Source: Dictyostelium discoideum
Lineage: Eukaryota
Direction of reading: 5' to 3'
NCBI GenBank assembly: GCA_000004695.1
Contig: CM000155.2
Span: 3,328,001 to 3,392,000, forward strand
Length of the DNA stretch: 64,000 nt
Shown: one piece after another, positions 1 through 64,000 of the stretch
How the letters are laid out: every line of letters begins with the position of its first letter
How positions within the stretch are numbered: position 1 is the first letter of the stretch
Program-made: the position numbers and the translations under genes
The notes under the pieces: generated by a model
What the model saw: the letters and a program-made list of their open reading frames with translations, nothing else
What the model was told of the DNA's origin: nothing
The model's database searches: none

Positions 1-2177
1 CAAAAAGATTTGTTGAATTCTATCAAGATCAATATGAAGAGAAAGAAGATAACGAAGAAACCCACAAGAAGTTATTAGAAAAATGGGAAGTAGACGTTGA
101 TTTAATCAAGAAACTCGAGATAGACAGACCGATAAGAATACATGAAGTGACCAAAGCAATCAAAACTTCAAGTATCCACAAATCTCCAGGTTTAGACGGT
201 ATCAATGCACTATTCTACAAGTACCACATCAACTCAATAGCAAGAATATTGACTATAGCTTTCAACGACCTCCTCACAAATAAGAAAGAAATCCCCACAA
301 AATTCAAAGAAGGAGTAATAACAACAATATTCAAAAAAGGAGATGAACTAAACATTTCAAATAGAAGACCAATCACCCTTCTCAATACAGATTACAAAAT
401 TTTAAGCAAAATTCTCAACAGTAGATTATTAGATATCACCAGTAAAATTATCAACAAATTTCAAAACGGCTTTGTTCCAAACAGGTTCATCCAAGACAAT
501 ATTCAGATCATGAAGGAAGTAATAGAAATAAGTAACAAAAGAAAGAACAATACACTCATTACCTTTTACGATTTTAACAAAGCATTCGATTCAATCAGCC
601 ACAAGAGTATCACAAGAACATTAGAGCATATTGGTATCCCCCCAAAATTCACAGCGATCCTACTAAACCTACTCAAAGATACTAAAAACAAAATAAAGAT
701 CAACGACTTTTTAGTCAATGGAATAACAATCAGAAGAGGAACAAAACAAGGAGACCCAATATCACCAACAATCTTTGCTCTAGTTTTAGAACCACTTCTA
801 ATAGATATCATCAATGATAATACAATCAAAGGCTTCACTCTACCAAATTCCAAATCATTAAAACTCACTGCATTTGCTGACGACATAGCAACATTTACAA
901 ACTCCACNGAAGAACTAATGAAAATTAATACTAAAATCCAAAAGTACTGCTCAGCAACATCATCATCGTTAAACAAAGAGAAAACAGTAATGATAGCAAT
1001 AGGAGATAAACCACACGATCTACCATTCCAAGAGAGTACAGTCCCAGAAAGATATCTTGGCCTCAATTTCACCAAAACAGGTTTAAATTCAAAATACAAC
1101 ACTTTAATCCAAGAAATGAAAAACAATCTAATCAAATGGAAATCACAAGCAATAACGATGAAGGCAAAGATGACAATTCTCAAAACATACGTTCTATCCA
1201 AATTAACATACCATCAATACATGGATAATCTAAATGAAGAACAAATTGAGGAAATCAATAACATGACCAGATGGTTCTTATTCTCCTCAGTTAAGAATAC
1301 ATATACAGAAGAGAGAAAATACAAAACTATGATGAAAATAGACAGAGCATATGCAGATTGGAAAGAAGGAGGCATAAAATTATGGGATATAGAACTAAGA
1401 CATATAGCATTCAAAATCTGGTACATGAACAGGCTACTCCATAACAACTACAACAACAACAACAATACCTTACAAGAATGGTACATGGAGCAATTAAGTA
1501 GAAAAAAAGCCCACACTTCAACCCTCAACGATATGTGCAGACACTGGGGTGTATTCAGAGTCAAATTTTACCAAAACCATCCAAAGATAAATGAACTTCC
1601 AGACTGTATAAGAAACGACAATGACGAACCACTAAAACTAAAAGAAATTTACGAACTCATGATCAAAGACAGACACCCAACACCAAGAAGAACAGAATGG
1701 CAGAAGTTATGGGCGGTGAGATACAACACAGCAATACCCAAAGTATTCATAAACATCAACAGCATTTCTCACCAAAAAGGTAGAAACACCCTCTTCAGAT
1801 TCTTCTCAAGATCACTTCCAGGTATCAACCACGAAAGAGACACCAGATGCAAGATCTGTGGCCACCTATTCAGAGACCCTTATTCTCACCTCTTCACTCT
1901 ATGCCAAGATATCCTAGATATTGAAAAAACCATCATATCAACAGTAAACAAATTATCATTCATCAAAATCCACAGATGGTCAATGGATACCTTAGACATA
2001 TCAAAATACAACAGAACTGAGAGAATCTTCCCCAATCTCATAGGAATAATAGCACACCAAAAGAGGAATTTGAGAGGAAATATTAAGGAAATGGAGGAAA
2101 TTAAAATTTTTCCTCTTATTCCTTCGTTTCCACGAATTCCTCTAAAAATTTCTTATAATGTACGGATAACCTTGTAG
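1..2177 (+). CDS. Non-LTR (LINE/TRE-type) retrotransposon ORF2, reverse-transcriptase domain plus C-terminal Cys/His motif. The 5' part (endonuclease) lies left of the window.
   Basis: RT motifs are visible in the translation: FYDFNKAFDSISH, KQGDPISPTIFALVLEPL and TAFADDIATF (an FADD variant of YXDD). The C-terminus has CKICGH...HLFTLC. The frame is open from base 3 with no stop, so the CDS is 5'-partial. Codon usage is less AT-biased than the host genes. There is an ambiguous n at 908. Confidence 0.85.
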   Translation, partial: KRFVEFYQDQYEEKEDNEETHKKLLEKWEVDVDLIKKLEIDRPIRIHEVTKAIKTSSIHKSPGLDGINALFYKYHINSIARILTIAFNDLLTNKKEIPTKFKEGVITTIFKKGDELNISNRRPITLLNTDYKILSKILNSRLLDITSKIINKFQNGFVPNRFIQDNIQIMKEVIEISNKRKNNTLITFYDFNKAFDSISHKSITRTLEHIGIPPKFTAILLNLLKDTKNKIKINDFLVNGITIRRGTKQGDPISPTIFALVLEPLLIDIINDNTIKGFTLPNSKSLKLTAFADDIATFTNSXEELMKINTKIQKYCSATSSSLNKEKTVMIAIGDKPHDLPFQESTVPERYLGLNFTKTGLNSKYNTLIQEMKNNLIKWKSQAITMKAKMTILKTYVLSKLTYHQYMDNLNEEQIEEINNMTRWFLFSSVKNTYTEERKYKTMMKIDRAYADWKEGGIKLWDIELRHIAFKIWYMNRLLHNNYNNNNNTLQEWYMEQLSRKKAHTSTLNDMCRHWGVFRVKFYQNHPKINELPDCIRNDNDEPLKLKEIYELMIKDRHPTPRRTEWQKLWAVRYNTAIPKVFININSISHQKGRNTLFRFFSRSLPGINHERDTRCKICGHLFRDPYSHLFTLCQDILDIEKTIISTVNKLSFIKIHRWSMDTLDISKYNRTERIFPNLIGIIAHQKRNLRGNIKEMEEIKIFPLIPSFPRIPLKISYNVRITL

Positions 2178-2650
2178 ATTTTTCCAAAAAAAAATTAATT
2201 ATAAATTCTCATTTTTTAAAACATAAAACTATAATTTAATAAAACAAATTAATTAATAATAAATAAAATATCACATATTTTTAAAAATCATTATAAATGA
2301 CAAAAAATATTCGGCATATTATTTTTAACATAGCGGTTTTGCTCGTTGGCAGTGGGTGTACAATAAATATATAATAAAAAAAATAAGAATTTTTATTTTT
2401 ATTAAATAAATTATTCCTTATTTAATTTTTTGCAATATAATTATGTATTTTTAAATACTATAATTAGATTGTTATAAAATTATGTATCCTGTTACATTAC
2501 GTTCCGAATACTTCGATTGTTACTAAATCGTGTTTACTCAAAAATATTAAATTAGATTTTTCTCACCCAGGTGGTGAATTTTTAATGACGGTTAGAAAAA
2601 GTGTAAAACTAAATAAAAAGAAAACAATAATTTTTTAAAACACAACAATA
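1..2650 (+). mobile_element. 3' portion of a non-LTR retrotransposon (ORF2 plus about 450 bp of 3' UTR with GC-richer islands). Family undetermined; the 3' UTR differs from the TRE5 C-module copies at 57.5-58.9 kb.
   Basis: ORF2 ends at 2177. GC-richer islands sit at 2300-2345 and 2490-2610 (tcacccaggtggtgaattttt) in otherwise AT-rich sequence. No tRNA gene is recognisable nearby. Confidence 0.55.
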
Positions 2651-2822
2651 AATATATAGATTATTAATTACTATTTATATATTTATTATTTTCTTTTTTT
2701 TCTCATTTTTTTTTTGACTAATATAATTTTAAAATAAACAAATAGTATTTTTTCATAATTAAATAATTTTTAAAAAAATCTAGATAAATATGTTATTTTA
2801 TTATAATTAAAAAATTTTTGGG

Positions 2823-3227
2823 GTTATTTTTTATTTTTTTTTTTTGATTATTTGTATAAATAAAAAATATAAAGTGTTTGTGCGTTGTAGTTTTAAGATA
2901 AATATTTAATCTTAATTCATCAAGTAATGATTGAAGGTGGTCCTCTTTATTTATTTCTAATAAAGCATGAACATCTATAAGTTCCGAAGTTTGACTTTTT
3001 GGTTTATCTACATGCTGAGGTTGACAATCCTTAAGGTGAGCACCTTGTGCTAGAGGACCAGATTGATGATCATGATGTGGATTGGATATTACTTGAGACG
3101 GTAAACTGTCTGTCTCCCATTCATTGTTTTTGTCTTTATCTATTTTTTAAAAAAATAAAAAATTAGTATCAATAATTATTGATTTAATAATTAATAAAGT
3201 GGTTAGTTTAAACTACTTACCAGACAT
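2823..3227 (-). CDS. Small two-exon gene (about 108 aa), paralogue of the gene at 4058-4867. Hypothetical protein.
   Basis: The proposed micro-exon is ATG TCT G (3227..3221) followed by a GTAAGTAG donor. The intron ends ...AAAAAATAG and exon 2 starts at 3139 (GAT AAA GAC...). The resulting ORF MSDKDKNNEWETDSLPSQVISNPHHDHQSGPLAQGAHLKD... shares the PH(H/Y)DHQSGP.AQ / SQT.E.ID block with the downstream gene. It is not in the ORF track because exon 2 has no Met. The 3' end is uncertain because the C-terminal tail is low complexity. Confidence 0.35.
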
Positions 3228-3687
3228 TCAAAATAATTATGAATAATTTTATTTTTATTTTTTTTATTTTTTTTTAATTTTTTTTTTTTTATTTCTAAAA
3301 AAAATGGGCAAAGAAAAGAAATACAAAGAGTTAAAAAAATATATTGTATGTGAGTATTTGAAAAACTATTTGAAACGAAAAATAATTTTATTACTAAAAA
3401 ATAATAAAAAAATAAATTTGAGTGAAAAAATAAAAAAAAATAAAAATAAAATAATTAAATTAAAAATAAAAATAAAAACAATTGTGTGGTGATTCAGTCA
3501 ACAAATAAATCTAAAAAACACGCAAATATTTTTTTTTTTTTTTTTTTTTTTTTTCAATTTAGAAAATAATCCAAAGTATATTTATTAAATATAGTTTTTT
3601 AAAAATTACTATTATCTAATATGAAAAATTTAATAAGAAATAAACTGTGGGTGGGTTTTTTTTTATTTTTTTTTTTTTTACTAATAT

Positions 3688-3750
<63 letters not shown>

Positions 3751-3752
3751 TA
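3688..3752. repeat. (TTTA)n microsatellite, about 16 units
   Basis: Direct reading shows tatttatttatttattt... repeated. Confidence 0.9.
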
Positions 3753-4057
3753 TATTTATTTTTTTTTCTTATTATTTGTTGTTTTTTGATCATTTTTATA
3801 AATATGGATAAATTTTTTTTTTTTTTTTTTATCTTTTTTTTTTTTTATCTTTTTTTTTTATCTTTTTTTTTATTTATTAAATTTGTAAAAAAAGATTTTA
3901 TTTATTTTTTTTTTTTATTTTTTTATTTTTTTATTTTTTTTTTTTATTTTTTTATTTTTTTTTTTTGAAGGCGGATGAAAGTTTAAGAATGAGGTGTTGA
4001 TGGCAAAGAATGAGGTGGTAACCAACCAAAACTTGCTGATGTCAGGCAACCAATAGC

Positions 4058-4867
4058 TCACTGGTTAATAACTAAGAGAAAAAATTTAATTTTAATTAAA
4101 TTTGTTTTTAATTTCTCTAGTTGATCTCTTGAGGCTGCACTCGTTCCCGCATCCAATTTGTTTTTGCAAAATATCAATACACTTTGATACTCTCCGAAAT
4201 CCTTTTGATTTTGATTATTATTATCAAGGATTAAATTATTTAAGTTTTCCAAAAAAACTGTTTCTGTTTGAAATCCAATATTATTTATGAAAAAGTTATA
4301 TGATTTTTTTAACTCTTCATTAATATCATTCCATAGGAAGTACCAGGGATTGTCAATTCTGTTTTGGGTTGGTAATGGTACCGACATGCATGGTTGATCT
4401 GTTACACTTATTCTTATTACATTTGGTGTGGATGTTGACGTAGCTATGGAGAAGGTTGGTTTTTTTGTTGTAGATATAATTTGTTGTGGTATTTGTGGTG
4501 GGGCCGAATTCCAATAATCTCTAGCTTGACTGATCTCTTGTTCTTGATCGGTTGCTGTTGATGCTGATGTTGTTGTTGTTGTTGTTGCTATTGTTCTTTG
4601 AAGAGAAAGATTTGATCTCATCTCGTTAAGTAATTGCTGAGTTTCCTCTATAGGAATTCCCAAACCATCAAAATCAATAGGTTCTGGAGTTTGACTTATA
4701 TGTCTACCTGGAAGTTGTGTTTGATTATGACTATCGTGAGTTTGTGCTTGAGGACCAGATTGATGGTCATAATGTGGTCTGGTTATTGCTTGTGTTGGTA
4801 ATCTATCTGTTGTTTCTAATTGATTATTTTGAAAAAAAAAAATTAGTTTTAGTATCTTTAAGAGTTT
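4058..4867 (-). CDS. Ser/Thr-rich hypothetical protein (about 270 aa), paralogue of 2823-3227.
   Basis: This is the non-low-complexity part of the 4058..5086 ORF. The likely start is ATG at 4867 (MKRKLLKILK...NNQLETTDRLPTQAITRPHYDHQSGPQAQTHD...). The ORF-track N-terminal extension to 5086 runs through poly-T and is not credible. Its N-terminal block is conserved with the neighbour gene. Confidence 0.4.
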   Translation of the reverse strand, partial: KLLKILKLIFFFQNNQLETTDRLPTQAITRPHYDHQSGPQAQTHDSHNQTQLPGRHISQTPEPIDFDGLGIPIEETQQLLNEMRSNLSLQRTIATTTTTTSASTATDQEQEISQARDYWNSAPPQIPQQIISTTKKPTFSIATSTSTPNVIRISVTDQPCMSVPLPTQNRIDNPWYFLWNDINEELKKSYNFFINNIGFQTETVFLENLNNLILDNNNQNQKDFGEYQSVLIFCKNKLDAGTSAASRDQLEKLKTNLIKIKFFLLVINQ

Positions 4868-5522
4868 TCTTTTCATTTTTTTATTTTTTTTAAAGATTTG
4901 GTATTGAAAAGAATAAAAAATATGTATATGTATGTTGGAGAAAAATAAATAAATAAATAAAAATAAATAAAAAAAAAAAAAAATAAAAATAAAAAAATAA
5001 AAAAAAAAAAATAAAAAAACAAAAAATTGTGGTTGGTTGTGATATAATTGCTTTTCACCCCTTTTTTTATCTGTGGTTAACATCAAAAAAAAAAAAAAAA
5101 ACTATTAAAAGTTTCGTGTGGTAGAAATTAGAAATTTTTTTATTTTATATTTTTTTTTTTATTTTTTTTTTATTTTTTTATTTCTACTTTTACCCCTATA
5201 CTATAAATAGTTGATCATCCAAAATTTTTTTTTTTTTTTTATTTATTTATTTTTTTTTTTTTTTTATTTTATATTATTTTATTTTTTGTTTGTTTTTTGT
5301 TCATTTTTTAATAAATATAAAATAAATATGAATAATATATTTAAATCTTTTATTTTTTTCTTTTTTTTAAATCTAAAAATATAATTTTAGTTAGTTTTCT
5401 TTGACTGTAAATTTTCATTAAATTAAAAAATATTGTATGAGTGTGTGGGGGACCAAAAATAGGCTCAAATATTTTGTTATGTTTTCTATGAACAGCGATT
5501 TTTAAAAAATTATTATTATTAC

Positions 5523-5564
<42 letters not shown>

Positions 5565-5620
5565 AATAGAAATAAATAAAATACTAAAAAAATAAGAAAT
5601 AAACAGTTGATGGTGGGTCA

Positions 5621-5659
<39 letters not shown>

Positions 5660-6533
5660 ATTAAATTCCATATGTATAAAATCCACATACTCCTTTTAAT
5701 ATTACATGTATAATTAATTTGAATTTTTTTTTTAATTTTTTTTAATTTTTTTAAATTAAATTTCAAAATTTTGCCCGAAATTGATCAAATTATTATGCAA
5801 CTGGTTACAAAAATACATACATGATAAGTTTTAAACGAAATTAGGCTATAAATGAATAAAATAAATTAATAGAAAAAAAAAAAAAAAAAAAAAATTGAAT
5901 TTAGTTTTAAATTTTAAAAAAAAAAAAAAATTCAAATTTAGTTTTAATTTTAAAAAACTATATAGTTAATTTTAAAAAACATATAGTTTTTTAAAATTAA
6001 AACTAAATTTAAAAGTAATTACCTAAATTTTTTTTTATAAATTTATTTTTATTTATTTATTTTTTTTGTTTTTTTTTTTTTTTTGTTGTTTTTTGATCAT
6101 TTTTTTATAAATATAAAAAAAATCTTTTATTTTTTTTTTTTTAAATCTATATTTATCTTTTCTTGGTAATTTGACAGTTAAAAATTAATTTTCAAAAAAA
6201 AAAAAAAAATAAAAAAAATAATAAAAAAATAAAAAATAATTTTTTTTTTTTTTTTATTTTTTTTTTAAATTTGAATTTTGAAAATTTGAAAAAAAAATAA
6301 AAAAAAAATATTCGAATTTATGTTCATTGTTAAATAAAGCAACAATCTAACTTTATTTTTCTATTTTTTTTTTTTTATTTCCAATTTCTTTTTTTTTTTT
6401 TTTTTTCAAATTTAATTTTTAAAAAAAAAAAAAAAAAACTAATATATTATATACATATAAATAATAAATAAATAATAAACAATAAATAATAAATAATAAA
6501 TAAAAAAAAAAAAGAAAAAAAAGAAATTAAAAT

Positions 6534-8766
6534 ATGAGTAATAAAACTTTACCATATTGTTGTGAACATGGATTAAAAGATGAAGTTATAGCATTATTAG
6601 CCAAAGGTGAAGATGTAAATCAAAAGGATGGTTCAAATAGATATCCACTTCATTATGCAGCAATTGGTGGATATATAGAGATAGTTGCAATGTTATTAGA
6701 GAGAGGAGCATTAGTAAATTGTTCAACACCACGTGGAGCAACACCACTTCACTATGCAAGTAGAGGTGGTCGTATCGAATGTATTCAATTACTCATTGAC
6801 AATAAAGCAGATGTAAATTGCAGAGATGGTGCAGGTAGTACACCACTTCATACAGCTTTACAATGCAATGAAACTAAATGCGCCATTGCACTAATTGAAA
6901 CCTTTGGTGCAGATGTAAACTTAAAAACCGCTGAAGGTTCAACTGCACTCCATTTAGCTTCTGCTAGAGGTTTAGTACCTGTCATTGTTGCTCTCTTGGA
7001 AAATGGTGCTAGAGCTGATGTTAGAGATTCAAAAGAAAATTCACCATTTCAATCTTTACCAATTAATTTAACTGAAAATGGTAAGTTTTTTAATTTAAAA
7101 AAAAAAAAAAAAAGAAAAAAAAATATATATATATATATATATATTATTTTTAAATAATATTAATCTTGAATAATTTTTTATTTATTTTTTATTATTAGAA
7201 AAAAAAGAAAAAATTGAAAATTCAATTTCTCAAGATATTTCAAAATTATTTAATATTAATAAAAATAGAGAATTTAGTGGTGTAGGAAAAAAAGAAGATG
7301 ATGATAATAATATGAAGATAGATAAACAAGAATCAGAACAACAATCAACATCAGATAAACTTTATTCAGATATAACATTTTTAATTGAAAATCAAAAAGT
7401 TTATGCACATAAATGTATATTACAAGCTAGATGTCCAAATTTTATGTCATCAATTAATAATAAAATAGAACAGCAACAATCACAAAAACCAATAGAAATT
7501 AAAGATTATTCATTTAAATTATTTTTATCATTCATCGAGTGGATATATACAGGATCAATTGAAAAGTTTGAATCAACATCAAAATCAATTGATTTATCAT
7601 TTCAATTTTCAATATTATTAATGGGTGAAAAGTTTGATTGTAAAGGATTAGTATCCTATTGTAGAGAGTTTATTAAGGAGAGCATTGGTGATAGTAATGT
7701 TGGTTCCATTTGGTCAATCATTAAAAAGTTACCAACTTCAACTCGTTCAAATTTAGGTAACCTCGTTCGTGATTGTTTAATTACAATGGTAAGGAGTTGG
7801 AACATTTTCACAATGACTAAAACTTTCTCAACTGATATCAATAAATCCGATATCATTGAAATCATTAAATCACTTGCTCCTTTCATTACCGAAACTCCAA
7901 TCTCTGAAATTAAACAGACTCGTACTGCAAATGCAAATGCTTCAAATTCAAATCAATCTAAAACTCCTGCAAAACGTACTTCAACTACTAATACCAATAA
8001 TAATATACCACAACAAAATATTACATCTTCAAATAATACACCACAACAAAATACATCATCATCATCATCATCATCGACAACTTCATCAACACCTTCAAAA
8101 TCATCATCATCAACACCTTCAAAATCAACCTCAACTTCATCATCATCATCTTCATCTTCATCATCATCATCATCATCATCATCAAATTATTCAGATTCAA
8201 TGAATGAAAAGAATTTAACATTTTGTAAAGGTTTAATAAATGGAATGTTTAAAAAGAAAACATCACTTGCATTCCAAAGACCAGTTGACCCATTGGCAGA
8301 AGGTATTCCAGATTATTTCGATGTTATTAAACATCCAATGGATTTAGGTACTATCAAGGGTAAATTGGATAATAATGGATATTCAACTATTAAAGATTTT
8401 GCAGCAGATGTTAGATTAATGTTTGAAAATGCATTAACTTATAATGCAGATTCATCACCAGTTTGGAAACATGCTAAAACATTACTCAATGCTTTCGATC
8501 AAAAGTTTTTACAAAATTTCCCAAATGAAAAACCTCCAACCTATAAACCACCACCACCAACCCCAACTCCAATCCCAACACAACAACAACAACAACAATC
8601 AACTTCTTCAACATCAACACCAACCTCTGAAAAAAAGAGAAAACATGATGAACATGTTAAAGTAAAAGAAGATACAAATTCTGCCCAACCAACTTCTTCA
8701 TCTTCAAATCATACAAATGGTGAAAATGCTTCATCTTCATCTTCATCATCATCTTCAAAACAATCA

Positions 8767-8798
<32 letters not shown>

Positions 8799-9072
8799 TA
8801 GTAATTCAACAACAAATTCATCTTCATCATCATCATCAACTACTACAACACAAAAGAAATACTCTGATGAAGAAAGAAGGAGTTTAATGGAAAGAATTAA
8901 TGAATTAGCTCCTGATGATGTTCAAGAGGTTTTAAATATTATCGATCCAAATGCAATCAAACAAGCTGATGAAAGTCTTGAAATCGATATGTATCAAATT
9001 GATGATAAAAATTTATCACAAGTTGAATCATTTATTAATGAATGTTTTAAAAAACAAAAACAAGATGAATAA
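6534..9072 (+). CDS. Ankyrin-repeat, BTB/POZ, bromodomain and C-terminal ET-like domain protein. Two exons: 6534..7080 and 7199..9072.
   Basis: Exon 1 has five or six ANK repeats (e.g. PLHYAAIGGYIEIVAMLL, TPLHYASRGGRIECIQLL). It ends ...GAA AAT G followed by a GTAAGT donor at 7081. The acceptor is ...TTATTAG at 7198 and the frame is then continuous (ENG/EKKEKIEN...). Exon 2 has a BTB motif (DITFLIENQKVYAHKCILQARCPNF), a bromodomain (FQRPVDPLAEGIPDYFDVIKHPMDLGTI...YNADSSPVW) and an ET-like C-terminus (EERRSLMERINELAPDDVQEVLNII). Long Ser tracts are also present. Confidence 0.85.
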
Positions 9073-10058
9073 AAAAAAAAAAAATAAAAAAAATTAGAAT
9101 AAAATTCATATATATACATATATAGAAAAAAAAAAACAAATAATAATAATTATTATTTATTTATTATTTATTTATTTTTAGTTTTATTTTATTTAAATAA
9201 TTTTATAAATTAAATAAAATAATATTATTAATGATGATATAATTATAATATTTTTATTTTTTTCATAAAAATTAATTTCATTTGTTATTGTTGTTATTGG
9301 ACATATTAATTCTTTATTATTTGAATAATAAATATTACATTTTTTATATTTATCAATATTTAATGAATTTAAAGAACATTCAATTTTATCAATTTTAATA
9401 ATTGAGTTCCTATTAATTTCAATATTTGATTCAAAACAACCAATTGGTGATTCTGTTACAAATTTAGTATTATTATTTATTGTAATTAATTTTGAATTAA
9501 TTGATATTAATGAATAGGATGAATTGATTTTCAATATTATCAAAATTTAAATAATTATAATAATAAATTCCTTCAAACATTAAAATAATTGTACCATTTT
9601 CTAAATTTCTAATTGTTGATTGTAAATTTCTACATGGGTATTTAATACTTGACCCACAATTTTCATTTATTGTACTATTGAATTTTCATTTACATAAATA
9701 ATTTCAAATGAAAATAATAATTTCAAATTAATAATAATAAATTTATTTTAATTTTTTTAATATTCATTTGAAATTATTTTTTAGTACATTCTATTTTTAA
9801 ATTTAATATAAGGTAATAAAAAAAAAAAAAAAAAGATATTAAGAACAATTAAAATTTTTTTTATAATTAATTAATTAAATTAATTTTTTTAATAAATGTA
9901 ATAAAAAAAGAGATTTATATTTTAAAAAAAAAAAAAAATTAAAAAAAAAAAAAAAAGATATTAATATTATATGATATAATTATTTTTATTTATTTATTTT
10001 AAGAAAAATTAAATATTGTTTATTTTTTAATTATTAGTTATTAATTATTAATTATTAT

Positions 10059-11936
10059 TTATTTTAATAATGATTTATTTGCAGGAGTTTCATCTTCATA
10101 TAAAACATCATGAAAACCATCATTTCTATCACCATTAGTAGTTTGATTATTATTATTATTGATACTAAATTCTTCAAGATCAGGTTCTTCACTTTCATGT
10201 GGAGCATAACCTCTATAAAGATTTTTATAAATTTTATTTGCTAATAAAACCACAGGAATTAAAGTGAGGAAAGTACAAGCAATGACAATGACAGCAATGA
10301 TGGCTTTTGTTAATCTAAAATCATATTTATAGGTATGATGAGATTCATTTGAACAGACTATATTTGGAGTTGATCTAGATGGTGGTTGAATATTTGGATC
10401 GAATTGAATGATTTCACAAGAGAATGAATTGATATCATTACCAGAGACAATATTTGCATAGGTACTATTATAAGCATCTCCATGAATATTATTACAAACA
10501 AACAAAGATGCATTTATACTTGAGGCATAATCAAATAAAATTAAGGAACTATCACATTTGAATGGTAATTGAGTAGTTGGTGATAATGTTATCTCTTGGA
10601 CTCGAACACTAGCATAATTTGAAACAATGTATGGGAATTCACTTGTTATTGATGGATTTGTACTAATCAATTTAGTTTTTCTAATTTCAACGGTTGAATG
10701 ATGAGCGATAATACTTGGACCATGATCATTGATTGGATTTGAATTAATTTCACCACCTTCAATCAACATTATTGAATTGTACACCCAAATGATACCGGAA
10801 TCCAATGATTTTGGTGTATTATTTTCAATAAAAGTACAATTTATAATTGAGGCTTTATTGGATTGATTTTGGACACTGATAATCTCTTGTTTTGGTGTTA
10901 CTCCATGATGATTGTTTTCAACTTCTTTACCCTCATTCTTTACGATAATGATTGAATCTCCTTTACCACCATTATTAGTAACCATATTATTTTGAAAGTA
11001 ACAATGGGTAATATTTAAATTGGTTATAATGGCAGAGTAATGAATGATTGAAGAGAAAGTACCGAAATTATTACTAAATTGAACATTGGTAATATTTACA
11101 TCAGAGTCAGCGGTATACAATAAACCTTCTCTAGTTAAATATTGACTAAAGAAGGAATCAGAGATATCAATCAAACAACCTTTAGCATTGATAAATGCTT
11201 CATTGGCTCTACCACTTTGGACGATTGTATGTTCTCTAATGTACAACTTTGTATTTCTAATATTGAATATATTTGAACCAGATGTAAAATCAAATTTACA
11301 ATAATCTTCAAATATTAATTCAAACCAACCAATTCTATTAACTTGTGTTGAAATTGAATCAACATCTTCACCAATCATATTTTTAATTGTAGTTTTTCTA
11401 AATATAATTTTAACAACACCACCACCACCACCATTACCAACATCACCACTACCATTAATATTTGAAATTGCATTATTAATTTCAGTTGAATTATTTGGAT
11501 CTAATGATGGGTCAATTAAAGAAACTTCAATGAATTTGTATTTTTCCCATTCTCTAAAGACAATGTTTTCATAGGTAAAAGTAACATTTTTAACACCTTC
11601 TTTAATGGCAACTTGAGCAGAGATATAGATAAATGAATCAACTATACCCGAACCAATGAATTCAACAGGTTGAAGTCCACTTAGACCAATGAATGAAACA
11701 TTGACATTCAATTCATAGAGATTTAATTTTGAACCCAACTCTTGGAAACTTTCAGTACCATATTGACCTGGCATAATTACAAATTCTAACAATCTAATTG
11801 GAATACCGGAATTGTTATTCTTAAAACGTCTAAACTTTTGAAATCCATCAATTATACCTTTACATGGTGTAATTTCATCACCACATTCGGGTGATGTGTA
11901 ATTTACAGTTGATTGAATATTAATTATAATTCTCAT
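10059..11936 (-). CDS. Putative type-I cell-surface protein with an extracellular beta-helix-like repeat domain, a TM helix and a short cytoplasmic tail. The N-terminus is unresolved.
   Basis: The ORF is 625 aa with many NxS/T sites and GG[ASV]/FxxN-type repeat motifs. The TM segment is AIIAVIVIACTFLTLIPVVLL. The frame stays open 87 codons upstream of the first Met, through a (TSTP)6 Ser/Thr/Pro linker and a hydrophobic IINFIYFLQYFLSCTLS stretch, with no in-frame ATG. The true start, possibly a 5' exon, is therefore undetermined. It is a paralogue of the gene at 41650-43221 (ECGDEITPCKGIIDGF versus KCGIDTFTCNSISDAV). Confidence 0.6.
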   Translation of the reverse strand: MRIIINIQSTVNYTSPECGDEITPCKGIIDGFQKFRRFKNNNSGIPIRLLEFVIMPGQYGTESFQELGSKLNLYELNVNVSFIGLSGLQPVEFIGSGIVDSFIYISAQVAIKEGVKNVTFTYENIVFREWEKYKFIEVSLIDPSLDPNNSTEINNAISNINGSGDVGNGGGGGVVKIIFRKTTIKNMIGEDVDSISTQVNRIGWFELIFEDYCKFDFTSGSNIFNIRNTKLYIREHTIVQSGRANEAFINAKGCLIDISDSFFSQYLTREGLLYTADSDVNITNVQFSNNFGTFSSIIHYSAIITNLNITHCYFQNNMVTNNGGKGDSIIIVKNEGKEVENNHHGVTPKQEIISVQNQSNKASIINCTFIENNTPKSLDSGIIWVYNSIMLIEGGEINSNPINDHGPSIIAHHSTVEIRKTKLISTNPSITSEFPYIVSNYASVRVQEITLSPTTQLPFKCDSSLILFDYASSINASLFVCNNIHGDAYNSTYANIVSGNDINSFSCEIIQFDPNIQPPSRSTPNIVCSNESHHTYKYDFRLTKAIIAVIVIACTFLTLIPVVLLANKIYKNLYRGYAPHESEEPDLEEFSINNNNNQTTNGDRNDGFHDVLYEDETPANKSLLK

Positions 11937-11961
11937 TTTACCATCTGCATATGGATTTGGT

Positions 11962-12050
11962 GGTGTAGTTGGTGTTGAAGTTGGTGTTGAAGTTGGTGTT
12001 GAAGTTGGTGTTGAAGTTGGTGTTGAAGTTGGTGTTGGTGTTGGTGTTTG
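11962..12050. repeat. 12-bp minisatellite (GGTGTTGAAGTT) x 6 plus degenerate GGTGTT units. It encodes (TSTP)n on the minus strand.
   Basis: Direct reading. It produces the spurious plus-strand ORF MVLKLVLKLVLK... at 11969-12184. Confidence 0.85.
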
Positions 12051-12208
12051 AGATGGAGTTTCAGTTATGGTTCCATTTGGTGGTGTTGTGGTATTTTGAT
12101 TTGATGTTGATGGAGTTATCGTTGGTGCATCAAATATTGAATCTGATAAAGTACATGATAAAAAATATTGTAAAAAATAAATAAAATTAATAATTTATTT
12201 ATTTTCAA

Positions 12209-12262
<54 letters not shown>

Positions 12263-13124
12263 TATTATTATTAATATATAAACAAATAAATTATTATTTT
12301 TTTTAATAATTAATAATATATAAACAAATAAATTATACGAATAAAAATTGACAATTATAATATATATATTTTTAATAGTGATTAAAACTTTTTATTATTA
12401 TTATTATTTTTTTAAAAAAAAAAAAAAATTGTTTTAAAAAAAAAATAAAAATAAAAATAAAAATAAATTATATTATATTATTATTTAAATAAATACAATT
12501 GTGATGTTGTGAGTGGTACCATTATTATTTTTACTTTTTTTATTTTTTTTGAATCATTGTGTGGTTATAATAAAAAAAAAAAAAAAAAAAAAAAAAATTA
12601 AATGTAATATTTAATAAACACACACAGTATTTCTATACCTATTTTTTTTTTCATTCACTCATGGTGGTAAACTTTTTATTATTATTATTATTTTTTTTAA
12701 AAAAAAAAATTGGTGTGGGTGAATGTTTTTTTTTTTTATTTTTTTTTTTTTTATAGATATAAAAAATGATAAAACAAACTGGCATTATTATTCACCCGTA
12801 CCTGTGGGTGTACAGGAGAGTGATATGAATAAAAAAGATGAATATATATTTTCACCTTCCATTTGAGTAAAATGGTATTTTGTAGTATTGGTATTTTATT
12901 TATTTTTTTTTATTATTTTTATTTATTTATTAATTTATTTATTTATTTTTAAAAAAGGGGTTTGAAATAGTTGATAGCTCAATAATAAAAAAAATAATAA
13001 TAAATTATTCCAACTAAGGTTGTAAAATAATAAATTATATGAATGATTTAAAAAAGGGTTTTTTTTTTTTTTTTTTAACCTATTTTTAGGTTTACTTAAA
13101 AGGATACCATTTTTATTATTATTA

Positions 13125-13201
<77 letters not shown>

Positions 13202-13292
13202 TTATTATTATTAACTTGAAGTTTGGGTGTTGATAACAAATCAAAAAAAAAAAAAAAAGTATTATATAGACATAATATTAATAGTTTCATAT

Positions 13293-13393
13293 TTAAAAAT
13301 TTCCTCCAGTTTTAAAGAAAGAGTCAATTTCATTATCTCTTTCATTATTTTTGAATGGACTTTTTATTGGTCCAAAAAGTGGTGAAGGATTTG

Positions 13394-13480
<87 letters not shown>

Positions 13481-14055
13481 TATTATTACTATTATTATTA
13501 CTATTATTATTATTGTTATTTGAAGTATTATTAGTTTGTGAATTCATCATTTTATAAGTTGGAGATGAGAATGGTGAAATTTCATCGCCACTACTAGTTT
13601 TATTGTGAATATTACTATTTTTATTATTATTGTTGTTGTTGTTATTATTATTATCTGATAAACTAATTGGGGTGAGAGTTCTTGGTTCAAAAGGAGGAGA
13701 AAGTTCAGGTGTTGTTAGGAAAGTTCTTCTTGCTATTGGTTTGGTTACACTAAAAAGGTTTTCTGGTTGTTGTTGGTGTTGTTGTTGTTGGTTGTGATGA
13801 TATTGTGGTGATGTTGCTATAATGGGTATTTGAATCCATTTTTGTTGTTGTTGTTGCTGTTGCTGTTGCTGTTGCTGTTGTTGTTGTTGTTGTTGTTGTT
13901 GATTGTACTGATTTTGTATATATTGGTCTTGGTGTGATTGTTGATGGTTATTATAATGTTGATTTCTGTGTTGATTTTGTTGAGATTGTTGTTGTTGAGG
14001 TTGTTTAAATGTCATAGTTTCTTGTTTTGGTTGTTGTTGTTGTTTTTGTTGTTGC

Positions 14056-14130
<75 letters not shown>

Positions 14131-14700
14131 ATTTTAGAGATACTAAAATAATTTTCTTTTTCAACCTCTAGTAGCATAGTTTTAATTAAATTGTTTCTAT
14201 CATTATATTCTTGTATTAAATCTATTGTTGGTTTTGAAATTTCAAAATTACTAATACTTAAACTATTTTCTTTTATTTCTACATTGTTTCTATTATTATT
14301 AATTTTTGTTAGGAAATAGTGATCATATATATATTTATATTTAATTTTATACATACAATTTTGGGAATATACCATGAATATGTAGTACTGATCCATTGTT
14401 ATTATTACTATTATTATTATTACCACCATTGGGTGAATCATTACCATGATCTATTGTAATTTCAGTAATTGTTGAATCATCTCTTAATGATATTATATTT
14501 TCAATATCACCATTTTTATTTAAATAAATCTCTAATGGGGCAATACAAACTCTATTATTATTATTCTTTGATGATTCACTATTGATTGGTTCAGATTCTA
14601 CATATAAACTATCTGGTATTTCTTCACCTTCATATACATAATGTATAAATGGTATATATGATTTTGATGTACTTATATCATGTAAAACTACTGTTGACAT
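13293..14700 (-). CDS. Gln/Asn-rich hypothetical protein. Two exons: 14700..about 14373 and about 14278..13293.
   Basis: The track ORFs 14347-14700 and 13293-14447 can be joined by an intron. The donor is CAT G / GTATATTCC and the acceptor is ...AATGTAG / AA ATA AAA. This restores the frame as ...SVLHIHEIKENSLSISNFEISKPT.... The alternative acceptor AAAAG would also fit the same phase. Long polyQ tracts are encoded by (CAA/CAG)n. Confidence 0.45.
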
Positions 14701-14917
14701 TATTTTTATTAAATTAAATATAAAAAAAAAAAAAAAAAAAATAATTTTAAAAAAAAAAAAAAATTAAAAAAATAATTAAAAAATAAAATAAATTAAAAAT
14801 TATTTCTTCAAAAATAAAAAAAAAAAGGTGTCGTACAACTTTAACATTGGAAAAATTTTTATTATTTGTTAATTTGTAAGATTTTTAAATAAATAAAAAA
14901 TAAATAAAAATAAATAA

Positions 14918-14952
<35 letters not shown>

Positions 14953-15108
14953 AAAAAGGAAGAACTATAATTAGAAATCTTTTTTTATTTTTTTTTTTTT
15001 ATTTTTTTTTTTTTTTTGGATCTTCAATTAATTTTTTTTTTTATTAATTTTTAAATTTTTTTTTTATTTTTTTAATTTATATTAATTAACAAACAAATAA
15101 AAAACAAA

Positions 15109-15984
15109 ATGGAGTATAAACCATTATTTTATAGTATAAGTCCAATAAAATTAATTATTGAAGAAAGGGAACAATTTAATGCATTATCAGAATTAGAAAA
15201 ATATTCAAATATTGCAGTCCCAGAAATATATTTAGGTATTTATTATTTTAATTTTAATTTTAATTTTATTTTATTTTTTTTTTTCACTTTATTTAAAAAA
15301 GTTTTTTTTTTTTTTTAATATTATTATTATTAATTCTTTTTTATTTTTTTAAAAAAATAAAAAAAAAAAGGTAATTCACCCGGAGCATTAAATGAAACAT
15401 TAAAAATATTTTTAAAAAATAATAAAAATTATAATGGACCATTAGTTATTGCAGTCAATGGACATAGTATTGAAAGTGGTAATGTTTATAGTGGTAAATT
15501 TATTGACCATGAATTTAAAGAACAATTTATATTTGATCCAGTAAAACTATGGTCAGGTTATTTATATTTAGATGGTTTAGAGAAATTACTTAAAGAATAT
15601 TGGAATGGTAAAAAAGTTTACATTGTTTTCGTTCATTGTACAGGTGATAGTATTTTATTTTTAGAGAATTTAAATAAACAATTTCAAAAGGAATGTCCAA
15701 CTCAACCAATTCCATCCAATGTTTCATTTGTTGCATTAAATGGTTCAATTGAGAATGATTTATCAAGACAAGTTCAATTATGTAAATGGTTAAATTTAAA
15801 ATTTAAAAATTCTCAAAAATCAATCATTGAACCAATTCAAAGTCCAACAATTGCGACAAAATTACAAATTTCAAATAATCCACAATATTCATCACTCTTT
15901 AAAAATGAAATTGATTATCAAAATAATATAATCCATTCATGTTCTGAATTAACAAATAATCAAATTAATTCATATAATTTTTAA
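15109..15984 (+). CDS. Hypothetical protein of about 245 aa. Two exons: 15109..15235 and 15371..15984.
   Basis: Exon 1 is MEYKPLFYSISPIKLIIEEREQFNALSELEKYSNIAVPEIYL, then G plus a GTATTT donor at 15236. The intron is AT-rich and the acceptor is ...AAAAAAAAG at 15370. Exon 2 is a 203-codon open frame (GNSPGALNETLKIFLKNNKNYNGPLVIAVNGHSIESGNVY...IVFVHCTGDSILFLENL...). It contains no Met at all, so it is absent from the ORF track. The stop TAA is at 15982. Confidence 0.55.
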
Positions 15985-15991
15985 ATGAAAA

Positions 15992-16030
<39 letters not shown>

Positions 16031-16067
16031 GTTATAAATTCAAAAAAAAAAAGTTTATTATTTATAT

Positions 16068-16635
16068 TTAATTTTCACAAAATGGAATATTAATAAAGTG
16101 TATATTTAATTTATAATTATCATTGTTATTTATATTATTATTATTATTAATATTATTATTGTTGTTGTTGTTGTTACTATTTTCATTAATACTAGTATTA
16201 TTATTTTCCTGAAATGATTTCTTATTATAATTGTTTATTGAAATGATTGATTCTGAATATGGTGATTGTTTTTCTTTTTCTTTTTCTTTTTCTTTTTCTT
16301 TTTCTTTTTCTTTTTCATGTGATTGCTGTGGTGGTGGAAATGGTGGTGGAAGTAATGGCGATGATTGATTTATATAATTTGGAAATAAGTTTGATAAAAT
16401 TGGAAAAGATCTTTCAGTATAATATTGAACCGATTTATTTTGATGAAAAAGGTATTGTTGTTGTAATGGTGGTGATGGTGATAATGGTGGAGAATATTGA
16501 GTTGGTGGAGATGGTTGGGGTAAAATTATATTATTCTTTTGGATTTGTAAATCATGGCTTTTAATAGTATTGTTATTTATTATGTTATTATTATTATTAA
16601 TATTATTATTAATTTGTTGTTGTTGTTGTTGTTGA

Positions 16636-16667
<32 letters not shown>

Positions 16668-17472
16668 TAATTTTTCTTGTTTTATTTTTTTGGCAGGTCT
16701 TTTCTTTTTTTTGGTTGGATAGTCATCATCATTTGAGAAAGTGAAATTAACATTATTTGGAATGTGTGGTATTTTTAAATCTACGAGATATGAGTTAATG
16801 CTATCAATGAATTGGTAATCCAAACAATCAAATTGAATTGATGGTTGTTTTAATAAATTTGATATATAATTATTTTGATTATTATTATTTTGATTATTTT
16901 GATTATTTTGATTATAAAATTTATTTAAAAAATTAATTAATAATGGTTTTGGTTTAATTGAGAGTTTAACAGATTCAGTTGTATATTTTTGATTCTTTGG
17001 TATTGAAAGGTCATCACGAAGGTAATGACGAATTACAACTTGATATATGTAACGATTCCAATTGACAAGTAATGAATATTCCCAGAGTTTAATTGCTGTA
17101 TCATCTTGATAAGTTAATGTTCTCTTTGATGAACTAAAACTTTTAGTCATTGATCCAATTGATATTATCACTTCAACACCATTTTGTTTCCAATTTCCAC
17201 TATTTGGTAATTTTCTTTTTTTAACTTTACTTTCAGTTAATACAAAATGAATAGTACCACCTAAATTAAATTAATTAATTAATAAATAAAAAATAAATTA
17301 TTTAATTAATAAATAATAAATTTATAGACTTACTTTCAATATTTCCTAATGATTGTATCTCTGATAATACTAAAAGTTTATTATCGTTCATATAAATATC
17401 AAAATATTGTCCAAGTTTATATTCTACATATAATAATATACAATAATATTGGTCTAATGTTCTATGATTCAT
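16068..17472 (-). CDS. Hypothetical protein of about 445 aa with a Q/N/P-rich C-terminal half. Two exons: 17472..17334 and 17260..16068.
   Basis: Exon 1 is MNHRTLDQYYCILLYVEYKLGQYFDIYMNDNKLLVLSEIQSLGNIE, then A plus a GTAAGTCTAT donor. The acceptor is ...TTAATTTAG and exon 2 is GTGGTACT... in frame with the 16068-17171 ORF (SGTIHFVLTESKVKKRKLPNSGNWKQNGVEV...). No confident domain assignment could be made. Confidence 0.55.
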
Positions 17473-17550
17473 TGTATTTGTTAGTGGTGTTTGTGTGTGT
17501 GTGTTTTATTTGATTTATATTAAATTAATAATAAATAATTTTTTTTTTAT

Positions 17551-17588
<38 letters not shown>

Positions 17589-18215
17589 AAATTAAAAATA
17601 AATTAAATAATTTAATAGAAAGACACACACAAACAAATATAGAGAGAGATAGAAAATTGATTTATTATGATAAAAAAATGAAAAAAATGAAATGTAAAAT
17701 AAAAAAAAAAAAAAAAAGTGAATATGTTTATTACAATGAAAAGTTAGGGGGGGATGAAACACACATACCCATTTTATCATAAATCTACAAAATTTGGAAA
17801 TGGTTTTTTTTTATAGGAATAAATTTTTTTTTTTTATCATAATTAAAATAAAAAATAAGAATTAATTAAACATCAGCTTTATTATTATCCAAAAAAATAA
17901 AAAAATAAAAAAAAAAAAGTGTTAAAATCTAAATTAAGCAAATATATATATATATTTTTTTTTTTTTTATATATAATTAAAAAAAAAAAAAAAAAATTAC
18001 TAATTTTGATTTACTTTTGCTTATTTTAAATTATTTTGGAATTTTTTTCCTTTTTCAGTTTAATTATCACTAATTTAAAAAGTAAATTGAAATTTATTAA
18101 TTTATTTTTTTTTTTTTTTTTTTTTTCAATTCATTTTTTTCAATTTTCCTTTTTTTTTTTATTTTTTTTTTTTTTTTAATTCATTTTTTTTATTTTATTT
18201 TTTTAAAAAAAAGAA

Positions 18216-19790
18216 ATGAATGGAGTTGATATAAATTCAAATTTAGATTCAATTAAAGCAAAAGCAGAAGATATTAGAAATTTATTATTAACAACTTCAA
18301 CTGGTAATTGGGAGGATATTTTAGGACATTTTGTAGTATTATCAGGTGAATATGGATCATTAGTCAGAGAGGTCAATAATATATACGATAGTGTTGCAGT
18401 ATTTCCTGAACAAGTTACAGGTGATCCAAATTTAATACCAAATTTATTAAGAACAAAACTATCACCAGAATTGGAGACCAAGAATAGAGATATCATAAAT
18501 CAATACGTTTCAAAGAATTCCACTCACTATGATCCTGGAAATCAAGAGGAGAATATACCACCATTGAAATTACATATAAAATCATTCAATGATAGAATAG
18601 ATAAAGTGGATCAAGAATTTGAGAATAAAATTCAACAAATCAGTAAACATAAATTAACCAAACCATCAGCATCCCACGATACCGCAATCCTCAAAGACAT
18701 CCTCTCCATCACAATGCTAGGATCAGGTATTAAAATCAATGCTCAACAACAATTAGCACAACAACAACAACAACAAGCTACAATCAATGCATTACAACAA
18801 CAACAAAGATTATTAAATGCACAACAACAACAACAACAGCAACAACAACCACAAGCATTATATAAATTACCTGCTACAAATACTGCAAATACTTCAACTA
18901 ATACACCATCATCAACAATTGTAATTAATTCACCATCACCTGGTGGTATTCATCATAATGTACCAACACCACCAACCAATCTAAATGCTGCTGGTACTAG
19001 AACTTCACCACCAAATGTACAGCAATATGTAAATTCACCACCACCACAACAACAACAGCAACAACAAATTAATACAGTCATTGGAACACCAAATACAATA
19101 CCAACCACACCAACAGCAACAGTATCAACTGCTGCCACTTATAAACCAGTGGCATCACCACAACAACAAGTTACTTCTAAGCAAGTACCAATACAGTCAA
19201 CAAATAAACCATTACCACAACAACAACCTTCAATACAAATTCAACCACAACAATCTATTGTGCAAATGGTGCAGAATGTTTTACCAAATACAACTTCACC
19301 ACCTGTTAACAATAATAATCAATCACCAATTAATAGTGGTATTGGAGGAGGTCAATTTAAACCATCAGCTATTAATATTGCAAATGCAAATAGTGGTACA
19401 TCAACAATTCAACAACAAATTCAATTACAACAACAACAATTACAACAACAAATTCAATTACAACAACAATTAGCACAGCAGCAACAACAAAATCAACAAA
19501 ATCAACAAAATCAACAAAACCAGCAAAACCAACAAAATCAACAAATTCATCAACATATTCAACATTTAACACCACAACAACAAGCTCAATTACAACAACA
19601 AATGTTACAACAACAACAACTTCAACAACAATTTCAACAACAACAATTATCACAACAACTTTTACAACAACAACAACTTCATCAACAACAACAACCAAAT
19701 CAAACAATTCAAAATCCATTTCATAATTTTCAAGCAAATAATTTCAGAGTTCAAAATCCTACAAATTTTAATCCACCACAAAATCAATAA
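18216..19790 (+). CDS. med8: Mediator of RNA polymerase II transcription subunit 8 homologue, with a long Gln-rich C-terminal extension.
   Basis: The N-terminal 120 aa align with metazoan MED8. GHFVVLSGEYGSLVREV corresponds to DSFALLSGQLNTLNKVL, and LLRTKLSPELETKNRDI corresponds to HLRTKPDPEVEEQEKQL. The rest is polyQ/polyN/Thr-Pro low complexity typical of Dictyostelium transcription factors. The identity is inferred from recalled motifs only. Confidence 0.6.
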   Translation: MNGVDINSNLDSIKAKAEDIRNLLLTTSTGNWEDILGHFVVLSGEYGSLVREVNNIYDSVAVFPEQVTGDPNLIPNLLRTKLSPELETKNRDIINQYVSKNSTHYDPGNQEENIPPLKLHIKSFNDRIDKVDQEFENKIQQISKHKLTKPSASHDTAILKDILSITMLGSGIKINAQQQLAQQQQQQATINALQQQQRLLNAQQQQQQQQQPQALYKLPATNTANTSTNTPSSTIVINSPSPGGIHHNVPTPPTNLNAAGTRTSPPNVQQYVNSPPPQQQQQQQINTVIGTPNTIPTTPTATVSTAATYKPVASPQQQVTSKQVPIQSTNKPLPQQQPSIQIQPQQSIVQMVQNVLPNTTSPPVNNNNQSPINSGIGGGQFKPSAINIANANSGTSTIQQQIQLQQQQLQQQIQLQQQLAQQQQQNQQNQQNQQNQQNQQNQQIHQHIQHLTPQQQAQLQQQMLQQQQLQQQFQQQQLSQQLLQQQQLHQQQQPNQTIQNPFHNFQANNFRVQNPTNFNPPQNQ

Positions 19791-20759
19791 AAGTAAATAT
19801 AAATATAAAAATTTATATTTAGAAAAAAAAAAAAAAAATTATTTGATCTGAGACCATAATATTTTATGAATATTTTTTTAATTATTAAAAAAAAAAAAAA
19901 AAAACTAAAAATTAAAACTCACTTAATTTAGGCACATCATTTTTTTTTTTATTTTTTTTTATTTGGATTGTTTTTAAAAAAAAAAAAAAAAAAAAAAGTT
20001 TATATAAAATAGTAGTGGAGAAAAAAAAAAAAAAAAAACAGTTTACGATGGTGCATTAATAAAAAAAAAACAAAAAAAGATAAAAATAAATTTCCCCCAT
20101 CACACAACAACATAAATCCACTCTTTCAAAAACAAATAATTAATTATTTAAAAAAAAATAAAAAAAATAAAAATTACCATTTTCAAATAATTTTATTTTG
20201 TATTTTTTACAAATTGGGGTGGTTTTTTTTTTTTTTTTTTTAAATATTCAATTGAATTATTAATTTTAATTTTAAAAAAAAAAAATTCAACACGCACATT
20301 TCAACCTCACACTCTCTCTGGCTTCTCTCTTTCTCTTATTTAATTTAAAATTCAACTTTTAAAAATATTTTCTATCTACAAATTGATAGCAGATCGTATA
20401 TTGGAAAAAAAACTAAAAATAAAAAAAAAATAATTAAAAAAATAATTTAAAAAAATTAAATTAAAAATAAACAAATAAGGTTTTTTTTTTTTTTTATCAG
20501 ACACCCACCCCACTATATATAATTTATTTAATAAAAAAAAAAATAAAAAAAAAAAAAAATAATAAAAAAAAACAATATTAAAAATATAATGTAATGTTTT
20601 AGGAAAAAAAAAAAAAAAAAAATTAAAATACAATTTATATGTTGCACATATAAATTGAAAAACACCAATAATAATAATAATCAAAATAAAAATTATTATT
20701 ATTATTATAATATAAAATTAAAATAAAATAAAAATAAAAAATATAATAATAATTTAAAA

Positions 20760-24734
<3,975 letters not shown>

Positions 24735-24977
24735 TTAATAATTTTTATAATAATAATAAAAAAAAAAAAAGGCGCTTCACCCCCTATACATATATATGTA
24801 TTTATATAAACTTTCAAAAAGATTTTTATTACTTTTTTTTTAATTTTTTTACTCTTGTGTAAAATTAAAAATGTTGGTAACCTAATAATTATTATAATTA
24901 ATATTTTTTAAATTATTAAAAATATTATTAAATTGAAATAATGGTGAATCAGTTAATTGTTTCTCGACTGGATTTGA

Positions 24978-25250
24978 TTATTGTTTACTGCTTCTACTAC
25001 TACTACCATTACTACTACTAATACTACAACTACTACAACTACCACTACTACCACTAAGTATTCTCTCTGGTAATTTCTCATTTGATTTATCTGGGTTACG
25101 AGTGCCTAAAAATTCCCAAATAAAACCAGATTGAGGCTGTAGATGTGCTGGTGGGGGGTAAAATGCTCCAACCCTTATATGAGTAATAGAGTTGATACAT
25201 GAAAAGAATAAAAAAATAAATAACAGTAAGGGGATTGAGAACTTAAACAT
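24978..25250 (-). CDS. Possible small secreted protein of 90 aa: signal peptide plus Ser/Gly/Cys-rich tail.
   Basis: MFKFSIPLLLFIFLFFSCINS is a signal-peptide-like N-terminus. The remainder is non-repetitive. A G12 run sits about 135 bp upstream at 25381-25392. There is no homology support. Confidence 0.3.
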   Translation of the reverse strand: MFKFSIPLLLFIFLFFSCINSITHIRVGAFYPPPAHLQPQSGFIWEFLGTRNPDKSNEKLPERILSGSSGSCSSCSISSSNGSSSRSSKQ

Positions 25251-25922
25251 TTTTTAAAAAATAATGCAAATAATTTGTAAATAAAAAAAGAATAAATAAA
25301 AGAAAAATATATTCCTATATTTAAAAAATAAAATAAAAAATACATATGATAATAAATAAAAAATAAAATACCACCAATTTAACAAAGGGGGGGGGGGGTA
25401 CCACAAATAAACAAAATATAACACCACCAATTTTTTATCTTTTTACATAAAAAGATTAGTTTTTTTTTTATTTTTTTTATATTTCAATTAAGTTACAAAA
25501 ATGTGGAAGTACAAAAAATAATATGAATTTTCAAAAAAACTTAGTATTAACAGATGTTTAATTGAAGATATAACTGGAGACCTCTCAACATAAAAAAAAG
25601 AATGCACCAAAGGTTGAAATAATAATGATTGACATTGTTGAAAAAATATTTAGAGATTGTACTACCATGTTCACAAATTACTTTAAAGATGCTAAAATTG
25701 GAATAAAAAGAAAAGACCAATGTAGTGGAGTTAATTATTATATTTATTTGAAAGAGAAGAAGAAGATTGTGAATTTTTAAAAAATAAATAGTCAGGTTGT
25801 TCATTTAAGTCAAGAAAATAGTAACAAATCTGAATCTTTAAATGGTAAATTAATAAAAAAAAAATTATAATTATATTTATGTTATTGAAAAATAATTAAT
25901 TTGTTTGTCATGTAATATTATT

Positions 25923-25955
<33 letters not shown>

Positions 25956-26152
25956 AGAAGATAGCTATTGGCCGATGCGAAATAATATTTCCAGTATTAT
26001 CTGATTTTTGATTTAATAAATGCAAATTAATTACTGATGGAAAAAATAGGCTTTTTGTTAAAAAAAAAAAAAAAAAGATTCTTAATTATTTTTTTGATAA
26101 TTTAATAAGAAAATGAAAGAGTTTTTTTTTTTTTTTTAATTTGGGTTTATCT

Positions 26153-26162
26153 ATCCCACAAA
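26153..26162 (+). promoter_or_regulatory. DUSE-like element (ATCCCACAAA) about 70 nt upstream of the class I RNA candidate.
   Basis: It matches the recalled Dictyostelium upstream sequence element consensus (A/T)CCCA(C/T)AA, which is found about 60 nt upstream of many ncRNA genes. Confidence 0.45.
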
Positions 26163-26231
26163 ATTATTTTTTTATTTAAAATTTCTTATATAATTTTTTA
26201 ATTCTTTTTTTTAAATGTGTAAAACATTTAA

Positions 26232-26271
26232 GTTGACCTTACAGCAAATCTTGCAGAAAACCTTAGTCAAC
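26232..26271 (+). ncRNA. Class I non-coding RNA candidate (DdR-21 family)
   Basis: The sequence is GTTGAC-CCTTACAGCAA-ATCTTGCAGAAAACCTTA-GTCAAC. It has perfectly complementary 6-nt termini (GTTGAC/GTCAAC). The conserved class I 11-nt motif CCUUACAGCAA lies immediately 3' of the 5' stem. A T-run (TGTCTTTTTTTTT) follows and a DUSE-like box precedes. Confidence 0.6.
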
Positions 26272-26294
26272 TGTCTTTTTTTTTAATTATTTGG

Positions 26295-26660
26295 GATAAC
26301 TATCGTTTAAAATTAAAGCTGGTGTAGTTGGTATTCCAATGATTGTATTAATTTGTTGTTGTTATTGTTGTTGTAATGGTGGTGGATTTACATATTGCTG
26401 TGCATTTGATGGTGTTGGTGGTGGTGGTGGATTTACATATTGTTGTACATTTGGTAGTGAAGTTCTAGTACCAGCAGCATTTAGATTGGTTGGTGCAGTA
26501 TGATGAATTAATTGCAATTGTTGATGATGGTGTATTAGTTGAATTTGTATTAGAATCTGTTGTTGCTATTGTTTATTTGTTGCTTTATAAGCAGCAACAG
26601 CTGTTGTTACTGTAGTTGGTATTTCATTTGGTGTTCCAATAACTTTATTAATTTGCTGTT
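26295..26660 (-). pseudogene. Inverted, degenerate partial duplicate of the med8 coding region (corresponds to about 18880-19160), with an internal about 40-bp duplication and in-frame stops.
   Basis: The reverse complement of 18880-19100 (ggtgtggttggtattgtatttggtgttccaatgactgtattaatttgttgttgctgttg...ggtgaagttctagtaccagcagcatttagattggttgg) is recognisable at 26300-26530. By eye identity is about 85-90%. A second overlapping block 26570-26650 matches the reverse complement of 19075-19160. Confidence 0.6.
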
Positions 26661-27347
26661 GTGTTTAGTGAAATAAATTGTGGTATATAAATGTCAATTA
26701 ATAATGCTATTATAATTATTGCAAAAAAAAAAAAAAAAAAAAAGTTTATTTGTTAATTGAATAAATTGATTATTTTTATTATTATAATAAATATTATTAT
26801 TATTTATTATTATTAAAGTTATTCATTTTTGATTCCATATGGCAGTATTTTTTTTTTTTTTTTTTTTATTTGATTGGTTTTTTTTTTTTTTTTTTTAATT
26901 ATAAATTAGGTTGAATATTTTTATTTTTTTATTTTTAAAAAATAATTTATGACAAAACTGTCATTTTCCGAGCTATTTAATGATTTATGGGTGAATGGTT
27001 TCGAAAAATAACGGATCACCTGGTGGTTTTAAAAATTTAAAATAAAATAAAAAATTTTAAAATAAAAAAAAATAAAAAAAAAAAAAAAAAATATTTTCAT
27101 AATTTTTTATTTTTTTTATTTTTATTTTTATTTTTTTTGAAAAGACACCAACATTGCTTTTTTTTTTTTTTTTTTTTTTTTTTTGGAATAAAGGAAAAAG
27201 AAAAAGAAAAAAAAAAAAAAAAAAAAAAAAACAAAAAAGTTTTTGTGTAATGTAATAATTCATTTTTTTTTTTATATGAATGTAAAATCGAAAAAATATA
27301 AATAATAAATAATAAACAATAATAATAAAAAAAAAAAAAAATACTAA

Positions 27348-29677
27348 ATGGAACAGGTTGTGGAATTCCTTGAAAATTGTGATTTATATCCAAAATTAGA
27401 AGGTAAGATTTTTTTTTTTTTTTTTTCCACCCAAACTTCCAAAAAAAAATTATTTTTATTATTTTTATTATTTTTATTATTTTATTATTTTTAAAAATAG
27501 AATATTGAATGAAAATTAATTAATTAATTTAAAATAATTAGAAAAAAAAAAAAACTCAAGAAATCCATTATCAGGTATTATTACAATTATTTATTTACCA
27601 TTATTAATATTTTATTTATGGTTTAGTATTAGACCACAATATGGAGCGTTACCAAATTGTTGTGCATGTGCTGCTCATTCAACACCAAAAGAATCATGGA
27701 TATATGAAGCGATTAAACCTGAATGTATGAATTCAACAAGTTGTAGAGAGAATGTACAAAAACAACTAACACTGAATTGTGATGCAACTTTACAATATTT
27801 ACCGATACCTGATGTCAATTTGACGATGAATATAGCCGAGATTGGGTGTCTAGGTTTGAAACCGGGTGATTCATGTAATGAAGAGTGTTTAGCGGTATCA
27901 AATCGATGGATAACCAGTCTGGACTACACCAACCAAGACAACCAATACCAGGCTATAATCCGGTGTCCTTTGCAAATTGGTGTATGTGATTTCAAGGCGG
28001 TGTATAGTAACCAAGAGACTGCGCCACATGCGGTGTGCAGGTACCCCGAGCTGAATGGGTTGTTGATTATTTTAGGCTCAGGTTTGTCACTATTAAATGG
28101 ATTTTTAATAACACTTCGAATTATGTTACGTACATTTTGGAGTAGAATAGGAGCGAATAATACAAAGAATGGTCGTATGGGTGATTATTGGAAGGGGGTG
28201 GTGATAGGTGTGGTGTTCAATTATTTTGGCATACTTTACCTCTCGCTAGCAAAGGATATCTCCAAACGTATGAGATATGGTGGTCAACTATCGATTGGGT
28301 TTCTACTACTCTTTTTCAAAAGCCCCCTTGTCATTTACCTAATGGCGGTGTTCTCGTCGTTTTGGACTCCGATGGGGATACTACTAGGTTTAGGATTTAT
28401 CGCAGTTTCAATTATAATTAGAACAGTATTCAATTTGGTTGTATTGGAAATCAGATCTAGAAATTGTGTTGTACTATCACAAGGTTCTATTGAACAATTT
28501 GGTATAATCGGTGAAGATAGTGAAGAGTCAAAGAACGATAACCCATTAAGATACTACCAACAACCCGACCGAATTAAACCAGTCCCTTACACCACATGGA
28601 AAGATTTCTTTAAAGGTTTCTATATGAACCTTTTCGCAATAATCCTACTTCACGGCTTAAAGAAATCCTATAAACGTTATTCAGGTTTAAAAAATGGTTT
28701 CTACGTTTCAATTGGTTGTTCAACTATGATCATAGTTTGGATTTTACTTTGGTCATTAAACGGTTGGGATTACATAACTTATAATTTCCCATTCCCACTA
28801 TTACCAAATTTAAATAAATCAACCACCACTACCACCACCATCATTCCATCATCATCAACATCATCAACATCACCAACGTCATCACCATCACCATCACCAT
28901 CATTATCATCAACATCATCATCATCATCATCATCAATTGAATATGTTGAATCATTAACAACAAATGAGTTAATGAAAATTGCATTTTTACAATCAATTTA
29001 TTATGTGATATCATGGGCAATTGCAATGATGATGGTATTTCATTTTAGTTTATTTTTAAAATATTTACCAGTGAATCAAGGGGTAAACTTTTTTAGATTT
29101 TTAAAAAAGAAACATGGTACTCGTATGGATTATAGATTTGGATTTATCGTGGGAATTATACCAGTGGTTTTAACAAGTTTCTTCTTTTTTTATTTCTTCT
29201 TTTATCCATATGTTGAAGCACCGTTACCATCGAATCCATCATTATGTTCATTCCCAGCTTGGACTTTAATCATACCATGTCTTGGTTTACTACCATCAAT
29301 GTTAATGTTTATATTCTCACCAAGTGAAAGATTTAGGTCAGGTATTATCTCTGCGATTGGAGTTTCAATACTTTTCTTTGGTATGGGATCAACCCTATTA
29401 TTATTAAATTATTGTTTAGGTCCGAATCAAGATAAATTCAATCCATTAGCTTGGTTAATCACTTTATTTGGTTCTTTTATTATAGTTTTTGGTTCAATTC
29501 GTAGTGATACCATTTTAATTTTAGATAAAAAAAAAGAGAATCCAAGATTCATAGAAGAGGAAAGATTATTATCTTCATCAACTCAAATTAAAAATATAAT
29601 TGAAGATTCAATTGATTATAATGAAATTATAATTAATAATGGTAGTCAAAATTATAAAACAATTAATAATTCAATTT

Positions 29678-29743
<66 letters not shown>

Positions 29744-29829
29744 TAAATATAAATATTAATAATAGTAATAATAATAATATACCCGAAGGTATAGCCAATA
29801 ATAAAAATAATTATAATTTTGATGATTAA
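27348..29829 (+). CDS. Multi-pass membrane protein (about 9-11 predicted TM helices) with a Cys-rich N-terminal ectodomain, a Ser/Thr/Pro loop and an Asn-rich C-terminus. Two exons: 27348..27402 and 27542..29829.
   Basis: Exon 1 is MEQVVEFLENCDLYPKLE, then G plus a GTAAGA donor at 27403. The acceptor is AATTAG at 27541, in the correct phase, giving ...E/KKKNSRNPLSGIITIIYLPLLIFYLWF.... The main ORF is 27727-29829. There are numerous hydrophobic 20-23 aa segments. The segment 27730-28600 is markedly GC-richer than the rest, with codons such as GCG, CCG, CGA and CTG. Confidence 0.7.
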
Positions 29830-30254
29830 ATAAAATGTATTTGGTCATTTTAATTATAAATAATTAATTTTTTTTATTTTTTTTTTTTTCAGTTTTATTA
29901 AAAGAATATTGTATTTTTTAAAATAACATCAATTTTAAATCCATGTTTTTATCTGAACAAATCTCGAATAATTAAATTCCTTCATCTAAAAACTTTACAA
30001 TTCATTTAAAATGAAAAAAAAGTAGGAATATGTTTTTTTTTTTATTTTTATTTTGGTATTTTCCAACCAGGATATTGTCTTTTCAAATAATTGAAAATTT
30101 TTTTTTTTTTTTTTTTATTTTTTTTTTTTTTTTTTTAATTTAAAAAAAATGAAAGTATTAAATTGCGAATCAAAACACAAAAAAAAAAAAAAAATAAAAA
30201 ACAATAAAAAAATATAATAATAACAATAATATAAATAATAACAAATGATTTAAA

Positions 30255-30462
30255 ATGTTGTCTGCTTTTAAAAAAAATCTATTAAAACCATCTTCACAAA
30301 CATATATTAAATATAATATCAACAATATTAGTTTAATAAAAAAAAAAATCACTCCGAAAATTAATAAAGATAAAAATGAAAATTATAATAATAATAATAA
30401 TAATAATGTTTTATCATGTACAACTATAAATTCTTCATTAACTACTTCTTTAATAAATAATA

Positions 30463-30493
<31 letters not shown>

Positions 30494-30561
30494 TTGTTTT
30501 ATTAATGGAGGACAAAGACATTTCGGATCATGGGGTTTTAGAGTAATGTATATACATATAT

Positions 30562-30606
<45 letters not shown>

Positions 30607-31182
30607 CATAATAATAATTATTAATTAATATATATTATAAAAATAAAATAAAATAATGATAATAATAAAGTTTTTAATGGGTTTTTCAATTGTTGGTATA
30701 ATGTATTTTGCAAGAAGATGGCAACCAAGACAAATTCAAAGGATTATACAAATGTTTAAGAATGGATCAGATGATATGGATATTTTATCATTGACATCAA
30801 AAGATCAAACATTTCATTCAAACATTTCATTCAATCGTGAAAAAGAAGTTAATTATTTAAATTCATTTCTATCATCACCACCATTAGGACCAATTGTAAT
30901 AGTTGGGCCTGAAGGTTGTGGTAAATCACATATAGTTAGAAGAGTATTATCATCACGTCAAATGTCAATTCTAGTTGATATGAGAAAGAATGCAGTTATG
31001 ACTGGTGATGAATTATTATTATCATTTTTAGGTAGATTAGGTTATTTATTACCATCAAGTGATCCAATTTCATCTTTATTTTTAAAAGCTGAAAAAAAAC
31101 AAAGTAAAATTTTAATCAAATTAGAGTGTTTATTAATTATTATTATTGAGTAGATTATATTAATATAAATTATTATTTGTTT

Positions 31183-31214
<32 letters not shown>

Positions 31215-32920
31215 GAACTTAATGTTCAAGAAATTGTTCAGGGTTTAGATACAGTTTTTCAAGCATTAATTAAAATTAAAGAAACATTTAATATTACACC
31301 ATTAATTACAATTTCAAATATTGAAGCATTACCAACATCTGAAAATTTTACAAGATTTTTGGATTGGTGTTTATCTGTAACTGATAATAAATTAGCAAAT
31401 ATTGTATTTTTAACATCTTCACAATTTGTTCATTTCCATTTAGATTCAAGTATGTATATATATATATATAATTAATTAAAAATAATAAATATAAATTTAT
31501 ATATATTAATATATTCTTTTTGAAAAAAAAAAAAGATCAAAATTTTAAAAAAAGAAGATTTGTATATAATATAAATTTTCCAACAAAATCAGAAGTTAGA
31601 AAATATTTACATTTAGTATTTAGTGATGAATCATCACATACTAGAATGGCAGATCATCCAAATAATGAAAAAAGATTAAATAATGAATTAATGGCTCAAA
31701 ATAGGAATAGTAATAATTTAATTATATTACCATCATCAATGATGAATTATGGAATTGGTGGTGTTGGAGGTGGAATTGGTGATGGTATTGGAATTGGTGG
31801 TGGTGGAATTGTTAGTGTAAATGGTAATTATTGTTTAACGAATGAAGAGATTGAAAGTATGATATCAATATTTGGTGGTCAAATGAGAGATATTGATTTA
31901 ATATCGGGATTGGTAAAGAGGGGTGAAAACTTTCATTATTTGGTTGACCTATTCATATCAGAATCAATTCAAAAGATTGCATCATTAGTAGACTCAATGT
32001 ATCAGAAAGCAAATGCATCAGATAATGATACTGCAAAAACTCAAATCTTTGAAAAATATCAACGATTTTGGAGAATGTTAGAAATCTTATCCGAACAACA
32101 TATAGTACGTGCAAATGATTTAATTCAAGAGGTTTTCGATGAACAACCTGAAGAAATGGATTCTTACTTTCAAGATAATATAATTTATTTCTTGGTTGGT
32201 ACAATCATTGAACAACAAGCAATAGCAAGAGATGGTAGTGGTAGTATTAGTGGTAACCAAAAACAAATTAAAAAGTCACAAAAAAAAGAAGATCAACAAC
32301 AATCACAAAAACAACAAAAACAACAACAACAACAACAACAACAACTACAACAACAACAACAACAACAACAACCAATTGATTTAATACCATCACCATCAAT
32401 TGAATTGGTTAAAGTTGAAGGTGACGATTGCTTTGTTGATTTAAATAATAATCATATCGTTGATAATTCAGTACCAATTGTTGATGAACGTACAGTTGTT
32501 GATGATTCAGATTTAGGTGATTTAGTTGTAGCGGCTACTCAAATTCCAAATAGTACATTCTATAATTTGGTTTGTTTTTCATCACCACGTATTCTCTATG
32601 CAGTTCAATTATTAATCATGGATAATCGTTTAAAACTTCAACGTGATGCAATTGAAAAGTACTTTAAAAAGAAAGATTTAAAAGATGATAAAAAGGAATT
32701 AGAAGAAGAGAAATCAATTAAACAAATTGAATTTGAAAAAATCACAACTAGATTAGATTCATTAGTTGCAAACTCAAAAGAATGGGTAAAATTCATTGGT
32801 GATGATGATTTTGTTAAAAGAACAGATTATTTAATTAAAAAAGAAACTGAATTATTAAATCAAATTGAACAATTAAATGAAAAAATCTTTAAACTAGAAG
32901 TTGAATTAGATAATTTATAA
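30255..32920 (+). CDS. Putative mitochondrial P-loop NTPase with a C-terminal coiled coil. Proposed exons: 30255..30542, 30671..31103, 31216..31449 and 31536..32920.
   Basis: Walker A motif GPEGCGKS lies in VIVGPEGCGKSHIVRRVL. Introns 2 and 3 are well supported. The first is A / GTAAAAT ... TTTAG / AA, giving ...EKKQK/LNVQEIVQGLD.... The second is A / GTATGT ... AAAAG / AT. The C-terminal exon (466 codons) ends with a heptad-like EEEKSIKQIEFEKITTRLDSL...LEVELDNL. Exon 1 is optional: an in-phase GTAATG donor/AAAG acceptor pair would splice it to the FLMGFSIVGIMYF TM helix. That exon (MLSAFKKNLLKPSSQTYIKYNINN...) is basic and hydroxylated, with no acidic residues, and so resembles a mitochondrial presequence. 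The alternative start is ATG 30656. The architecture is reminiscent of the YME2/RNA12 family (loose inference). Confidence 0.55.
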
Positions 32921-33017
32921 ATAATAAATAATTAAAATAAATAAATAATTAATTAATTTTATTTTTTTATTTCTTTTTTTTTTTTTTTATTTTTTATTTA
33001 TTTTTTTTTTTTTTTTT

Positions 33018-34088
33018 TTATGAATGAACTGTTAAATTTAAAGTTGAAGCTTTTCTTTTTAAATTTAAATTTTCTTGTAATTCTTTTTGATTTTTAATTT
33101 TTTTTGCTTTACAAATACATCTAAAACATAAAATTAAACGAATTGATTTTATAATCATAACTCTAATTGATAATACATAGAAACTAACGTATAATTCATT
33201 ATTTGACATTGAATTATTTCTAAAAACACAACCATTAACTTTATAATGTTGTGGAAAAAATAAAAATTGTTTATATTGAGTAATTATTGATATTACTAAA
33301 AAGAATTCCATTAAATAATATAAAATTTCAAATATTAATGATTTCTTATTTTTAAAATAAAATACTGGTAATAAGAAAATTGAATCTATAAATATTAAAA
33401 TCGAATAAACTAATCCTGCACATAAAAATGATACTGTTTTTTCCCTTTGTTCATTATTATAATCACTTTCCAATTCTTTATTATAATCAATATTTATATA
33501 TGGTGTTGTTACATAAATATTTTTACTACAAATTTCATAACCTTTTTTTTTTAGGAAAAAAAAAAAAAAAAAAAGAATAAAAAATAAAAAATAAAAAATA
33601 AAAATAAATAAAAGGTTACTATAAATATATATTATATATTATAATGTTATTAATTTTTGTTTATATTTACCTAATTCATCCTTATATGAAACTTTAAACC
33701 AAGGGACTTAAAAAAAAAAAAAAATTAATTATTTGAAATAAATAAATAAAAATATTAATATGTAAAAAATAAAATAATAATATTTTAAAATAAAATATTT
33801 ACAACCCAAAATAATTGCACCAAGTATTATACTTGGAACTAAAAGGAAAAAAAAGTCACAACAACTTCCTTTATTTAATGTTCTTAATTGTTTATTATAT
33901 TCTCTATCAATTTCAGATTGTGATTTTAATTTTTCATCATTATTATTATTTTCAATGTCATCATTGTGATTGTTATTAATAGTTAATAAATTTCCATCAT
34001 CTGTAATCACTCCTGAATTTAATATTGTTCTTGTATTATTTTCAATTTCAAATTGTAATTGTTGTAATTGAATTAATTGTGATCCCAT
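33018..34088 (-). CDS. Small 4-TM membrane protein, paralogue A. Three exons: about 34088..33802, about 33706..33671 and about 33531..33018.
   Basis: Exon 1 is MGSQLIQLQQ...N-rich...VPSIILGAIILG, then T plus a GTAAAT donor. A 36-nt mini-exon encodes FPWFKVSYKDEL. The final exon is GYEICSKNIYVTTPYINIDYNKELESDYNNEQREKTVSFLCAGLVYSILIF... with three more TM helices. It is paralogous throughout to the 34954-36014 gene. My base indexing in this stretch showed a 1-nt discrepancy against the ORF-track frame, so boundaries are about +/-2. Confidence 0.5.
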
Positions 34089-34309
34089 TTTTTTTTACTA
34101 AAAAATTTTTTTTTGGAATTATTACTTGTATATTTTTAAAAAAAAAAAAAAAAAAATTATACTAATTCCTATTTTATGGAATTTTTATTACTATAATTAT
34201 TATTATTATTATTTACACAAAAATACTAAAATTATGAATTTTTAAGTACAATAATTCAAAAATAATAATAATAATATTATTATTAAAAATAAAAATAAAA
34301 ATAAAAATA

Positions 34310-34640
34310 AAAATATTAAAAATAAATGAATAAAAAAAGCTCACATATAAATTCAAACATCACACTACATAAATTCAATTATTTAAAAAAAAAAAAAAAA
34401 GCAGATTTGTACATATTTTTTAATGTTGGGTTTATATGATAAAGGGGTGGATATATAAAAAAAAAATAATAAAAAAAAAAAATAAAAAAAATAATATTAA
34501 ATAAAAAAAATAAAAAAGCACATATTTCAAACATCACCACTACATTATTCCTATTATTAAAAAAAAGAGATTGTGCACAACTTTATTTTTTTTTGAATTA
34601 ATATGTGAAGGGGGGGGGGGGGTAAAGATTTACTTTTAAA
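34310..34640. repeat. Two tandem, degenerate copies of about 150 bp in the promoter region of gene 33018-34088. Each copy ends in a G-run (aaaggggtgg; G16 at 34609-34624).
   Basis: aaaaagc(t)cacatat..tcaaacatcac(a/c)actacat.a..ttc..atta..aaaaaaaa..gcagatttgtacatatttt...ttaatgttggg occurs twice. The second time it reads ...gagattgtgcacaactttat...ttaatatgtgaagggggggggggggggt. Similar G-runs lie upstream of two other minus-strand genes (17743-17749 and 25381-25392). Confidence 0.5.
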
Positions 34641-34869
34641 TTTAAAAATAGTAACAAAAAAAAAAAAAAAAAAAATTTCTATCCAAATTTAGCAATCAAA
34701 TGTTTTGTTTTGTTTTTTTTTTATTTAATATTTTTAACTACCATTTTCAATTTATGAAGTTTTTTTTAATTATTTAATAATAATTTATTCCCAAAATTTT
34801 TTATGATATATTTAAAAATAAAAATCGAATTAGATTTATTGTTTAAAAAATAAAATAAAATTAAGTTTA

Positions 34870-34924
<55 letters not shown>

Positions 34925-34953
34925 GGTTAATAATTAATTGATTAATTAATAAT

Positions 34954-36013
34954 TTAATGTTCACTAAGATTTGATAAATCTTGACATGAAGTTGCAGCAA
35001 AGTTTAATGGACCTGTTGATTCATATAATCGGTGGGGTTGTTTTTTTTTCAATAAAAAATTTGATTTATAAATATAATAAAAACTAACTAAAATTCTAAT
35101 TAATTTTAATGCAGCTAATCTTGAAATTGCAAAAAAGAAAGCTGGACCTAAAAAATTTTCAAATGATGTTCTTCCAGTACATCCAGTTACTGCAAAACTA
35201 AATGGAATTAAATAATAACTTTTAAAAGTTGATAAAATTACAATCAATAATGACCAATCTAAACAATAATAAATTAATTCTGGTATCATTGAATAATATG
35301 ATTTAAACAATACCACTGGAATTACCATTAATACATCTAAAAATAATAAAATACTACTAACTAATGATACTGTTAAAACCTTATACCCTTTTTGATATTC
35401 TTCCCAATAAATTTGGTCAGTTTTTTGTAATGGTGGTTTTTCATCTCCCAAATGAATATCTTTTTCACAAACTTGATTTCCTTTTGAATCATAAAATGAT
35501 GTTTTAAACCATGGTACTTTTTTTTTAAAAAATAAAATAAAATAAAATAAAATAAAATAAAATAAAATAAAATAAATTAATATTTTATATATATTTTTTT
35601 TTTTGGCAAATAAAAAAAAAAAAAAAGAATAAAATACTTACAACCTAACATCATACCACCAAAGAAAATACTAATCATGACATAGAAAATAAAAACAAAA
35701 ATAAAATAATTATTTCTTAATTTTTTTAATTCTAAATCATAGTGAAAATTTGTTGAATTCATTTTTTTAGGATCTTCAATACAATCTCTTCCTTTTTGAT
35801 TTTTATCAAAATAATTTTTATTATTTTTATTATTTTCATTATTGTTATTACAAATCGTTATTTGATCGTCAATTATATTATTTGCACCATTCATTGATTC
35901 AATTTCTTTAACATGACAATTTTTATTATTAATATTATTATTATTATTATTATTGTTACAATTATTATTATTGTCTGAAACTTCATAGGAAATTTCTTGC
36001 ATTGAAATATTCA

Positions 36014-36014
<1 letters not shown>
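34954..36014 (-). CDS. Small 4-TM membrane protein, paralogue B. Two exons: 36014..35642 and 35516..34954.
   Basis: Exon 1 is MNISMQEISYEVSDNNNN...FIFVFIFYVMISIFFGGMMLG, then T plus a GTAAGTATTTTATTC donor. The acceptor is ...AAAAAAAG / TA CCA TGG..., giving /LPWFKTSFYDSKGNQVCEKDIHLGDEKPPLQKTDQIYWEEYQKGYKVLTVSLVSSILLF.... The apparent shared CKYFIL peptide in the ORF track is really the conserved donor-site sequence read as protein. Confidence 0.5.
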
Positions 36015-36044
<30 letters not shown>

Positions 36045-36715
36045 TTAAAATAAATAAAATATATAAAATGATGAGAAAGTGTATAAATAAATATGATTTT
36101 GTTATAAATAAAAATAATTTAATTAAATTTAAAAAAAAAATAAAAAATAAAAAAAAAAAATAAAAATTGATGGGTTTTTTAATAAATGTGTGAATTGTAT
36201 AAATAAAAATAAATAAAAATATTTACAAAACAATAAATAAAAAAATAAATAAATAAATAAAATAAATAAAAAAAATAAATAAAAATAAATAGATAGATTT
36301 ATTAATTAAATTATTAAATGAACTTTTTTTTGAAATCAAATAAAAATAAAATTAAATAATTAAAATTAAAAATTTAAAATATTTGATTAAATTTAATAAT
36401 GATCTAAATTAAAATATTGGTAGTTTTACAAATAAAAAAAAAAATAATAACTAAAATAAAATAAAATGAGATGTGATGTTATTTTTTTTTTTTTAAAATT
36501 TTAAAATAAAAAAAAAAATAAAAATAAAAATTAATAAAAAAAAAAACAATAAAAAAAAAAATAACATTAATTTTTTGAATGAAGATGATTATAATAAATC
36601 GATTGATAAAATTAAATATTAAATGTGTTGAAAAAAAAAAAAAGCTGAAACATACAATGTATCTTTTTATTTTTGTTTTTTTTTTTTTTAAACAATTTTT
36701 TTTTTTTTTTTTTTT

Positions 36716-36815
36716 NNNNNNNNNNNNNNNNNNNNNNNNNNNNNNNNNNNNNNNNNNNNNNNNNNNNNNNNNNNNNNNNNNNNNNNNNNNNNNNNNNNNN
36801 NNNNNNNNNNNNNNN
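36716..36815. other. Assembly gap (100 N)
   Basis: Run of n. Confidence 0.99.
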
Positions 36816-37379
36816 TTTTGGGTGCGAGGGGTGTTGTTGTGTTTTGTTGGTAGGGGGGGTGGTGGGGGTAGTGAGAGGGAGGAGGTGGGGAGAGTGTGGG
36901 GGTGTGGGGTGTATTTTGAGGAGGGGAGGGGAGGTGGGAAAGGTGAGGTTGTTGTGTGGTTGATATGGGTGGGTGGGGTGGGGGGTGGGTGTTGGGAAAG
37001 GTGGTAAGAAAGAGGAATAGTAAGGGGGGATGGAAGGGGTGGGGGGGTTTGGTGGAAGAAGGGGGGGGGAGAGGAATTTTTGGGGTATTTGGATTTAAAA
37101 GAAAGGGGGGGTATGAGTGTATTTTGCGCCAAAGGGGGGGATTTTTGGGGGGGGGGTTATTTCCCCTTTCCCCTTTTAACCCCCTTTTAATTTGGGAAAA
37201 AAAAAAAAAAAAAAAAAAATTTTTTTTGGGGGGTTTTGGGGGAAAAAATTTTAAAATTTTTTTTTAAAAAGGGTTTTTTTAAATTTTTTTTTAAAAAAAA
37301 AGGAAAAAAAAAAAAAAAAAAAAAGGATTTTTTTTTTTGGGGTTTTTGGCAATCCTTAAAAAAATTCCTTTATTTAATA

Positions 37380-37420
<41 letters not shown>

Positions 37421-37460
37421 CAGAACCCGCAACACAAACTTTTTTTTTTTTTACAATTAA
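36816..37460. other. Anomalous G-rich / homopolymer-ridden sequence flanking the gap. It is most likely low-quality contig-end sequence. It loosely resembles irregular A(G)n telomere-type repeats.
   Basis: ggggtgttgttgtgttttgttggtagggggggtggtgggggtagtgagagggaggaggtgggg... is followed by alternating long a, t and g homopolymers (ggggggggggttatttcccctttcccctttt). This is completely unlike flanking genomic composition. ORFs with X runs cross it. Confidence 0.5.
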
Positions 37461-37502
<42 letters not shown>

Positions 37503-37827
37503 TTTTATTTTTTTTTTATTTTTATTTTTATTTTTATTTTTTTTTTTTGTACATGTTCTACCCACTACCACTCAAAACAAAACCCACATTAAAATAAAAA
37601 TAGAAATTAAAAAAATCATTTCGTTCACATTGATCTTGTTATCATTTCATCCTCTATAATTTTTTTTTTTTTTTTTTTTTCTTTTTTTTTTTTTTTGTAA
37701 ATATATCTAAAAACCAAAGACAAATTCAAATAAAATCATCTCAATTCACCCAATCTAAAAATAAACTTTTTTTACAAAATAAAAAAATAAAAAATAAAAA
37801 TAAAAATAAAAATAAAAAAATAAATAA

Positions 37828-38079
37828 ATGTCAAACAAAAGAAAACAAGAAGAAGAAGAAGAAGAGGAAGGATATGAATATGAAGAATATGAACATGAAC
37901 GGGAGGAAGAGGAAGAAGAAGATGAAATTAAAGATAATTCAAAACATAAAAATGGTAATAAACCAACTAAAACAACAACTACAACTACAACTACAACTAC
38001 CACCACCACAATACCAAATTCAAAAAATAAAACAACTTCTACTCCAACTATAACAACAAGTCCAAAATTAAAAGGAAAA

Positions 38080-38117
<38 letters not shown>

Positions 38118-39131
38118 TAATAATAAAAATGAAAATGAAAATGAAAATAAAATTGAAAAAGATAAACATTTAACAATTCATGAAGAACGTCAAAAAAAGA
38201 GAGAAGCATGTAATAGATTCATTAAAAATCCAGAACCATTATTAAAATTAATTAAAACTATTATATTTGAGTATCAAATTAAATCAGAGATTTCATTCAC
38301 TCAATTAAAAGAGGTATGGAAACAATTTGGATCTGAAACTTTTAAAATATTTTTTGAAGCTCAAACTATAAATCATGAAGTGATTCATATACTTTATTAT
38401 GGTGTTTTAGGTTATACACTTTTAGATCAACCTATTAATGGTAAAGCTTGTATCATATTCTTACTTTATATTTTATATAATTCACAAATTTGTTCACCAA
38501 AACAACAAATTGTTTTAACAATTAGTATGTAATAATTAAAATATATATATTTTATATTTTTATATATATTTATATATATATACATATACTAAATATTTTT
38601 TTTTTTTTTTTTTTTTTTTTTTAGATATGTGGGAAAAGTTATTAGGATATTTCAATGAATTTAAAGAACAAGAAATTGTTGAAGCATATCAAGCATTTAG
38701 ATCATTAAGAACATCTGGTGCATTTGTATTTTCAGCTACACTTCATCCAGTTTCAACAATGAATATATTTAAAACCAATAGTATTGCATTGAAATCATCA
38801 GTAATTCCACCAGATTTAGTTGGTCAAGATACAACAAAATCTTTAAAAGAATTGTCAGAATTAGAAAGAATTCATAATGCTTATAACTCTGCTAAAATGG
38901 GTGAAAATGTAAATTATTATTAATATTATTATTATTATTATTATTTTATTTTTTTCATTAAACTAATTATTTTTTATTTTTTATTTTTTTTTTATATTGC
39001 AGGGAGTTATACCTTCATCATTAAATATTATAAATTCAAATTTTTCAAATGAAACAAAAGAATATACAGAACAAAATACTTATGTCAAATTCACAAAATT
39101 ATGGGAATCAAAAACGCCTGGTATGCCTTAG
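37828..39131 (+). CDS. snRNA-activating protein complex subunit 1 (SNAPC1/SNAP43) homologue. Three exons: 37828..38524, 38625..38908 and 39003..39131.
   Basis: ISFTQLKEVWKQFGSETFKIF...ACIIFLLYILYNSQICSPKQQIVLTIN/MWEKLLGYFNEFKEQEIVEAYQAFRSL aligns with human SNAPC1. Human FEDFTELWRNMKFGTIF matches the start. Human RVGALYLLYGLYNTQLCQPKQKIRVALKDWDEVLKF matches the middle. Human LVNAQHFDAAYIFRKL matches the end. Intron 1 is A / GTATGT...TTTTAG / AT, phase 1, and restores the N/MWEK junction. Intron 2 is AAT / GTAAAT...ATTGCAG / GGA. The N-terminus is acidic (E-run) plus a poly-Thr/Asn Dictyostelium-type extension. Confidence 0.75.
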
Positions 39132-39294
39132 AGTGCAACATATAATAAGAAAGATTTCTTTTTTTTTATTTTTTTTATTTTTATTTTTTTTTTTATTTCA
39201 ATCTTTTTTTTTTTTTTTTATTTATTTATTTTTAACACAAAATCAATCAATTTATTTTATTTTTATTTTTATTTTTATTTTTATTTTTATTTTT

Positions 39295-40443
39295 TTAATT
39301 AAATAAAGTATTCCAAACCTTTTTAAAAACATATTTTGTTTTACATATTATACCATCACATGGTGGTGGACTCTTTGTTTGTTTGGGTGTTGGTGTAGGT
39401 GTGGATGTTGGTTTTGATGTTGGTTTGGGTGTTGATGTTGGTTTGGGTGTTGGTGTGGGTGTTGGTGTTAATGTTGGTGTTGGAGTTGGAGTTGGTTTAG
39501 ATGTTTTAATAATTGATGCCCTACAACCAATATTTGGATCACAAAAGAAAGATTTATTTGGATCATTATCATTTAGTTCTTTGGAACAGAATTTTGAATC
39601 TTTTTCAATGCAAGTACTATTTGAACAAACACCAGTATGACATTTACCATTACATTTCATTGGTTCACCTATTGCTTCAAATTTACCAGTTATTGGATTA
39701 CACTTTAAATCATTTAAACATTTATCAATTGGCTTTAAATTTATCTCTTTTTCAATATGAATGCAATAAGATTTCATATTAAATGATGAAAATTCAGAAT
39801 CTTCAAAAAATGTATCAATAGGTGGACAAAAATCAAATGTACATTCATTACCATCATCACAAGTTTTTTGATCACAATAATATTTACATTCATCACTATC
39901 TCTATTACAACTCTAAATATTTAAATAAAATAAATAATATATATATAATTAATGAATTTATTTTATTTTATTATTTTTTTATTTTATTTACTTACACAAT
40001 CATTAATTGGACAACCAAAATCAAAACTAGTTTCTAATTTAAAATTTGAAGATGTTGTATGTCTTTCACAATAAAAGAAATCAAAATTATAATAATTATT
40101 TTTAGCTAAACCTAATCTTGATAAGTATACTGTATCAGAGGATTCCTTTTGATGTAAACCACCTAAATCAATAACTAATTTATCATTAATGAAAACATAA
40201 ACATCATCATCACCAGTGAATCTAATAAACTCTTCATTTAAATTTGTACCATTAAAATATAATTTATTATTAAATTTTAAACAAAAATGATAATTATGTA
40301 TTTTACCATCTGAATCTTTATAAGATTTTATTGAATTTGTTGGAATTGATAATGTTAAATTATTATTTGTATCAATTGGAAAGAATTTATCACTTTCAAA
40401 TTCAATTAATCCAGTTTTTTGGTTTTTTAATAAAATAATTTAA
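39295..40443 (-). CDS. PA14-domain extracellular protein (psi / prespore-inducing-factor family-like). It is 5'-truncated by the assembly gap. Exons: >40443..39996 and 39912..39295.
   Basis: The upstream exon encodes a PA14 signature: ...NGTNLNEEFIRFTGDDDVYVFINDKLVIDLGGLHQKESSDTVYLSRLGLAKNNYYNFDFFYCERHTTSSNFKLETSFDFGCPINDC. The intron is TGT / GTAAGT...ATATTTAG / AGT. Exon 2 has Cys-rich modules (SCNRDSDECKYYCDQKTCDDGNECTFDFCPP..., KCNGKCHTGVCSNSTC) and a (TPTP/KPTS)n linker. The N-terminus (signal peptide) is presumably in or beyond gap 40444-40563. Confidence 0.65.
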
Positions 40444-40563
40444 TTAATTCAAAGGGTACCGAGNNNNNNNNNNNNNNNNNNNNNNNNNNNNNNNNNNNNN
40501 NNNNNNNNNNNNNNNNNNNNNNNNNNNNNNNNNNNNNNNNNNNNNNNNNNNNNNNNNNNNNNN
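40444..40563. other. Assembly gap (120 N)
   Basis: Run of n. Confidence 0.99.
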
Positions 40564-40587
40564 TATTATTATTGTTGTTATTATTAA

Positions 40588-40638
<51 letters not shown>

Positions 40639-41649
40639 GATTATTATTTTTTTTTTTTTTTTTCACCTAAAAATGTAAATTTAAAAAAATTGTACAGCTA
40701 CAATAAAGGAAAGTCCACATGTGTCAACATTCGATTTTTAAGAGATAAATTGGGGGTATTAGGATATAAATAATTTGAATTTTAAATATTAAAAATAGCA
40801 ATAAAAAAAAAAGTGTGGGTGCACTAATTTTATTGGATGTTGCCCATTAAAATCAATTGTAGTTACAAAAATAATAATTTATCTCTTTTGTGAGATATAT
40901 TTCAAAAATAAATAAATAAAAAAATAATAAAAATAAATAAATAATTAAAAAAATAAAAAAAATAATTAAAAATAATAAAAAAAATTAAACAAACCAATGA
41001 TTTTTTATATTATATTATATCATCAAATATGATTCAAAAAATAAATTTAAAATAAATAAAAAAAAAAAAAAAATAATATATTAAAAATTGTGTGTGTTTG
41101 TTTTAAATTTAATTTTTTTTTTTTTTTTTACTTATTAATTCAAATTGGTATTTTTTTAGTATATTTTTTGAATACCACTCCGAAAAAATGTCACAAAAAA
41201 ATCTTTTTCTTTGGAAGCTTCTTCTGAGCTATTCAACCAAAAACGAATAAAAAAAAAAAAAATATTTTGTTAAAGGTTGCAAAAATGATCATTTTTTATT
41301 ATTGATTTTTTTTTTTTTTTTGGATTTTGATATTTTATTTTTGATTTTTTTTTTTTTTTATGACGTTAATTCGCACCCTACTACGGTTTTTTTACGACTT
41401 TTCCAAAAAAACAAACTTCACCAAAGGGTTTTTTTTAATTTATTTTTTTTTGGATTTTTTTTTTTTTGGATTAATTCACCACTGGTATTCAAAATTTTCA
41501 AATCAACTTTCCGAAGACATCACTGTTTGCTTTTCTTTTTATTATTTTTTTTTTTTTTTTTCATTTTGAAGTTTCTTTTTTTTATTTTTTTTTTATTTCA
41601 TTATTCTCTTCATTTTAAACATTAACATCAATTACAAATAAATAAAGAA

Positions 41650-43221
41650 ATGAAAGTTTTAAATTTTATAATATTATTATTTATTAGTTGTTTATTTATT
41701 AATTATTCAAAATCACAAGATGAAACACCAATTACATTAATTGTAAATCCAAATAATAATAATACATATATTGTTGGTGAAAAATGTGGCATTGATACAT
41801 TTACATGTAATTCAATTAGTGATGCAGTTGCATACTTTAATTCAATTGCAGTATTAGTAGATAATGGAACTATTTATCAACAATTAAATATAAAATTATC
41901 AAATGGTACTTATGGAATTAAAGAGAGTCAAGTTAATTTATTTTTATTTAATTGTACAATTTCACCATTGGATGAAGGTGTTAGTAATGTTATTTTCAAT
42001 GGTTATCAAAATCCATTAAATCAAACTCAATCAATGATTTCAGTTCATGGAAATGGTGAAGGTACAACATCAGTATTAATCAGTGGTATTACTTTCTTGT
42101 ATTTCAATCATTCAATTTGTAATATCGTATCAATTGATACCTATATAAATGTAACATTTGACCAATGTAATTTCGATGGATACCAAGTTCAAAGTAATAC
42201 ACACATGATTTCATTCTCTAGAATTAATCCACCAGATAATGCCACAATACCAACAAGTTGCTTAATAATTTCAAATTCCAATATTTTCAATACCGGTGGT
42301 AATAATAACACTTCATCATTCTCGAATAGTGATATTATTTCAGTCTCTGGTTTGAATGTTACATTGTATAATGTTTATATTAATAGTATTATTAATTCAT
42401 TACCACAATCAGTGTTAAAGGTTGATAGCAGTTATACAAACATTACCAATTGTAAATTCTCCAATATTTATACCTCACTCGGTGTAGTTTATGGCTTCAG
42501 TAGTAATATAACATTCTATAATTCAACATTTGACAGATTGTCAGCCGTGTCAGGTCCAGGTTTATTCAATCATATAGCAAGCAATAGTTACAATTCAACC
42601 TTTACAATGGCCTATTGTTTAGTTAGTAATTGCTATTCACCAACAAGTGCTGGTGTAATTTTATTAAATAATCCATTCTCTGTTGCTTTACCAAATAATT
42701 ATATTATGTATTCATCATTTAATTATAATAATGGCTCAAGTGGTGGTGTTTTATATAGTACAACTGTTCCTGTGAATTTTGATAATTGCATTTTCGATTC
42801 AAATAGTGCAGTAATGGGATCGATTGCACAAGTTATTAAAACATCATTATCTGTATCATATTCAACAATATTAATTTCAAATTCATCAAATTTACATAGT
42901 ATTGCTCTTGGTGGTACATTTGTATCTTGGTATTCCGATGCTACATTCACTTTTAATACATTTAGTGGAAAACTTGTTTCTTTTGAATGTACAAATTCAA
43001 CAATTGTTATTGAAAATTCAAAAAATTTAAATCCATATTATAATTGTTATAGTTGTAAACAAATATTTGTTAATTCAAATTCAATTTGTAAAGGTAGTAG
43101 TACAACTTCAACATTAAATTTTGGTAGTGATAGTAGTAATAGTAATTCTTTTAAATTAATTCCAAATTTTTCAATTTTAATTTTATTAATAACAATAATA
43201 ACAATATCATTTAATTTTTAA
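41650..43221 (+). CDS. Secreted or GPI-type surface protein with beta-helix-like (Pmp-type GG[AIV] / FxxN) repeats. Paralogue of 10059-11936.
   Basis: The signal peptide is MKVLNFIILLFISCLFINYSKSQ. There are more than 25 NxS/T sequons and repeated motifs (FDSNSAVMGS, GGVLYST, FSNIYTSLGVVYGF). The C-terminal hydrophobic tail is FSILILLITIITISFNF. It shares the CGxDxxTC...SIxDAV N-terminal module with the minus-strand gene at 10-12 kb. Confidence 0.7.
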   Translation: MKVLNFIILLFISCLFINYSKSQDETPITLIVNPNNNNTYIVGEKCGIDTFTCNSISDAVAYFNSIAVLVDNGTIYQQLNIKLSNGTYGIKESQVNLFLFNCTISPLDEGVSNVIFNGYQNPLNQTQSMISVHGNGEGTTSVLISGITFLYFNHSICNIVSIDTYINVTFDQCNFDGYQVQSNTHMISFSRINPPDNATIPTSCLIISNSNIFNTGGNNNTSSFSNSDIISVSGLNVTLYNVYINSIINSLPQSVLKVDSSYTNITNCKFSNIYTSLGVVYGFSSNITFYNSTFDRLSAVSGPGLFNHIASNSYNSTFTMAYCLVSNCYSPTSAGVILLNNPFSVALPNNYIMYSSFNYNNGSSGGVLYSTTVPVNFDNCIFDSNSAVMGSIAQVIKTSLSVSYSTILISNSSNLHSIALGGTFVSWYSDATFTFNTFSGKLVSFECTNSTIVIENSKNLNPYYNCYSCKQIFVNSNSICKGSSTTSTLNFGSDSSNSNSFKLIPNFSILILLITIITISFNF

Positions 43222-43530
43222 ATAAAAAAAAATAAATAAAAAATAAAATAAAAAATAAAAAAAAAATTAAAAACATGTTTTAAATAATTGTTTAAATAAA
43301 TAAATAAAAAATTATTAATTAAAAAAAACTTATTTTAATTTATTTAAAAAAAAAAAAAAAAAAATTGTTTTTCTATTTTTAAATTTTTTTTTTTTTGTGA
43401 TTATTATTTATTTTNTATAATTTTTTCCAAGCAAAAAAAAAAAAAATCAAAAAAAAAAAAAAATCGAAACAAAACAAAAAAAAAAAAAAATTTATTTATA
43501 CATATAAATACACCACACACGTAAATAAGA

Positions 43531-44419
43531 ATGCCAAGGCTTGATCATAAGAAAAACAAAGAAGAAAAAGATAATGAACCCTTAATGATGGTTAATAATT
43601 ACAATATAGGTATTCAAACTGATAATAACCAAGAAGATATTCAAAATGATTATCATCATTTTAATGATTTATCAATAAATATTAAAAATAATAAAAATAA
43701 TAATAACAATAATAATAAATGTAATAGTTTACATCATAAACATTATCATAATAGATTTATTATTAATGGTGGTAATAATAATAATGATAATAATAATAAT
43801 AATAATGGTGATGATTGTTGTGCCAATATTGAATTATTTGTAGATTTAATGTTATCAGAGAATGAATATATATTGTCAGGATTTAGATTACATACAAAGA
43901 ATTCATATATGGAATGTACAAAGAGTATATTTAAATTACATAATGATACATTAAATATATGGAGTCATTTATTGGGTGCTTTATTTTATTTAGTTTTATT
44001 TTTTACTTCAATTATTAAAATTATAAAATTAAATAATAATGATGGTGGTGGTGGTGGTGGTATTGGTAACAATTTTATATTAAATAGTGATGAAATTAAA
44101 TTATTAGAAACTATTGATTTACCATCAAATTTTAATTATTTATTTTTTCAATTAAGTTGTTTCATTTGTTTCTTATCTTCAACAATTTATCATACATATA
44201 GAAGTCATTCGATTGTAGTATTTAAAACAACTTTAATGTTGGATGTCGCTTCAATAGCTCTATTAATTCTATCTTCAGTTTGTTTAATTATTGATTCTGA
44301 ATTATCTTGTTGGCCATATTTTAAAAGAATTTATTTATTTTCTTTCTTAATTTTAATTTTAATTTCTTTTTTATCATTACCTAAAATTGTAAGTTTAAAA
44401 AAATAAAAATAAAAAAATG

Positions 44420-44457
<38 letters not shown>

Positions 44458-45005
44458 TATTTATTTAATATTTAATATATTTATATAGATGAGAGAAAAA
44501 AGGTATGGTTTAAGAACATTTTTATTTGCAATTTTAGCATTACAAGGATTAGTTGGTCATTTATTTAAAATTTATTTACAAGGTTATTTTGATAAAGATC
44601 CAAATCAATTTTATAATTTAATTGGTGCTTACACTTTATTTGGTTTAGCTTTATCAATTAGAAGATTTAAAGTTCCAGAATCATTTAAACCTGGTCATTT
44701 TGATGTTTGGGTAAATATTACATTTAATATAGTATATAATATAATATAATATAATATTATATAATAATTTAAATTTATTTGAAAAAATAATTATTTAATT
44801 TAATTTAATTTATTAATTTATTAATTTATTTATATGTTAAAAAAAAAAAAAAAAAAAATTTATCATTCTCAAACAGTTTTCAAGCCATCAAATATTTCAT
44901 GTTTTAGTAGTTTTTGGAACATTTCAATTAATTAAAGCGTACAGTTATATTTATTTAAATAAACTCGATAATGTAGGATATGTAAAACAATGTTTGGGTT
45001 TTTAA
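43531..45005 (+). CDS. PAQR (progestin/adipoQ receptor) / hemolysin-III family 7-TM protein. Three exons: 43531..44388, 44489..44710 and 44877..45005.
   Basis: Family motifs are present: HNDTLNIWSHLLGALFYLVLF (ExxNIWTHLxG-like), YHTYRSHS, and the C-terminal SHQIFHVLVVFG in exon 3. Intron 1 is ATT / GTAAGT...ATATAG / ATG. Intron 2 is TGG / GTAAAT...AAACAG / TTT. All are phase 0. There is an Asn/Gly-rich N-terminal extension. Confidence 0.75.
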
Positions 45006-45142
45006 AAATAAATAAATAAATATATATTTATTATCACTACAAGTAGATGAAATACTATTTATAGGGATTGTTTTTATTTTTATTTTTTATTTTCACTATT
45101 TTAAATTACCTTTACGATGACAACAACAATAAATACACTATA

Positions 45143-45191
<49 letters not shown>

Positions 45192-46237
45192 CCCCACACC
45201 ACTATCTCTCCCCAAAAAAAAAAAATTAAATCAATTATAATAATAATAATAATAATTAAATGCATTATATATATATGGGGAATAATTAAATAAATTAATA
45301 TAATTAAAATTATAAATAATTATTAAAAAAATAAGAAATTTAATTTTAAATTTTAAAAGAAAAAATAATAGGCTGGGAAATAGAAATAATTAAAAATAAA
45401 AAATAAAAAATAAAAATAATAAAAATAAAAATAATAAAAATAATAAAAATAAAAATAAATTTATTGTAGTAACTTCTTTATGTGTTTTTTTTTTTTTTTT
45501 TTGTTCATATGACAGATTTAAATATCAGACCCCCCATGAAAAAATTCAAACATAACACCTTCTAAAACAGGTGAGAAAATATCTATCTGAAACGTGGCTT
45601 GATTGTTTTTGATAGTGGTTTATTTAACAAAATAAACCACTATTTAAATTTCTTTTAATTTCTGCAGATTTTATACACCCTATTTCAATTAAATAATTAT
45701 TTTTTTTTTTTTTTTTTTGGAAATCTAAGTTGTGTGAGTGGGTGTTATTGAAAAAAAAAAAAGAAAAAAAAAATGAAAGGTGGTTTTTTTTTGAGTGTGG
45801 TGCATTCAACATTTAGATTGATATGATGTTGAAATGATGTTGTTTGTTCAATCTAAATACCTTTAAAAAAAAATAATAATTAAAAAAAAAAAATTTAAAA
45901 AAAAAAAAAAAGTATTCATATGATTTTTGGTTGGTATTTTAGTGATAGTGTTGAAATTGATATTTTAAGAAAAAAAAAAAAAAAAAAAAATAATATAATA
46001 ATTTATAACAATATCACTGATATTATTTTTTGATATGAAAAATGGCGAATTTTCAATGTTAATAAAATTTCGTCATATATGTTGAAATTAATTTTTGGAA
46101 ATTTGCAACAACCCATCATATTTTTTTTTTTTTTTCAGAAAATTGATAAAAATAAATTAATAATCAAAAAAAAAAAAAAAAAAAAAAACATTCCCCAGCA
46201 CACAAAAAAAATCAATAAACACCCGGATTGGGAAGAT

Positions 46238-46288
<51 letters not shown>

Positions 46289-46784
46289 AAATAAAAAAAA
46301 GTAAAAAACAATAGTAAGTATTAACAAATTTAAAAAAAAAAAATTAAAATTTAAAATAAAAAAAAAATCTAAAATGGGCATATTTATATATATAATTGAT
46401 ATATCAGTACAACACCACACACTTATACACCACCCAAACACACCTACGCTCAAATTCATTTTTTTTAAATCCAATACTTACCTCTCTCACTTCAGATATC
46501 TATTTTAAAAAATGTGATAAGTCTTTAAAATTTTACATTTTTTTTTTTTTTTTTTTTAAAAAACAATCTGTAGTAGTTGGTTATTTAAAAATAAATTTAT
46601 AATAAATAATTAAAAATAATATAAATAAATAAATAAATTATTTTTTTTATTTTTTAATTTTTTTAATTTTTTAATTTTAAAAATAAAAAAATATAAAAAG
46701 AGAAAAAAAAAAAAAAAAAAATTAATAATTAATAATCTTATAATCTTATAATCTTAATAATAATAAAAATTAATTATAAAATAT

Positions 46785-46822
<38 letters not shown>

Positions 46823-46877
46823 TTATTTTTTAAAATTAAAAAATATATACCAAAAAAAAATAAAAATAAAAATAAAA

Positions 46878-46895
46878 ATGAATTGTATTAATAAC

Positions 46896-46935
<40 letters not shown>

Positions 46936-47705
46936 TTATGATACCAGATTTAAAAAATAATGATACTGGTAGTAGTGCTGATGATGGAAGAAGTGAAGGA
47001 GTTGCAGACTATCAAGTTTATGGATTTTATACATCTTGTTCATTTAAAGTTTATTTTATGTTTGAAGAATTAAATATACCTTATCAAACTTGTTTAGTAA
47101 ATATTAGATCTGGTGAACATTTTAAAGGTGAGTTTGCAGAAATGTCACCAAATAATAAAATTCCAATGTTAATTGATAATACATATAGTGTCGACAGTGG
47201 TGATGATGATGAACCTTTAAAAATCTTTGAATCTGGTGCAATTTTATTATACTTGGCAGAGAAATATCAAAAGTTTTTACCACCATTATCAAAACCAAAA
47301 GAGAGATGTCAAGTTCAACAATGGCTATCATGGCAAATCTCGGAAATGCAACCAGCTTTAACCTCTTATGTATATTATTTTATGATGGCACCAGAACCAG
47401 TTGCTTTTGGTATGGAAAAAGCTGACCAAGATTTACACAAAATTTTAAAGGTTTTAGATAAACGTTTAGATGATGGTAGAAAATATATTTGTAATGAATT
47501 TTCAATTGCTGATATAGCTTGCTTTGGTTTCGGTTCTTATTTCAATTTAAATGTTTTCAAAGGTTGGAATAAATATGAAAATGTTGTACGTTGGGTAAAT
47601 ACAATGTCTTCAAGACCTTCTATCTCTAAATTATTACCAATTGTTGAACAAACTTTAAGAGTTAGAAAATTAAAAAGATTAGATAATCAAGAATTAGTAC
47701 TTTAA
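46878..47705 (+). CDS. Glutathione S-transferase, YfcG/Nu-class (URE2/GTT-like)
   Basis: MSPNNKIPMLIDNTYSVDSGDDDEPLKIFESGAILLYLAEKY is nearly identical in pattern to E. coli YfcG (ISPNNKIPAIVD...GGEPLSLFESGAILLYLAEK). EFSIADIACFGF matches YfcG NYSIADIACWPW. It is a single exon with a short poly-Asn N-terminus. Confidence 0.85.
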
Positions 47706-47776
47706 AAAAAAAAAAAAAAATATTTAAAAAAATATTTAAATAAATAAATAAAAATACCCTATTTTGTAAAATAAAA

Positions 47777-48388
47777 CTAATTTAATAATAATTTATAAGT
47801 TTCATTAAATTCTTTATTTGAAATTCTATAAATTTCATTATTCTTAATTAATGGTATGACTAAATAATCATTTTCCTTAAAAATCATTTTTTCACCCCAA
47901 CTTGCTATTAAATAAAATTCATATAATAAATTATTATTATTATTATTTCTAATTTCAATATTTTTATTATTTATTTTCAAAAAATTTAAAATTTCCTTAT
48001 TTACTTTAATTGCTTTTATTTTATTATTTTCATTATTTTTTGGTTTATATAATTTCCATTTATTATCACTATTATTATCATCTGAAATATTAAATAATTC
48101 ATATTTATCATTAAATTTATTAAATGGTATTATATATTGTTCATTTGCATTGGTTTGATTCTTTATTAGGAAATCATCACAATTTTTTATTTTATTTATT
48201 GTTTCTAATCCATCTGATGTAATTGTTTCTACAATTGATCCAATTTGATTAATTTCACATTTAATAGCTTCAATATTTTGAAATTTATAATAAACATTTT
48301 GATTTCCTTGAATATTAAAAAAATTTTCATTTAATAAATTTAATAGTTGATCATTTTGGAAAATTATAATTTCCTTTTGTATTTCCAT
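47777..48388 (-). CDS. Hypothetical protein (203 aa)
   Basis: Non-repetitive ORF: MEIQKEIIIFQNDQLLNLLNENFFNIQGNQNVYYKFQNIEAIKCEINQIGSIVETITSDGLETINKIKNCDDFLIKNQ.... No recognisable domain. It lies convergent with the GST gene. Confidence 0.4.
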   Translation of the reverse strand: MEIQKEIIIFQNDQLLNLLNENFFNIQGNQNVYYKFQNIEAIKCEINQIGSIVETITSDGLETINKIKNCDDFLIKNQTNANEQYIIPFNKFNDKYELFNISDDNNSDNKWKLYKPKNNENNKIKAIKVNKEILNFLKINNKNIEIRNNNNNNLLYEFYLIASWGEKMIFKENDYLVIPLIKNNEIYRISNKEFNETYKLLLN

Positions 48389-48697
48389 TTTAAATTTCTT
48401 GAATTAAACAATTGTGTGTGCGTGTTAAAATAAAAATTTTCAAATAAAAAAAAAAAAAAAAAAATAGAAAAACAAATATCTTTTTTTTATTTTTTTTTTA
48501 TTTTTTTTTTTTTTTCAAACAAAAAAACTCAATTTTAATTTTTTAATTTTTTAATTTTTTAATTTTTATATTTTTTTTAACACACACTTTTTTATACATA
48601 TAATATAGTTTTTAGTTTTTATAATTTGTTTTTTTTTTTTTATAATAATTAAATAGAGTAAAAAAAAAAAGTATATATATATTTAAATTTTATTTAA

Positions 48698-50105
48698 ATG
48701 GGTAGTCCAACTATTAGTGATCAAGAAAAATCCCAAGTTGCCTTTATAGCAGGTAGTAGTTCTGATATTCATTCAACTACTGTTGCAAGATTGTATGAAG
48801 GTAGACAAGGAAGATGGGAATTTATGGCCGTCGGTATTGTTTCTGTTGTTTCAAATCGTGTAGATAAAACAAATTATATCAAAGTTTTCGATTTAAAGGT
48901 AAGTTATTATTATTATTATCATTATTATTATTTACAATATTAAAACTTTTTTTTTTTAAAAAATTAACATATTAATTTTTTTTTTTTTTTTATTATATTA
49001 TTTTTTTAAAAAAAAAAAAGGCCAACTACAGAATCATTTTTGAACAAGAAATTTATGACACTTTTGAATTTCAAAAACAAAGAGATTTCTTTTTTGCATT
49101 TGAAGGTGATTCCTGTGTTTATGGCTTATCATTTGCTGATGTAACTGAAGCAGCTGAATTCTATGGCCAACTTTTAAATTGTAAACAAGGAAATATTGGT
49201 AAAACTGCTGCAATTAATCCAAATACTTCTTCAACCAGTATGTTTTTAATTATTTTTTAATTTACAATAACAATAATAATAATAAAAATAACCTTATTAA
49301 TAATTTTTTTTTTTTTTAAATAGAAATTACTGCATCAACACCAGCACCAAAAGTTGAAAAGAAAAAAGAAAAGAAAGGTTTTATGTCTAAATTCTTTTCA
49401 TCGGAAGAGAAAGATTTGGAAATTTCAGCTCCAACCAACTTTAAACATGAAAGTCATATTGGTTGGGATCCAGAGAATGGTTTTGATATTAAGAATATCC
49501 CACCAGATTGGAGAAAACTTTTCCAATCTGCTGGTATTAAGAAGAGTGAATTAAAGAATGCAGAAACTGCTCAATTCATTGTCAATATCATTGGTGAACA
49601 AATGGTTGGTGGTTCAGCTCCACCACCAACTCAACCAGGTAGATCAGCTCCACCAGCTCCACCATCTTCAAACCAACCAGGTAGATCAGCTCCACCACCA
49701 CCACCATCTGTTGGTAAAAGTGCTCCACCACCACCACCACCATCCCATAAGACACCTGCAGCTCCACCATCAGGCGGAGGTGCTCCACCACCACCACCAC
49801 CTCCACCACCACCTTCTAGTGGTCCACCACCTCCACCACCACCAATGGCCAGTGCTCCTCCATCATCAGGAGGTGGTGGTGCCAGCGGCGGTGGAAGAAA
49901 TGATCTTTTGGCTTCCATTCGTAGTGGTGCAAGTCTTAAGGCTGTTGATAAAACCAATCCACTCCCAGATATTCAAAGTCTTGGTAATGAAGGTTCACGT
50001 TCTTTAGCTGATACTTTAGCTGCAGCTATGGCTAATCGTAGAGGTGGTATGAGAGAAGATGATGAAGAAGATGATGATGACGATGATGAATGGTCAGATT
50101 ATTAA
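48698..50105 (+). CDS. wasA: WASP (Wiskott-Aldrich syndrome protein) homologue with WH1/EVH1, basic, CRIB/GBD, polyproline, WH2 and acidic domains. Three exons: 48698..48898, 49021..49237 and 49324..50105.
   Basis: The WH1 domain is split by intron 1 (AAG / GTAAGT...AAAAAG / GCC): ...NYIKVFDLK/ANYRIIFEQEIYDTFEFQKQRDFFFAFEGDSCVYGLSFADVTEAAEFYGQLL. Intron 2 is A / GTATGT...AAATAG / AA. The CRIB motif is ISAPTNFKHESHIGWDPENGF. Proline tracts PPPPPPS are present. The WH2 motif is GGRNDLLASIRSGASLKAVDK. The acidic tail is DDEEDDDDDDEWSDY. The spliced length is about 399 aa. Confidence 0.85.
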
Positions 50106-50444
50106 ATTATTCTTTAACAAAATTCAAATTCAAAAAAATCATTAAATAAAGATTTCTTTATTTCTTTCACCAAAAAAAAAAAAAAATTTTATTTCTTTTA
50201 TTTTAAAAAAAAAAAAATTATTAATAAATCATATTTTTGATCAAAACTTTTTTTCTGATTTTTTTATTATTTTTTTTTTTTTAATTTTAATTATTTTTTT
50301 TTTTAATTTTTTTTTTTTTTTTTTTTTTTTTAATTTTTAATTTTTTTTTTTTTTTTCAATTTAATTTGTTGAAAATCAATTATTTTGTTGTATTTATAGA
50401 TAGTGAATTGTAGGGTTAAAGAAGGAAATAAAAAAAAAAAAAAA

Positions 50445-50606
50445 ATGGATGTAAATAATTTAAAACAAATTTTAGAAGAGACGTCAGCTCTCTCTGATCA
50501 TAAAACAAAAACAGAGAAATATAAATCAATTCTTCAACAACTTGTTGAATCAAAACAAGTAGCACCATTAAAAGTTTTTATTACACATTGTATGTATTAT
50601 TTATTA

Positions 50607-50648
<42 letters not shown>

Positions 50649-51169
50649 TCATTATTTACTTTATTAAATTTTAATTAAATTTAATTATTTTTTTTTAAAA
50701 AATAATAGTGACAGATGAATCAACACCATTAGTAATTTCACGTACAATTTTATTATCATTTACATCAAGTCATAAAACATTACCAGAGGATATTCAAATG
50801 GAGTTAGGTATTTTCGTATTGGATCGTATTCAAAATAGAGTTGTAGCATTTGAAGAACAAGTATCAGAGATTCGTTATAATCTTGCTAAATTATATGAAC
50901 GTCAAGAGAATTGGAGAGAATCTGCTCGTTGTCTTATTGCTATTCCATTGGATAGTAGTCAACGTGTTATCTCACCAGAATATAAAGTTAAAATCTATGT
51001 AAAGATTGCACGTCTCTTCCTTGAGGAAGAAGAATCTGGTCAAGCTGAAACTTATATCAATAGAGCAAGTGATTCATTACATTTAGTTAAAAATCAAAAA
51101 TTAATTTTAGCACATAAAGTAAGTAGATATACAAATAATTTATAATATATTCATATATAACATATTAAT

Positions 51170-51200
<31 letters not shown>

Positions 51201-51841
51201 GTTTAAAAAAAAAGACATGCTTTGCAAGAATTATGGATTATAAAAGAATGTTTTTAAAAGCAAGTTTAAGATATTATGATTTATCACAATGTTTACCAAA
51301 GGATACAGAGAGAATGCATGCATTATCATGTGCAATTGTTTGTGCAATTTTGGATAAAGCAGGACCACAAAGATCACGTACATTGGCAACATTGTATAAG
51401 GATGAGAGAAGTCAACAACTTGGTGTTTATACATTTTTAGAAAAGATGTTTTTAGAAAGAATCTTAAAGAAAACTGAAGTTAAAAAGTTTGCAGAACAAT
51501 TGAAACCACATCAAATGGCATTACTCTCTGATGGTAATACCGTATTGGATAGAGCTGTAATCGAACATAATCTCTTATCTGCAAGTAAACTCTACAATAA
51601 TATCACTTTTGATGAATTGGGTTCTCTTTTGGAAATTCAAGCTGAAAAAGCTGAAAAAGTCGCCTCAAAAATGGTCTGTGAAGAACGTCTCATTGGTTCA
51701 ATCGATCAAATCGAACGTCTCATTCAATTTGAAAATGTTGGTGATTCTCTCACTCAATGGGATAAAAAAATTGAAGGTCTTTGTATTCATATGAATAATA
51801 TTATTGAATCAATTTCAAAATATCCAGAATTTATTGTATAA
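50445..51841 (+). CDS. csn4: COP9 signalosome complex subunit 4 (CSN4), PCI-domain protein. Three exons: 50445..50589, 50709..51118 and 51215..51841.
   Basis: It is colinear with human COPS4. [13 protein letters not shown] matches [52 protein letters not shown] matches [70 protein letters not shown] matches [61 protein letters not shown] is identical to human except for D/E. Introns are T / GTATGT...AATAG / TG (phase 1) and AAA / GTAAGT...AAAAAG / ACA (phase 0). Confidence 0.9.
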
Positions 51842-53111
51842 AATAATAATAATAATAAATAAATAAATAAATAATAAATAATTAATAACGAATGAAATAA
51901 AAAAAATAAAAACTAAAATCCTTTCCTTTTTTTTTTTTTTTTTTTTTTTTTTGTTCAAACAGGTATGAATTTTTTTTTTTGTTTAATAAATAATTTTTAA
52001 TTAAAATTCTTAAAAAAATGGAACATGTCTAAAATTTTATCTAAACAATTTAAAATTTTATTTTTTTATTTTTTTTATTTAAATAATAAAAATAAAAACA
52101 AATAAAAAAGATAAATGGAATTATTTAATTGGAAAATTGTAATCATTTTTTAAATAATATTGCATAGTTTTTTTTTTTTTAATTTATTTTTATTTAAAAA
52201 TTAATTAAAATGGAAATCGGGAAATATTTATTGGATTGATAATATTGGAAATAGAATAAATTTAATATTGAACTAGATAAGGAAATAAAAGTTAGGGATT
52301 GGCTTTGGCTTAATAATAAAGATGAAAGAAGTTAAAGGAACTATTTATAGAAAGAAAATTGNTAAAAAAAAAAAAAAAAAAAAAAACCAACGCTTGGGCC
52401 TTTAAAGAAAATTGGAAAAAAAAAAAAAAAAAAAAAAATTTCATCAAAATTTGTAAACGACATTTATTTTTTTTTAATTTTTTTTTTTTTATTTTTTATT
52501 TTTTATTTTTTATTTTTTATTTTTTTTTTTTTTTTTTTTTTTTTTTTAGCGATANCTCCTTTTTTTTTAATAATTTTCAACAACAATAAATTTATGTAGT
52601 TTCATAAATGGAAAAAGATAATTTTTATTTTGATTTACAATTATTTAATATAAATAATTTAAAAGAAAANTCAATTATTTGAATATTTTAAAAGGGTAGA
52701 CCCCGATAAAGATAATTTAATTAGTATAATAACAAGATACCCAAATTATATAAATTATTTATTTAATAATAATAATAATAATGATTTTAATAATAAAGAA
52801 TTATTTTATATTAAAATTATAGAATATTTATTAAATAACCAATCAAATAATTTTAATTCATTTTTAAATTTATATAATATAATAATAAATCATAATTTTA
52901 TAAAAGTTTGTATATAAATAAAAAAAAATAATAATAATAATAATAAAAATTTTAATATCATTAACTTTTTTTTTTTTTTTTTTTTTTTTTATAACATTTT
53001 AATTTAAAGGAATTATCAATTAAAATTATAAATATTATATTAAAATTTGAAAAAACAACAGGTTTAGAATGTTCAGTTTATAATTTTTATTTATTATTTT
53101 CATTATTAGAA

Positions 53112-55976
<2,865 letters not shown>

Positions 55977-56036
55977 AATATAAATAAATAAATAAAAAAA
56001 CAAAATAGTATTATTATATAATAGGTAAAAAGAGTA

Positions 56037-56136
56037 NNNNNNNNNNNNNNNNNNNNNNNNNNNNNNNNNNNNNNNNNNNNNNNNNNNNNNNNNNNNNNNN
56101 NNNNNNNNNNNNNNNNNNNNNNNNNNNNNNNNNNNN
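56037..56136. other. Assembly gap (100 N)
   Basis: Run of n. Confidence 0.99.
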
Positions 56137-56526
56137 TTCACTTAATGTTGATGGTGTTATTGTTTTTTTCTAAGAAAGAGAGTGGTCTTGTGATTGATGG
56201 AGGTGCATGATATCTAATTGATTATCAAGTCCTTTGTTTAGTGAGAGTTGGTTTGTTGGGGTTTGTTTTTTAGGTGTGTCGATTTTTGCACTTTTATTTT
56301 TTGTTGTTGAGGTTGTGGAGGTATTATTTGTATTGGTCGTGTTGTTATCTGTATGATTTAACTGTAATTCAGTTGAGTGATCATCAGCCATTGTTGAAAA
56401 GTATATAGGACGATAGCCCTTGCTTTAATGAGCAAAAAAAGGGTAAAATTAAGAGGAATGAATGTGGCGGTGAAGATATAACAGTGATTTATTTATTATA
56501 TGTATAAATTCTCCACATAAACATTT

Positions 56527-57201
56527 ATGGCCCTAGATGATACAGCTCAAAAGGTAATAGAAGCATCACTAGAAAACGTAGATGAACTAACAAGAATAGA
56601 GAATGAGATCAATACCCAATCGATAAAAAATCAAGAAATTAAAACAAAATCAGAAAAACCTATTGAACCACCATCTCCATACAATACACCAATAAAACAA
56701 CACGGCGAAACAAAGAGACTAACAACGGAAGAAAAACTTAGAGAGGTAAATGATATCTTCGACTTCACCAGCCCAAACACTGATGCAATAAGAAAAATAG
56801 AATTCCCACTTTCAATCCCTTCAAATCAATGGTTCTTCTCCTCTCCAATAAAACATATCATGAGTTTCAGCCCAACCTATGGTACACCATCGAAAATTAT
56901 CGATTCACCAAGTAAATTGTTAAACACACCAAAAAACAAACAACAAGACAAAACAAACAGGACCAACAAAACACCAGTCAAACCAAAATTGGGTGAATAT
57001 GGACAAAAAAGCATAAAAACAAAAATGGATGAAGATATAGACAACTTCAACAAGGAAATTCTAAAACAAATCAATAAATCAAAAAACCCCACAAACACAC
57101 AAGACCAACAACACAACGAACAAAGTAAAGATCAGTTAGAAGACAAAATAAACCAGAAACTTCAAAAGGTAGATAAAAATCTACCCCAAATAAAACTATA
57201 A
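56527..57201 (+). CDS. TRE5-type retrotransposon ORF1 (224 aa)
   Basis: MALDDTAQKVIEASLENVDELTRIENE... has host-atypical codon usage. It is immediately followed, with a -1 frame overlap, by the endonuclease ORF. The assignment is by context, not by homology. Confidence 0.6.
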   Translation: MALDDTAQKVIEASLENVDELTRIENEINTQSIKNQEIKTKSEKPIEPPSPYNTPIKQHGETKRLTTEEKLREVNDIFDFTSPNTDAIRKIEFPLSIPSNQWFFSSPIKHIMSFSPTYGTPSKIIDSPSKLLNTPKNKQQDKTNRTNKTPVKPKLGEYGQKSIKTKMDEDIDNFNKEILKQINKSKNPTNTQDQQHNEQSKDQLEDKINQKLQKVDKNLPQIKL

Positions 57202-57455
57202 AGAAAAACACAATAAGAATAGGTGTTTGGAACGTCCAAGGATCCAACACCATCCAATCTGCCAGCATAATAAACACCGTTTTAGACAACAACAAGCTGG
57301 ACGCAGCACTTCTAACTGAAACAAATATAAAAACAAATAAAATTTACTCAATAAATCAACAATATAAAAACAAAATAACACACCACGCACCAATTGATAA
57401 AACAGGACAAGGGGTGTCACAAATCATCATCAACACCCGCAATAGAACTTCCTAA
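57183..57455 (+). pseudogene. Truncated TRE5 ORF2 (first about 90 codons of the APE-type endonuclease only) followed by poly(A). This is an internally deleted element variant.
   Basis: WNVQG...LLTETN are endonuclease N-terminal motifs. Stop TAA is at 57453-57455. The (A)66 run is at 57487-57554. Confidence 0.6.
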
Positions 57456-57497
57456 ACATCTCAAAAAATACAATAATTCACTCAGTACTTTCTATAA

Positions 57498-57557
<60 letters not shown>

Positions 57558-57900
57558 CCAAGTTAATCAGAAAAATAAAAAAGATAGAAAGAAAATAAAA
57601 TGAAAATCACAAACAACACCACAAATATTAAGCAACACAAATGCCTACAAAAAATAAGCGAAATTGTGGATAAAACTCAATTAAAAAAAAAACAATTCAA
57701 ATACGTCATAAACATCAATCACGAACCAGACGATAAAATAAAAAAAGATTTAGAAAAAAGTTGGGACAAAAAAGATGTTTTAATCAAAAAGACCCTGTAA
57801 AAAAAAAAAAAAAATAAAATGAGATCTAGCATCTCAAGGAGAAGCAAATAATAATTGCGTTATCCAATTCAAAAAAAAAAAAAAAAAAAAACAATTCAAA

Positions 57901-58273
57901 AAAAAAGAAAAAACAAACAACAACAACAATCTCTTTTTTTGATTATTTCATTTTTCATATAAAAAAGACTTAAAAAACAAATAAATAAATAAATAAACTA
58001 TTTTAAAAAGCCATCTTTTTACTTTATTGTAATTTATTATTTGTTTCGTTTTGAGAATTTTGCGTAGCAAAATTTTCAAAAAAAAAGCAAAAAATAATCA
58101 GATCGAAAAAAACAAACAACAACAACAATCTCTTTTTTTGATTATTTCATTTTTCATATAAAAAAGACTTAAAAAACAAATAAATAAAAAAAGCAAAAAA
58201 TAATCAGATCGAAAAAAACAAACAACAACAACAATCTCTTTTTTTGATTATTTCATTTTTCATATAAAAAAGA

Positions 58274-58290
<17 letters not shown>
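57901..58290 (+). repeat. Three tandem copies of an about 100-bp unit (A-module-like 5' UTR unit of TRE5) lying between two C-module copies.
   Basis: The unit ...aataatcagatcgaaaaaaacaaacaacaacaacaatctctttttttgattatttcatttttcatataaaaaagacttaaaaaacaaataaataaa is repeated at about 57905, 58100 and 58200. Confidence 0.7.
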
Positions 58291-58310
<20 letters not shown>

Positions 58311-59454
58311 GGAACCCAAGTTAATCAGAAAATTTCCAGATTTTTAACTTTTTAAAGTAAAATAAAAAAAATAGAAAGAAAAAAAGATGAAAATTACAAA
58401 CAACACCACAAATATTAAGCAACACAAATGCCTACAAAAAATAAGTGAAATTGTGGATAAAACTCAAACAAAAAAAAAAAAAAAAAAGTAAACTAACCCC
58501 TCTTTTAAAGACCCTGTAAAAAAAAAAAAAAAAAACCTAAAAATAAAATGAGATCTAGCATCTCAAGGAGAAGCAACTAATAATTGCGTTATCCAATTCA
58601 AAAAAAAAAAAGGTTTATTAAAAAAAGTCCACCCAAATATATATAACATCACATAACGCACTTTACCCTCGACATAAAAAAAAAAAAAAAAAAAAAAATA
58701 TATATAAAACTAATAACCCGGAAAAAAAAAAAAAAAGGGGACCATTGTAAAATTAAAACCTACTATATTAAAATGAGATTAATCTCATGAAGAAGCAACT
58801 CACAATTGCGTTATTCCATTCAAAAAAAATGGTTTATTGAAAAAATAATTGCGTTATCCAATTCAAAAAAAAAAAAAAAGAAGAAACTACAAATAAGAGA
58901 TTAATAGTTTATTTGTATATTTAAGATAGTAAAGAAAACACAATTCTTTTTATTTAATATTTTTAGAGTATTTATATTAATATTTTGAGTACCAGGATGA
59001 GCCTTCTATAGTCAGTTAGTATTTAATATTATTTATTGTTATTGGCAAACCTTCTAAAGTCGGTTATTACTAGTAACTGAATTATATTATGATTCTTATG
59101 ATTTCCATATTAATATATGTCAATACATAAATCCATATTAGTTTTAATATGGTGAATCATTACATTATTTATATTTAAATTTATTTATATTTTTATTTAA
59201 TAGCTTAATAATAATCTGAATCAAAATTAAATTATTTTTTTATATTTATAATAAATTAAATGAGTGACATTTATATAATTTGACAAATTTAAGATATTTA
59301 TTTTATTTTTAAATAATATAAATAGTATAATTTTATAAAAAATAAGGTAATTTTATTAGTATAAAAAGAAAAATAATTTTATATTCAGTGGGTTACATAC
59401 ATAAAATATAATTACAAAAGACCACTTTCGTTATATTTTTTTTTTTTTTTTTTT

Positions 59455-59535
59455 TTAAGTCTTTTTTATATGAAAAATGAAATAATCAAAAAAAGAGATT
59501 GTTGTTGTTGTTAGTTATTTTTCGATCTGATTATT
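59455..59535 (-). mobile_element. Inverted copy of the same about 100-bp TRE5 A-module-like unit, ending about 50 bp upstream of tRNA-Phe.
   Basis: aagtcttttttatatgaaaaatgaaataatcaaaaaaagagattgttgttgttgttag...ttttcgatctgattatt is the reverse complement of the forward unit at 57.9-58.3 kb. The distance to the tRNA 5' end is about 50 nt, the characteristic TRE5 target distance. Confidence 0.55.
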
Positions 59536-59584
59536 TTCAAAACTTAAATATCCTTACTGCTTATAAAAACAAAATTTTCATCAA

Positions 59585-59658
59585 GCCTTAGTAGCTCAGT
59601 TGGTACGAGCGTGAGACTGAAGATCTTAAGGTCGCTGGTTCGATCCCGGCCTGAGGCA
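59585..59658 (+). tRNA. tRNA-Phe (anticodon GAA)
   Basis: GCCTTAG-TA-GCTC-AGTTGGTAC-GAGC-G-TGAGA-CTGAAGA-TCTTA-AGGTC-GCTGG-TTCGATC-CCGGC-CTGAGGC-A. The acceptor stem is 7 bp, D-stem 4 bp, anticodon stem 5 bp (one G-U) and T-stem 5 bp. The A box is TAGCTCAGTTGG and the B box is GGTTCGATCCC. The anticodon loop CTGAAGA closely matches yeast tRNA-Phe. Confidence 0.95.
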
Positions 59659-59688
59659 AAGATTTTAAAATAAAAATATTTGATCGCA

Positions 59689-59699
59689 AGTTCGATCCC
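59689..59699 (+). promoter_or_regulatory. External B box (exB) about 30 nt downstream of the tRNA gene
   Basis: AGTTCGATCCC repeats the internal B-box consensus 31 nt past the tRNA 3' end. Extra downstream B boxes are a known peculiarity of many Dictyostelium tRNA genes. Confidence 0.5.
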
Positions 59700-60738
59700 T
59701 GTTTTAGGTATTTTATTTGTTTTTTTATAAATCGTAATGAGCTTCGAATTCCAGCTAACGTTCTATTCATAATTTATATGTGATAACCCTCTTTGTTTAT
59801 TATCTATATAGGAAAAAATTATTCCAATTATATTAAATGAAAATTTTCAGTTTTATTATCTTATTACTCACAAATTTAAATATGTTAAAATTATATAAAT
59901 ATACACGCCAAAGAGCTTTTTTGAAAAAACATAAAAAACCAAAAAAACCTGAAAAACATAAAAAGAAAAAAAAAAAAACAAAAAAAAATCTTAAATACCC
60001 CAATAAACCTAAAATAAAAAAAAACCAAATTAAAAAAAAAACCTAAAAACCTTAAAGAACCTAAAAAAAACAAAAAATCCTAAAAACCTTAAAAAACCCA
60101 AAAAAACTAAAAAAAACTAAACAAAAAATAAAAAACCCACTTAACACAAAATTACTCTTCACCACTTTAATGCTGAAATTTTTACATCCAACCACCCTTA
60201 TTCTTTTTATTTTTTTTAATTTTTTTATTTTTTTTATTTTTTTTAGTGGTCCAAAGAGCATATAAAATGACTAAAATAACTAATTTTTCTTTTTATTTTT
60301 TTTTTTCGCATTGGCGTGTAAATTTATAATTAAAAAATAAAATAAAATAAAATTATTAAAGATATATCAATTATTATTATTAAATTACACGTGATATTAA
60401 TATTAATTATGCACATTGTTTTTAAAAATTTCAACACATTAAAAAAAAAACTTGTAACTCACAAATTATTTTTTATCTCTTTGTCCAATAATTTTTATTC
60501 TTGTATGAATTGAAATTATAATTGTAATATATTATTCAATTATAAACTGGAAAACAAATTAACAAAATTTATTCTAATTTTAGTTAAAAAAATTCTTTGA
60601 TTAAAAAAATTGCCGAATTTTTATTTTTTTTTTATTTTAATATTATTTTTTTTTTTTTTATATTTCGAAAGAAAAATATAAAAAGAAATAAAAATCAAAA
60701 GTCATATTCATATATCAAAATATACAAGTTTCAAAAAA

Positions 60739-61063
60739 ATGAATAAGGTAAAACCTAGGAAATTTAAACATAAATAATTTTAGATTTTTTTTTTTTTTAC
60801 TAATTCCAAAATTAAAGTTATTAAGTTTAATAGGATTTGCTCTTTTCTATGCTTTATTTCTTTTCTCTGTAGGCTCAAATGCTGAAGCAAATGGGTGCTC
60901 TGTTTACGTCGAACCTTATCAGTACTACGGTTTTTCGTGTCTGGACATGTCAATAAATTGCAACATACCATTTAAAACTTTTATGAGAATTAATAATTTA
61001 GATATGAAAAAGGATTGCGGTTACGAAAAAGTTGTATTGGGTAAAAGATATTGTTGTAATTAA
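60739..61063 (+). CDS. Small secreted Cys-rich protein (about 84 aa). Two exons: 60739..60747 and 60818..61063.
   Basis: ATG AAT AAG is followed by a GTAAAAC donor. The acceptor is ...AAATTAAAG, and exon 2 is TTA TTA AGT.... The product is MNK/LLSLIGFALFYALFLFSVGSNAEANGCSVYVEPYQYYGFSCLDMSINCNIPFKTFMRINNLDMKKDCGYEKVVLGKRYCCN. It has a signal peptide, eight Cys and C-ending codons (TAC, GTC, TGC, GGC) typical of highly expressed Dictyostelium genes. It was missed by the ORF track because of the 3-codon first exon. Confidence 0.45.
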
Positions 61064-61681
61064 ACAATGATAAACAAAATTTAATAAATTCTCTTTATGA
61101 AATTATTATTTTCAAAACTTTCAAATCATAAGTCCCAATTTTTTTTTTTTTTTTAATTTTGTAAAATTTTATTTTATCTTTTTATAACATTAAAATATTC
61201 TATTTTAATTATTAATGTTTATTCTATTGTTGTTAATTTAATTAAAATTATATTCAATTAAATATTTTATTAAACATTTCCATAAAGGGTTAAAAAAATA
61301 ATATAATTAATTTTAAATTAAATTTTAAAAAAAATAAATATAAAAAAATAATATAAAAAAATTAATGGAAATTAATTTAGAAAGAATTAATTAGAATTAT
61401 TCAGAGTAATAATTAATATTAATTTTAGAAAATAAGAATTAAAATGCTATACATAAAACTATAAAAACCCCTTTATATATATATATATATAAATAATAAA
61501 CTTCTTTTATTCGTCTCCCCATTGCTAAATTGTCTTCATTTATTTAGCAAGAATAATAGATAAAAAATAATTAAATAATAAACAAATTTAACTATTGTTA
61601 AATGATTCCTGTAAATGTTACAAAGATATTCATTATTATTATTTTTTATTATTTATTTAAACATTTTTATTTTTATTTTTT

Positions 61682-63511
<1,830 letters not shown>

Positions 63512-64000
63512 TTTTTCATTATGTTTTCAAAAAGTAAATAATAAAAGGTAAATGCTTTTTTTTTCTTTTTTTTTTTTTTTTGGATTTTTATTTTTTTTTT
63601 TTTTTTTTTTTTGGTTGATGATGTGGTTTGTAATGGGTACTTTTTCTTTTTTTTTTTTTAATTTTTCTTTTTCTTTTTCTCTTTATTTTTTTTTTTAACA
63701 TAAATATCAACAACCACTCAAGATTCGAAACACTTTTTTTTTTATTTTGTTCCGTTTTAACCGAACTTTTTTTTTTTTCTTTTTTTTTTATTTTTTTAAA
63801 AATAAAAAAAATATCTAAAATTTAAATTAATGCTGCAAAGATTTTTATTATTTTATTTTTTTTTTTATTTTTTATTTTTTATTTTTTTTTATTGAGTCAA
63901 TATTTTCCTGATCAATTTCTTATTTATTTTTTAATTTTAAAATTGATAACCCACTCGATTTGAAAATAGAATTTAATAATGTAAATACATTTTTTTTATC

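Follow-up and report, generated by a model that had tools for sequence, protein, structure and literature searches.

Identity, anatomy and family membership of the DdR-62 Class I RNA locus on chromosome 6 of Dictyostelium discoideum

Positions 26150-26285 of a 64,000-nt stretch of Dictyostelium discoideum DNA (hereafter the window) read ...tctATCCCACAAAattattt...tttAAATGTGtaaaacatttaaGTTGACCTTACAGCAAATCTTGCAGAAAACCTTAGTCAACTGTcTTTTTTTTTaatt, and had been singled out from the letters alone as an unannotated Class I RNA gene. This raises the question of whether the region does encode a member of that family and, if so, whether the gene is new and what sort of copy it is. Judged by its sequence, the locus is DdR-62 (r62, DDB_G0295639), a catalogued Class I RNA gene on D. 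discoideum chromosome 6. Taken as a whole, the observations are almost certainly best explained by this gene, with a family-type mechanism that is assigned to it by analogy. The sequence match, the layout of the gene, its place in the family and its earlier annotation are each documented below; DdR-62 had already been named and annotated, and is an ordinary gene and no discovery.

Identity and anatomy of the locus

To place the locus among known Class I RNAs, window positions 26232-26273 were compared with the entry '>DdR-62 GTTGACCTTACAGCAAATCTTGCAGAAAACCTTAGTCAACTG' in ddi_curated.fa, a supplementary file of Kjellin et al. 2021, Genome Res 31:436 (PMC7919456), and were found to be identical at 42/42 positions. 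In published_class_I.gff (PMC7919456), the dictyBase-style entry r62 / DDB0237400 / DDB_G0295639 lies at chr6 3354232-3354274 (+), chromosome 6 being DDB0232433 with a length of 3,602,379 (PMC7919456 supplement). The offset between the two numberings (3354232 - 26232 = 3328000 = 52 x 64000) places the window at chr6 3,328,001-3,392,000, in agreement with the reference coordinates. The MEME site published for r62, 'GGTTTATCTA TCCCACAA AATTATTTTT' (PMC7919456), corresponds to window positions 26144-26171 over all 28 nt. Tables S2/S3 list a duse_dist of 69, a TGTG distance of 11 and an inter_dist of 58 for r62, against 70, 12 and 58 measured here, the first two being larger here by a constant 1 nt that lies in the base taken as the start. 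The GFF ends the gene at 3354274 and the curated file at 3354273, a discrepancy that comes down to the inclusion or exclusion of the last U of CUGU. Sequence, strand, DUSE flank, motif spacing and coordinates are thus the same for DdR-62 and the locus, and the two are the same object. The elements of the gene and its promoter are as follows.

26153-26162, + strand: extended DUSE (Dictyostelium upstream sequence element), ATCCCACAAA
26154-26161, + strand: DUSE core, TCCCACAA (motif match, published r62 MEME site and DUSE_seq of Table S2/S3)
26213-26219, + strand: TGTG box, AAATGTG, perfect (TGTG-box AAATGTG in Table S2/S3)
26230-26232, + strand: start AAG, comprising the conserved AA (26230-26231) and the 5' G
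26232-26274, + strand: DdR-62 (r62) Class I RNA, GUUGACCUUACAGCAAAUCUUGCAGAAAACCUUAGUCAACUGU (curated identity, GFF, Rfam RF01414 and our own covariance model)
26232-26237, + strand: 5' arm of the terminal stem, GTTGAC (GUUGAC in RNA), pairing 6/6 with 26266-26271
26237-26247, + strand: conserved 11-nt Class I motif, CCUUACAGCAA (DNA CCTTACAGCAA), 11/11 match
26266-26271, + strand: 3' arm of the terminal stem, GTCAAC (GUCAAC in RNA)
26271-26274, + strand: conserved 3' end, CTGT (CUGU in RNA)
26276-26284, + strand: T9 run, possible Pol III terminator

[quoted passage not shown] The distance between the end of the DUSE core and the 5' G is indeed 70 nt. Three more family hallmarks had escaped the original prediction: the 3' CUGU, the AA that leads into the 5' G, and the TGTG box, which ends 58 nt beyond the end of the DUSE and is separated from the 5' G by 12 nt. 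The predicted gene length of 40 nt needs correcting: GTTGACCTTACAGCAAATCTTGCAGAAAACCTTAGTCAAC occupies 26232-26271, and with CUGU included the RNA is 42-43 nt long. Its GC content is 40%, compared with 22% for the window.

Folding of 26232-26274 gave the 6-bp terminal stem GUUGAC/GUCAAC, with 6/6 Watson-Crick pairs, in both the MFE and the centroid structures. The stem-loop showed no extra stability over shuffled sequence (-5.4 kcal/mol, z = -0.22), as is usual when a large loop is closed by a stem of 6 bp.

Loop length and expression of DdR-62

No curated Class I RNA of D. discoideum is shorter than DdR-62, which has 42 nt compared with 43-65 nt in 29 aligned paralogues. In a global alignment with DdR-26, 40/42 DdR-62 positions match, and the two RNAs are separated by a clean 15-nt gap, UUCCUUCAUUCUAAG of the variable loop being absent from DdR-62, in which the junction reads AAAUCUUGCAG/AAAACCUUAG. 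The remaining differences are at loop position 22, just before the 15-nt gap, where DdR-62 has G and DdR-26 has A, and beside the 3' stem, with one more change and a 1-nt gap. DdR-24A/B, DdR-25 and DdR-26 are abundant Class I RNAs of 57-58 nt encoded on chromosomes 4 and 3, and all share with DdR-62 the stem, the 11-mer, a 5' loop segment AAUCUU-CAG and a 3' segment AAAACCUU..GUCAACUG. The sequence on the 3' side of the DUSE, AATTATTTTT, is also common to DdR-62, DdR-24A, DdR-24B, DdR-26 and DdR-21. Because of this shared flank and the alignment, DdR-62 is best read as a copy from the DdR-24/25/26 lineage that appears to have lost the 15 nt UUCCUUCAUUCUAAG from its variable loop and kept the conserved elements. 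DdR-24A/B and DdR-26 lie within ~12 kb of one another on chromosome 4, whereas DdR-62 is the sole Class I match in its 64-kb window. A search of the curated set for an equally short D. firmibasis counterpart found none, and DdR-62 is absent from the text of the synteny figure.

The substitution before the gap can also be described at the level of the fold. Within 26244-26254, the A-to-G difference from DdR-24/25/26 converts CUUACAG to CUUGCAG, and in the MFE structure this allows a predicted 4-bp hairpin in which UUGC is base-paired to GCAA, the end of the 11-mer. According to the literature, the 11-nt motif is normally unstructured or single-stranded in the family.

Published RNA-seq data give very low counts for the locus. 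Table S2 (PMC7919456) lists 0 and 0 reads for the 0 h A/B samples, 10 and 9 for 4 h A/B and 4 and 3 for 8 h A/B, with a 'Read coverage' flag of 0, such that expression was not validated by an analysis that mapped only 50-nt reads. Most Class I paralogues have 10^4-10^6 reads (PMC7919456), and DdR-24A/B, DdR-25 and DdR-26 have roughly 10^5, compared with 0-10 for DdR-62. Among the 28 D. discoideum loci in Table S3 with both DUSE and TGTG box flagged correct, 25 were validated, all with covariance-model (CM) scores of at least 41.9; the other three, DdR-62, DdR-64 and DdR-57, were not validated and have the lowest CM scores (<= 33.8). DdR-62 could therefore be a decaying, effectively silent, pseudogene-like paralogue, in which an intact promoter yields no stable RNA because the 15-nt loop deletion either eliminates an internal element or blocks assembly of the RNP. 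The split of validated and unvalidated loci by CM score (25/25 against 3/3) is in keeping with such a silent copy, as are the internal deletion, the isolated position of DdR-62 as the only Class I match in the window and the predicted pairing of UUGC with the end of the 11-mer.

The read counts bear on this less directly than they appear to. The published RNA-seq, the sole genome-wide validation, drew on small-RNA libraries with 18-70 nt inserts, from which only full-length 50-nt reads were mapped (PMC7919456), and an RNA of 42-43 nt is under-counted as a consequence. The D. discoideum loci with predicted lengths below 50 nt are listed here with their reads.

r42: predicted 45 nt, reads 61-606
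r44: predicted 44 nt, reads 1617-3610
r45: predicted 43 nt, reads 0-3
r57: predicted 49 nt, reads 0
r62: predicted 42 nt, reads 0-10

All five have low or zero counts, whatever the quality of their promoters. As a 42-43 nt RNA cannot give 50-nt reads unless it is extended, the published flag is no evidence of silence, and for Class I loci below 50 nt the low counts or the 'not validated' label may reflect RNA length. A reading of the near-zero counts as evidence of a silent gene is rejected for the same reason, only full-length 50-nt reads having been mapped. Against a silent copy stands also the state of the conserved elements, with the DUSE (8/8), TGTG box (7/7), AAG, 11-mer (11/11), stem (6/6) and CUGU all unmutated, contrary to what is expected of neutral decay, and the few reads that were assigned to DdR-62 are confined to samples later than 0 h. 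On balance, silence of DdR-62 is a serious possibility to which we give appreciably less than an even chance.

The locus may also be put forward, tentatively and as a rather unlikely candidate, as a natural minimal Class I RNA that consists of the stem, the 11-mer and a 19-nt linker. Should DdR-62 accumulate, it would define the minimal functional Class I RNA; should it fail to do so despite its canonical DUSE/TGTG promoter, UUCCUUCAUUCUAAG or the length of the loop would be a determinant of stability or RNP assembly. Either outcome would make the locus a natural deletion experiment for the Class I family. The useful residue of the analysis is methodological, in that the 'not validated' flags of DdR-62 and the other Class I loci below 50 nt rest on 50-nt reads.

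Family membership and prior annotation

Membership of the family was assessed by the definition of Dictyostelid Class I RNAs given by Kjellin et al. 2021 (PMC7919456). The invariant 5' G of the family and the AA before it are present in the AAG at 26230-26232. The ends are joined by a stem of the expected ~6 bp (GUUGAC/GUCAAC), and the first C of the 11-mer is the last nucleotide of the 5' stem arm, as in the rest of the family. The C of the 3' CUGU (26271-26274) pairs with the 5' G. The DUSE of family members lies ~60 nt ahead of either the start or the TGTG box, and the inter_dist of 58 in DdR-62 compares with 57-61 in validated loci with DUSE and TGTG box both flagged correct. Length and GC content fall within the range for D. 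discoideum (~42-65 nt and 32-41% GC), with the length at its lower limit. DdR-62 also scores above both published thresholds (CM >= 25 and classifier >= 32; PMC7919456), with a published CM score of 33.8 and a classifier score of 51.27.

DdR-62 was left out of a covariance model that was built from 29 further curated Class I RNAs of D. discoideum and used to search the window. This leave-one-out model identified 26232-26273 (+) with 52.7 bits and an E-value of 2.2e-13, in support of the predicted assignment to the Dictyostelium Class I family, and this was the only match; no further Class I genes were detected by the model in the 64-kb window, where the runner-up scored 12.5 bits. That runner-up, at 7796-7834 (+) with an E-value of ~0.3, has GUUGG...UCAACUG termini without the 11-mer and is most likely a chance match. 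In the alignment of the 29 paralogues, 97% of the cells of the terminal helix are paired and 3/6 pairs are changed on both sides, and this helix signal collapses once the partners are slid by 1-3 columns. The terminal helix covaries across the family.

Single elements of the locus are less discriminating than their combination. The exact 11-mer CCTTACAGCAA occurs as a single copy in the 64-kb window. The DUSE octamer TCCCAYAA alone, with 4 matches in the window against 5.55 expected, is not significant, and neither is the T-run alone, 8-16% of positions having a T6+ run no more than 12 nt away. The other 3 TCCCAYAA sites (1380-, 39099- and 49743+) have no Class I-like sequence downstream; those at 1380- and 49743+ fall in coding-looking sequence. 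The composite pattern TCCCAYAA-N(45-60)-AAATGTG-N(5-35)-GNNNNCCTTACAGCAA, by contrast, has 1 match in the window and was recovered in 0/100 shuffles. It is the combination of elements that is decisive, unlike a single DUSE, T-run or fold.

Of Rfam families, RF01414 (Dicty_Class_I_RNA) matches DdR-62 over its full length with 35.9 bits (E-value 1.7e-5 in a local search and 0.0044 window-wide), model positions 1-56 being covered and all stem pairs and the 11-mer being present. The score does not reach the RF01414 gathering threshold of 41.5 bits, and a default scan omits DdR-62; the shortfall arises because 14 loop positions are deleted in DdR-62, and no conserved element is at fault. Annotation pipelines that use Rfam alone would miss DdR-62, a curated family member.

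It was in calling the gene unannotated that the original prediction went astray. The silence of an Rfam scan at the gathering threshold, such that Rfam-driven annotation alone would miss the locus, is what speaks for a Class I RNA gene without earlier annotation. Comparison with the annotated DdR loci leaves this reading practically no chance, because r62 is found in published_class_I.gff, which holds the 40 Class I RNAs already annotated before 2021 (PMC7919456), because it is among the 34 seed sequences of the published covariance model (PMC7919456), from which only r48, r53, r54, r55, r58 and r61 were left out (PMC7919456), and because the 2006 Fragrep family pattern GTTGRCCTTACAGCAA...GTCAACTG matches DdR-62 exactly. 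The locus was, moreover, curated under the name DdR-62. The accompanying statement that the gene is invisible to any ORF-based approach holds, and a reading of raw sequence can correctly spot a 42-nt non-coding RNA gene that is missed by ORF-based methods and by the Rfam cut-off. That there is no gene here, only a chance cluster of motifs in AT-rich intergenic DNA, is suggested by the chance frequencies of the DUSE octamer and T-run and by the unexceptional folding energy, and is refuted to near certainty by the 0/100 shuffles for the composite pattern, the covariance-model E-value of 2e-13 against a runner-up of 12.5 bits and the 40/42 positions that match DdR-26, an abundantly expressed paralogue.

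Genomic setting and relation to DdR-21

As in the family generally, DdR-62 is intergenic. It lies in a stretch of 12-34% GC between ORFs that end at 24734 (+) and start at 27727 (+), and no intact long ORF overlaps it. Both flanking ORFs are typical Dictyostelium coding sequence.

20760-24734, + strand: flanking ORF of 1324 aa with very long poly-N, poly-S and poly-T tracts
27727-29829, + strand: flanking ORF of 700 aa, hydrophobic and multi-pass membrane-like, with a poly-N tail

A coding-like Q/P-rich frame with in-frame stops and a GC content of up to 0.34 was also seen at 26300-26670 (-), on the strand opposite the Class I gene and with its end ~25 nt downstream of that gene. Two internal repeats, QQQINKVIGTPNEIPTT / QQQINTIIGIPTTP and NVQQYVNPPPPP / NAQQYVNPPP, are present in this frame, which looks like a decayed small gene or pseudogene. 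The sole other non-coding RNA detected in the window is a tRNA-Phe (GAA) at 59585-59658 (+), with an Rfam score of 62.5 bits. Runs of exactly 100 N at 36716-36815, 40464-40563 and 56037-56136 resemble assembly gaps, and single N are found at 908, 43415, 52362, 52555 and 52670.

Class I RNAs are described in the literature as cytoplasmic, developmentally regulated and intergenic. Their expression needs the DUSE, which is placed ~60 nt 5' of the start or, alternatively, of the TGTG box, and the role of the TGTG box, as a promoter element or as the start site of a precursor, is stated there as undecided. T-runs follow many Class I genes, and transcription by Pol III has been suggested by the authors. 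By analogy with the family, the DUSE and the TGTG box ~60 nt downstream of it would direct transcription of DdR-62, probably by RNA polymerase III, with termination in the T9 run. The mature RNA would be 42-43 nt long, running from G26232 to the CUGU end, and its ends would form the 6-bp stem that presents a mostly single-stranded 11-nt motif. Targeting of mRNAs and sponging of proteins have both been proposed in the literature as Class I mechanisms.

The closest guide to what such an RNA may do is DdR-21, which shares its stem, motif and promoter layout (TCCCACAA and AAATGTG) with DdR-62. [quoted passage not shown] DdR-21 is unlike DdR-62 in being 55 nt long and extremely abundant, with ~10^6 reads, and it is for DdR-21 that Rnp1A binding and a knockout phenotype have been established.

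Follow-up and report, generated by a model that had tools for sequence, protein, structure and literature searches.

A probable pseudogene fragment of med8, inverted and permuted, beside the Class I RNA gene DdR-62 on Dictyostelium discoideum chromosome 6

Features of the locus

The window, i.e. the whole 64-kb stretch of DNA that was analysed, belongs to chromosome 6 of D. discoideum AX4 and starts at ~3,328,000. All positions given here are positions in the window. The features of the locus are listed in Table 1.

Table 1. Position of the features in the window
Feature	Position	Strand	Description
Parent gene med8	18216..19790	+	Single-exon ORF, 524 aa + stop codon
Source segment in med8	18890..19244	+	Disordered Thr/Pro/Gln-rich linker, ~aa 226-343, outside the Med8 domain; 3' limit certain to 19147
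D. discoideum-specific block	24735..26850		~2.1 kb; includes the fragment and DdR-62; no counterpart in the syntenic intergenic region of D. firmibasis
Class I RNA gene DdR-62	26232..26273	+	42 nt; the 'ncRNA' of the initial annotation
Whole med8-derived fragment	26316..26669	-	354 bp; sense orientation on the minus strand
Part 1, sense 5' part	26583..26669	-	Second partial copy of med8 ~19051-19147 (QQQINKVIGTPNEIPTTVTTAVAAYK)
CAA/AAT-rich junction stretch	26547..26582	-	Ambiguous; contains TAG 26566-26568
Part 2, block B	26499..26546	-	med8 18890-18937 (STNTPSSTIAINS); 90% over 48 nt
Part 2, block C	26418..26495	-	med8 18970-19047 (PTNLNAAGTRTSLPNVQQYVNPPP); 96% over 78 nt; best-preserved block
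Part 2, block D and 3' end	26316..26414	-	med8 19006-19114 with a 9-nt deletion; 89% over 92 nt
45-bp (15-codon) tandem duplication	26364-26408 and 26409-26453	-	Both units correspond to med8 ~19006-19050

The parent gene had been correctly named med8 in the initial annotation. The Pfam Med8 family (PF10232) was matched weakly at aa 29-159 of the ORF (E = 2.8e-4; 21 bits, below the gathering score of 28.3), and the D. firmibasis ortholog (P0001), which is 81% identical, is named Mediator subunit 8 in UniRef. In a protein collection that lacks D. discoideum Med8, full-length Med8 retrieved this ortholog alone, and neither its N-terminal domain nor its linker retrieved anything. Exact matches to Med8 and to the neighbouring 1324-aa protein were obtained in one assembly only.

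The fragment had been placed beside an ncRNA, and this neighbour was identified as the Class I RNA gene DdR-62. The sequence exactly equals the curated entry (PMC7919456 supplementary file 19). Its DUSE (TCCCACAA) occupies 26154-26161, the TGTG box 26213-26219 and the T9 run 26276-26284. The Rfam model RF01414 scored 35.9 bits (E 6.9e-5) on DdR-62, below its gathering score of 41.5. Like the other Class I RNAs (RF01414), DdR-62 has a 5'/3' terminal stem, the 11-nt CCTTACAGCAA motif, a DUSE spaced 58 nt upstream of the TGTG box and a T-run. It differs from them in its length of 42 nt, looking like DdR-26/49/51 minus 15 nt internally, and in being practically silent; the abundant expression of Class I RNAs is lacking. 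Its read counts (0, 0, 10, 9, 4, 3) were scored as not expressed with a coverage of 0, and expressed Class I RNAs had 1e3 to 1e6 reads (PMC7919456 Table S2). The reads came only from 4 h and 8 h of development (PMC7919456). The upstream flank of DdR-62 was not found in the supplementary files of the Class I paper. The link demonstrated between DdR-62 and the fragment is their adjacency in the same lineage-specific block only.

Homology of the fragment to med8

The intergenic region 26316-26669 is homologous, on the minus strand, to the Thr/Pro/Gln-rich linker of med8 over 354 bp. Its GC content is 33.6%, vs 21.4% in the flanking intergenic DNA. When 26200-26760 was compared with 18100-19900 by BLASTN, a minus-strand match of 149 bits (E 1e-39) was obtained, with further matches of 84 and 70 bits. 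The best match of the fragment outside med8 in the whole 64 kb reached 47 bits and was due to a CAA repeat. The Smith-Waterman score of the fragment against med8 was 175, and 200 dinucleotide-preserving shuffles scored 35.9 +/- 5.8 (maximum 54). The real score is thus ~24 sd above the shuffles and 3x that of the best match to other low-complexity coding DNA in the 64 kb. The similarity to the inverted central part of the med8 ORF, as initially described, is real and far above chance.

Identity to med8 ranged from 83 to 96% according to the block, and the longest perfect matches (39 nt and 29 nt) lie in non-repetitive sequence. A repeat search recovered the inverted arms 18970-19047/26418-26495 (96%), 19006-19097/26323-26414 (89%), 19059-19123/26597-26661 (83%) and 18860-18936/26500-26576 (78%). 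Self-BLAST of the window revealed no other segment common to the med8 region and the fragment region. An exhaustive HMMER search with aa 215-345 of Med8 against 1.84 billion representatives yielded the Med8 cluster (P0001, 2.8e-27) and one weak repetitive match only. Another parent gene or a paralogue was rejected on this result and, as judged from the sequence comparisons, med8 is the only possible parent.

The fragment is base-for-base identical in the independent assembly GCA_054883475.1 and is therefore no assembly artefact. This assembly is near-identical to the window and both neighbouring proteins are 100% identical. It therefore probably represents the same laboratory lineage and is uninformative on natural populations.

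Internal organization of the fragment

The initial annotation had recognized an inverted med8 copy, but its limits (26295-26660) were corrected to 26316-26669. Its source, given as 18880-19160, was revised at the 3' limit, which reaches at least 19147 and probably ~19244. The extension to 19244 is based on colinear exact 12-mer and 14-mer matches, for which alternative alignments exist.

The order of the fragment is not colinear with the gene. Read in sense orientation, med8 19058-~19147/19244 is followed by 18890-19114, and med8 19051-19123 occurs a second time at 26597-26669, 5' of the main copy. Part 1 was 83% identical to med8 over 65 nt in the repeat search and 86% identical over the ungapped columns of a global alignment. 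The breakpoint between parts 1 and 2 falls within 26547-26582 or at the TTCAAC that comes next. For the junction (26547-26600) at least three alignments are possible, with med8 19195-19244, 19135-19200 or 19051-19075, and for the best local alignment of the junction stretch 2/500 shuffles scored equally high.

Block B contains the 29-nt perfect match (26515-26543). After it, 20 nt and 9 nt of the med8 sequence are missing, and these downstream deletions put it in a different frame from the rest. Block C contains the 39-nt perfect match (26457-26495). It showed 3 differences in 78 nt vs 26 in 205 nt for the rest of the fragment (p = 0.028 in a post hoc test), which could be a hint of gene conversion or constraint. 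The two units of the tandem duplication are 82% identical to each other in the repeat search and share a TCA>CCA change at med8 position 19035. This duplication had been noticed initially with a size of ~40 bp; it measures 45 bp. The copy has also lost 20, 9 and 9 bp in three deletions and contains two in-frame stops. The stop codons mentioned in the initial annotation were located on the minus strand, in an otherwise open frame, as TAG 26566-26568 and TAA 26362-26364, the latter in block D. The description as a segmental duplication-inversion of coding DNA therefore holds in so far as the fragment is a disabled, inverted, DNA-level partial copy, but the copy is permuted and not one colinear segment.

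Disablement and substitution pattern

Only ~aa 226-343 of the 524 residues are represented. The fragment has no ATG, two stops interrupt its sole long frame, and the frame changes between blocks, with frame-shifting deletions of 20 and 9 nt. Over 250 robustly aligned nt, 22 differences from med8 were counted. They were distributed 8 : 8 : 6 over the codon positions (chi-square p = 0.83); 16 were non-synonymous (one nonsense) and six synonymous, and GC>AT substitutions made up 12 of the 22. This even spread over codon positions, the 16 non-synonymous changes and the mostly GC-to-AT direction fit neutral decay. When the changes were polarised with D. firmibasis, ~5 fell on the fragment lineage and one, synonymous, on the med8 lineage.

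Homology to a parent, disabling lesions and lack of purifying selection on the old frame are marks of a non-processed pseudogene fragment that were found here; on expression, the evidence is negative and taken from the literature, i.e. no catalogued lncRNA and a silent neighbouring promoter. We consider the fragment to be an inert DNA-level (non-processed) pseudogene fragment of med8, with a probability of about 0.8. We infer the lack of function from negative evidence only; the lncRNA catalogue used is a thresholded one.

Origin and age

In D. firmibasis the gene order is kept, and the corresponding spacer measures 476 nt, has no fragment and aligns only to 26854-27342 of the window. No Class I motif was found in this syntenic locus. 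At eight or more sites the fragment agrees with D. discoideum med8 and both differ from D. firmibasis. The fragment carries D. discoideum-specific states of med8 and therefore arose after the species split. Its divergence from med8 is ~0.09, vs a dS of 0.4-0.7 for med8 between the species; as a rough estimate, the fragment originated at 20-40% of the time since the split.

Replicative template switching (FoSTeS/MMBIR) is known to yield templated insertions and complex rearrangements. In the scenario proposed, ~350-400 bp of med8 linker-coding DNA would have been copied and inverted after the split from D. firmibasis and would have landed 6.5 kb away, in the spacer that separates the F-box gene from the downstream membrane-protein gene. 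The product may go back to a single round of MMBIR/FoSTeS-like replicative repair in which the template was switched backwards, possibly at the TTCAAC microhomology; a small circle or concatemer, if copied as an intermediate, would have led to the same arrangement. The copy has since drifted neutrally and gained ~9% substitutions, the 45-bp tandem duplication, the three small deletions and the two stops. The three deletions are flanked by short direct repeats. As in FoSTeS/MMBIR insertions, a short stretch was apparently copied, inverted, from a template a few kb off, with a backward jump that repeats ~60 nt of the template and a candidate 6-nt microhomology (TTCAAC) at the internal junction. 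Unlike in those cases, the switch is deduced here from the end product, and the junction is of low complexity with several alignments possible. A template switch is the most economical source of the permuted order; we put this mechanism forward tentatively, at somewhat less than even odds.

Other sources of the fragment were considered and rejected. Transposon capture (Pack-MULE/Helitron type) was discarded, as no TIR or TSD was present in 24700-27000, where only A/T homopolymers paired. The self-BLAST of the 64-kb window showed no further copy of the 2.1-kb block. A remnant of a larger inverted duplication was also discarded: tblastn of whole Med8 against 24735-27530 found nothing outside 26320-26661.

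Alternative explanations

Convergence between unrelated CAA/ACA-rich low-complexity coding DNA, or a retrocopy of the med8 mRNA, has practically no probability left. The region is indeed CAA/ACA/CCA-rich and A-runs lie near it (A21 at 26724-26744; A9, on the minus strand, at 26276-26284), but chance similarity is already refuted by the shuffle test and the whole-window control, together with the perfect matches in non-repetitive sequence. The sense 3' end has no poly-A and the copy, which stops at med8 19114, ~675 nt before the stop codon, does not include the mRNA 3' end; it is therefore not a retrocopy. The nearest sense-strand A-run, the A9, is simply the DdR-62 T9 read on the other strand; it lies 31 nt past the end of the homology and is not an attached tail. 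No direct repeats but homopolymers flank the fragment, i.e. there are no target-site duplications, and what was copied is an internal part of the CDS, in permuted order. Loss of an intron is uninformative here, because med8 is one uninterrupted ORF in the window and a retrocopy had none to lose. That the fragment belongs to a real coding gene is hardly credible either. A 134-residue gene is annotated over it on the plus strand (~25630-26668) in GCA_054883475.1 (L001 17408-18446, L003 10865-11903), and open frames of 54 aa (plus) and 51 aa (minus, 26362-26517) exist. However, the plus-strand model runs across the DdR-62 gene and its T-run, reads within the fragment as a Cys/Gly/Val-rich string that is the antisense of Gln/Thr/Pro codons, and has no Pfam match; the 54-aa ORF has no record elsewhere. 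On the minus strand the frame is interrupted by stops and lacks an ATG, the region is missing from D. firmibasis and the substitution pattern is unlike that of coding sequence. Finally, the fragment could be a reservoir for gene conversion or ectopic recombination, i.e. an inverted repeat 7.2-7.6 kb off that exchanges with the med8 linker or inverts the interval. This is improbable, if the least so of the alternatives. It would agree with the identity of block C (96% vs 83-90% elsewhere; p = 0.028) and with the perfect 39-nt and 29-nt tracts, and the idea has been proposed for non-contiguous Dictyostelium tgr fragments (PMC12745789). However, the heterogeneity test is post hoc and weak, and no mosaic tract in common with med8 was observed that would conflict with the phylogeny. 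Within the linker, conservation between species is highest in block C, although this is insufficient alone to explain fewer changes on the fragment lineage. An inversion, moreover, would break med8.

A trans-acting antisense RNA or siRNA template against med8, produced e.g. when transcripts from the DdR-62 DUSE/TGTG promoter, 42 nt upstream, read through into the fragment, was judged very unlikely. This promoter is the only upstream plus-strand promoter identified, and a plus-strand transcript could pair with med8 mRNA and may feed the Dictyostelium RNAi/RdRP machinery. The orientation is right, with DdR-62 on the plus strand directly upstream, and block C is unusually well preserved. Because stretches of 39 nt and 29 nt are still perfectly complementary to med8 mRNA, a transcript of any kind would be competent for RNAi. 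Dicer/RdRP pathways exist in D. discoideum, and cloning has yielded a few small RNAs that are antisense to mRNAs (PMC2175303). However, DdR-62 with its 0-10 reads was scored as not expressed (PMC7919456), and the T9 run, the usual Pol III-type stop of Class I genes, separates it from the fragment. No lncRNA or antisense RNA is catalogued within >100 kb on chromosome 6 (PMC5295588), the thresholded developmental catalogue listing nothing at 3.26-3.49 Mb (PMC5295588 File S4). Antisense transcripts against med8, as suggested initially, thus received no support. The plus-strand fold of 26274-26700 showed no significant structure (z = -1.13; 13/100 shuffles fold as well). The repeats within the fragment are direct, not inverted, and the parent arm is >7 kb off, beyond another gene. 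A miRNA-like hairpin or proto-MIRNA foldback was rejected on this z-score and the lack of adjacent inverted copies. The substitution and indel pattern also appears neutral, and the fragment locus, being missing from D. firmibasis, is not a conserved regulator. Slightly less probable still would be a young trans-acting module, in which low and developmentally timed read-through from the DdR-62 promoter past the T9 into 354 nt of antisense med8 would seed RdRP/Dicer siRNAs that tune Med8 early in development. Such a module would be a lineage-specific regulatory innovation, a gene fragment placed behind an ncRNA promoter. If the antisense reading were true, the fragment would be the first trans-antisense regulator of a pseudogene type in Amoebozoa; none of the results points there. 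Pseudogene-derived endo-siRNA loci are known in mouse oocytes, and plant proto-MIRNA genes are born by inverted duplication of their targets. The fragment resembles them in its antisense orientation, its long perfect complementarity to the parent mRNA and a host with Dicer and RdRP. It differs in having no adjacent inverted arm or hairpin, in being absent from the sister species and in showing no evidence of transcription in the lncRNA catalogue and the DdR-62 counts.

Comparison with known gene fragments

As an inert pseudogene fragment, the med8 copy falls into an already-known class: it is an ordinary non-processed pseudogene fragment, one more case. Like other gene relics, it was copied in part from a nearby gene at the DNA level, has no promoter or start codon, contains stops and frameshifts, and decays neutrally with the AT-biased mutation spectrum of the genome. 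It differs from them in its very small size (354 bp, wholly inside one exon) and in being inverted and permuted, and thus not produced by plain segmental duplication. The word 'unusual' used in the initial annotation was overstated, since small non-processed gene fragments are a known kind, also in Dictyostelium at the tgr locus (PMC12745789). The tgrB/tgrC fragments likewise are partial, probably pseudogenic copies of neighbours in a lineage-specific, unalignable Dictyostelium spacer (PMC12745789). However, they lie in a hypermutable hotspot of a polymorphic multi-copy family, whereas the med8 fragment is a lone copy, its parent is a single-copy housekeeping gene, and synteny is otherwise preserved in the region.

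The wider biological importance of the fragment is small. Its permuted order (3' part, 5' part, 3' repeat) would be a clean, datable footprint of template switching or of a circular intermediate in an extremely AT-rich genome. This footprint sits in a spacer that expanded by 2.1 kb in this lineage only and acquired a degenerate Class I RNA gene as well. For annotation, the automated 134-aa model over DdR-62 and the antisense of the fragment deserves a spurious flag, and short reads of the med8 linker can cross-map to the fragment.

Homology between the fragment and med8

The Pfam domain Med8 (PF10232) weakly matched the N-terminal 190 residues of the product of the parent ORF (aa 29-159; E 2.8e-4; 21 bits, where the gathering score is 28.3). 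The Dictyostelium firmibasis ortholog is 81% identical and bears the UniRef name Mediator subunit 8. The ORF is med8. The copied segment encodes a disordered linker of Med8 (~aa 226-343), outside the Med8 domain.

The initial annotation had proposed a BLASTN comparison of an inverted med8 fragment with its parent. With 26200-26760 as query against the med8 region, minus-strand alignments of 149, 84 and 70 bits were obtained (best E 1e-39). CAA/AAT-rich coding DNA abounds in the 64-kb window, yet the top non-med8 match of the fragment there reached 47 bits, about a third of the best med8 score. Local alignment with the med8 CDS scored 175, against 35.9 +/- 5.8 (maximum 54) for 200 dinucleotide-preserving shuffles, and the similarity first seen by eye was borne out. 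An independent repeat search returned four inverted arms with 78-96% complementarity. Two non-repetitive stretches match perfectly, one of 39 nt (26457-26495 = 18970-19008) and one of 29 nt (26515-26543 = 18893-18921). The fragment is a compositional island, with 33.6% G+C vs 21.4% in the surrounding spacer, in an extremely AT-rich window (21.7% G+C). Contig JBTAPE010000001.1 of an independent assembly, GCA_054883475.1, matches the window at 99.5% over 21.6 kb, without a single base difference across 26100-26840.

In a dust-masked self-comparison of the window, the fragment and med8 formed one of only three non-low-complexity dispersed duplicate pairs. The other two (57515-57882 vs 58266-58611; 2885-3113 vs 4591-4810) are direct, ~70% identical and presumably old tandem paralogues.

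Structure of the fragment

Homology runs along the minus strand, in the med8 sense orientation, from 26669 to 26316 (354 bp). The fragment is therefore inverted as described initially, but it is not a colinear reverse-complement copy: the order is permuted, part 2 beginning again at an upstream med8 position.

Coordinates of the fragment pieces and of other features in the window
Feature	Position	Strand	Description
med8 ORF	18216-19790	plus	524 aa
F-box gene	20760-24734	plus	1324-aa Asn-rich protein, between med8 and fragment
Small ORF	24978-25250	minus	90 aa
snoRNA-like stretch	25970-26053	plus	
DdR-62 promoter elements	DUSE 26154-26161; TGTG box 26213-26219	plus	
DdR-62	26232-26273	plus	Class I RNA gene
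Part 1	26669 to 26583	minus	med8 ~19051-19147 (QQQINKVIGTPNEIPTTVTTAVAAYK), 83-86% identity
CAA/AAT-rich stretch	26582 to 26547	minus	~36 nt, after part 1
Part 2, block B	26546 to 26499	minus	med8 18890-18937, 90%
Part 2, block C	26495 to 26418	minus	med8 18970-19047, 96%
Part 2, block D	26414 to 26323	minus	med8 19006-19097, 89%
45-bp tandem duplication	26364-26408 / 26409-26453		units 82% identical
tRNA-Phe (GAA)	59585-59658	plus	

The CAA/AAT-rich stretch could be aligned to med8 19195-19244, 19135-19200 or 19051-19075; for the best alignment, 2 of 500 shuffles scored as high. Derivation from 19195-19244 is favoured, though not proven: on inspection of the sequence, two exact matches to that segment, the 12-mer CAACAAATAAAC and the 14-mer AATACAAATTCAAC, are colinear and similarly spaced. 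The hexamer TTCAAC lies at the candidate internal junction and also at med8 18893-18898 and 19239-19244. Block B is followed by deletions of 20 and 9 nt, each flanked in med8 by short direct repeats (ATTCA; ACCAAC). Another 9-nt deletion lies beyond block D, and homology stops at ~26316 (= med8 19114).

Since blocks C and D overlap in med8 coordinates, the fragment contains a tandem duplication. Such a repeat had been noticed by eye; its length is 45 bp (15 codons) rather than ~40 bp, and it was unreported by TRF at its threshold. The stop codons mentioned in the initial annotation were also found: the sole long frame carries TAG at 26566-26568 and TAA at 26362-26364, and it lacks an ATG. The STNTPSSTIAINS block and the remainder are read in different frames.

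Substitution pattern and age

Over 250 nt of robust ungapped alignment, fragment and med8 differ at 22 sites (8.8%), distributed 8:8:6 over codon positions 1, 2 and 3 (chi-square p = 0.83). Of these, 16 alter the amino acid, including one that creates a stop, and the other 6 are synonymous; 12 of the 22 are G/C to A/T. Where D. firmibasis allowed polarization, ~5 changes were private to the fragment and one to D. discoideum med8, a synonymous CAA>CAG at 19022. This is the signature of neutral decay in a copy whose parent is under constraint. Homology to the parent, disabling lesions and lack of purifying selection are three of the four defining characters of a non-processed pseudogene fragment, the fourth being absence of expression; on these three, the stretch is probably such a fragment.

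Block C (3/78 differences) is less diverged than the remainder (26/205; Fisher p = 0.028, post hoc test), which could reflect chance or a later gene-conversion tract. It encodes PTNLNAAGTRTS...QQYVN and is 96% identical to med8, vs 83-90% in the other blocks.

Eight or more sites of the fragment have the D. discoideum med8 state and not that of D. firmibasis (TNLNAAGTRTS vs TSVNAANTRTS), and it contains the D. discoideum-specific QQQINTVIGTPNTIPTTP segment; copying therefore postdates the split. Divergence from med8 is ~0.09, vs an interspecies dS of 0.40-0.70 (med8 N-terminal domain). As a rough estimate, copying may have occurred at 20-40% of the time since the split, if most change fell on the fragment lineage. 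The two fragment copies of med8 19058-19110 have two common differences from med8, both synonymous there, and differ mutually at ~9 sites, so this doubling is about as old as the fragment. Both 45-bp units carry TCA>CCA at 19035, where D. firmibasis has Ser; the 45-bp duplication is therefore later than the fragment.

The gene order med8, F-box gene, membrane-protein gene is kept in D. firmibasis. The spacer between the last two measures 476 nt there vs 2613 nt in D. discoideum. The entire 476 nt align solely to 26854-27342, and ~2.1 kb (24735-26850) are therefore D. discoideum-specific. Neither a Class I motif nor any med8-like fragment apart from med8 itself was present at the D. firmibasis locus.

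Origin of the fragment

A retrocopy was rejected: the fragment is internal to the CDS and ends ~675 nt before the mRNA 3' end, and the only A-run close to its sense 3' end, at a distance of 31 nt, is the T9 terminator of DdR-62 read on the opposite strand. No TIR or TSD was found around it, the flanking repeats being homopolymers only. The original opinion that this is not a poly-A retro-copy holds on these grounds (CDS-internal, no attached A-tail, no TSD). Capture by a transposon was discarded for want of flanking TIR or TSD, and a foldback proto-miRNA because the repeats inside the fragment are direct, not inverted, and the plus-strand RNA forms no hairpin.

The sole unusual trait of the fragment is its permuted order. 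A single tandem duplication in a colinear insert cannot produce the order S-P-S' (3' part, 5' part, 3' part again). One event would suffice if a broken or stalled end copying med8 in inverted orientation had switched template backward (MMBIR/FoSTeS-like). Alternatively, slightly more than one round could have been copied on a ~350-bp circle closed at TTCAAC. We infer that the template switch is the likelier of these two single-event routes.

DdR-62 and antisense transcription

The 26232-26273 sequence is identical to curated DdR-62, placed on chromosome 6 (DDB0232433) at 3,354,230-3,354,273, plus strand (PMC7919456 supplementary file 19, Table S3), which puts window base 1 at about chr6 3,328,000. 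DUSE, TGTG box, stem and 11-nt motif are all canonical (26154-26284); the RNA is just 42 nt long, and its alignment to DdR-26/49/51 shows a 15-nt internal deletion. It was missed by the default Rfam scan because its score (35.9) is below the gathering threshold (41.5). Published RNA-seq contains practically no signal for DdR-62: duplicates at 0 h, 4 h and 8 h had 0, 0, 10, 9, 4 and 3 reads, scored as not expressed, against 1e3 to 1e6 reads for those Class I RNAs that are expressed (PMC7919456 Table S2). DdR-62 thus resembles a degenerate copy of a Class I gene.

It had been suggested that the fragment might be a source of antisense transcripts against med8. The only identifiable plus-strand promoter upstream is that of DdR-62, and between DdR-62 and the fragment lies a T9 run. 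Any fragment transcript would be RNAi-competent owing to the 39-nt perfect match. RNAi exists in D. discoideum, and a few mRNA-antisense small RNAs have been cloned (PMC2175303). The developmental lncRNA/antisense catalogue has no entry on chr6 3,258,955-3,487,966 (PMC5295588 File S4), and plus-strand RNA 26274-26700 has no more structure than its shuffles (z = -1.13). That the DdR-62 promoter drives a young antisense module is unsupported and very improbable.

Other features of the window

The D. discoideum-specific block 24735-26850 starts directly after the F-box gene stop codon and holds the 90-aa ORF, the weak snoRNA-like stretch, DdR-62 and the med8 fragment; it looks as if assembled by successive insertions. 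The 90-aa ORF product is hydrophobic at its N-terminus (MFKFSIPLLLFIFLFFSCINS...) and Ser-rich in its tail; the ORF matches nothing in Pfam and is not called as a gene in GCA_054883475.1. The snoRNA-like match is non-significant (Rfam box C/D family snoR117, 15.1 bits, E 5.4); a T-run and an A-run bracket it, forming an inverted repeat (25938-25969 / 26045-26076). The GCA_054883475.1 annotation contains a 134-aa multi-exon plus-strand gene at ~25630-26668 (17408-18446 of the assembly's locus L001), which extends over DdR-62 and runs antisense through the fragment. Within the fragment, the antisense of Gln/Thr/Pro codons is read as a Cys/Gly/Val-rich string, and the model has no Pfam family match. 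It is likely a gene-prediction artefact.

The F-box-like domain (PF12937, E 1.9e-7) occupies residues 565-609 of the 1324-aa protein. Between med8 and this gene, 20094-20509 accounts for 16 of the 26 positions at which the window and GCA_054883475.1 disagree, nearly all toward A/T in the newer assembly; the cluster may stem from sequencing error in either assembly or mark a patch that truly varies. The coding sequence checked was identical. Assembly gaps of exactly 100 N lie at 36716-36815, 40464-40563 and 56037-56136, and five single N's at 908, 43415, 52362, 52555 and 52670. The tRNA-Phe gene was the only Rfam match in the window at the gathering threshold.

Follow-up and report, generated by a model that had tools for sequence, protein, structure and literature searches.

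A lineage-specific synonymous GC island coincides with missing introns in a membrane-protein gene of Dictyostelium discoideum

The window analysed here is a stretch of 64,000 nucleotides of Dictyostelium discoideum DNA that carries a conserved, single-copy gene for a multi-pass membrane protein (Table 1). The exon/intron structure of the gene is supported by an orthologue model, and the spliced coding sequence is free of stop codons, with an N-terminus that agrees with P0001 and P0002. Its only intron is common to the window, the sister lineage (L001, ∼4% diverged) and D. purpureum, and codons up to 30 away from it have a GC3 of 0.08 in the sister lineage. The product of exon 2 is made up, in order, of a Cys-rich ectodomain, transmembrane helices, a Ser/Thr-rich linker, more transmembrane helices and a poly-Asn tail. 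No Pfam domain was found in the protein, a metagenome scan for its relatives returned none, and the AlphaFold model has a mean pLDDT of 40.7, which is too poor for use.

Table 1. Features of the membrane-protein gene and of the synonymous GC island, in window coordinates
Feature	Position	Strand	Remarks
Exon 1	27348..27402	+	MEQVVEFLENCDLYPKLE plus the first base of the next codon; multi-pass membrane-protein gene
Intron 1	27403..27541	+	GT..AG, 139 nt, phase 1, ∼13% GC
Exon 2	27542..29829	+	stop codon 29827-29829
Ancestral intron A site	27784..27786	+	phase 2; 16-18 bp upstream of the 5′ edge of the island; exact spliced mapping
Core synonymous GC island	27802..28437	+	stronger in the sister lineage; missing in six other dictyostelids
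Ancestral intron B site	28018..28020	+	phase 2; at the GC3 peak
D. purpureum micro-exon homologue	28057..28113	+	55-nt micro-exon in D. purpureum
Ancestral intron C site	28321..28323	+	phase 0; codon after the intron position
C3-rich shoulder, milder	28513..28842	+	GC3 0.25-0.42, low G3
AT-rich rest of exon 2	28843..29826	+	ordinary codon usage, GC3 ∼0.13-0.16

A first-pass annotation of this DNA drew attention to an anomaly of GC content and codon usage in exon 2, and the anomaly is real. The stretch that it described as ∼870 bp at ∼45% GC (27730-28600) is indeed GC-rich, at a lower figure of 39.3% in a window of 21.7% GC; values of 43-50% are attained only in 150-300 bp windows from 27800 to 28100, and the 69-mer that was quoted as an example lies at 27863-27931. 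Scanned in 50-codon windows, GC3 climbs from 0.06-0.12 (27538-27762) to 0.40-0.60 (27838-28437), with a peak of 0.60-0.65 in the core, then drops to 0.20-0.24, reaches 0.42 at 28513-28662 and runs at 0.00-0.24 past ∼28850. A two-change-point likelihood fit returns a single block at 27802-28842, with a GC3 of 0.37 versus 0.13 outside and a log-likelihood gain of 32. Treating the segment as one 870-bp island, however, merges a G-rich core that is confined to one lineage with a C3-rich shoulder that is shared, since GC3 in the shoulder is similar in D. purpureum and the other orthologues; the shoulder is outside the lineage-specific anomaly. The 3′ half of exon 2 is AT-rich, as the annotation had it.

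The annotation also contrasted the segment with neighbouring exons, but the other exon has only 55 bp, and the fair comparison is with the rest of exon 2 and with other genes. For this we used 22 long ORFs elsewhere in the window (9,516 codons, GC3 0.06-0.30), which in 200-codon windows have a mean GC3 of 0.131 (sd 0.064, maximum 0.355) and a G3 of at most 0.145. Against these ORFs, the segment 27838-28437 stands out with z = 4.3 (GC3 0.41, G3 0.26, C3 0.15). CpG observed/expected is 0.83 in the island versus 0.31 in background coding sequence, and GC skew is positive, 0.1-0.38, over 27700-28300. The island holds no intron, intergenic or other non-coding DNA, and a repeat search returned only low-complexity families, all outside the island. 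No other GC3 peak in the window is comparable: the peak at 62480-62700 is a poly-Asn run of AAC codons, the ORF at 3-2174 is a retrotransposon reverse transcriptase, the tract at 36816-37090 is a G-only stretch adjoining an assembly gap, and the ORF at 49320-50102 is proline-rich.

Rare codons, defined by a background use under 3 per 1000, make up 40 of the 200 codons of the island (20%), whereas their share is 2.6% in background sequence and 13 of 363 codons in the 3′ part of exon 2; the rare-codon use noted in the first pass is borne out. Examples include GCG for 6 of 9 alanines, GTG for 7 of 12 valines, GGG for 5 of 20 glycines and TCG for 4 of 14 serines, and the mean log2 synonymous frequency is -2.41 in the island versus -1.04 for the rest of the gene. 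Only third positions and the synonymous first positions of leucine (TTR to CTN) and arginine (AGR to CGN) have shifted. GC3 is about 0.41-0.42 in the island versus 0.23 in D. purpureum, the CTN/TTR ratio of leucine is 16/8 versus 0/19, and the CGN/AGR ratio of arginine is 6/4 versus 1/8, while GC2 (0.38 versus 0.39) and GC1 without leucine and arginine (0.41 versus 0.40) are unchanged. The base shift of the island is purely synonymous, and the protein is unaltered. The codon CTA, with GC gained at the first position and A kept at the third, accounts for 9 of 28 leucines, which points to a pressure on base composition and not to a choice of particular codons or tRNAs. CpG is not avoided, as expected under undirected A/T-to-G/C change. 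At four-fold sites, G is found in 27 codons (0.31, versus 0.05-0.10 in other species) and C in 10 (0.11; binomial p about 0.007), and the sister lineage has 32 and 12. By an arithmetic estimate that adds the first-position C gains of leucine and arginine, the balance becomes roughly +41 G versus +31 C, and the asymmetry is modest overall.

The island is restricted to the D. discoideum complex. In the sister lineage it is stronger, with a GC3 of 0.54-0.64, and at the same columns it is missing in D. purpureum, P. violaceum, T. lacteum, C. fasciculata, A. subglobosum and H. album; the orthologues outside the complex do not share the composition. The protein segment itself has an ordinary history. 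In every segment of the gene the window is closest to D. purpureum, the two group together in the island protein tree with 93% bootstrap, and the branch of the window is not lengthened in the island. A profile HMM scan of 1.84 billion representative proteins found only 28 relatives, and every homologue that bears a name or is traceable to a genome is dictyostelid. These comparisons indicate that the segment is vertically inherited and dictyostelid-specific. The acquisition from a GC-richer source that was suggested in the first pass is not supported by the named or traceable homologues, by the bootstrap value or by the confinement of the shift to synonymous sites. A bacterial or otherwise foreign origin was rejected, as blastn of the island against E. 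coli genomes and plasmids gave no match, the protein has no Pfam family, and its relatives are so few.

Relatives carry introns at several positions that are empty here. Introns A and B are present in P. violaceum, C. fasciculata, A. subglobosum and H. album, intron C is present in the last three, and all three are missing in the window. D. purpureum has a micro-exon flanked by two introns found in no other species compared, one of phase 1 at codon 28057 and one of phase 2 at 28111; by parsimony, these are probably gains in D. purpureum and not losses in the window. All five positions are empty in the window and in the sister lineage, with the reading frame intact, and all five fall at or within the island. 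GC3 within 30 codons of the missing-intron sites is 0.38 in the window versus 0.19 elsewhere, while the four relatives that keep ancestral introns show the reverse (0.14 near introns versus 0.24 elsewhere, 0.14 versus 0.33, 0.34 versus 0.52 and 0.30 versus 0.47), so that the homologous region is a GC3 trough in these species. Introns A-C are missing also in D. purpureum, which has no island, and T. lacteum is intron-less, again with no island. Intron loss alone therefore makes no island.

The comparison with the sister lineage also bears on constraint. Third-position divergence is 12% in the island and 5.6% in background coding sequence, and the excess follows from the larger number of mutable G/C sites that are present in the island. 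Of the third sites that contain G or C, a fraction of 0.22 differs from the sister lineage in the island versus 0.26 elsewhere. The G/C sites of the island are unconstrained today and turn over at the background rate, in disagreement with the unusual selective constraint that had been offered as one reading. The differences are also directional: 18-19 island sites are A/T in the window and G/C in the sister, and 4-5 are the reverse (binomial p = 0.007, unpolarised), compared to 188 and 168 sites in the same two classes outside the island. The island is out of equilibrium between the two lineages; on these unpolarised counts, it is eroding under strong AT mutation bias in the lineage of the window, while the sister keeps or still gains GC.

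We interpret the island as a lineage-specific synonymous shift in a vertically inherited segment, and tentatively favor GC-biased repair, in the course of recombination or gene conversion at a hot spot, as its likeliest cause. An excess of A/T-to-G/C changes would have been fixed in ∼600 bp in the ancestor of the D. discoideum complex, once this had split from D. purpureum, with GC-biased repair at a local hot spot as the likeliest driver. Recombination with spliced cDNA or RNA, an event of the same kind, would remove introns, and removal in this way would leave the island exactly on the part of the gene from which introns were lost. The enrichment hits third and synonymous first positions regardless of codon preference, as in a GC-biased gene conversion tract. 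The gene conversion named in the first-pass annotation is in this broad sense the leading candidate, although a GC-richer donor, which it invoked, would play no part. The island is thus most likely a by-product of the history of repair and recombination, and not a functional element.

Published work points in both directions. In D. discoideum and D. purpureum, the exon flanks of lost introns are significantly GC-richer than the flanks of conserved introns and are also GC-richer than orthologous sites that bear introns, which has been read as a sign of gene conversion with cDNA or of conversion hot spots (Ma et al., 2015, PMC4683709). The island appears to fit this published link. As in that study, a Dictyostelium exon is GC-rich where the introns of relatives are missing, the effect lies at synonymous sites, and the sequence is GC-richer than its intron-bearing orthologues. 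Unlike the statistical shift in 100-bp flanks across hundreds of genes that was reported there, we observe one extreme block of ∼600 bp that spans five discordant intron positions; the comparison with a sister lineage adds absence of constraint and directional erosion, and the four-fold excess of G over C is not described in that work (Ma et al., 2015, PMC4683709). The three losses of ancestral introns here are also not demonstrably specific to D. discoideum. Counting against biased conversion, a genome-wide study found no evidence for GC-biased gene conversion in D. discoideum, where GC content is even except in transposon clusters and unlinked to recombination rate, and the SNP frequency spectrum is unskewed; the resolution of that analysis was 5 kb windows (PMC8321536). 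A strand-symmetric conversion bias also does not predict four-fold enrichment of G without C, which may count against it.

The closest parallels elsewhere differ in similar ways. GC-biased gene conversion tracts of mammals, birds and yeast share with the island a kilobase-scale, lineage-specific burst of A/T-to-G/C change that takes no account of codon optimality and fades when its driving process ends, but GC-biased gene conversion is reportedly undetected in the present host (PMC8321536), four-fold G and C are unequally enriched, and the island holds no non-coding sequence. Intron-less genes and retrogenes, in which a GC-rich composition reportedly makes up for the absence of splicing (Mordstein et al. 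2020), also pair intron loss with raised synonymous GC in the same stretch; that system concerns whole genes in human cells, while the island covers part of one amoeba gene and its G/C sites show no sign of purifying selection. Horizontally acquired islands resemble it in their abrupt local departure from genome codon usage, unlike the present case in which the protein segment is vertical and dictyostelid-specific, with only its synonymous sites atypical.

Among the alternatives to biased repair, selection on the GC or G content of the mRNA or DNA is unlikely, although it would account for several of the observations. After intron loss the segment may have been recoded to sustain expression through nuclear export, through stability or by avoiding cryptic A/T-rich signals, with two new introns as the solution in D. 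purpureum, or it may hold a G/T-rich cis element. The overlap of the island with the intron-lost region, the position of the two unique D. purpureum introns exactly there and the GC3 troughs beside the retained introns of relatives are all consistent with this reading, and GC-rich coding sequence can reportedly replace splicing for mRNA export in human cells (Mordstein et al. 2020). The four-fold enrichment of G on the sense strand is strand-specific and not predicted by mutational bias, and the G/T-rich motifs are strand-specific as well, with GCGGTG occurring three times and GGGGGTGGTGATAGGTGTGGTG at 28193-28214. Against selection, the island keeps its G/C sites no better than G/C third positions are kept elsewhere, and the 18:4 difference between the sister lineages means that at least one of them is off a selected equilibrium. 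The intron-less T. lacteum shows no such recoding, the longest run free of substitutions (71 bp) is by our estimate about what chance would give, and the ∼80 sites, each near-neutral, would demand very efficient selection. The excess of four-fold G over C in both lineages would also follow from local strand-asymmetric mutation without conversion bias, in which A-to-G (and T-to-C) change was raised in this kilobase, for example by error-prone patch repair or by transcription or R-loop damage on a G-rich non-template strand. The positive GC skew across 27700-28300 and the raised synonymous divergence agree with such a source, but the extra divergence is fully accounted for by the larger number of mutable G/C sites, and T-to-C change at leucine first positions is also common (CTN in 16 of 24-28 leucines), which makes the bias not one-stranded. 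We know of no process that would limit such mutagenesis to 600 bp of one gene over the long term, and consider this reading somewhat less probable than selection. A single burst through an edited or error-laden cDNA was rejected, since ∼80 changes with essentially no change of amino acid exclude, by this reasoning, one unfiltered event.

A mosaic origin, by homologous recombination with DNA or cDNA of an unsampled, GC-richer and intron-less group 4 relative, would explain the fairly sharp edges, the abrupt change of composition and the absence of several introns from the same tract; in the island, similarity to P. violaceum (72%) also nearly equals that to D. purpureum (73%), which is not so in other segments. 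It is nonetheless improbable, given the grouping with D. purpureum, the branch of ordinary length, the purely synonymous difference, the dictyostelid identity of all named or traceable homologues and the lack of a bacterial or plasmid DNA match. The sequenced group 4 genomes are all 22-24.5% GC, so no plausible GC-rich donor is known (table, PMC12745789). Another reading is an embedded functional element (RNA structure, antisense transcript or overlapping frame) that constrains synonymous sites, and a 77-codon ORF does lie in an alternative frame at 28188-28421. GC-rich patches in AT-rich genomes are often RNA genes. Here, however, a search of 26500-30500 against Rfam at E up to 1 gave no match, a search of the whole window at the gathering score gave nothing but one tRNA, and folding z-scores for 150-nt windows on both strands, against dinucleotide shuffles, ran from -2.05 to +1.73 across the island, with no excess. 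The synonymous sites diverge faster and not slower, in the alternative ORF 9 substitutions bring 8 amino-acid changes, and the other frames are filled with stops. The embedded RNA or antisense element put forward in the first-pass annotation is therefore largely refuted and very improbable. Translational selection, whether as the codon bias of highly expressed genes or as selection for accuracy, could be argued from the conservation of the island, which with 1 amino-acid difference in 200 codons (versus 13 in 355 in the 3′ part) exceeds that of any other part of the protein, but it is refuted by the identity of the codons and has next to no probability left. The enriched codons (GCG, CCG, GGG, TCG, CGA and CTG) are the rarest in the genome, and the bias is missing from orthologues in which the same residues are conserved. 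The one probably highly expressed ORF of the window (56521-57198) is C3-rich (C3 0.20, G3 0.08), opposite to the island with its G3 of 0.26, so that island codons are unlike those of highly expressed genes. The preferred codons of D. discoideum are also not GC-rich (PMC8321536). Neither outcome that the first pass had named as refuting the anomaly, a GC3 typical of highly expressed genes or a composition shared by orthologues, was seen.

It is conceivable, though we give it little credence, that one process accounts for both the island and the missing introns. A site prone to R-loops or breaks and repaired repeatedly off its own spliced transcript or cDNA would have its introns deleted and might acquire a G-rich synonymous signature on the sense strand. 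In a variant that works through selection, D. discoideum would have offset intron loss by GC-rich recoding and D. purpureum by two new introns at the same spot; if true, GC content could stand in for introns, and introns for GC content, in the expression of genes of an extremely AT-rich protist. The favored reading, of biased repair in recombination or gene conversion, has a different bearing. D. discoideum has served as a eukaryote without GC-biased gene conversion in which selection on codon usage can be separated from neutral forces, and an unconstrained GC island in one lineage is a local exception of the kind that tests at the 5-kb scale would miss. If the island is only a decaying conversion footprint, it offers a clear textbook example and no new principle. 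With genomes of the D. discoideum, D. citrinum, D. intermedium and D. firmibasis clade recently released, the cluster of discordant intron positions and the stronger island of the sister lineage make the proposed link between intron loss, cDNA recombination and biased repair directly testable.

The product of the gene at 27348-29829, in a window of 21.7% GC, is a multi-pass membrane protein; it has a Cys-rich ectodomain, and no Pfam domain was found in it. A word-index search returned nine homologues of the protein, all dictyostelid, and a complete HMM scan covering 1.84 billion representative proteins only 28 relatives. The top match, P0001 (∼98% identical), is from assembly GCA_054859355.1, labelled D. 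discoideum, where it lies at locus L001, in synteny with the window. Window 21237-35994 and L001 differ by ∼3–5% substitutions and by indels, many of them in intergenic DNA, so L001 represents a sister lineage and not the same strain. Such divergence far exceeds that usually seen among D. discoideum strains and suggests that the lineage is a cryptic sister species. Several diverged or cryptic "D. discoideum" isolates have been described (Holland et al., 2025; PMC12745789).

Gene structure in the window, and intron positions in orthologues
Feature	Position	Strand	Remarks
Exon 1	27348-27402	+	55 bp
Intron 1	between exon 1 and exon 2	+	139 nt
Exon 2 (long)	27542-29829	+	
Ancestral intron A	window-equivalent 27784	+	phase 2; common to distant dictyostelids
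Ancestral intron B	window-equivalent 28018	+	phase 2; common to distant dictyostelids
Ancestral intron C	window-equivalent 28321	+	phase 0; common to distant dictyostelids
Two D. purpureum introns	6386-6467, 6523-6596 of L002 (orthologue locus); window-equivalent 28057, 28111		found in no other dictyostelid examined

The first-pass annotation described ∼870 bp of exon 2, at 27730-28600, as a codon island of ∼45% GC. The interval is indeed GC-rich, but its overall value is 39.3%, with 43–50% in sub-windows only, and the anomaly is shorter. In 50-codon windows, GC3 rises from ∼0.1 to 0.40–0.60 across 27838-28437 and drops to 0.0–0.24 in the 3′ part, which bears out the reported return to AT-rich usage. 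The best single-block fit spans 27802-28842 (GC3 0.37 inside versus 0.13), but the shoulder at 28513-28842 is C3-rich and common to the orthologues, placing the true anomaly in the core, 27802-28437. Here GC3 (0.41) and G3 (0.26) lie beyond the 22 other ORFs of the window, whose GC3 is 0.06–0.30; none of their 200-codon windows attains 0.41, and G3 in these windows reaches at most 0.145. The proposed use of rare codons also holds, as the rarest codons of the window form one fifth of island codons versus 2.6% of the background.

We compared the orthologue loci of D. purpureum, P. violaceum, T. lacteum, C. fasciculata, A. subglobosum and H. album, with each residue mapped to its own codon. At the island alignment columns, the window has a GC3 of 0.42 and L001 one of 0.50, versus 0.23 in both D. 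purpureum and P. violaceum, 0.29 in T. lacteum, 0.19 in C. fasciculata, 0.39 in A. subglobosum and 0.30 in H. album, the last two being below their own gene averages; the six other dictyostelids do not share the island GC3. GC2 equals the D. purpureum value, as does GC1 once Leu and Arg are set aside, while Leu codons are CTN 16/TTR 8 (D. purpureum 0/19) and Arg codons CGN 6/AGR 4 (D. purpureum 1/8). The shift is thus entirely synonymous, affecting both synonymous first positions and third positions. CpG observed/expected is 0.83 versus 0.31 in background coding sequence. At four-fold sites, G is 0.31 in the window, 0.37 in L001 and 0.05–0.10 in all other species, and C stays at ∼0.11. The dipeptide Ala-Val occurs three times in the island and is spelled GCGGTG each time (27996-28001, 28030-28035 and 28345-28350). 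A G/T-rich run, GGGGGTGGTGATAGGTGTGGTG, at 28193-28214 is identical in L001, an identity within chance expectation; it resembles Dictyostelium promoter motifs of the G-box or CA-element type.

The suggested acquisition from a foreign source is not supported by the relationships of the gene. Beyond its own complex, the nearest relative of the window is D. purpureum in every segment, and a neighbour-joining tree built on the 200 residues of the island joins the two with 93% bootstrap. The island DNA had no match in E. coli genomes and plasmids, and no relatives were found in metagenome contigs. An embedded RNA or antisense element is not supported either, with no Rfam match at the island and ordinary folding energy on both strands against dinucleotide shuffles. 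No meaningful repeats were detected. The only notable alternative-frame ORF, at 28188-28421, was rejected, as nine substitutions between the window and L001 produce eight amino-acid changes in it.

Between the window and L001, codon differences in the island are 24 synonymous and one non-synonymous in 200 codons, compared to 15 and 13 in the 355 codons of the 3′ part. At third positions the two diverge by 12% in the island and by 5.6% in 2,623 codons of background. Of the third positions containing G/C, the same share differs in both (0.22 in the island, 0.26 in the background), so island G/C turns over as fast as elsewhere, which argues against the selective constraint proposed earlier; the raised synonymous rate of the island follows from its larger number of G/C sites, which are mutable in a genome biased towards AT. 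The island differences, which are unpolarised, pair A/T in the window with G/C in L001 at 18–19 sites and the reverse at 4–5 (p = 0.007), while outside the island the two directions count 188 and 168. At least one of the two lineages is therefore out of equilibrium, and either the window island is eroding, or the L001 island is still growing, or both.

Intron positions were obtained by exact spliced mapping of the orthologues. D. purpureum has lost intron B, and its two introns flank a micro-exon of 55 nt that lies 13 codons 3′ of that position. None of the five tabulated positions is occupied in the window or L001, and the stretch they cover, 27784-28321, matches the island core almost exactly. 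GC3 within 30 codons of introns versus the rest of the gene is 0.14/0.24, 0.14/0.33, 0.34/0.52 and 0.30/0.47 in the four intron-retaining orthologues, and 0.38 versus 0.19 at the homologous sites of the window; the p-values of this comparison are descriptive only, as they rest on a single gene with spatial autocorrelation. The low GC3 ∼30 codons around introns is marked in C. fasciculata, A. subglobosum, H. album and P. violaceum (L005, L006, L007 and L003); in C. fasciculata it is 0.06–0.10 over alignment columns 76–200 versus 0.45–0.58 in the intron-free 3′ half. Genome-wide in D. discoideum and D. purpureum, exon flanks of lost introns are GC-richer than those of conserved introns and than orthologous intron-bearing sites, for which gene conversion with cDNA, or conversion hot spots, has been proposed (Ma et al., 2015; PMC4683709).

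The best-supported reading, which we hold tentatively and at slightly under an even chance, is that A/T-to-G/C fixation was locally in excess, in the D. discoideum lineage only. This excess would lie where the gene has lost its introns, would most plausibly be tied to recombination or conversion, and may have left a footprint that is free of constraint and now decays in the lineage of the window. The caveats are substantial. A careful genome-wide D. discoideum study saw no sign of GC-biased conversion (PMC8321536). D. purpureum and T. lacteum likewise lack introns A–C, yet do not carry the island, and by parsimony the two D. purpureum introns are gains. A symmetric bias does not predict the G-over-C excess at four-fold sites, although this is softened by gains of C at the first positions of Leu and Arg codons. 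Three alternatives are possible, and we rate them below the fixation excess: selection for GC-rich mRNA following intron loss, a local mutational process with strand bias, and replacement of the segment from a close relative that is unsampled and richer in GC. Set against the statistical pattern of Ma et al. (2015), the island is a striking single-locus instance; the kind of element is not new, and what it adds is sister-lineage evidence on constraint and direction.

Other compositional features occur in the window. An open frame at 3-2174 (+), cut off by the start of the window, codes for a reverse transcriptase like those of non-LTR retrotransposons; the GC content of the frame exceeds that of host genes (GC3 0.37, mostly C3). 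An assembly gap of exactly 100 N (36716-36815) is followed by a ∼270 bp tract, to 37090, of nearly all G, T and A with hardly any C (GGGGTGGTGGGGG...), which causes the second-highest GC peak. The ORF at 49320-50102 (+) encodes a WASP-like protein in which CRIB-like and WH2-like motifs occur together with long runs of poly-proline and an acidic tail; amino-acid composition, and not codon choice, accounts for the high GC of the ORF (GC1 0.60, GC2 0.58, GC3 0.15). A poly-Asn tract at 62480-62700 (-), AAC almost throughout, has local GC3 of 0.62–0.66, which is an effect of the repeat and has nothing to do with the island. The sole Rfam or ARAGORN match in the window is a tRNA-Phe(GAA) at 59585-59658 (+).

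Follow-up and report, generated by a model that had tools for sequence, protein, structure and literature searches.

[quoted passage not shown] There is also an ORF-less 'ABC' derivative of TRE5-A, presumably the TRE5-A.3 of Glockner et al. 2001. Experimentally, TRE5-A.2 is moved in trans by the TRE5-A.1 ORF2 protein (PMC3159450, PMC5391098). TRE5-A always inserts with its 5' end towards the 5' end of a tRNA gene (PMC3159450), at a canonical distance of 47 +/- 3 nt upstream (PMC5391098), and target-site duplications (TSDs) range in size from 10 to 16 bp (PMC9012585). Duplication of the B-module at the 3' end is specific to TRE5-A, TRE5-B and TRE5-C being without it; at the B/C junction of TRE5-A.2 a 72-bp deletion leaves about 87 bp; and the C-module of TRE5-C has 78% identity to that of TRE5-A and a 51-nt structure (PMC3159450). 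In addition, integration of a further TRE5-A above a TRE5-A.2 already in place has been documented, which provides a precedent for stacking (PMC9012585).

Anatomy of the stack upstream of tRNA-Phe

We analyzed a 64,000-nt stretch of Dictyostelium discoideum DNA (the window), in which TRE5 copies lie upstream of a tRNA-Phe gene. It is very probable that they are stacked in the upstream spacer shared by two divergent tRNA genes, with tRNA-Glu as the main target. Two features of the window border the stack on the right:

58880-59435: AT-rich unique spacer, presumably the original inter-tRNA DNA, identical at the orthologous locus
59585-59658, plus strand: tRNA-Phe(GAA), with its internal B box at 59638, the sole tRNA gene in the window

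A repeat search of this spacer gave no matches. For comparison, we used DNA copies from other strains or a sister species (79-91% identical) rather than curated TRE5 consensus sequences, and the orthologous locus (L004) of a near-identical strain, whose assembly (record JBTAPE010000001.1) is gap-free here. The leftmost element, E1, consists of the following parts:

56519-57201, plus strand: C-terminal portion of the 444-codon ORF1, beginning at about codon 219
57180-57436, plus strand: start of ORF2, a stub encoding an apurinic-endonuclease N-terminus, read in the -1 frame and overlapping the end of ORF1
57437-57499, plus strand: last 63 nt of the ORF2 region, aligning to copy L001 from 14248 onward and to the ORF2 3' end of copy L002
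57500-57555, plus strand: A run (A56) between the end of ORF2 and the 3' B-module
57556-57789, plus strand: 3' B-module of 234 bp, a duplicate of the ORF1 start, with ATG at 57600
57790-57870, plus strand: 3'-terminal 81 nt of the C-module, with the three-stem 3' structure intact
57871-57891, plus strand: poly(A) tail, A21
57892-57906: right copy of the 15-bp TSD, caattcaaaaaaaaa; the left copy lies beside tRNA-Glu (L004 18013-17999)

E1 (56519-57891, plus strand) represents the 3' two-thirds of a TRE5-A.2, a label that we assign, like that of TRE5-C below, from architecture and published descriptions rather than from alignment to type sequences. The earlier note on this DNA had proposed TRE5-type elements with an internally deleted, non-autonomous derivative, and E1 bears this out. 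The ORF1 and the ORF2 stub of about 90 codons described there are both present, but the window holds only the C-terminal 224 of the 444 ORF1 codons (visible at 56527-57201; 93-98% identity to D. discoideum AX4 hypothetical proteins). The stub, of ~80-90 codons (translation 'IGVWNVQG...LLTET'), ends at 57436 and is not joined directly to the A tract, as had been thought, since the 63 nt from the 3' end of ORF2 intervene. Alignment of E1 to L001 breaks at L001 position 11287 and resumes at 14248, so that ~2.96 kb of ORF2 is deleted relative to this copy and the 3' end of ORF2 is kept. ORF2 has been lost by plain internal deletion, with the published TRE5-A.2 architecture: the large deletion is seen in E1, and the full ORF1 retained in L004 is intact (444 aa, about 51 kDa; for the size, cf. 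PMC5911963).

The A tract is indeed long, but comprises 56 pure A rather than 66, and the C-module assigned to the position after it comes only behind the 234-bp B-module. The B-module is recognized as duplicated because the ORF1 start of proteins P0001 and P0006 ('MKITNNTTN...') recurs after the A run, where a 66-aa ORF matches the N-terminus of both. With this 3' B-module in the window and the 5' A- and B-modules in L004, the module order is AB-ORF1/ORF2-BC. At the B/C junction, ttaatcaaaa is joined to agaccctg; compared with E2, L001 and L002, E1 has lost gtaaactaacccctcttttaa of C together with the A run and the terminal part of B, a deletion of the TRE5-A.2 type that leaves 81 nt of C.

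E1 thus shares with TRE5-A.2 the AB-ORF1-BC order, the ORF2 and B/C deletions, the C-module structure, the poly(A) tail, a 15-bp TSD and a 5' end facing a tRNA gene at 49 nt. It differs in lacking its 5' 1.35 kb within the window, where a foreign repeat and a gap are found instead; in the size of the C-module piece (81 nt vs 87, from a difference in A-run length); and in two extra deletions, which by alignment make the 3' B-module 7 and 29 bp shorter than the 5' copy.

Besides E1, three copies have an A run ahead of their 3' B-module, namely L001 (A61), L002, and L004 (about A30), and the 5' A/B junction carries ~27-45 A in four copies, namely E2 of the window (A30) and three in L003 and L004. 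In TRE5-A, such a long internal run is a regular feature between modules and not an artefact of a junction. It had been considered odd and possibly a sign of template switching; no such event is needed, because other copies have runs of similar length (about A30 to A61) at that place.

The second element, E2 (57907-58611, plus strand), is an ORF-less A-B(deleted)-C element:

57907-58306, plus strand: A-module region, 98.4% identical to the A-module of E1 in L004
57907-57997, plus strand: A unit 1, starting at the 5' end common to other full-length copies
57998-58086, plus strand: spacer of 89 bp between A units 1 and 2
58087-58192, plus strand: A unit 2
58193-58276, plus strand: A unit 3, in tandem with unit 2 at a 106-bp period
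58277-58306, plus strand: A/B-junction run, A30
58307-58469, plus strand: B-module, whose reading frame opens with ATG at 58387 and is cut off after some 27 codons
58470-58487, plus strand: A18 run at the junction of the B deletion and the C-module
58488-58599, plus strand: complete C-module, followed by an A12 tail at 58600-58611

Three A units of ~100 bp are present, as first described, but units 1 and 2 are split by 89 bp and only units 2 and 3 are in tandem. The internal deletion reported for the second C-module does exist in this element, but it cuts the B-module, between two A runs, and leaves the C-module complete. The 5' nucleotide of E2 is also that of E1 in L004, and the L003 copies begin at a nearby position; no TSD could be resolved for E2, its flanks being A runs. 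In consisting only of A-, B- and C-modules and a tail, E2 is like the ORF-less 'ABC' derivative of TRE5-A, a composition expected from recombination between two 'A-run + B' repeats of a TRE5-A. It departs from that derivative in having one A unit more, two and a half A-modules in all, and in a B-module from which a further ~130 bp, located between two A runs, is missing.

Farther right, two more 3' ends are found:

58612-58626: left copy of the E3 TSD, ggtttattaaaaaaa
58627-58829, plus strand: E3, a 3' end truncated on its 5' side, whose diverged C-module is TRE5-C-like; its tail is A8
58831-58845: right copy of the E3 TSD, ggtttattgaaaaaa, matching the left copy at 14/15 positions
58846-58879, plus strand: E0, a mini-insertion of the last 19 nt of a TRE5-A C-module and A15

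E3 corresponds to the third 3' end noticed before and is diverged: when its C-module is compared with that of TRE5-A, identity is 83% across the final 54/51 nt and 71% across 87 nt. The terminal fold of E3, 51 nt in size, has the same shape as the 54-nt TRE5-A structure, and no B-module sequence was found in the upstream flank of E3. The 71-83% identity and the same three stems in 51 nt liken E3 to TRE5-C, a comparison made over only about 200 bp here and with the published description. Folding indicates that the three-stem 3' structure of the C-module is retained in E1, E2 and E3; the last 54 nt of E1 and E2 form three stems at -11.3 and -11.1 kcal/mol, with tails A21 and A12, respectively. 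Mapping of target-site duplications, as the earlier note had suggested, yielded a perfect 15-bp pair for E1 and the 14/15 pair for E3.

E0, a fourth, miniature 3' end beyond those recorded previously, is an extreme 5' truncation and resembles 5'-truncated LINE-1-type insertions, in which a tiny 3' tail with poly(A) is typical of target-primed reverse transcription. In L004, an identical 19-mer with A9 is found at a distance of 21 nt from tRNA-Glu. Stacking accounts only in part for these two lone 19-nt C-tails and for the 15-mer that separated them prior to the arrival of E3.

The last element, E4, is adjacent to tRNA-Phe:

59436-59537, minus strand: E4, a lone A unit with A21 directly behind it (on the plus strand, T21 at 59436-59456)
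59538-59584: interval of 47 nt between the 5' end of E4 and tRNA-Phe, equal to the canonical TRE5-A distance

The inverted A unit seen earlier at about 50 bp from the tRNA gene is confirmed, its 5' end at 59537 facing tRNA-Phe. A B-module, a C-module and a TSD were searched for at this locus and none was found. E4 resembles a solo-LTR-like remnant from deletion between repeats, and it keeps the 5' end and not the 3' end, the opposite of the outcome of 5' truncation.

The orthologous locus and the tRNA-Glu gene

Window positions 56519-64000 are collinear with L004, with 99.4% identity over 7482 bp. The stack is real, since this gap-free assembly matches the region collinearly; we take the assembly to be independent of the first because it has another accession and runs through the locus without a gap. 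No SNP was observed in 58881-64000, all 14 SNPs being in transposable element (TE) DNA. Leftward from the stack, L004 continues with the N-terminal half of ORF1, a B-module, an A run and an A-module, and then, 49 nt off, a tRNA-Glu(UUC) gene, which is seen in the comparison assembly and not in the window's own strain. At this orthologous locus the full-length E1 is 2.36 kb long and is placed 49 nt upstream of tRNA-Glu. The suspicion that the gap at 56037-56136 hides the 5' junction was correct, as L004 supplies both the 5' modules and tRNA-Glu.

The plus-strand elements face tRNA-Glu(UUC), 49 nt away in L004, which points to tRNA-Glu as their target. Most of the stack appears to be aimed at this tRNA-Glu gene, lying in the assembly gap, and not at tRNA-Phe, which had been proposed as the landing pad; only the minus-strand E4 has the TRE5-A orientation there. 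The placement known for TRE5-A is found at both genes, with E1 at 49 nt from tRNA-Glu (in L004 only) and E4 at 47 nt from tRNA-Phe.

The left edge

Two features separate E1 from the DNA on its left:

56037-56136: assembly gap of 100 N
56137-56518, minus strand: foreign multi-copy repeat of 382 bp, the 5' end of which abuts the truncated ORF1

The repeat contains a 73-aa ORF (56170-56391, minus strand), whose N-terminal part gives a 98% match over 85% of the query to two AX4 proteins (contigs 3.60 Mb and 8.48 Mb); no match to the repeat was found in L001-L004 or elsewhere in the window. Window positions 45000-56036 match L005rc up to the gap edge, and 56519 onward matches L004. These two loci lie on JBTAPE010000001.1 at about 3,372,362 (L005) and about 3,306,200 (L004), the gap edges being ~66 kb apart with order and orientation unchanged; the 100-N gap and the 382-bp foreign repeat correspond to about 66 kb in the gap-free assembly. 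Moreover, 8 of the 14 SNPs relative to the orthologous copy fall in the 599 bp of 56519-57117 (Fisher p = 3e-6), a pattern suggesting that the contig end is chimeric or that ectopic recombination took place. Positions 56137-57117 do not represent the orthologous copy; they would come from another TRE5-A copy abutting an unrelated repeat, brought in by an assembly error at the contig end or by ectopic recombination among copies of TRE5-A.

It is possible that no misassembly is involved and that the window's strain has truly been rearranged at this left edge (56137-57117). Non-allelic recombination between ORF1 of E1 and another 5'-truncated TRE5-A abutting the foreign repeat could have deleted or relocated up to about 66 kb, tRNA-Glu included. 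The bunching of SNPs left of 57117, with none in unique DNA, and the presence of both flanks on one contig of the other assembly, with order and orientation kept, are in favor of such an event, and recombination between dispersed repeats is a recognized risk in this genome (PMC9012585). However, the discrepancy falls exactly at a contig end by a gap, where stray repeat reads commonly extend contigs, and unique sequence runs on past the left gap edge in the other assembly. Because of this continuation, some DNA at least must be concealed by the gap, whichever reading holds.

Order of events and alternative histories

The original spacer would have been ~0.65 kb long, shared upstream of the divergently transcribed tRNA-Glu(UUC) (minus strand) and tRNA-Phe(GAA) (plus strand). 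Integration proceeds by target-primed reverse transcription at a site thought to be chosen by binding of the ORF1 protein to TFIIIB. Successive integrations at about -50 of tRNA-Glu would push older copies outward, giving a probable age order, from the oldest and farthest to the youngest and nearest to tRNA-Glu, of E0, E3, E2 and E1. E4 would be a separate integration at -47 of tRNA-Phe, of which a single A-module unit and an A run remain, the rest having most likely been lost by a deletion starting at the A/B-junction homopolymer.

It is rather unlikely that E2 and E4 are direct retrotransposition products that were never shortened in place, arising from short RNAs or from priming of reverse transcription at the internal A run rather than at the 3' tail. 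Such an origin would suit their canonical orientation and positions (E2 at -50 of tRNA-Glu before E1 arrived, E4 at -47 of tRNA-Phe), the 5' nucleotide that E2 shares with E1 in L004, its intact C-module and tail, and the A unit of E4 running straight into A21, as at an A/B junction; against it, E4 has no detectable TSD and that of E2 is not resolvable. Far less probable is an assembly artefact, in which repeat collapse scrambled a single full-length element, the very outcome that the earlier note had named as its refutation. The region borders a gap, the 14 SNPs are confined to TE sequence and the leftmost 1 kb has a chimeric appearance, but a contiguous second assembly reproduces 56519-59700 collinearly, with junctions, TSDs and truncations, and the ORF2 and B/C deletions agree with the published TRE5-A.2. 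The idea that all fragments stacked onto tRNA-Phe and that the A tract marks a reverse-transcriptase template switch from the endonuclease stub to the poly(A)/C-module is hardly credible: all fragments do lie within 3.1 kb upstream of the window's only tRNA gene and the A run is long (56 nt), but the plus-strand elements are wrongly oriented for tRNA-Phe (for the rule, PMC3159450) and 0.7-3 kb away from it, tRNA-Glu lies 49 nt from the 5' end of the stack in L004, the A run comes after 63 nt from the 3' end of ORF2, and full-length copies share that run.

Returning to successive integrations directed mainly at tRNA-Glu, the repeated position-specific integration proposed at the outset is supported. 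The stack is an ordinary pile-up of TRE5 retrotransposons beside tRNA genes, and the biology that it reflects has already been described.

Orthologous locus and the target tRNA gene

The orthologous locus in the gap-free assembly of a near-identical strain (GCA_054883475.1; L004) was reached via a 609-aa flanking gene. Positions 56519-64000 of the window are collinear with it (99.4% over 7482 bp), and the unique DNA at 58881-64000 has no SNPs. Therefore, the stack of TRE5-type pieces upstream of tRNA-Phe is real. The following features were identified.

TRE5-type pieces and tRNA gene (window coordinates)
E1, 56519-57891, plus strand: ORF1 part, ORF2 stub, A run, 3' B-module and C-module piece
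E2, 57907-58611, plus strand: A region, B-module with a deletion, complete C-module and A12 tail
E3, 58627-58829, plus strand: 'ggtttattRaaaaaa' at both flanks
E0, 58846-58879, plus strand: last 19 nt of the C-module, then A15
E4, 59436-59537, minus strand: lone A unit and A21, 5' end 47 nt from tRNA-Phe
tRNA-Phe(GAA), 59585-59658, plus strand: predicted by ARAGORN, the single tRNA in the window

To the left of the position matching 56519, L004 contains, in order, the N-terminal half of ORF1 (444 aa in total), a 5' B-module, a run of about 45 A and an A-module (unit, spacer, unit), with a tRNA-Glu(UUC) gene 49 nt beyond on the opposite strand. The earlier note had regarded tRNA-Phe as the landing pad of the stack. 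This was not borne out: in L004 the stack faces tRNA-Glu, and only E4 suits tRNA-Phe. The region comprises a TRE5-A.2, an ORF-less TRE5-A derivative, a TRE5-C-like fragment and small remnants in the spacer of two divergent tRNA genes; the features are real, and their biology is already known.

E1 has the architecture of a TRE5-A.2

The published order of modules is AB-ORF1/ORF2-BC in TRE5-A.1 and AB-ORF1-BC in TRE5-A.2, the latter having a large ORF2 deletion and, at the B/C junction, a loss of 72 bp, after which 87 of the 137 bp of the C-module are left (PMC3159450). The B-module carries the start of ORF1, and its 3' duplicate is found in TRE5-A only (PMC3159450). Target-site duplications (TSDs) measure 10-16 bp, and fresh copies are able to insert above a resident TRE5-A.2 (PMC9012585). 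Reference architecture and targeting were also drawn from PMC5391098 and PMC5911963.

A 224-aa ORF at 56527-57201 shows 93-98% identity to proteins of Dictyostelium discoideum AX4, and the window belongs to this species. Two such proteins, P0001 and P0006, begin with 'MKITNNTTNIKQHK...' and reach 'MALDD...' only about 220 residues in, so that the window holds the C-terminal half of ORF1 only. The 'MKITNN...' start occurs again at 57600, downstream of the A run; what had been read as a C-module after this run is actually a 3' B-module of 234 bp, behind which come 81 nt of C-module. We compared E1 with TRE5-A-type copies at three loci in other Dictyostelium assemblies (L001-L003). E1 tracks L001 to 11287, the end of the ORF2 stub (window 57436), and picks up again at L001 14248, where the ORF2 3' end contributes 63 nt (window 57437-57499). 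In this alignment, ORF2 has lost about 2.96 kb relative to L001 by a clean internal deletion. At the B/C junction ('ttaatcaaaa' joined to 'agaccctg'), the B end, an A run and the beginning of C are missing, which is the hallmark of TRE5-A.2. The last 54 nt are predicted to fold into the published three-stem shape. Moreover, a perfect 15-bp TSD ('caattcaaaaaaaaa') has its left copy in L004 and its right copy at window 57892-57906. With its 5' part in L004 included, E1 is a complete 2.36-kb TRE5-A.2 directed at tRNA-Glu.

Stacked insertions upstream of tRNA-Glu

The A region of E2 consists of unit 1, an 89-bp spacer, units 2 and 3, and A30. A deletion reaching from one A run to another (junction 'gataaaactcaaac(A)n gtaaactaacccc') cuts its B-module short after about codon 27. 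E2 has no ORFs and may correspond to the ORF-less derivative TRE5-A.3; a literature text search for 'TRE5-A.3' found no mention of this name. The 5' nucleotide of E2 is that of E1 in L004, which raised the idea that both are one product of unequal crossover. Two L003 copies also start at about this position, so the shared nucleotide is the normal 5' end, and the crossover is further ruled out by the perfect TSD around E1 and the 6.5% difference between the two B-modules.

E3 has a C-module with 71-83% identity to its TRE5-A counterpart. The 51-nt terminus of E3 is predicted to fold into the same shape as in TRE5-A, and both features fit the published description of TRE5-C. The 19-mer of E0 occurs again in L004, with A9, 21 nt from tRNA-Glu. 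Both solitary tails (L004 18026-17999; window 58846-58879) start in the third-stem loop, which suggests a preferred stop point of reverse transcription or a small duplication, and the 15-mer 'ggtttattgaaaaaa' sits between them.

If the elements are peeled off in turn, E3, E2 and E1 would each have inserted at about -50 of tRNA-Glu, which is the expected stacking pattern. The general idea in the earlier note, that integration was repeated and position-specific and involved non-autonomous derivatives, is right.

E4 is the sole piece attributable to attraction by tRNA-Phe. No TSD was found in its flanking sequence. We favour shortening of E4 by a deletion starting at the run at the A/B junction; internal priming on the same run is a less probable alternative. 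An inversion between E4 and the plus-strand A units was considered as well and rejected, as the solo unit would then simply be found at the other tRNA. A different type of internal deletion is seen in a TRE5-A-type copy of Dictyostelium cf. discoideum (L002 9898-10010), in which a partial A unit abuts the C-terminal third of ORF1 ('...tttctttttt' joined to 'agtgaatttggac...'), with ORF2 genes following.

Internal A runs

In E1, 56 A directly follow the 63-nt ORF2 3' end. Counterparts were found in exactly the same place in L001 (A61), L002 (similar) and L004 (about A30). The A tract is therefore canonical; it is no evidence of the template switching that the earlier note considered, and no such switch is needed. 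Between the A unit and the 5' B-module, a further run, of about 27-45 A, is present in four copies, namely E2 (A30) and three copies in L003 and L004. It is conceivable, if rather unlikely, that the internal A runs of TRE5-A serve as alternative priming sites for target-primed reverse transcription and as deletion hotspots, with copies of the E2 and E4 types propagating or recurrent rather than one-off decay remnants. If true, ORF-less A-B-C mini-elements and solitary insertions of an A unit with an A run would be routine, yet would still insert between -47 and -50 relative to a tRNA gene.

Homopolymer lengths at 57500-57555, 58277 and 58676-58677 differ between the window and L004, including the run before the 3' B-module (A56 vs about A30). 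This could reflect true instability or sequencing-platform error.

Assembly gap and left edge

Between the 100-N gap (56037-56136) and E1 lies a foreign repeat of 382 bp (56137-56518), for which no DNA match was found in the loci compared, 80 kb of TE-rich sequence. It holds a 73-aa ORF on the minus strand, whose N-terminal part is common to two unnamed AX4 proteins, on contigs of 3.60 and 8.48 Mb, with no other protein matches; the literature search found no mention of these two proteins. Because the matches lie on two different AX4 contigs, the segment is a dispersed repeat. In addition, the window and L004 differ by 14 SNPs, of which eight fall within 56519-57117 (Fisher p = 3e-6). To the left of the gap, 9 SNPs were found in 11 kb, and window 45000-56036 matches the contig of L004 right up to the gap edge. 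In GCA_054883475.1, about 66 kb separate the gap edges (positions about 3,372,362 and 3,306,200 of record JBTAPE010000001.1), with order and orientation kept. Among the unique genes of this interval are those for a ubiquitin-conjugating enzyme and a polyketide synthase, and tRNA-Glu lies there too. The suspicion that this gap hides the 5' junction was right. Given the foreign repeat, the SNP cluster and the distance between the edges, the first kilobase to the right of the gap seems to derive from a different TRE5-A copy, through either contig-end misassembly or non-allelic recombination.

The left contig (window 56026-56036; L005 2376-2340, minus strand, in the same record as L004) breaks off within a perfect hairpin, 'aaaaagagtatatatactcttttt', with long T runs after it, shortly beyond the upstream gene's stop codon. 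This arrangement probably caused the sequencing break and may also serve as a transcription terminator. The window has two further 100-N gaps (36716-36815 and 40464-40563), which may hide substantial sequence too, since the gap at 56037-56136 stands for about 66 kb elsewhere. Single Ns occur at 908, 43415, 52362, 52555 and 52670. For curation, it matters that the tRNA-Glu gene is absent here from the gapped assembly, as is the 5' third of a TRE5-A.2 that is probably active. Also absent, relative to the gap-free assembly, are the roughly 66 kb carrying the ubiquitin-conjugating-enzyme and polyketide-synthase genes.

Downstream of tRNA-Phe

External B boxes are common at Dictyostelium tRNA genes and serve TRE3 elements as a target. 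A second B-box-like motif, GTTCGATCC, at 59690-59698, is such an external B box; it lies 52 bp beyond the internal one of tRNA-Phe (59638), on the downstream side. A degenerate A/C-rich repeat ('aaaaaccta'-like, periods 9-52) extends over 59924-60200, about 270-540 bp downstream of tRNA-Phe, and may be the remnant of a downstream-targeting (TRE3-type) element; its part at 60145-60200 shows an 87.5% match to L003 5294-5348.

Implications

The locus is a textbook case of how retrotransposons in Dictyostelium target tRNA genes and stack up beside them. TRE5 copies must be assigned to a target gene by the way they are oriented towards the tRNA; closeness alone does not suffice.
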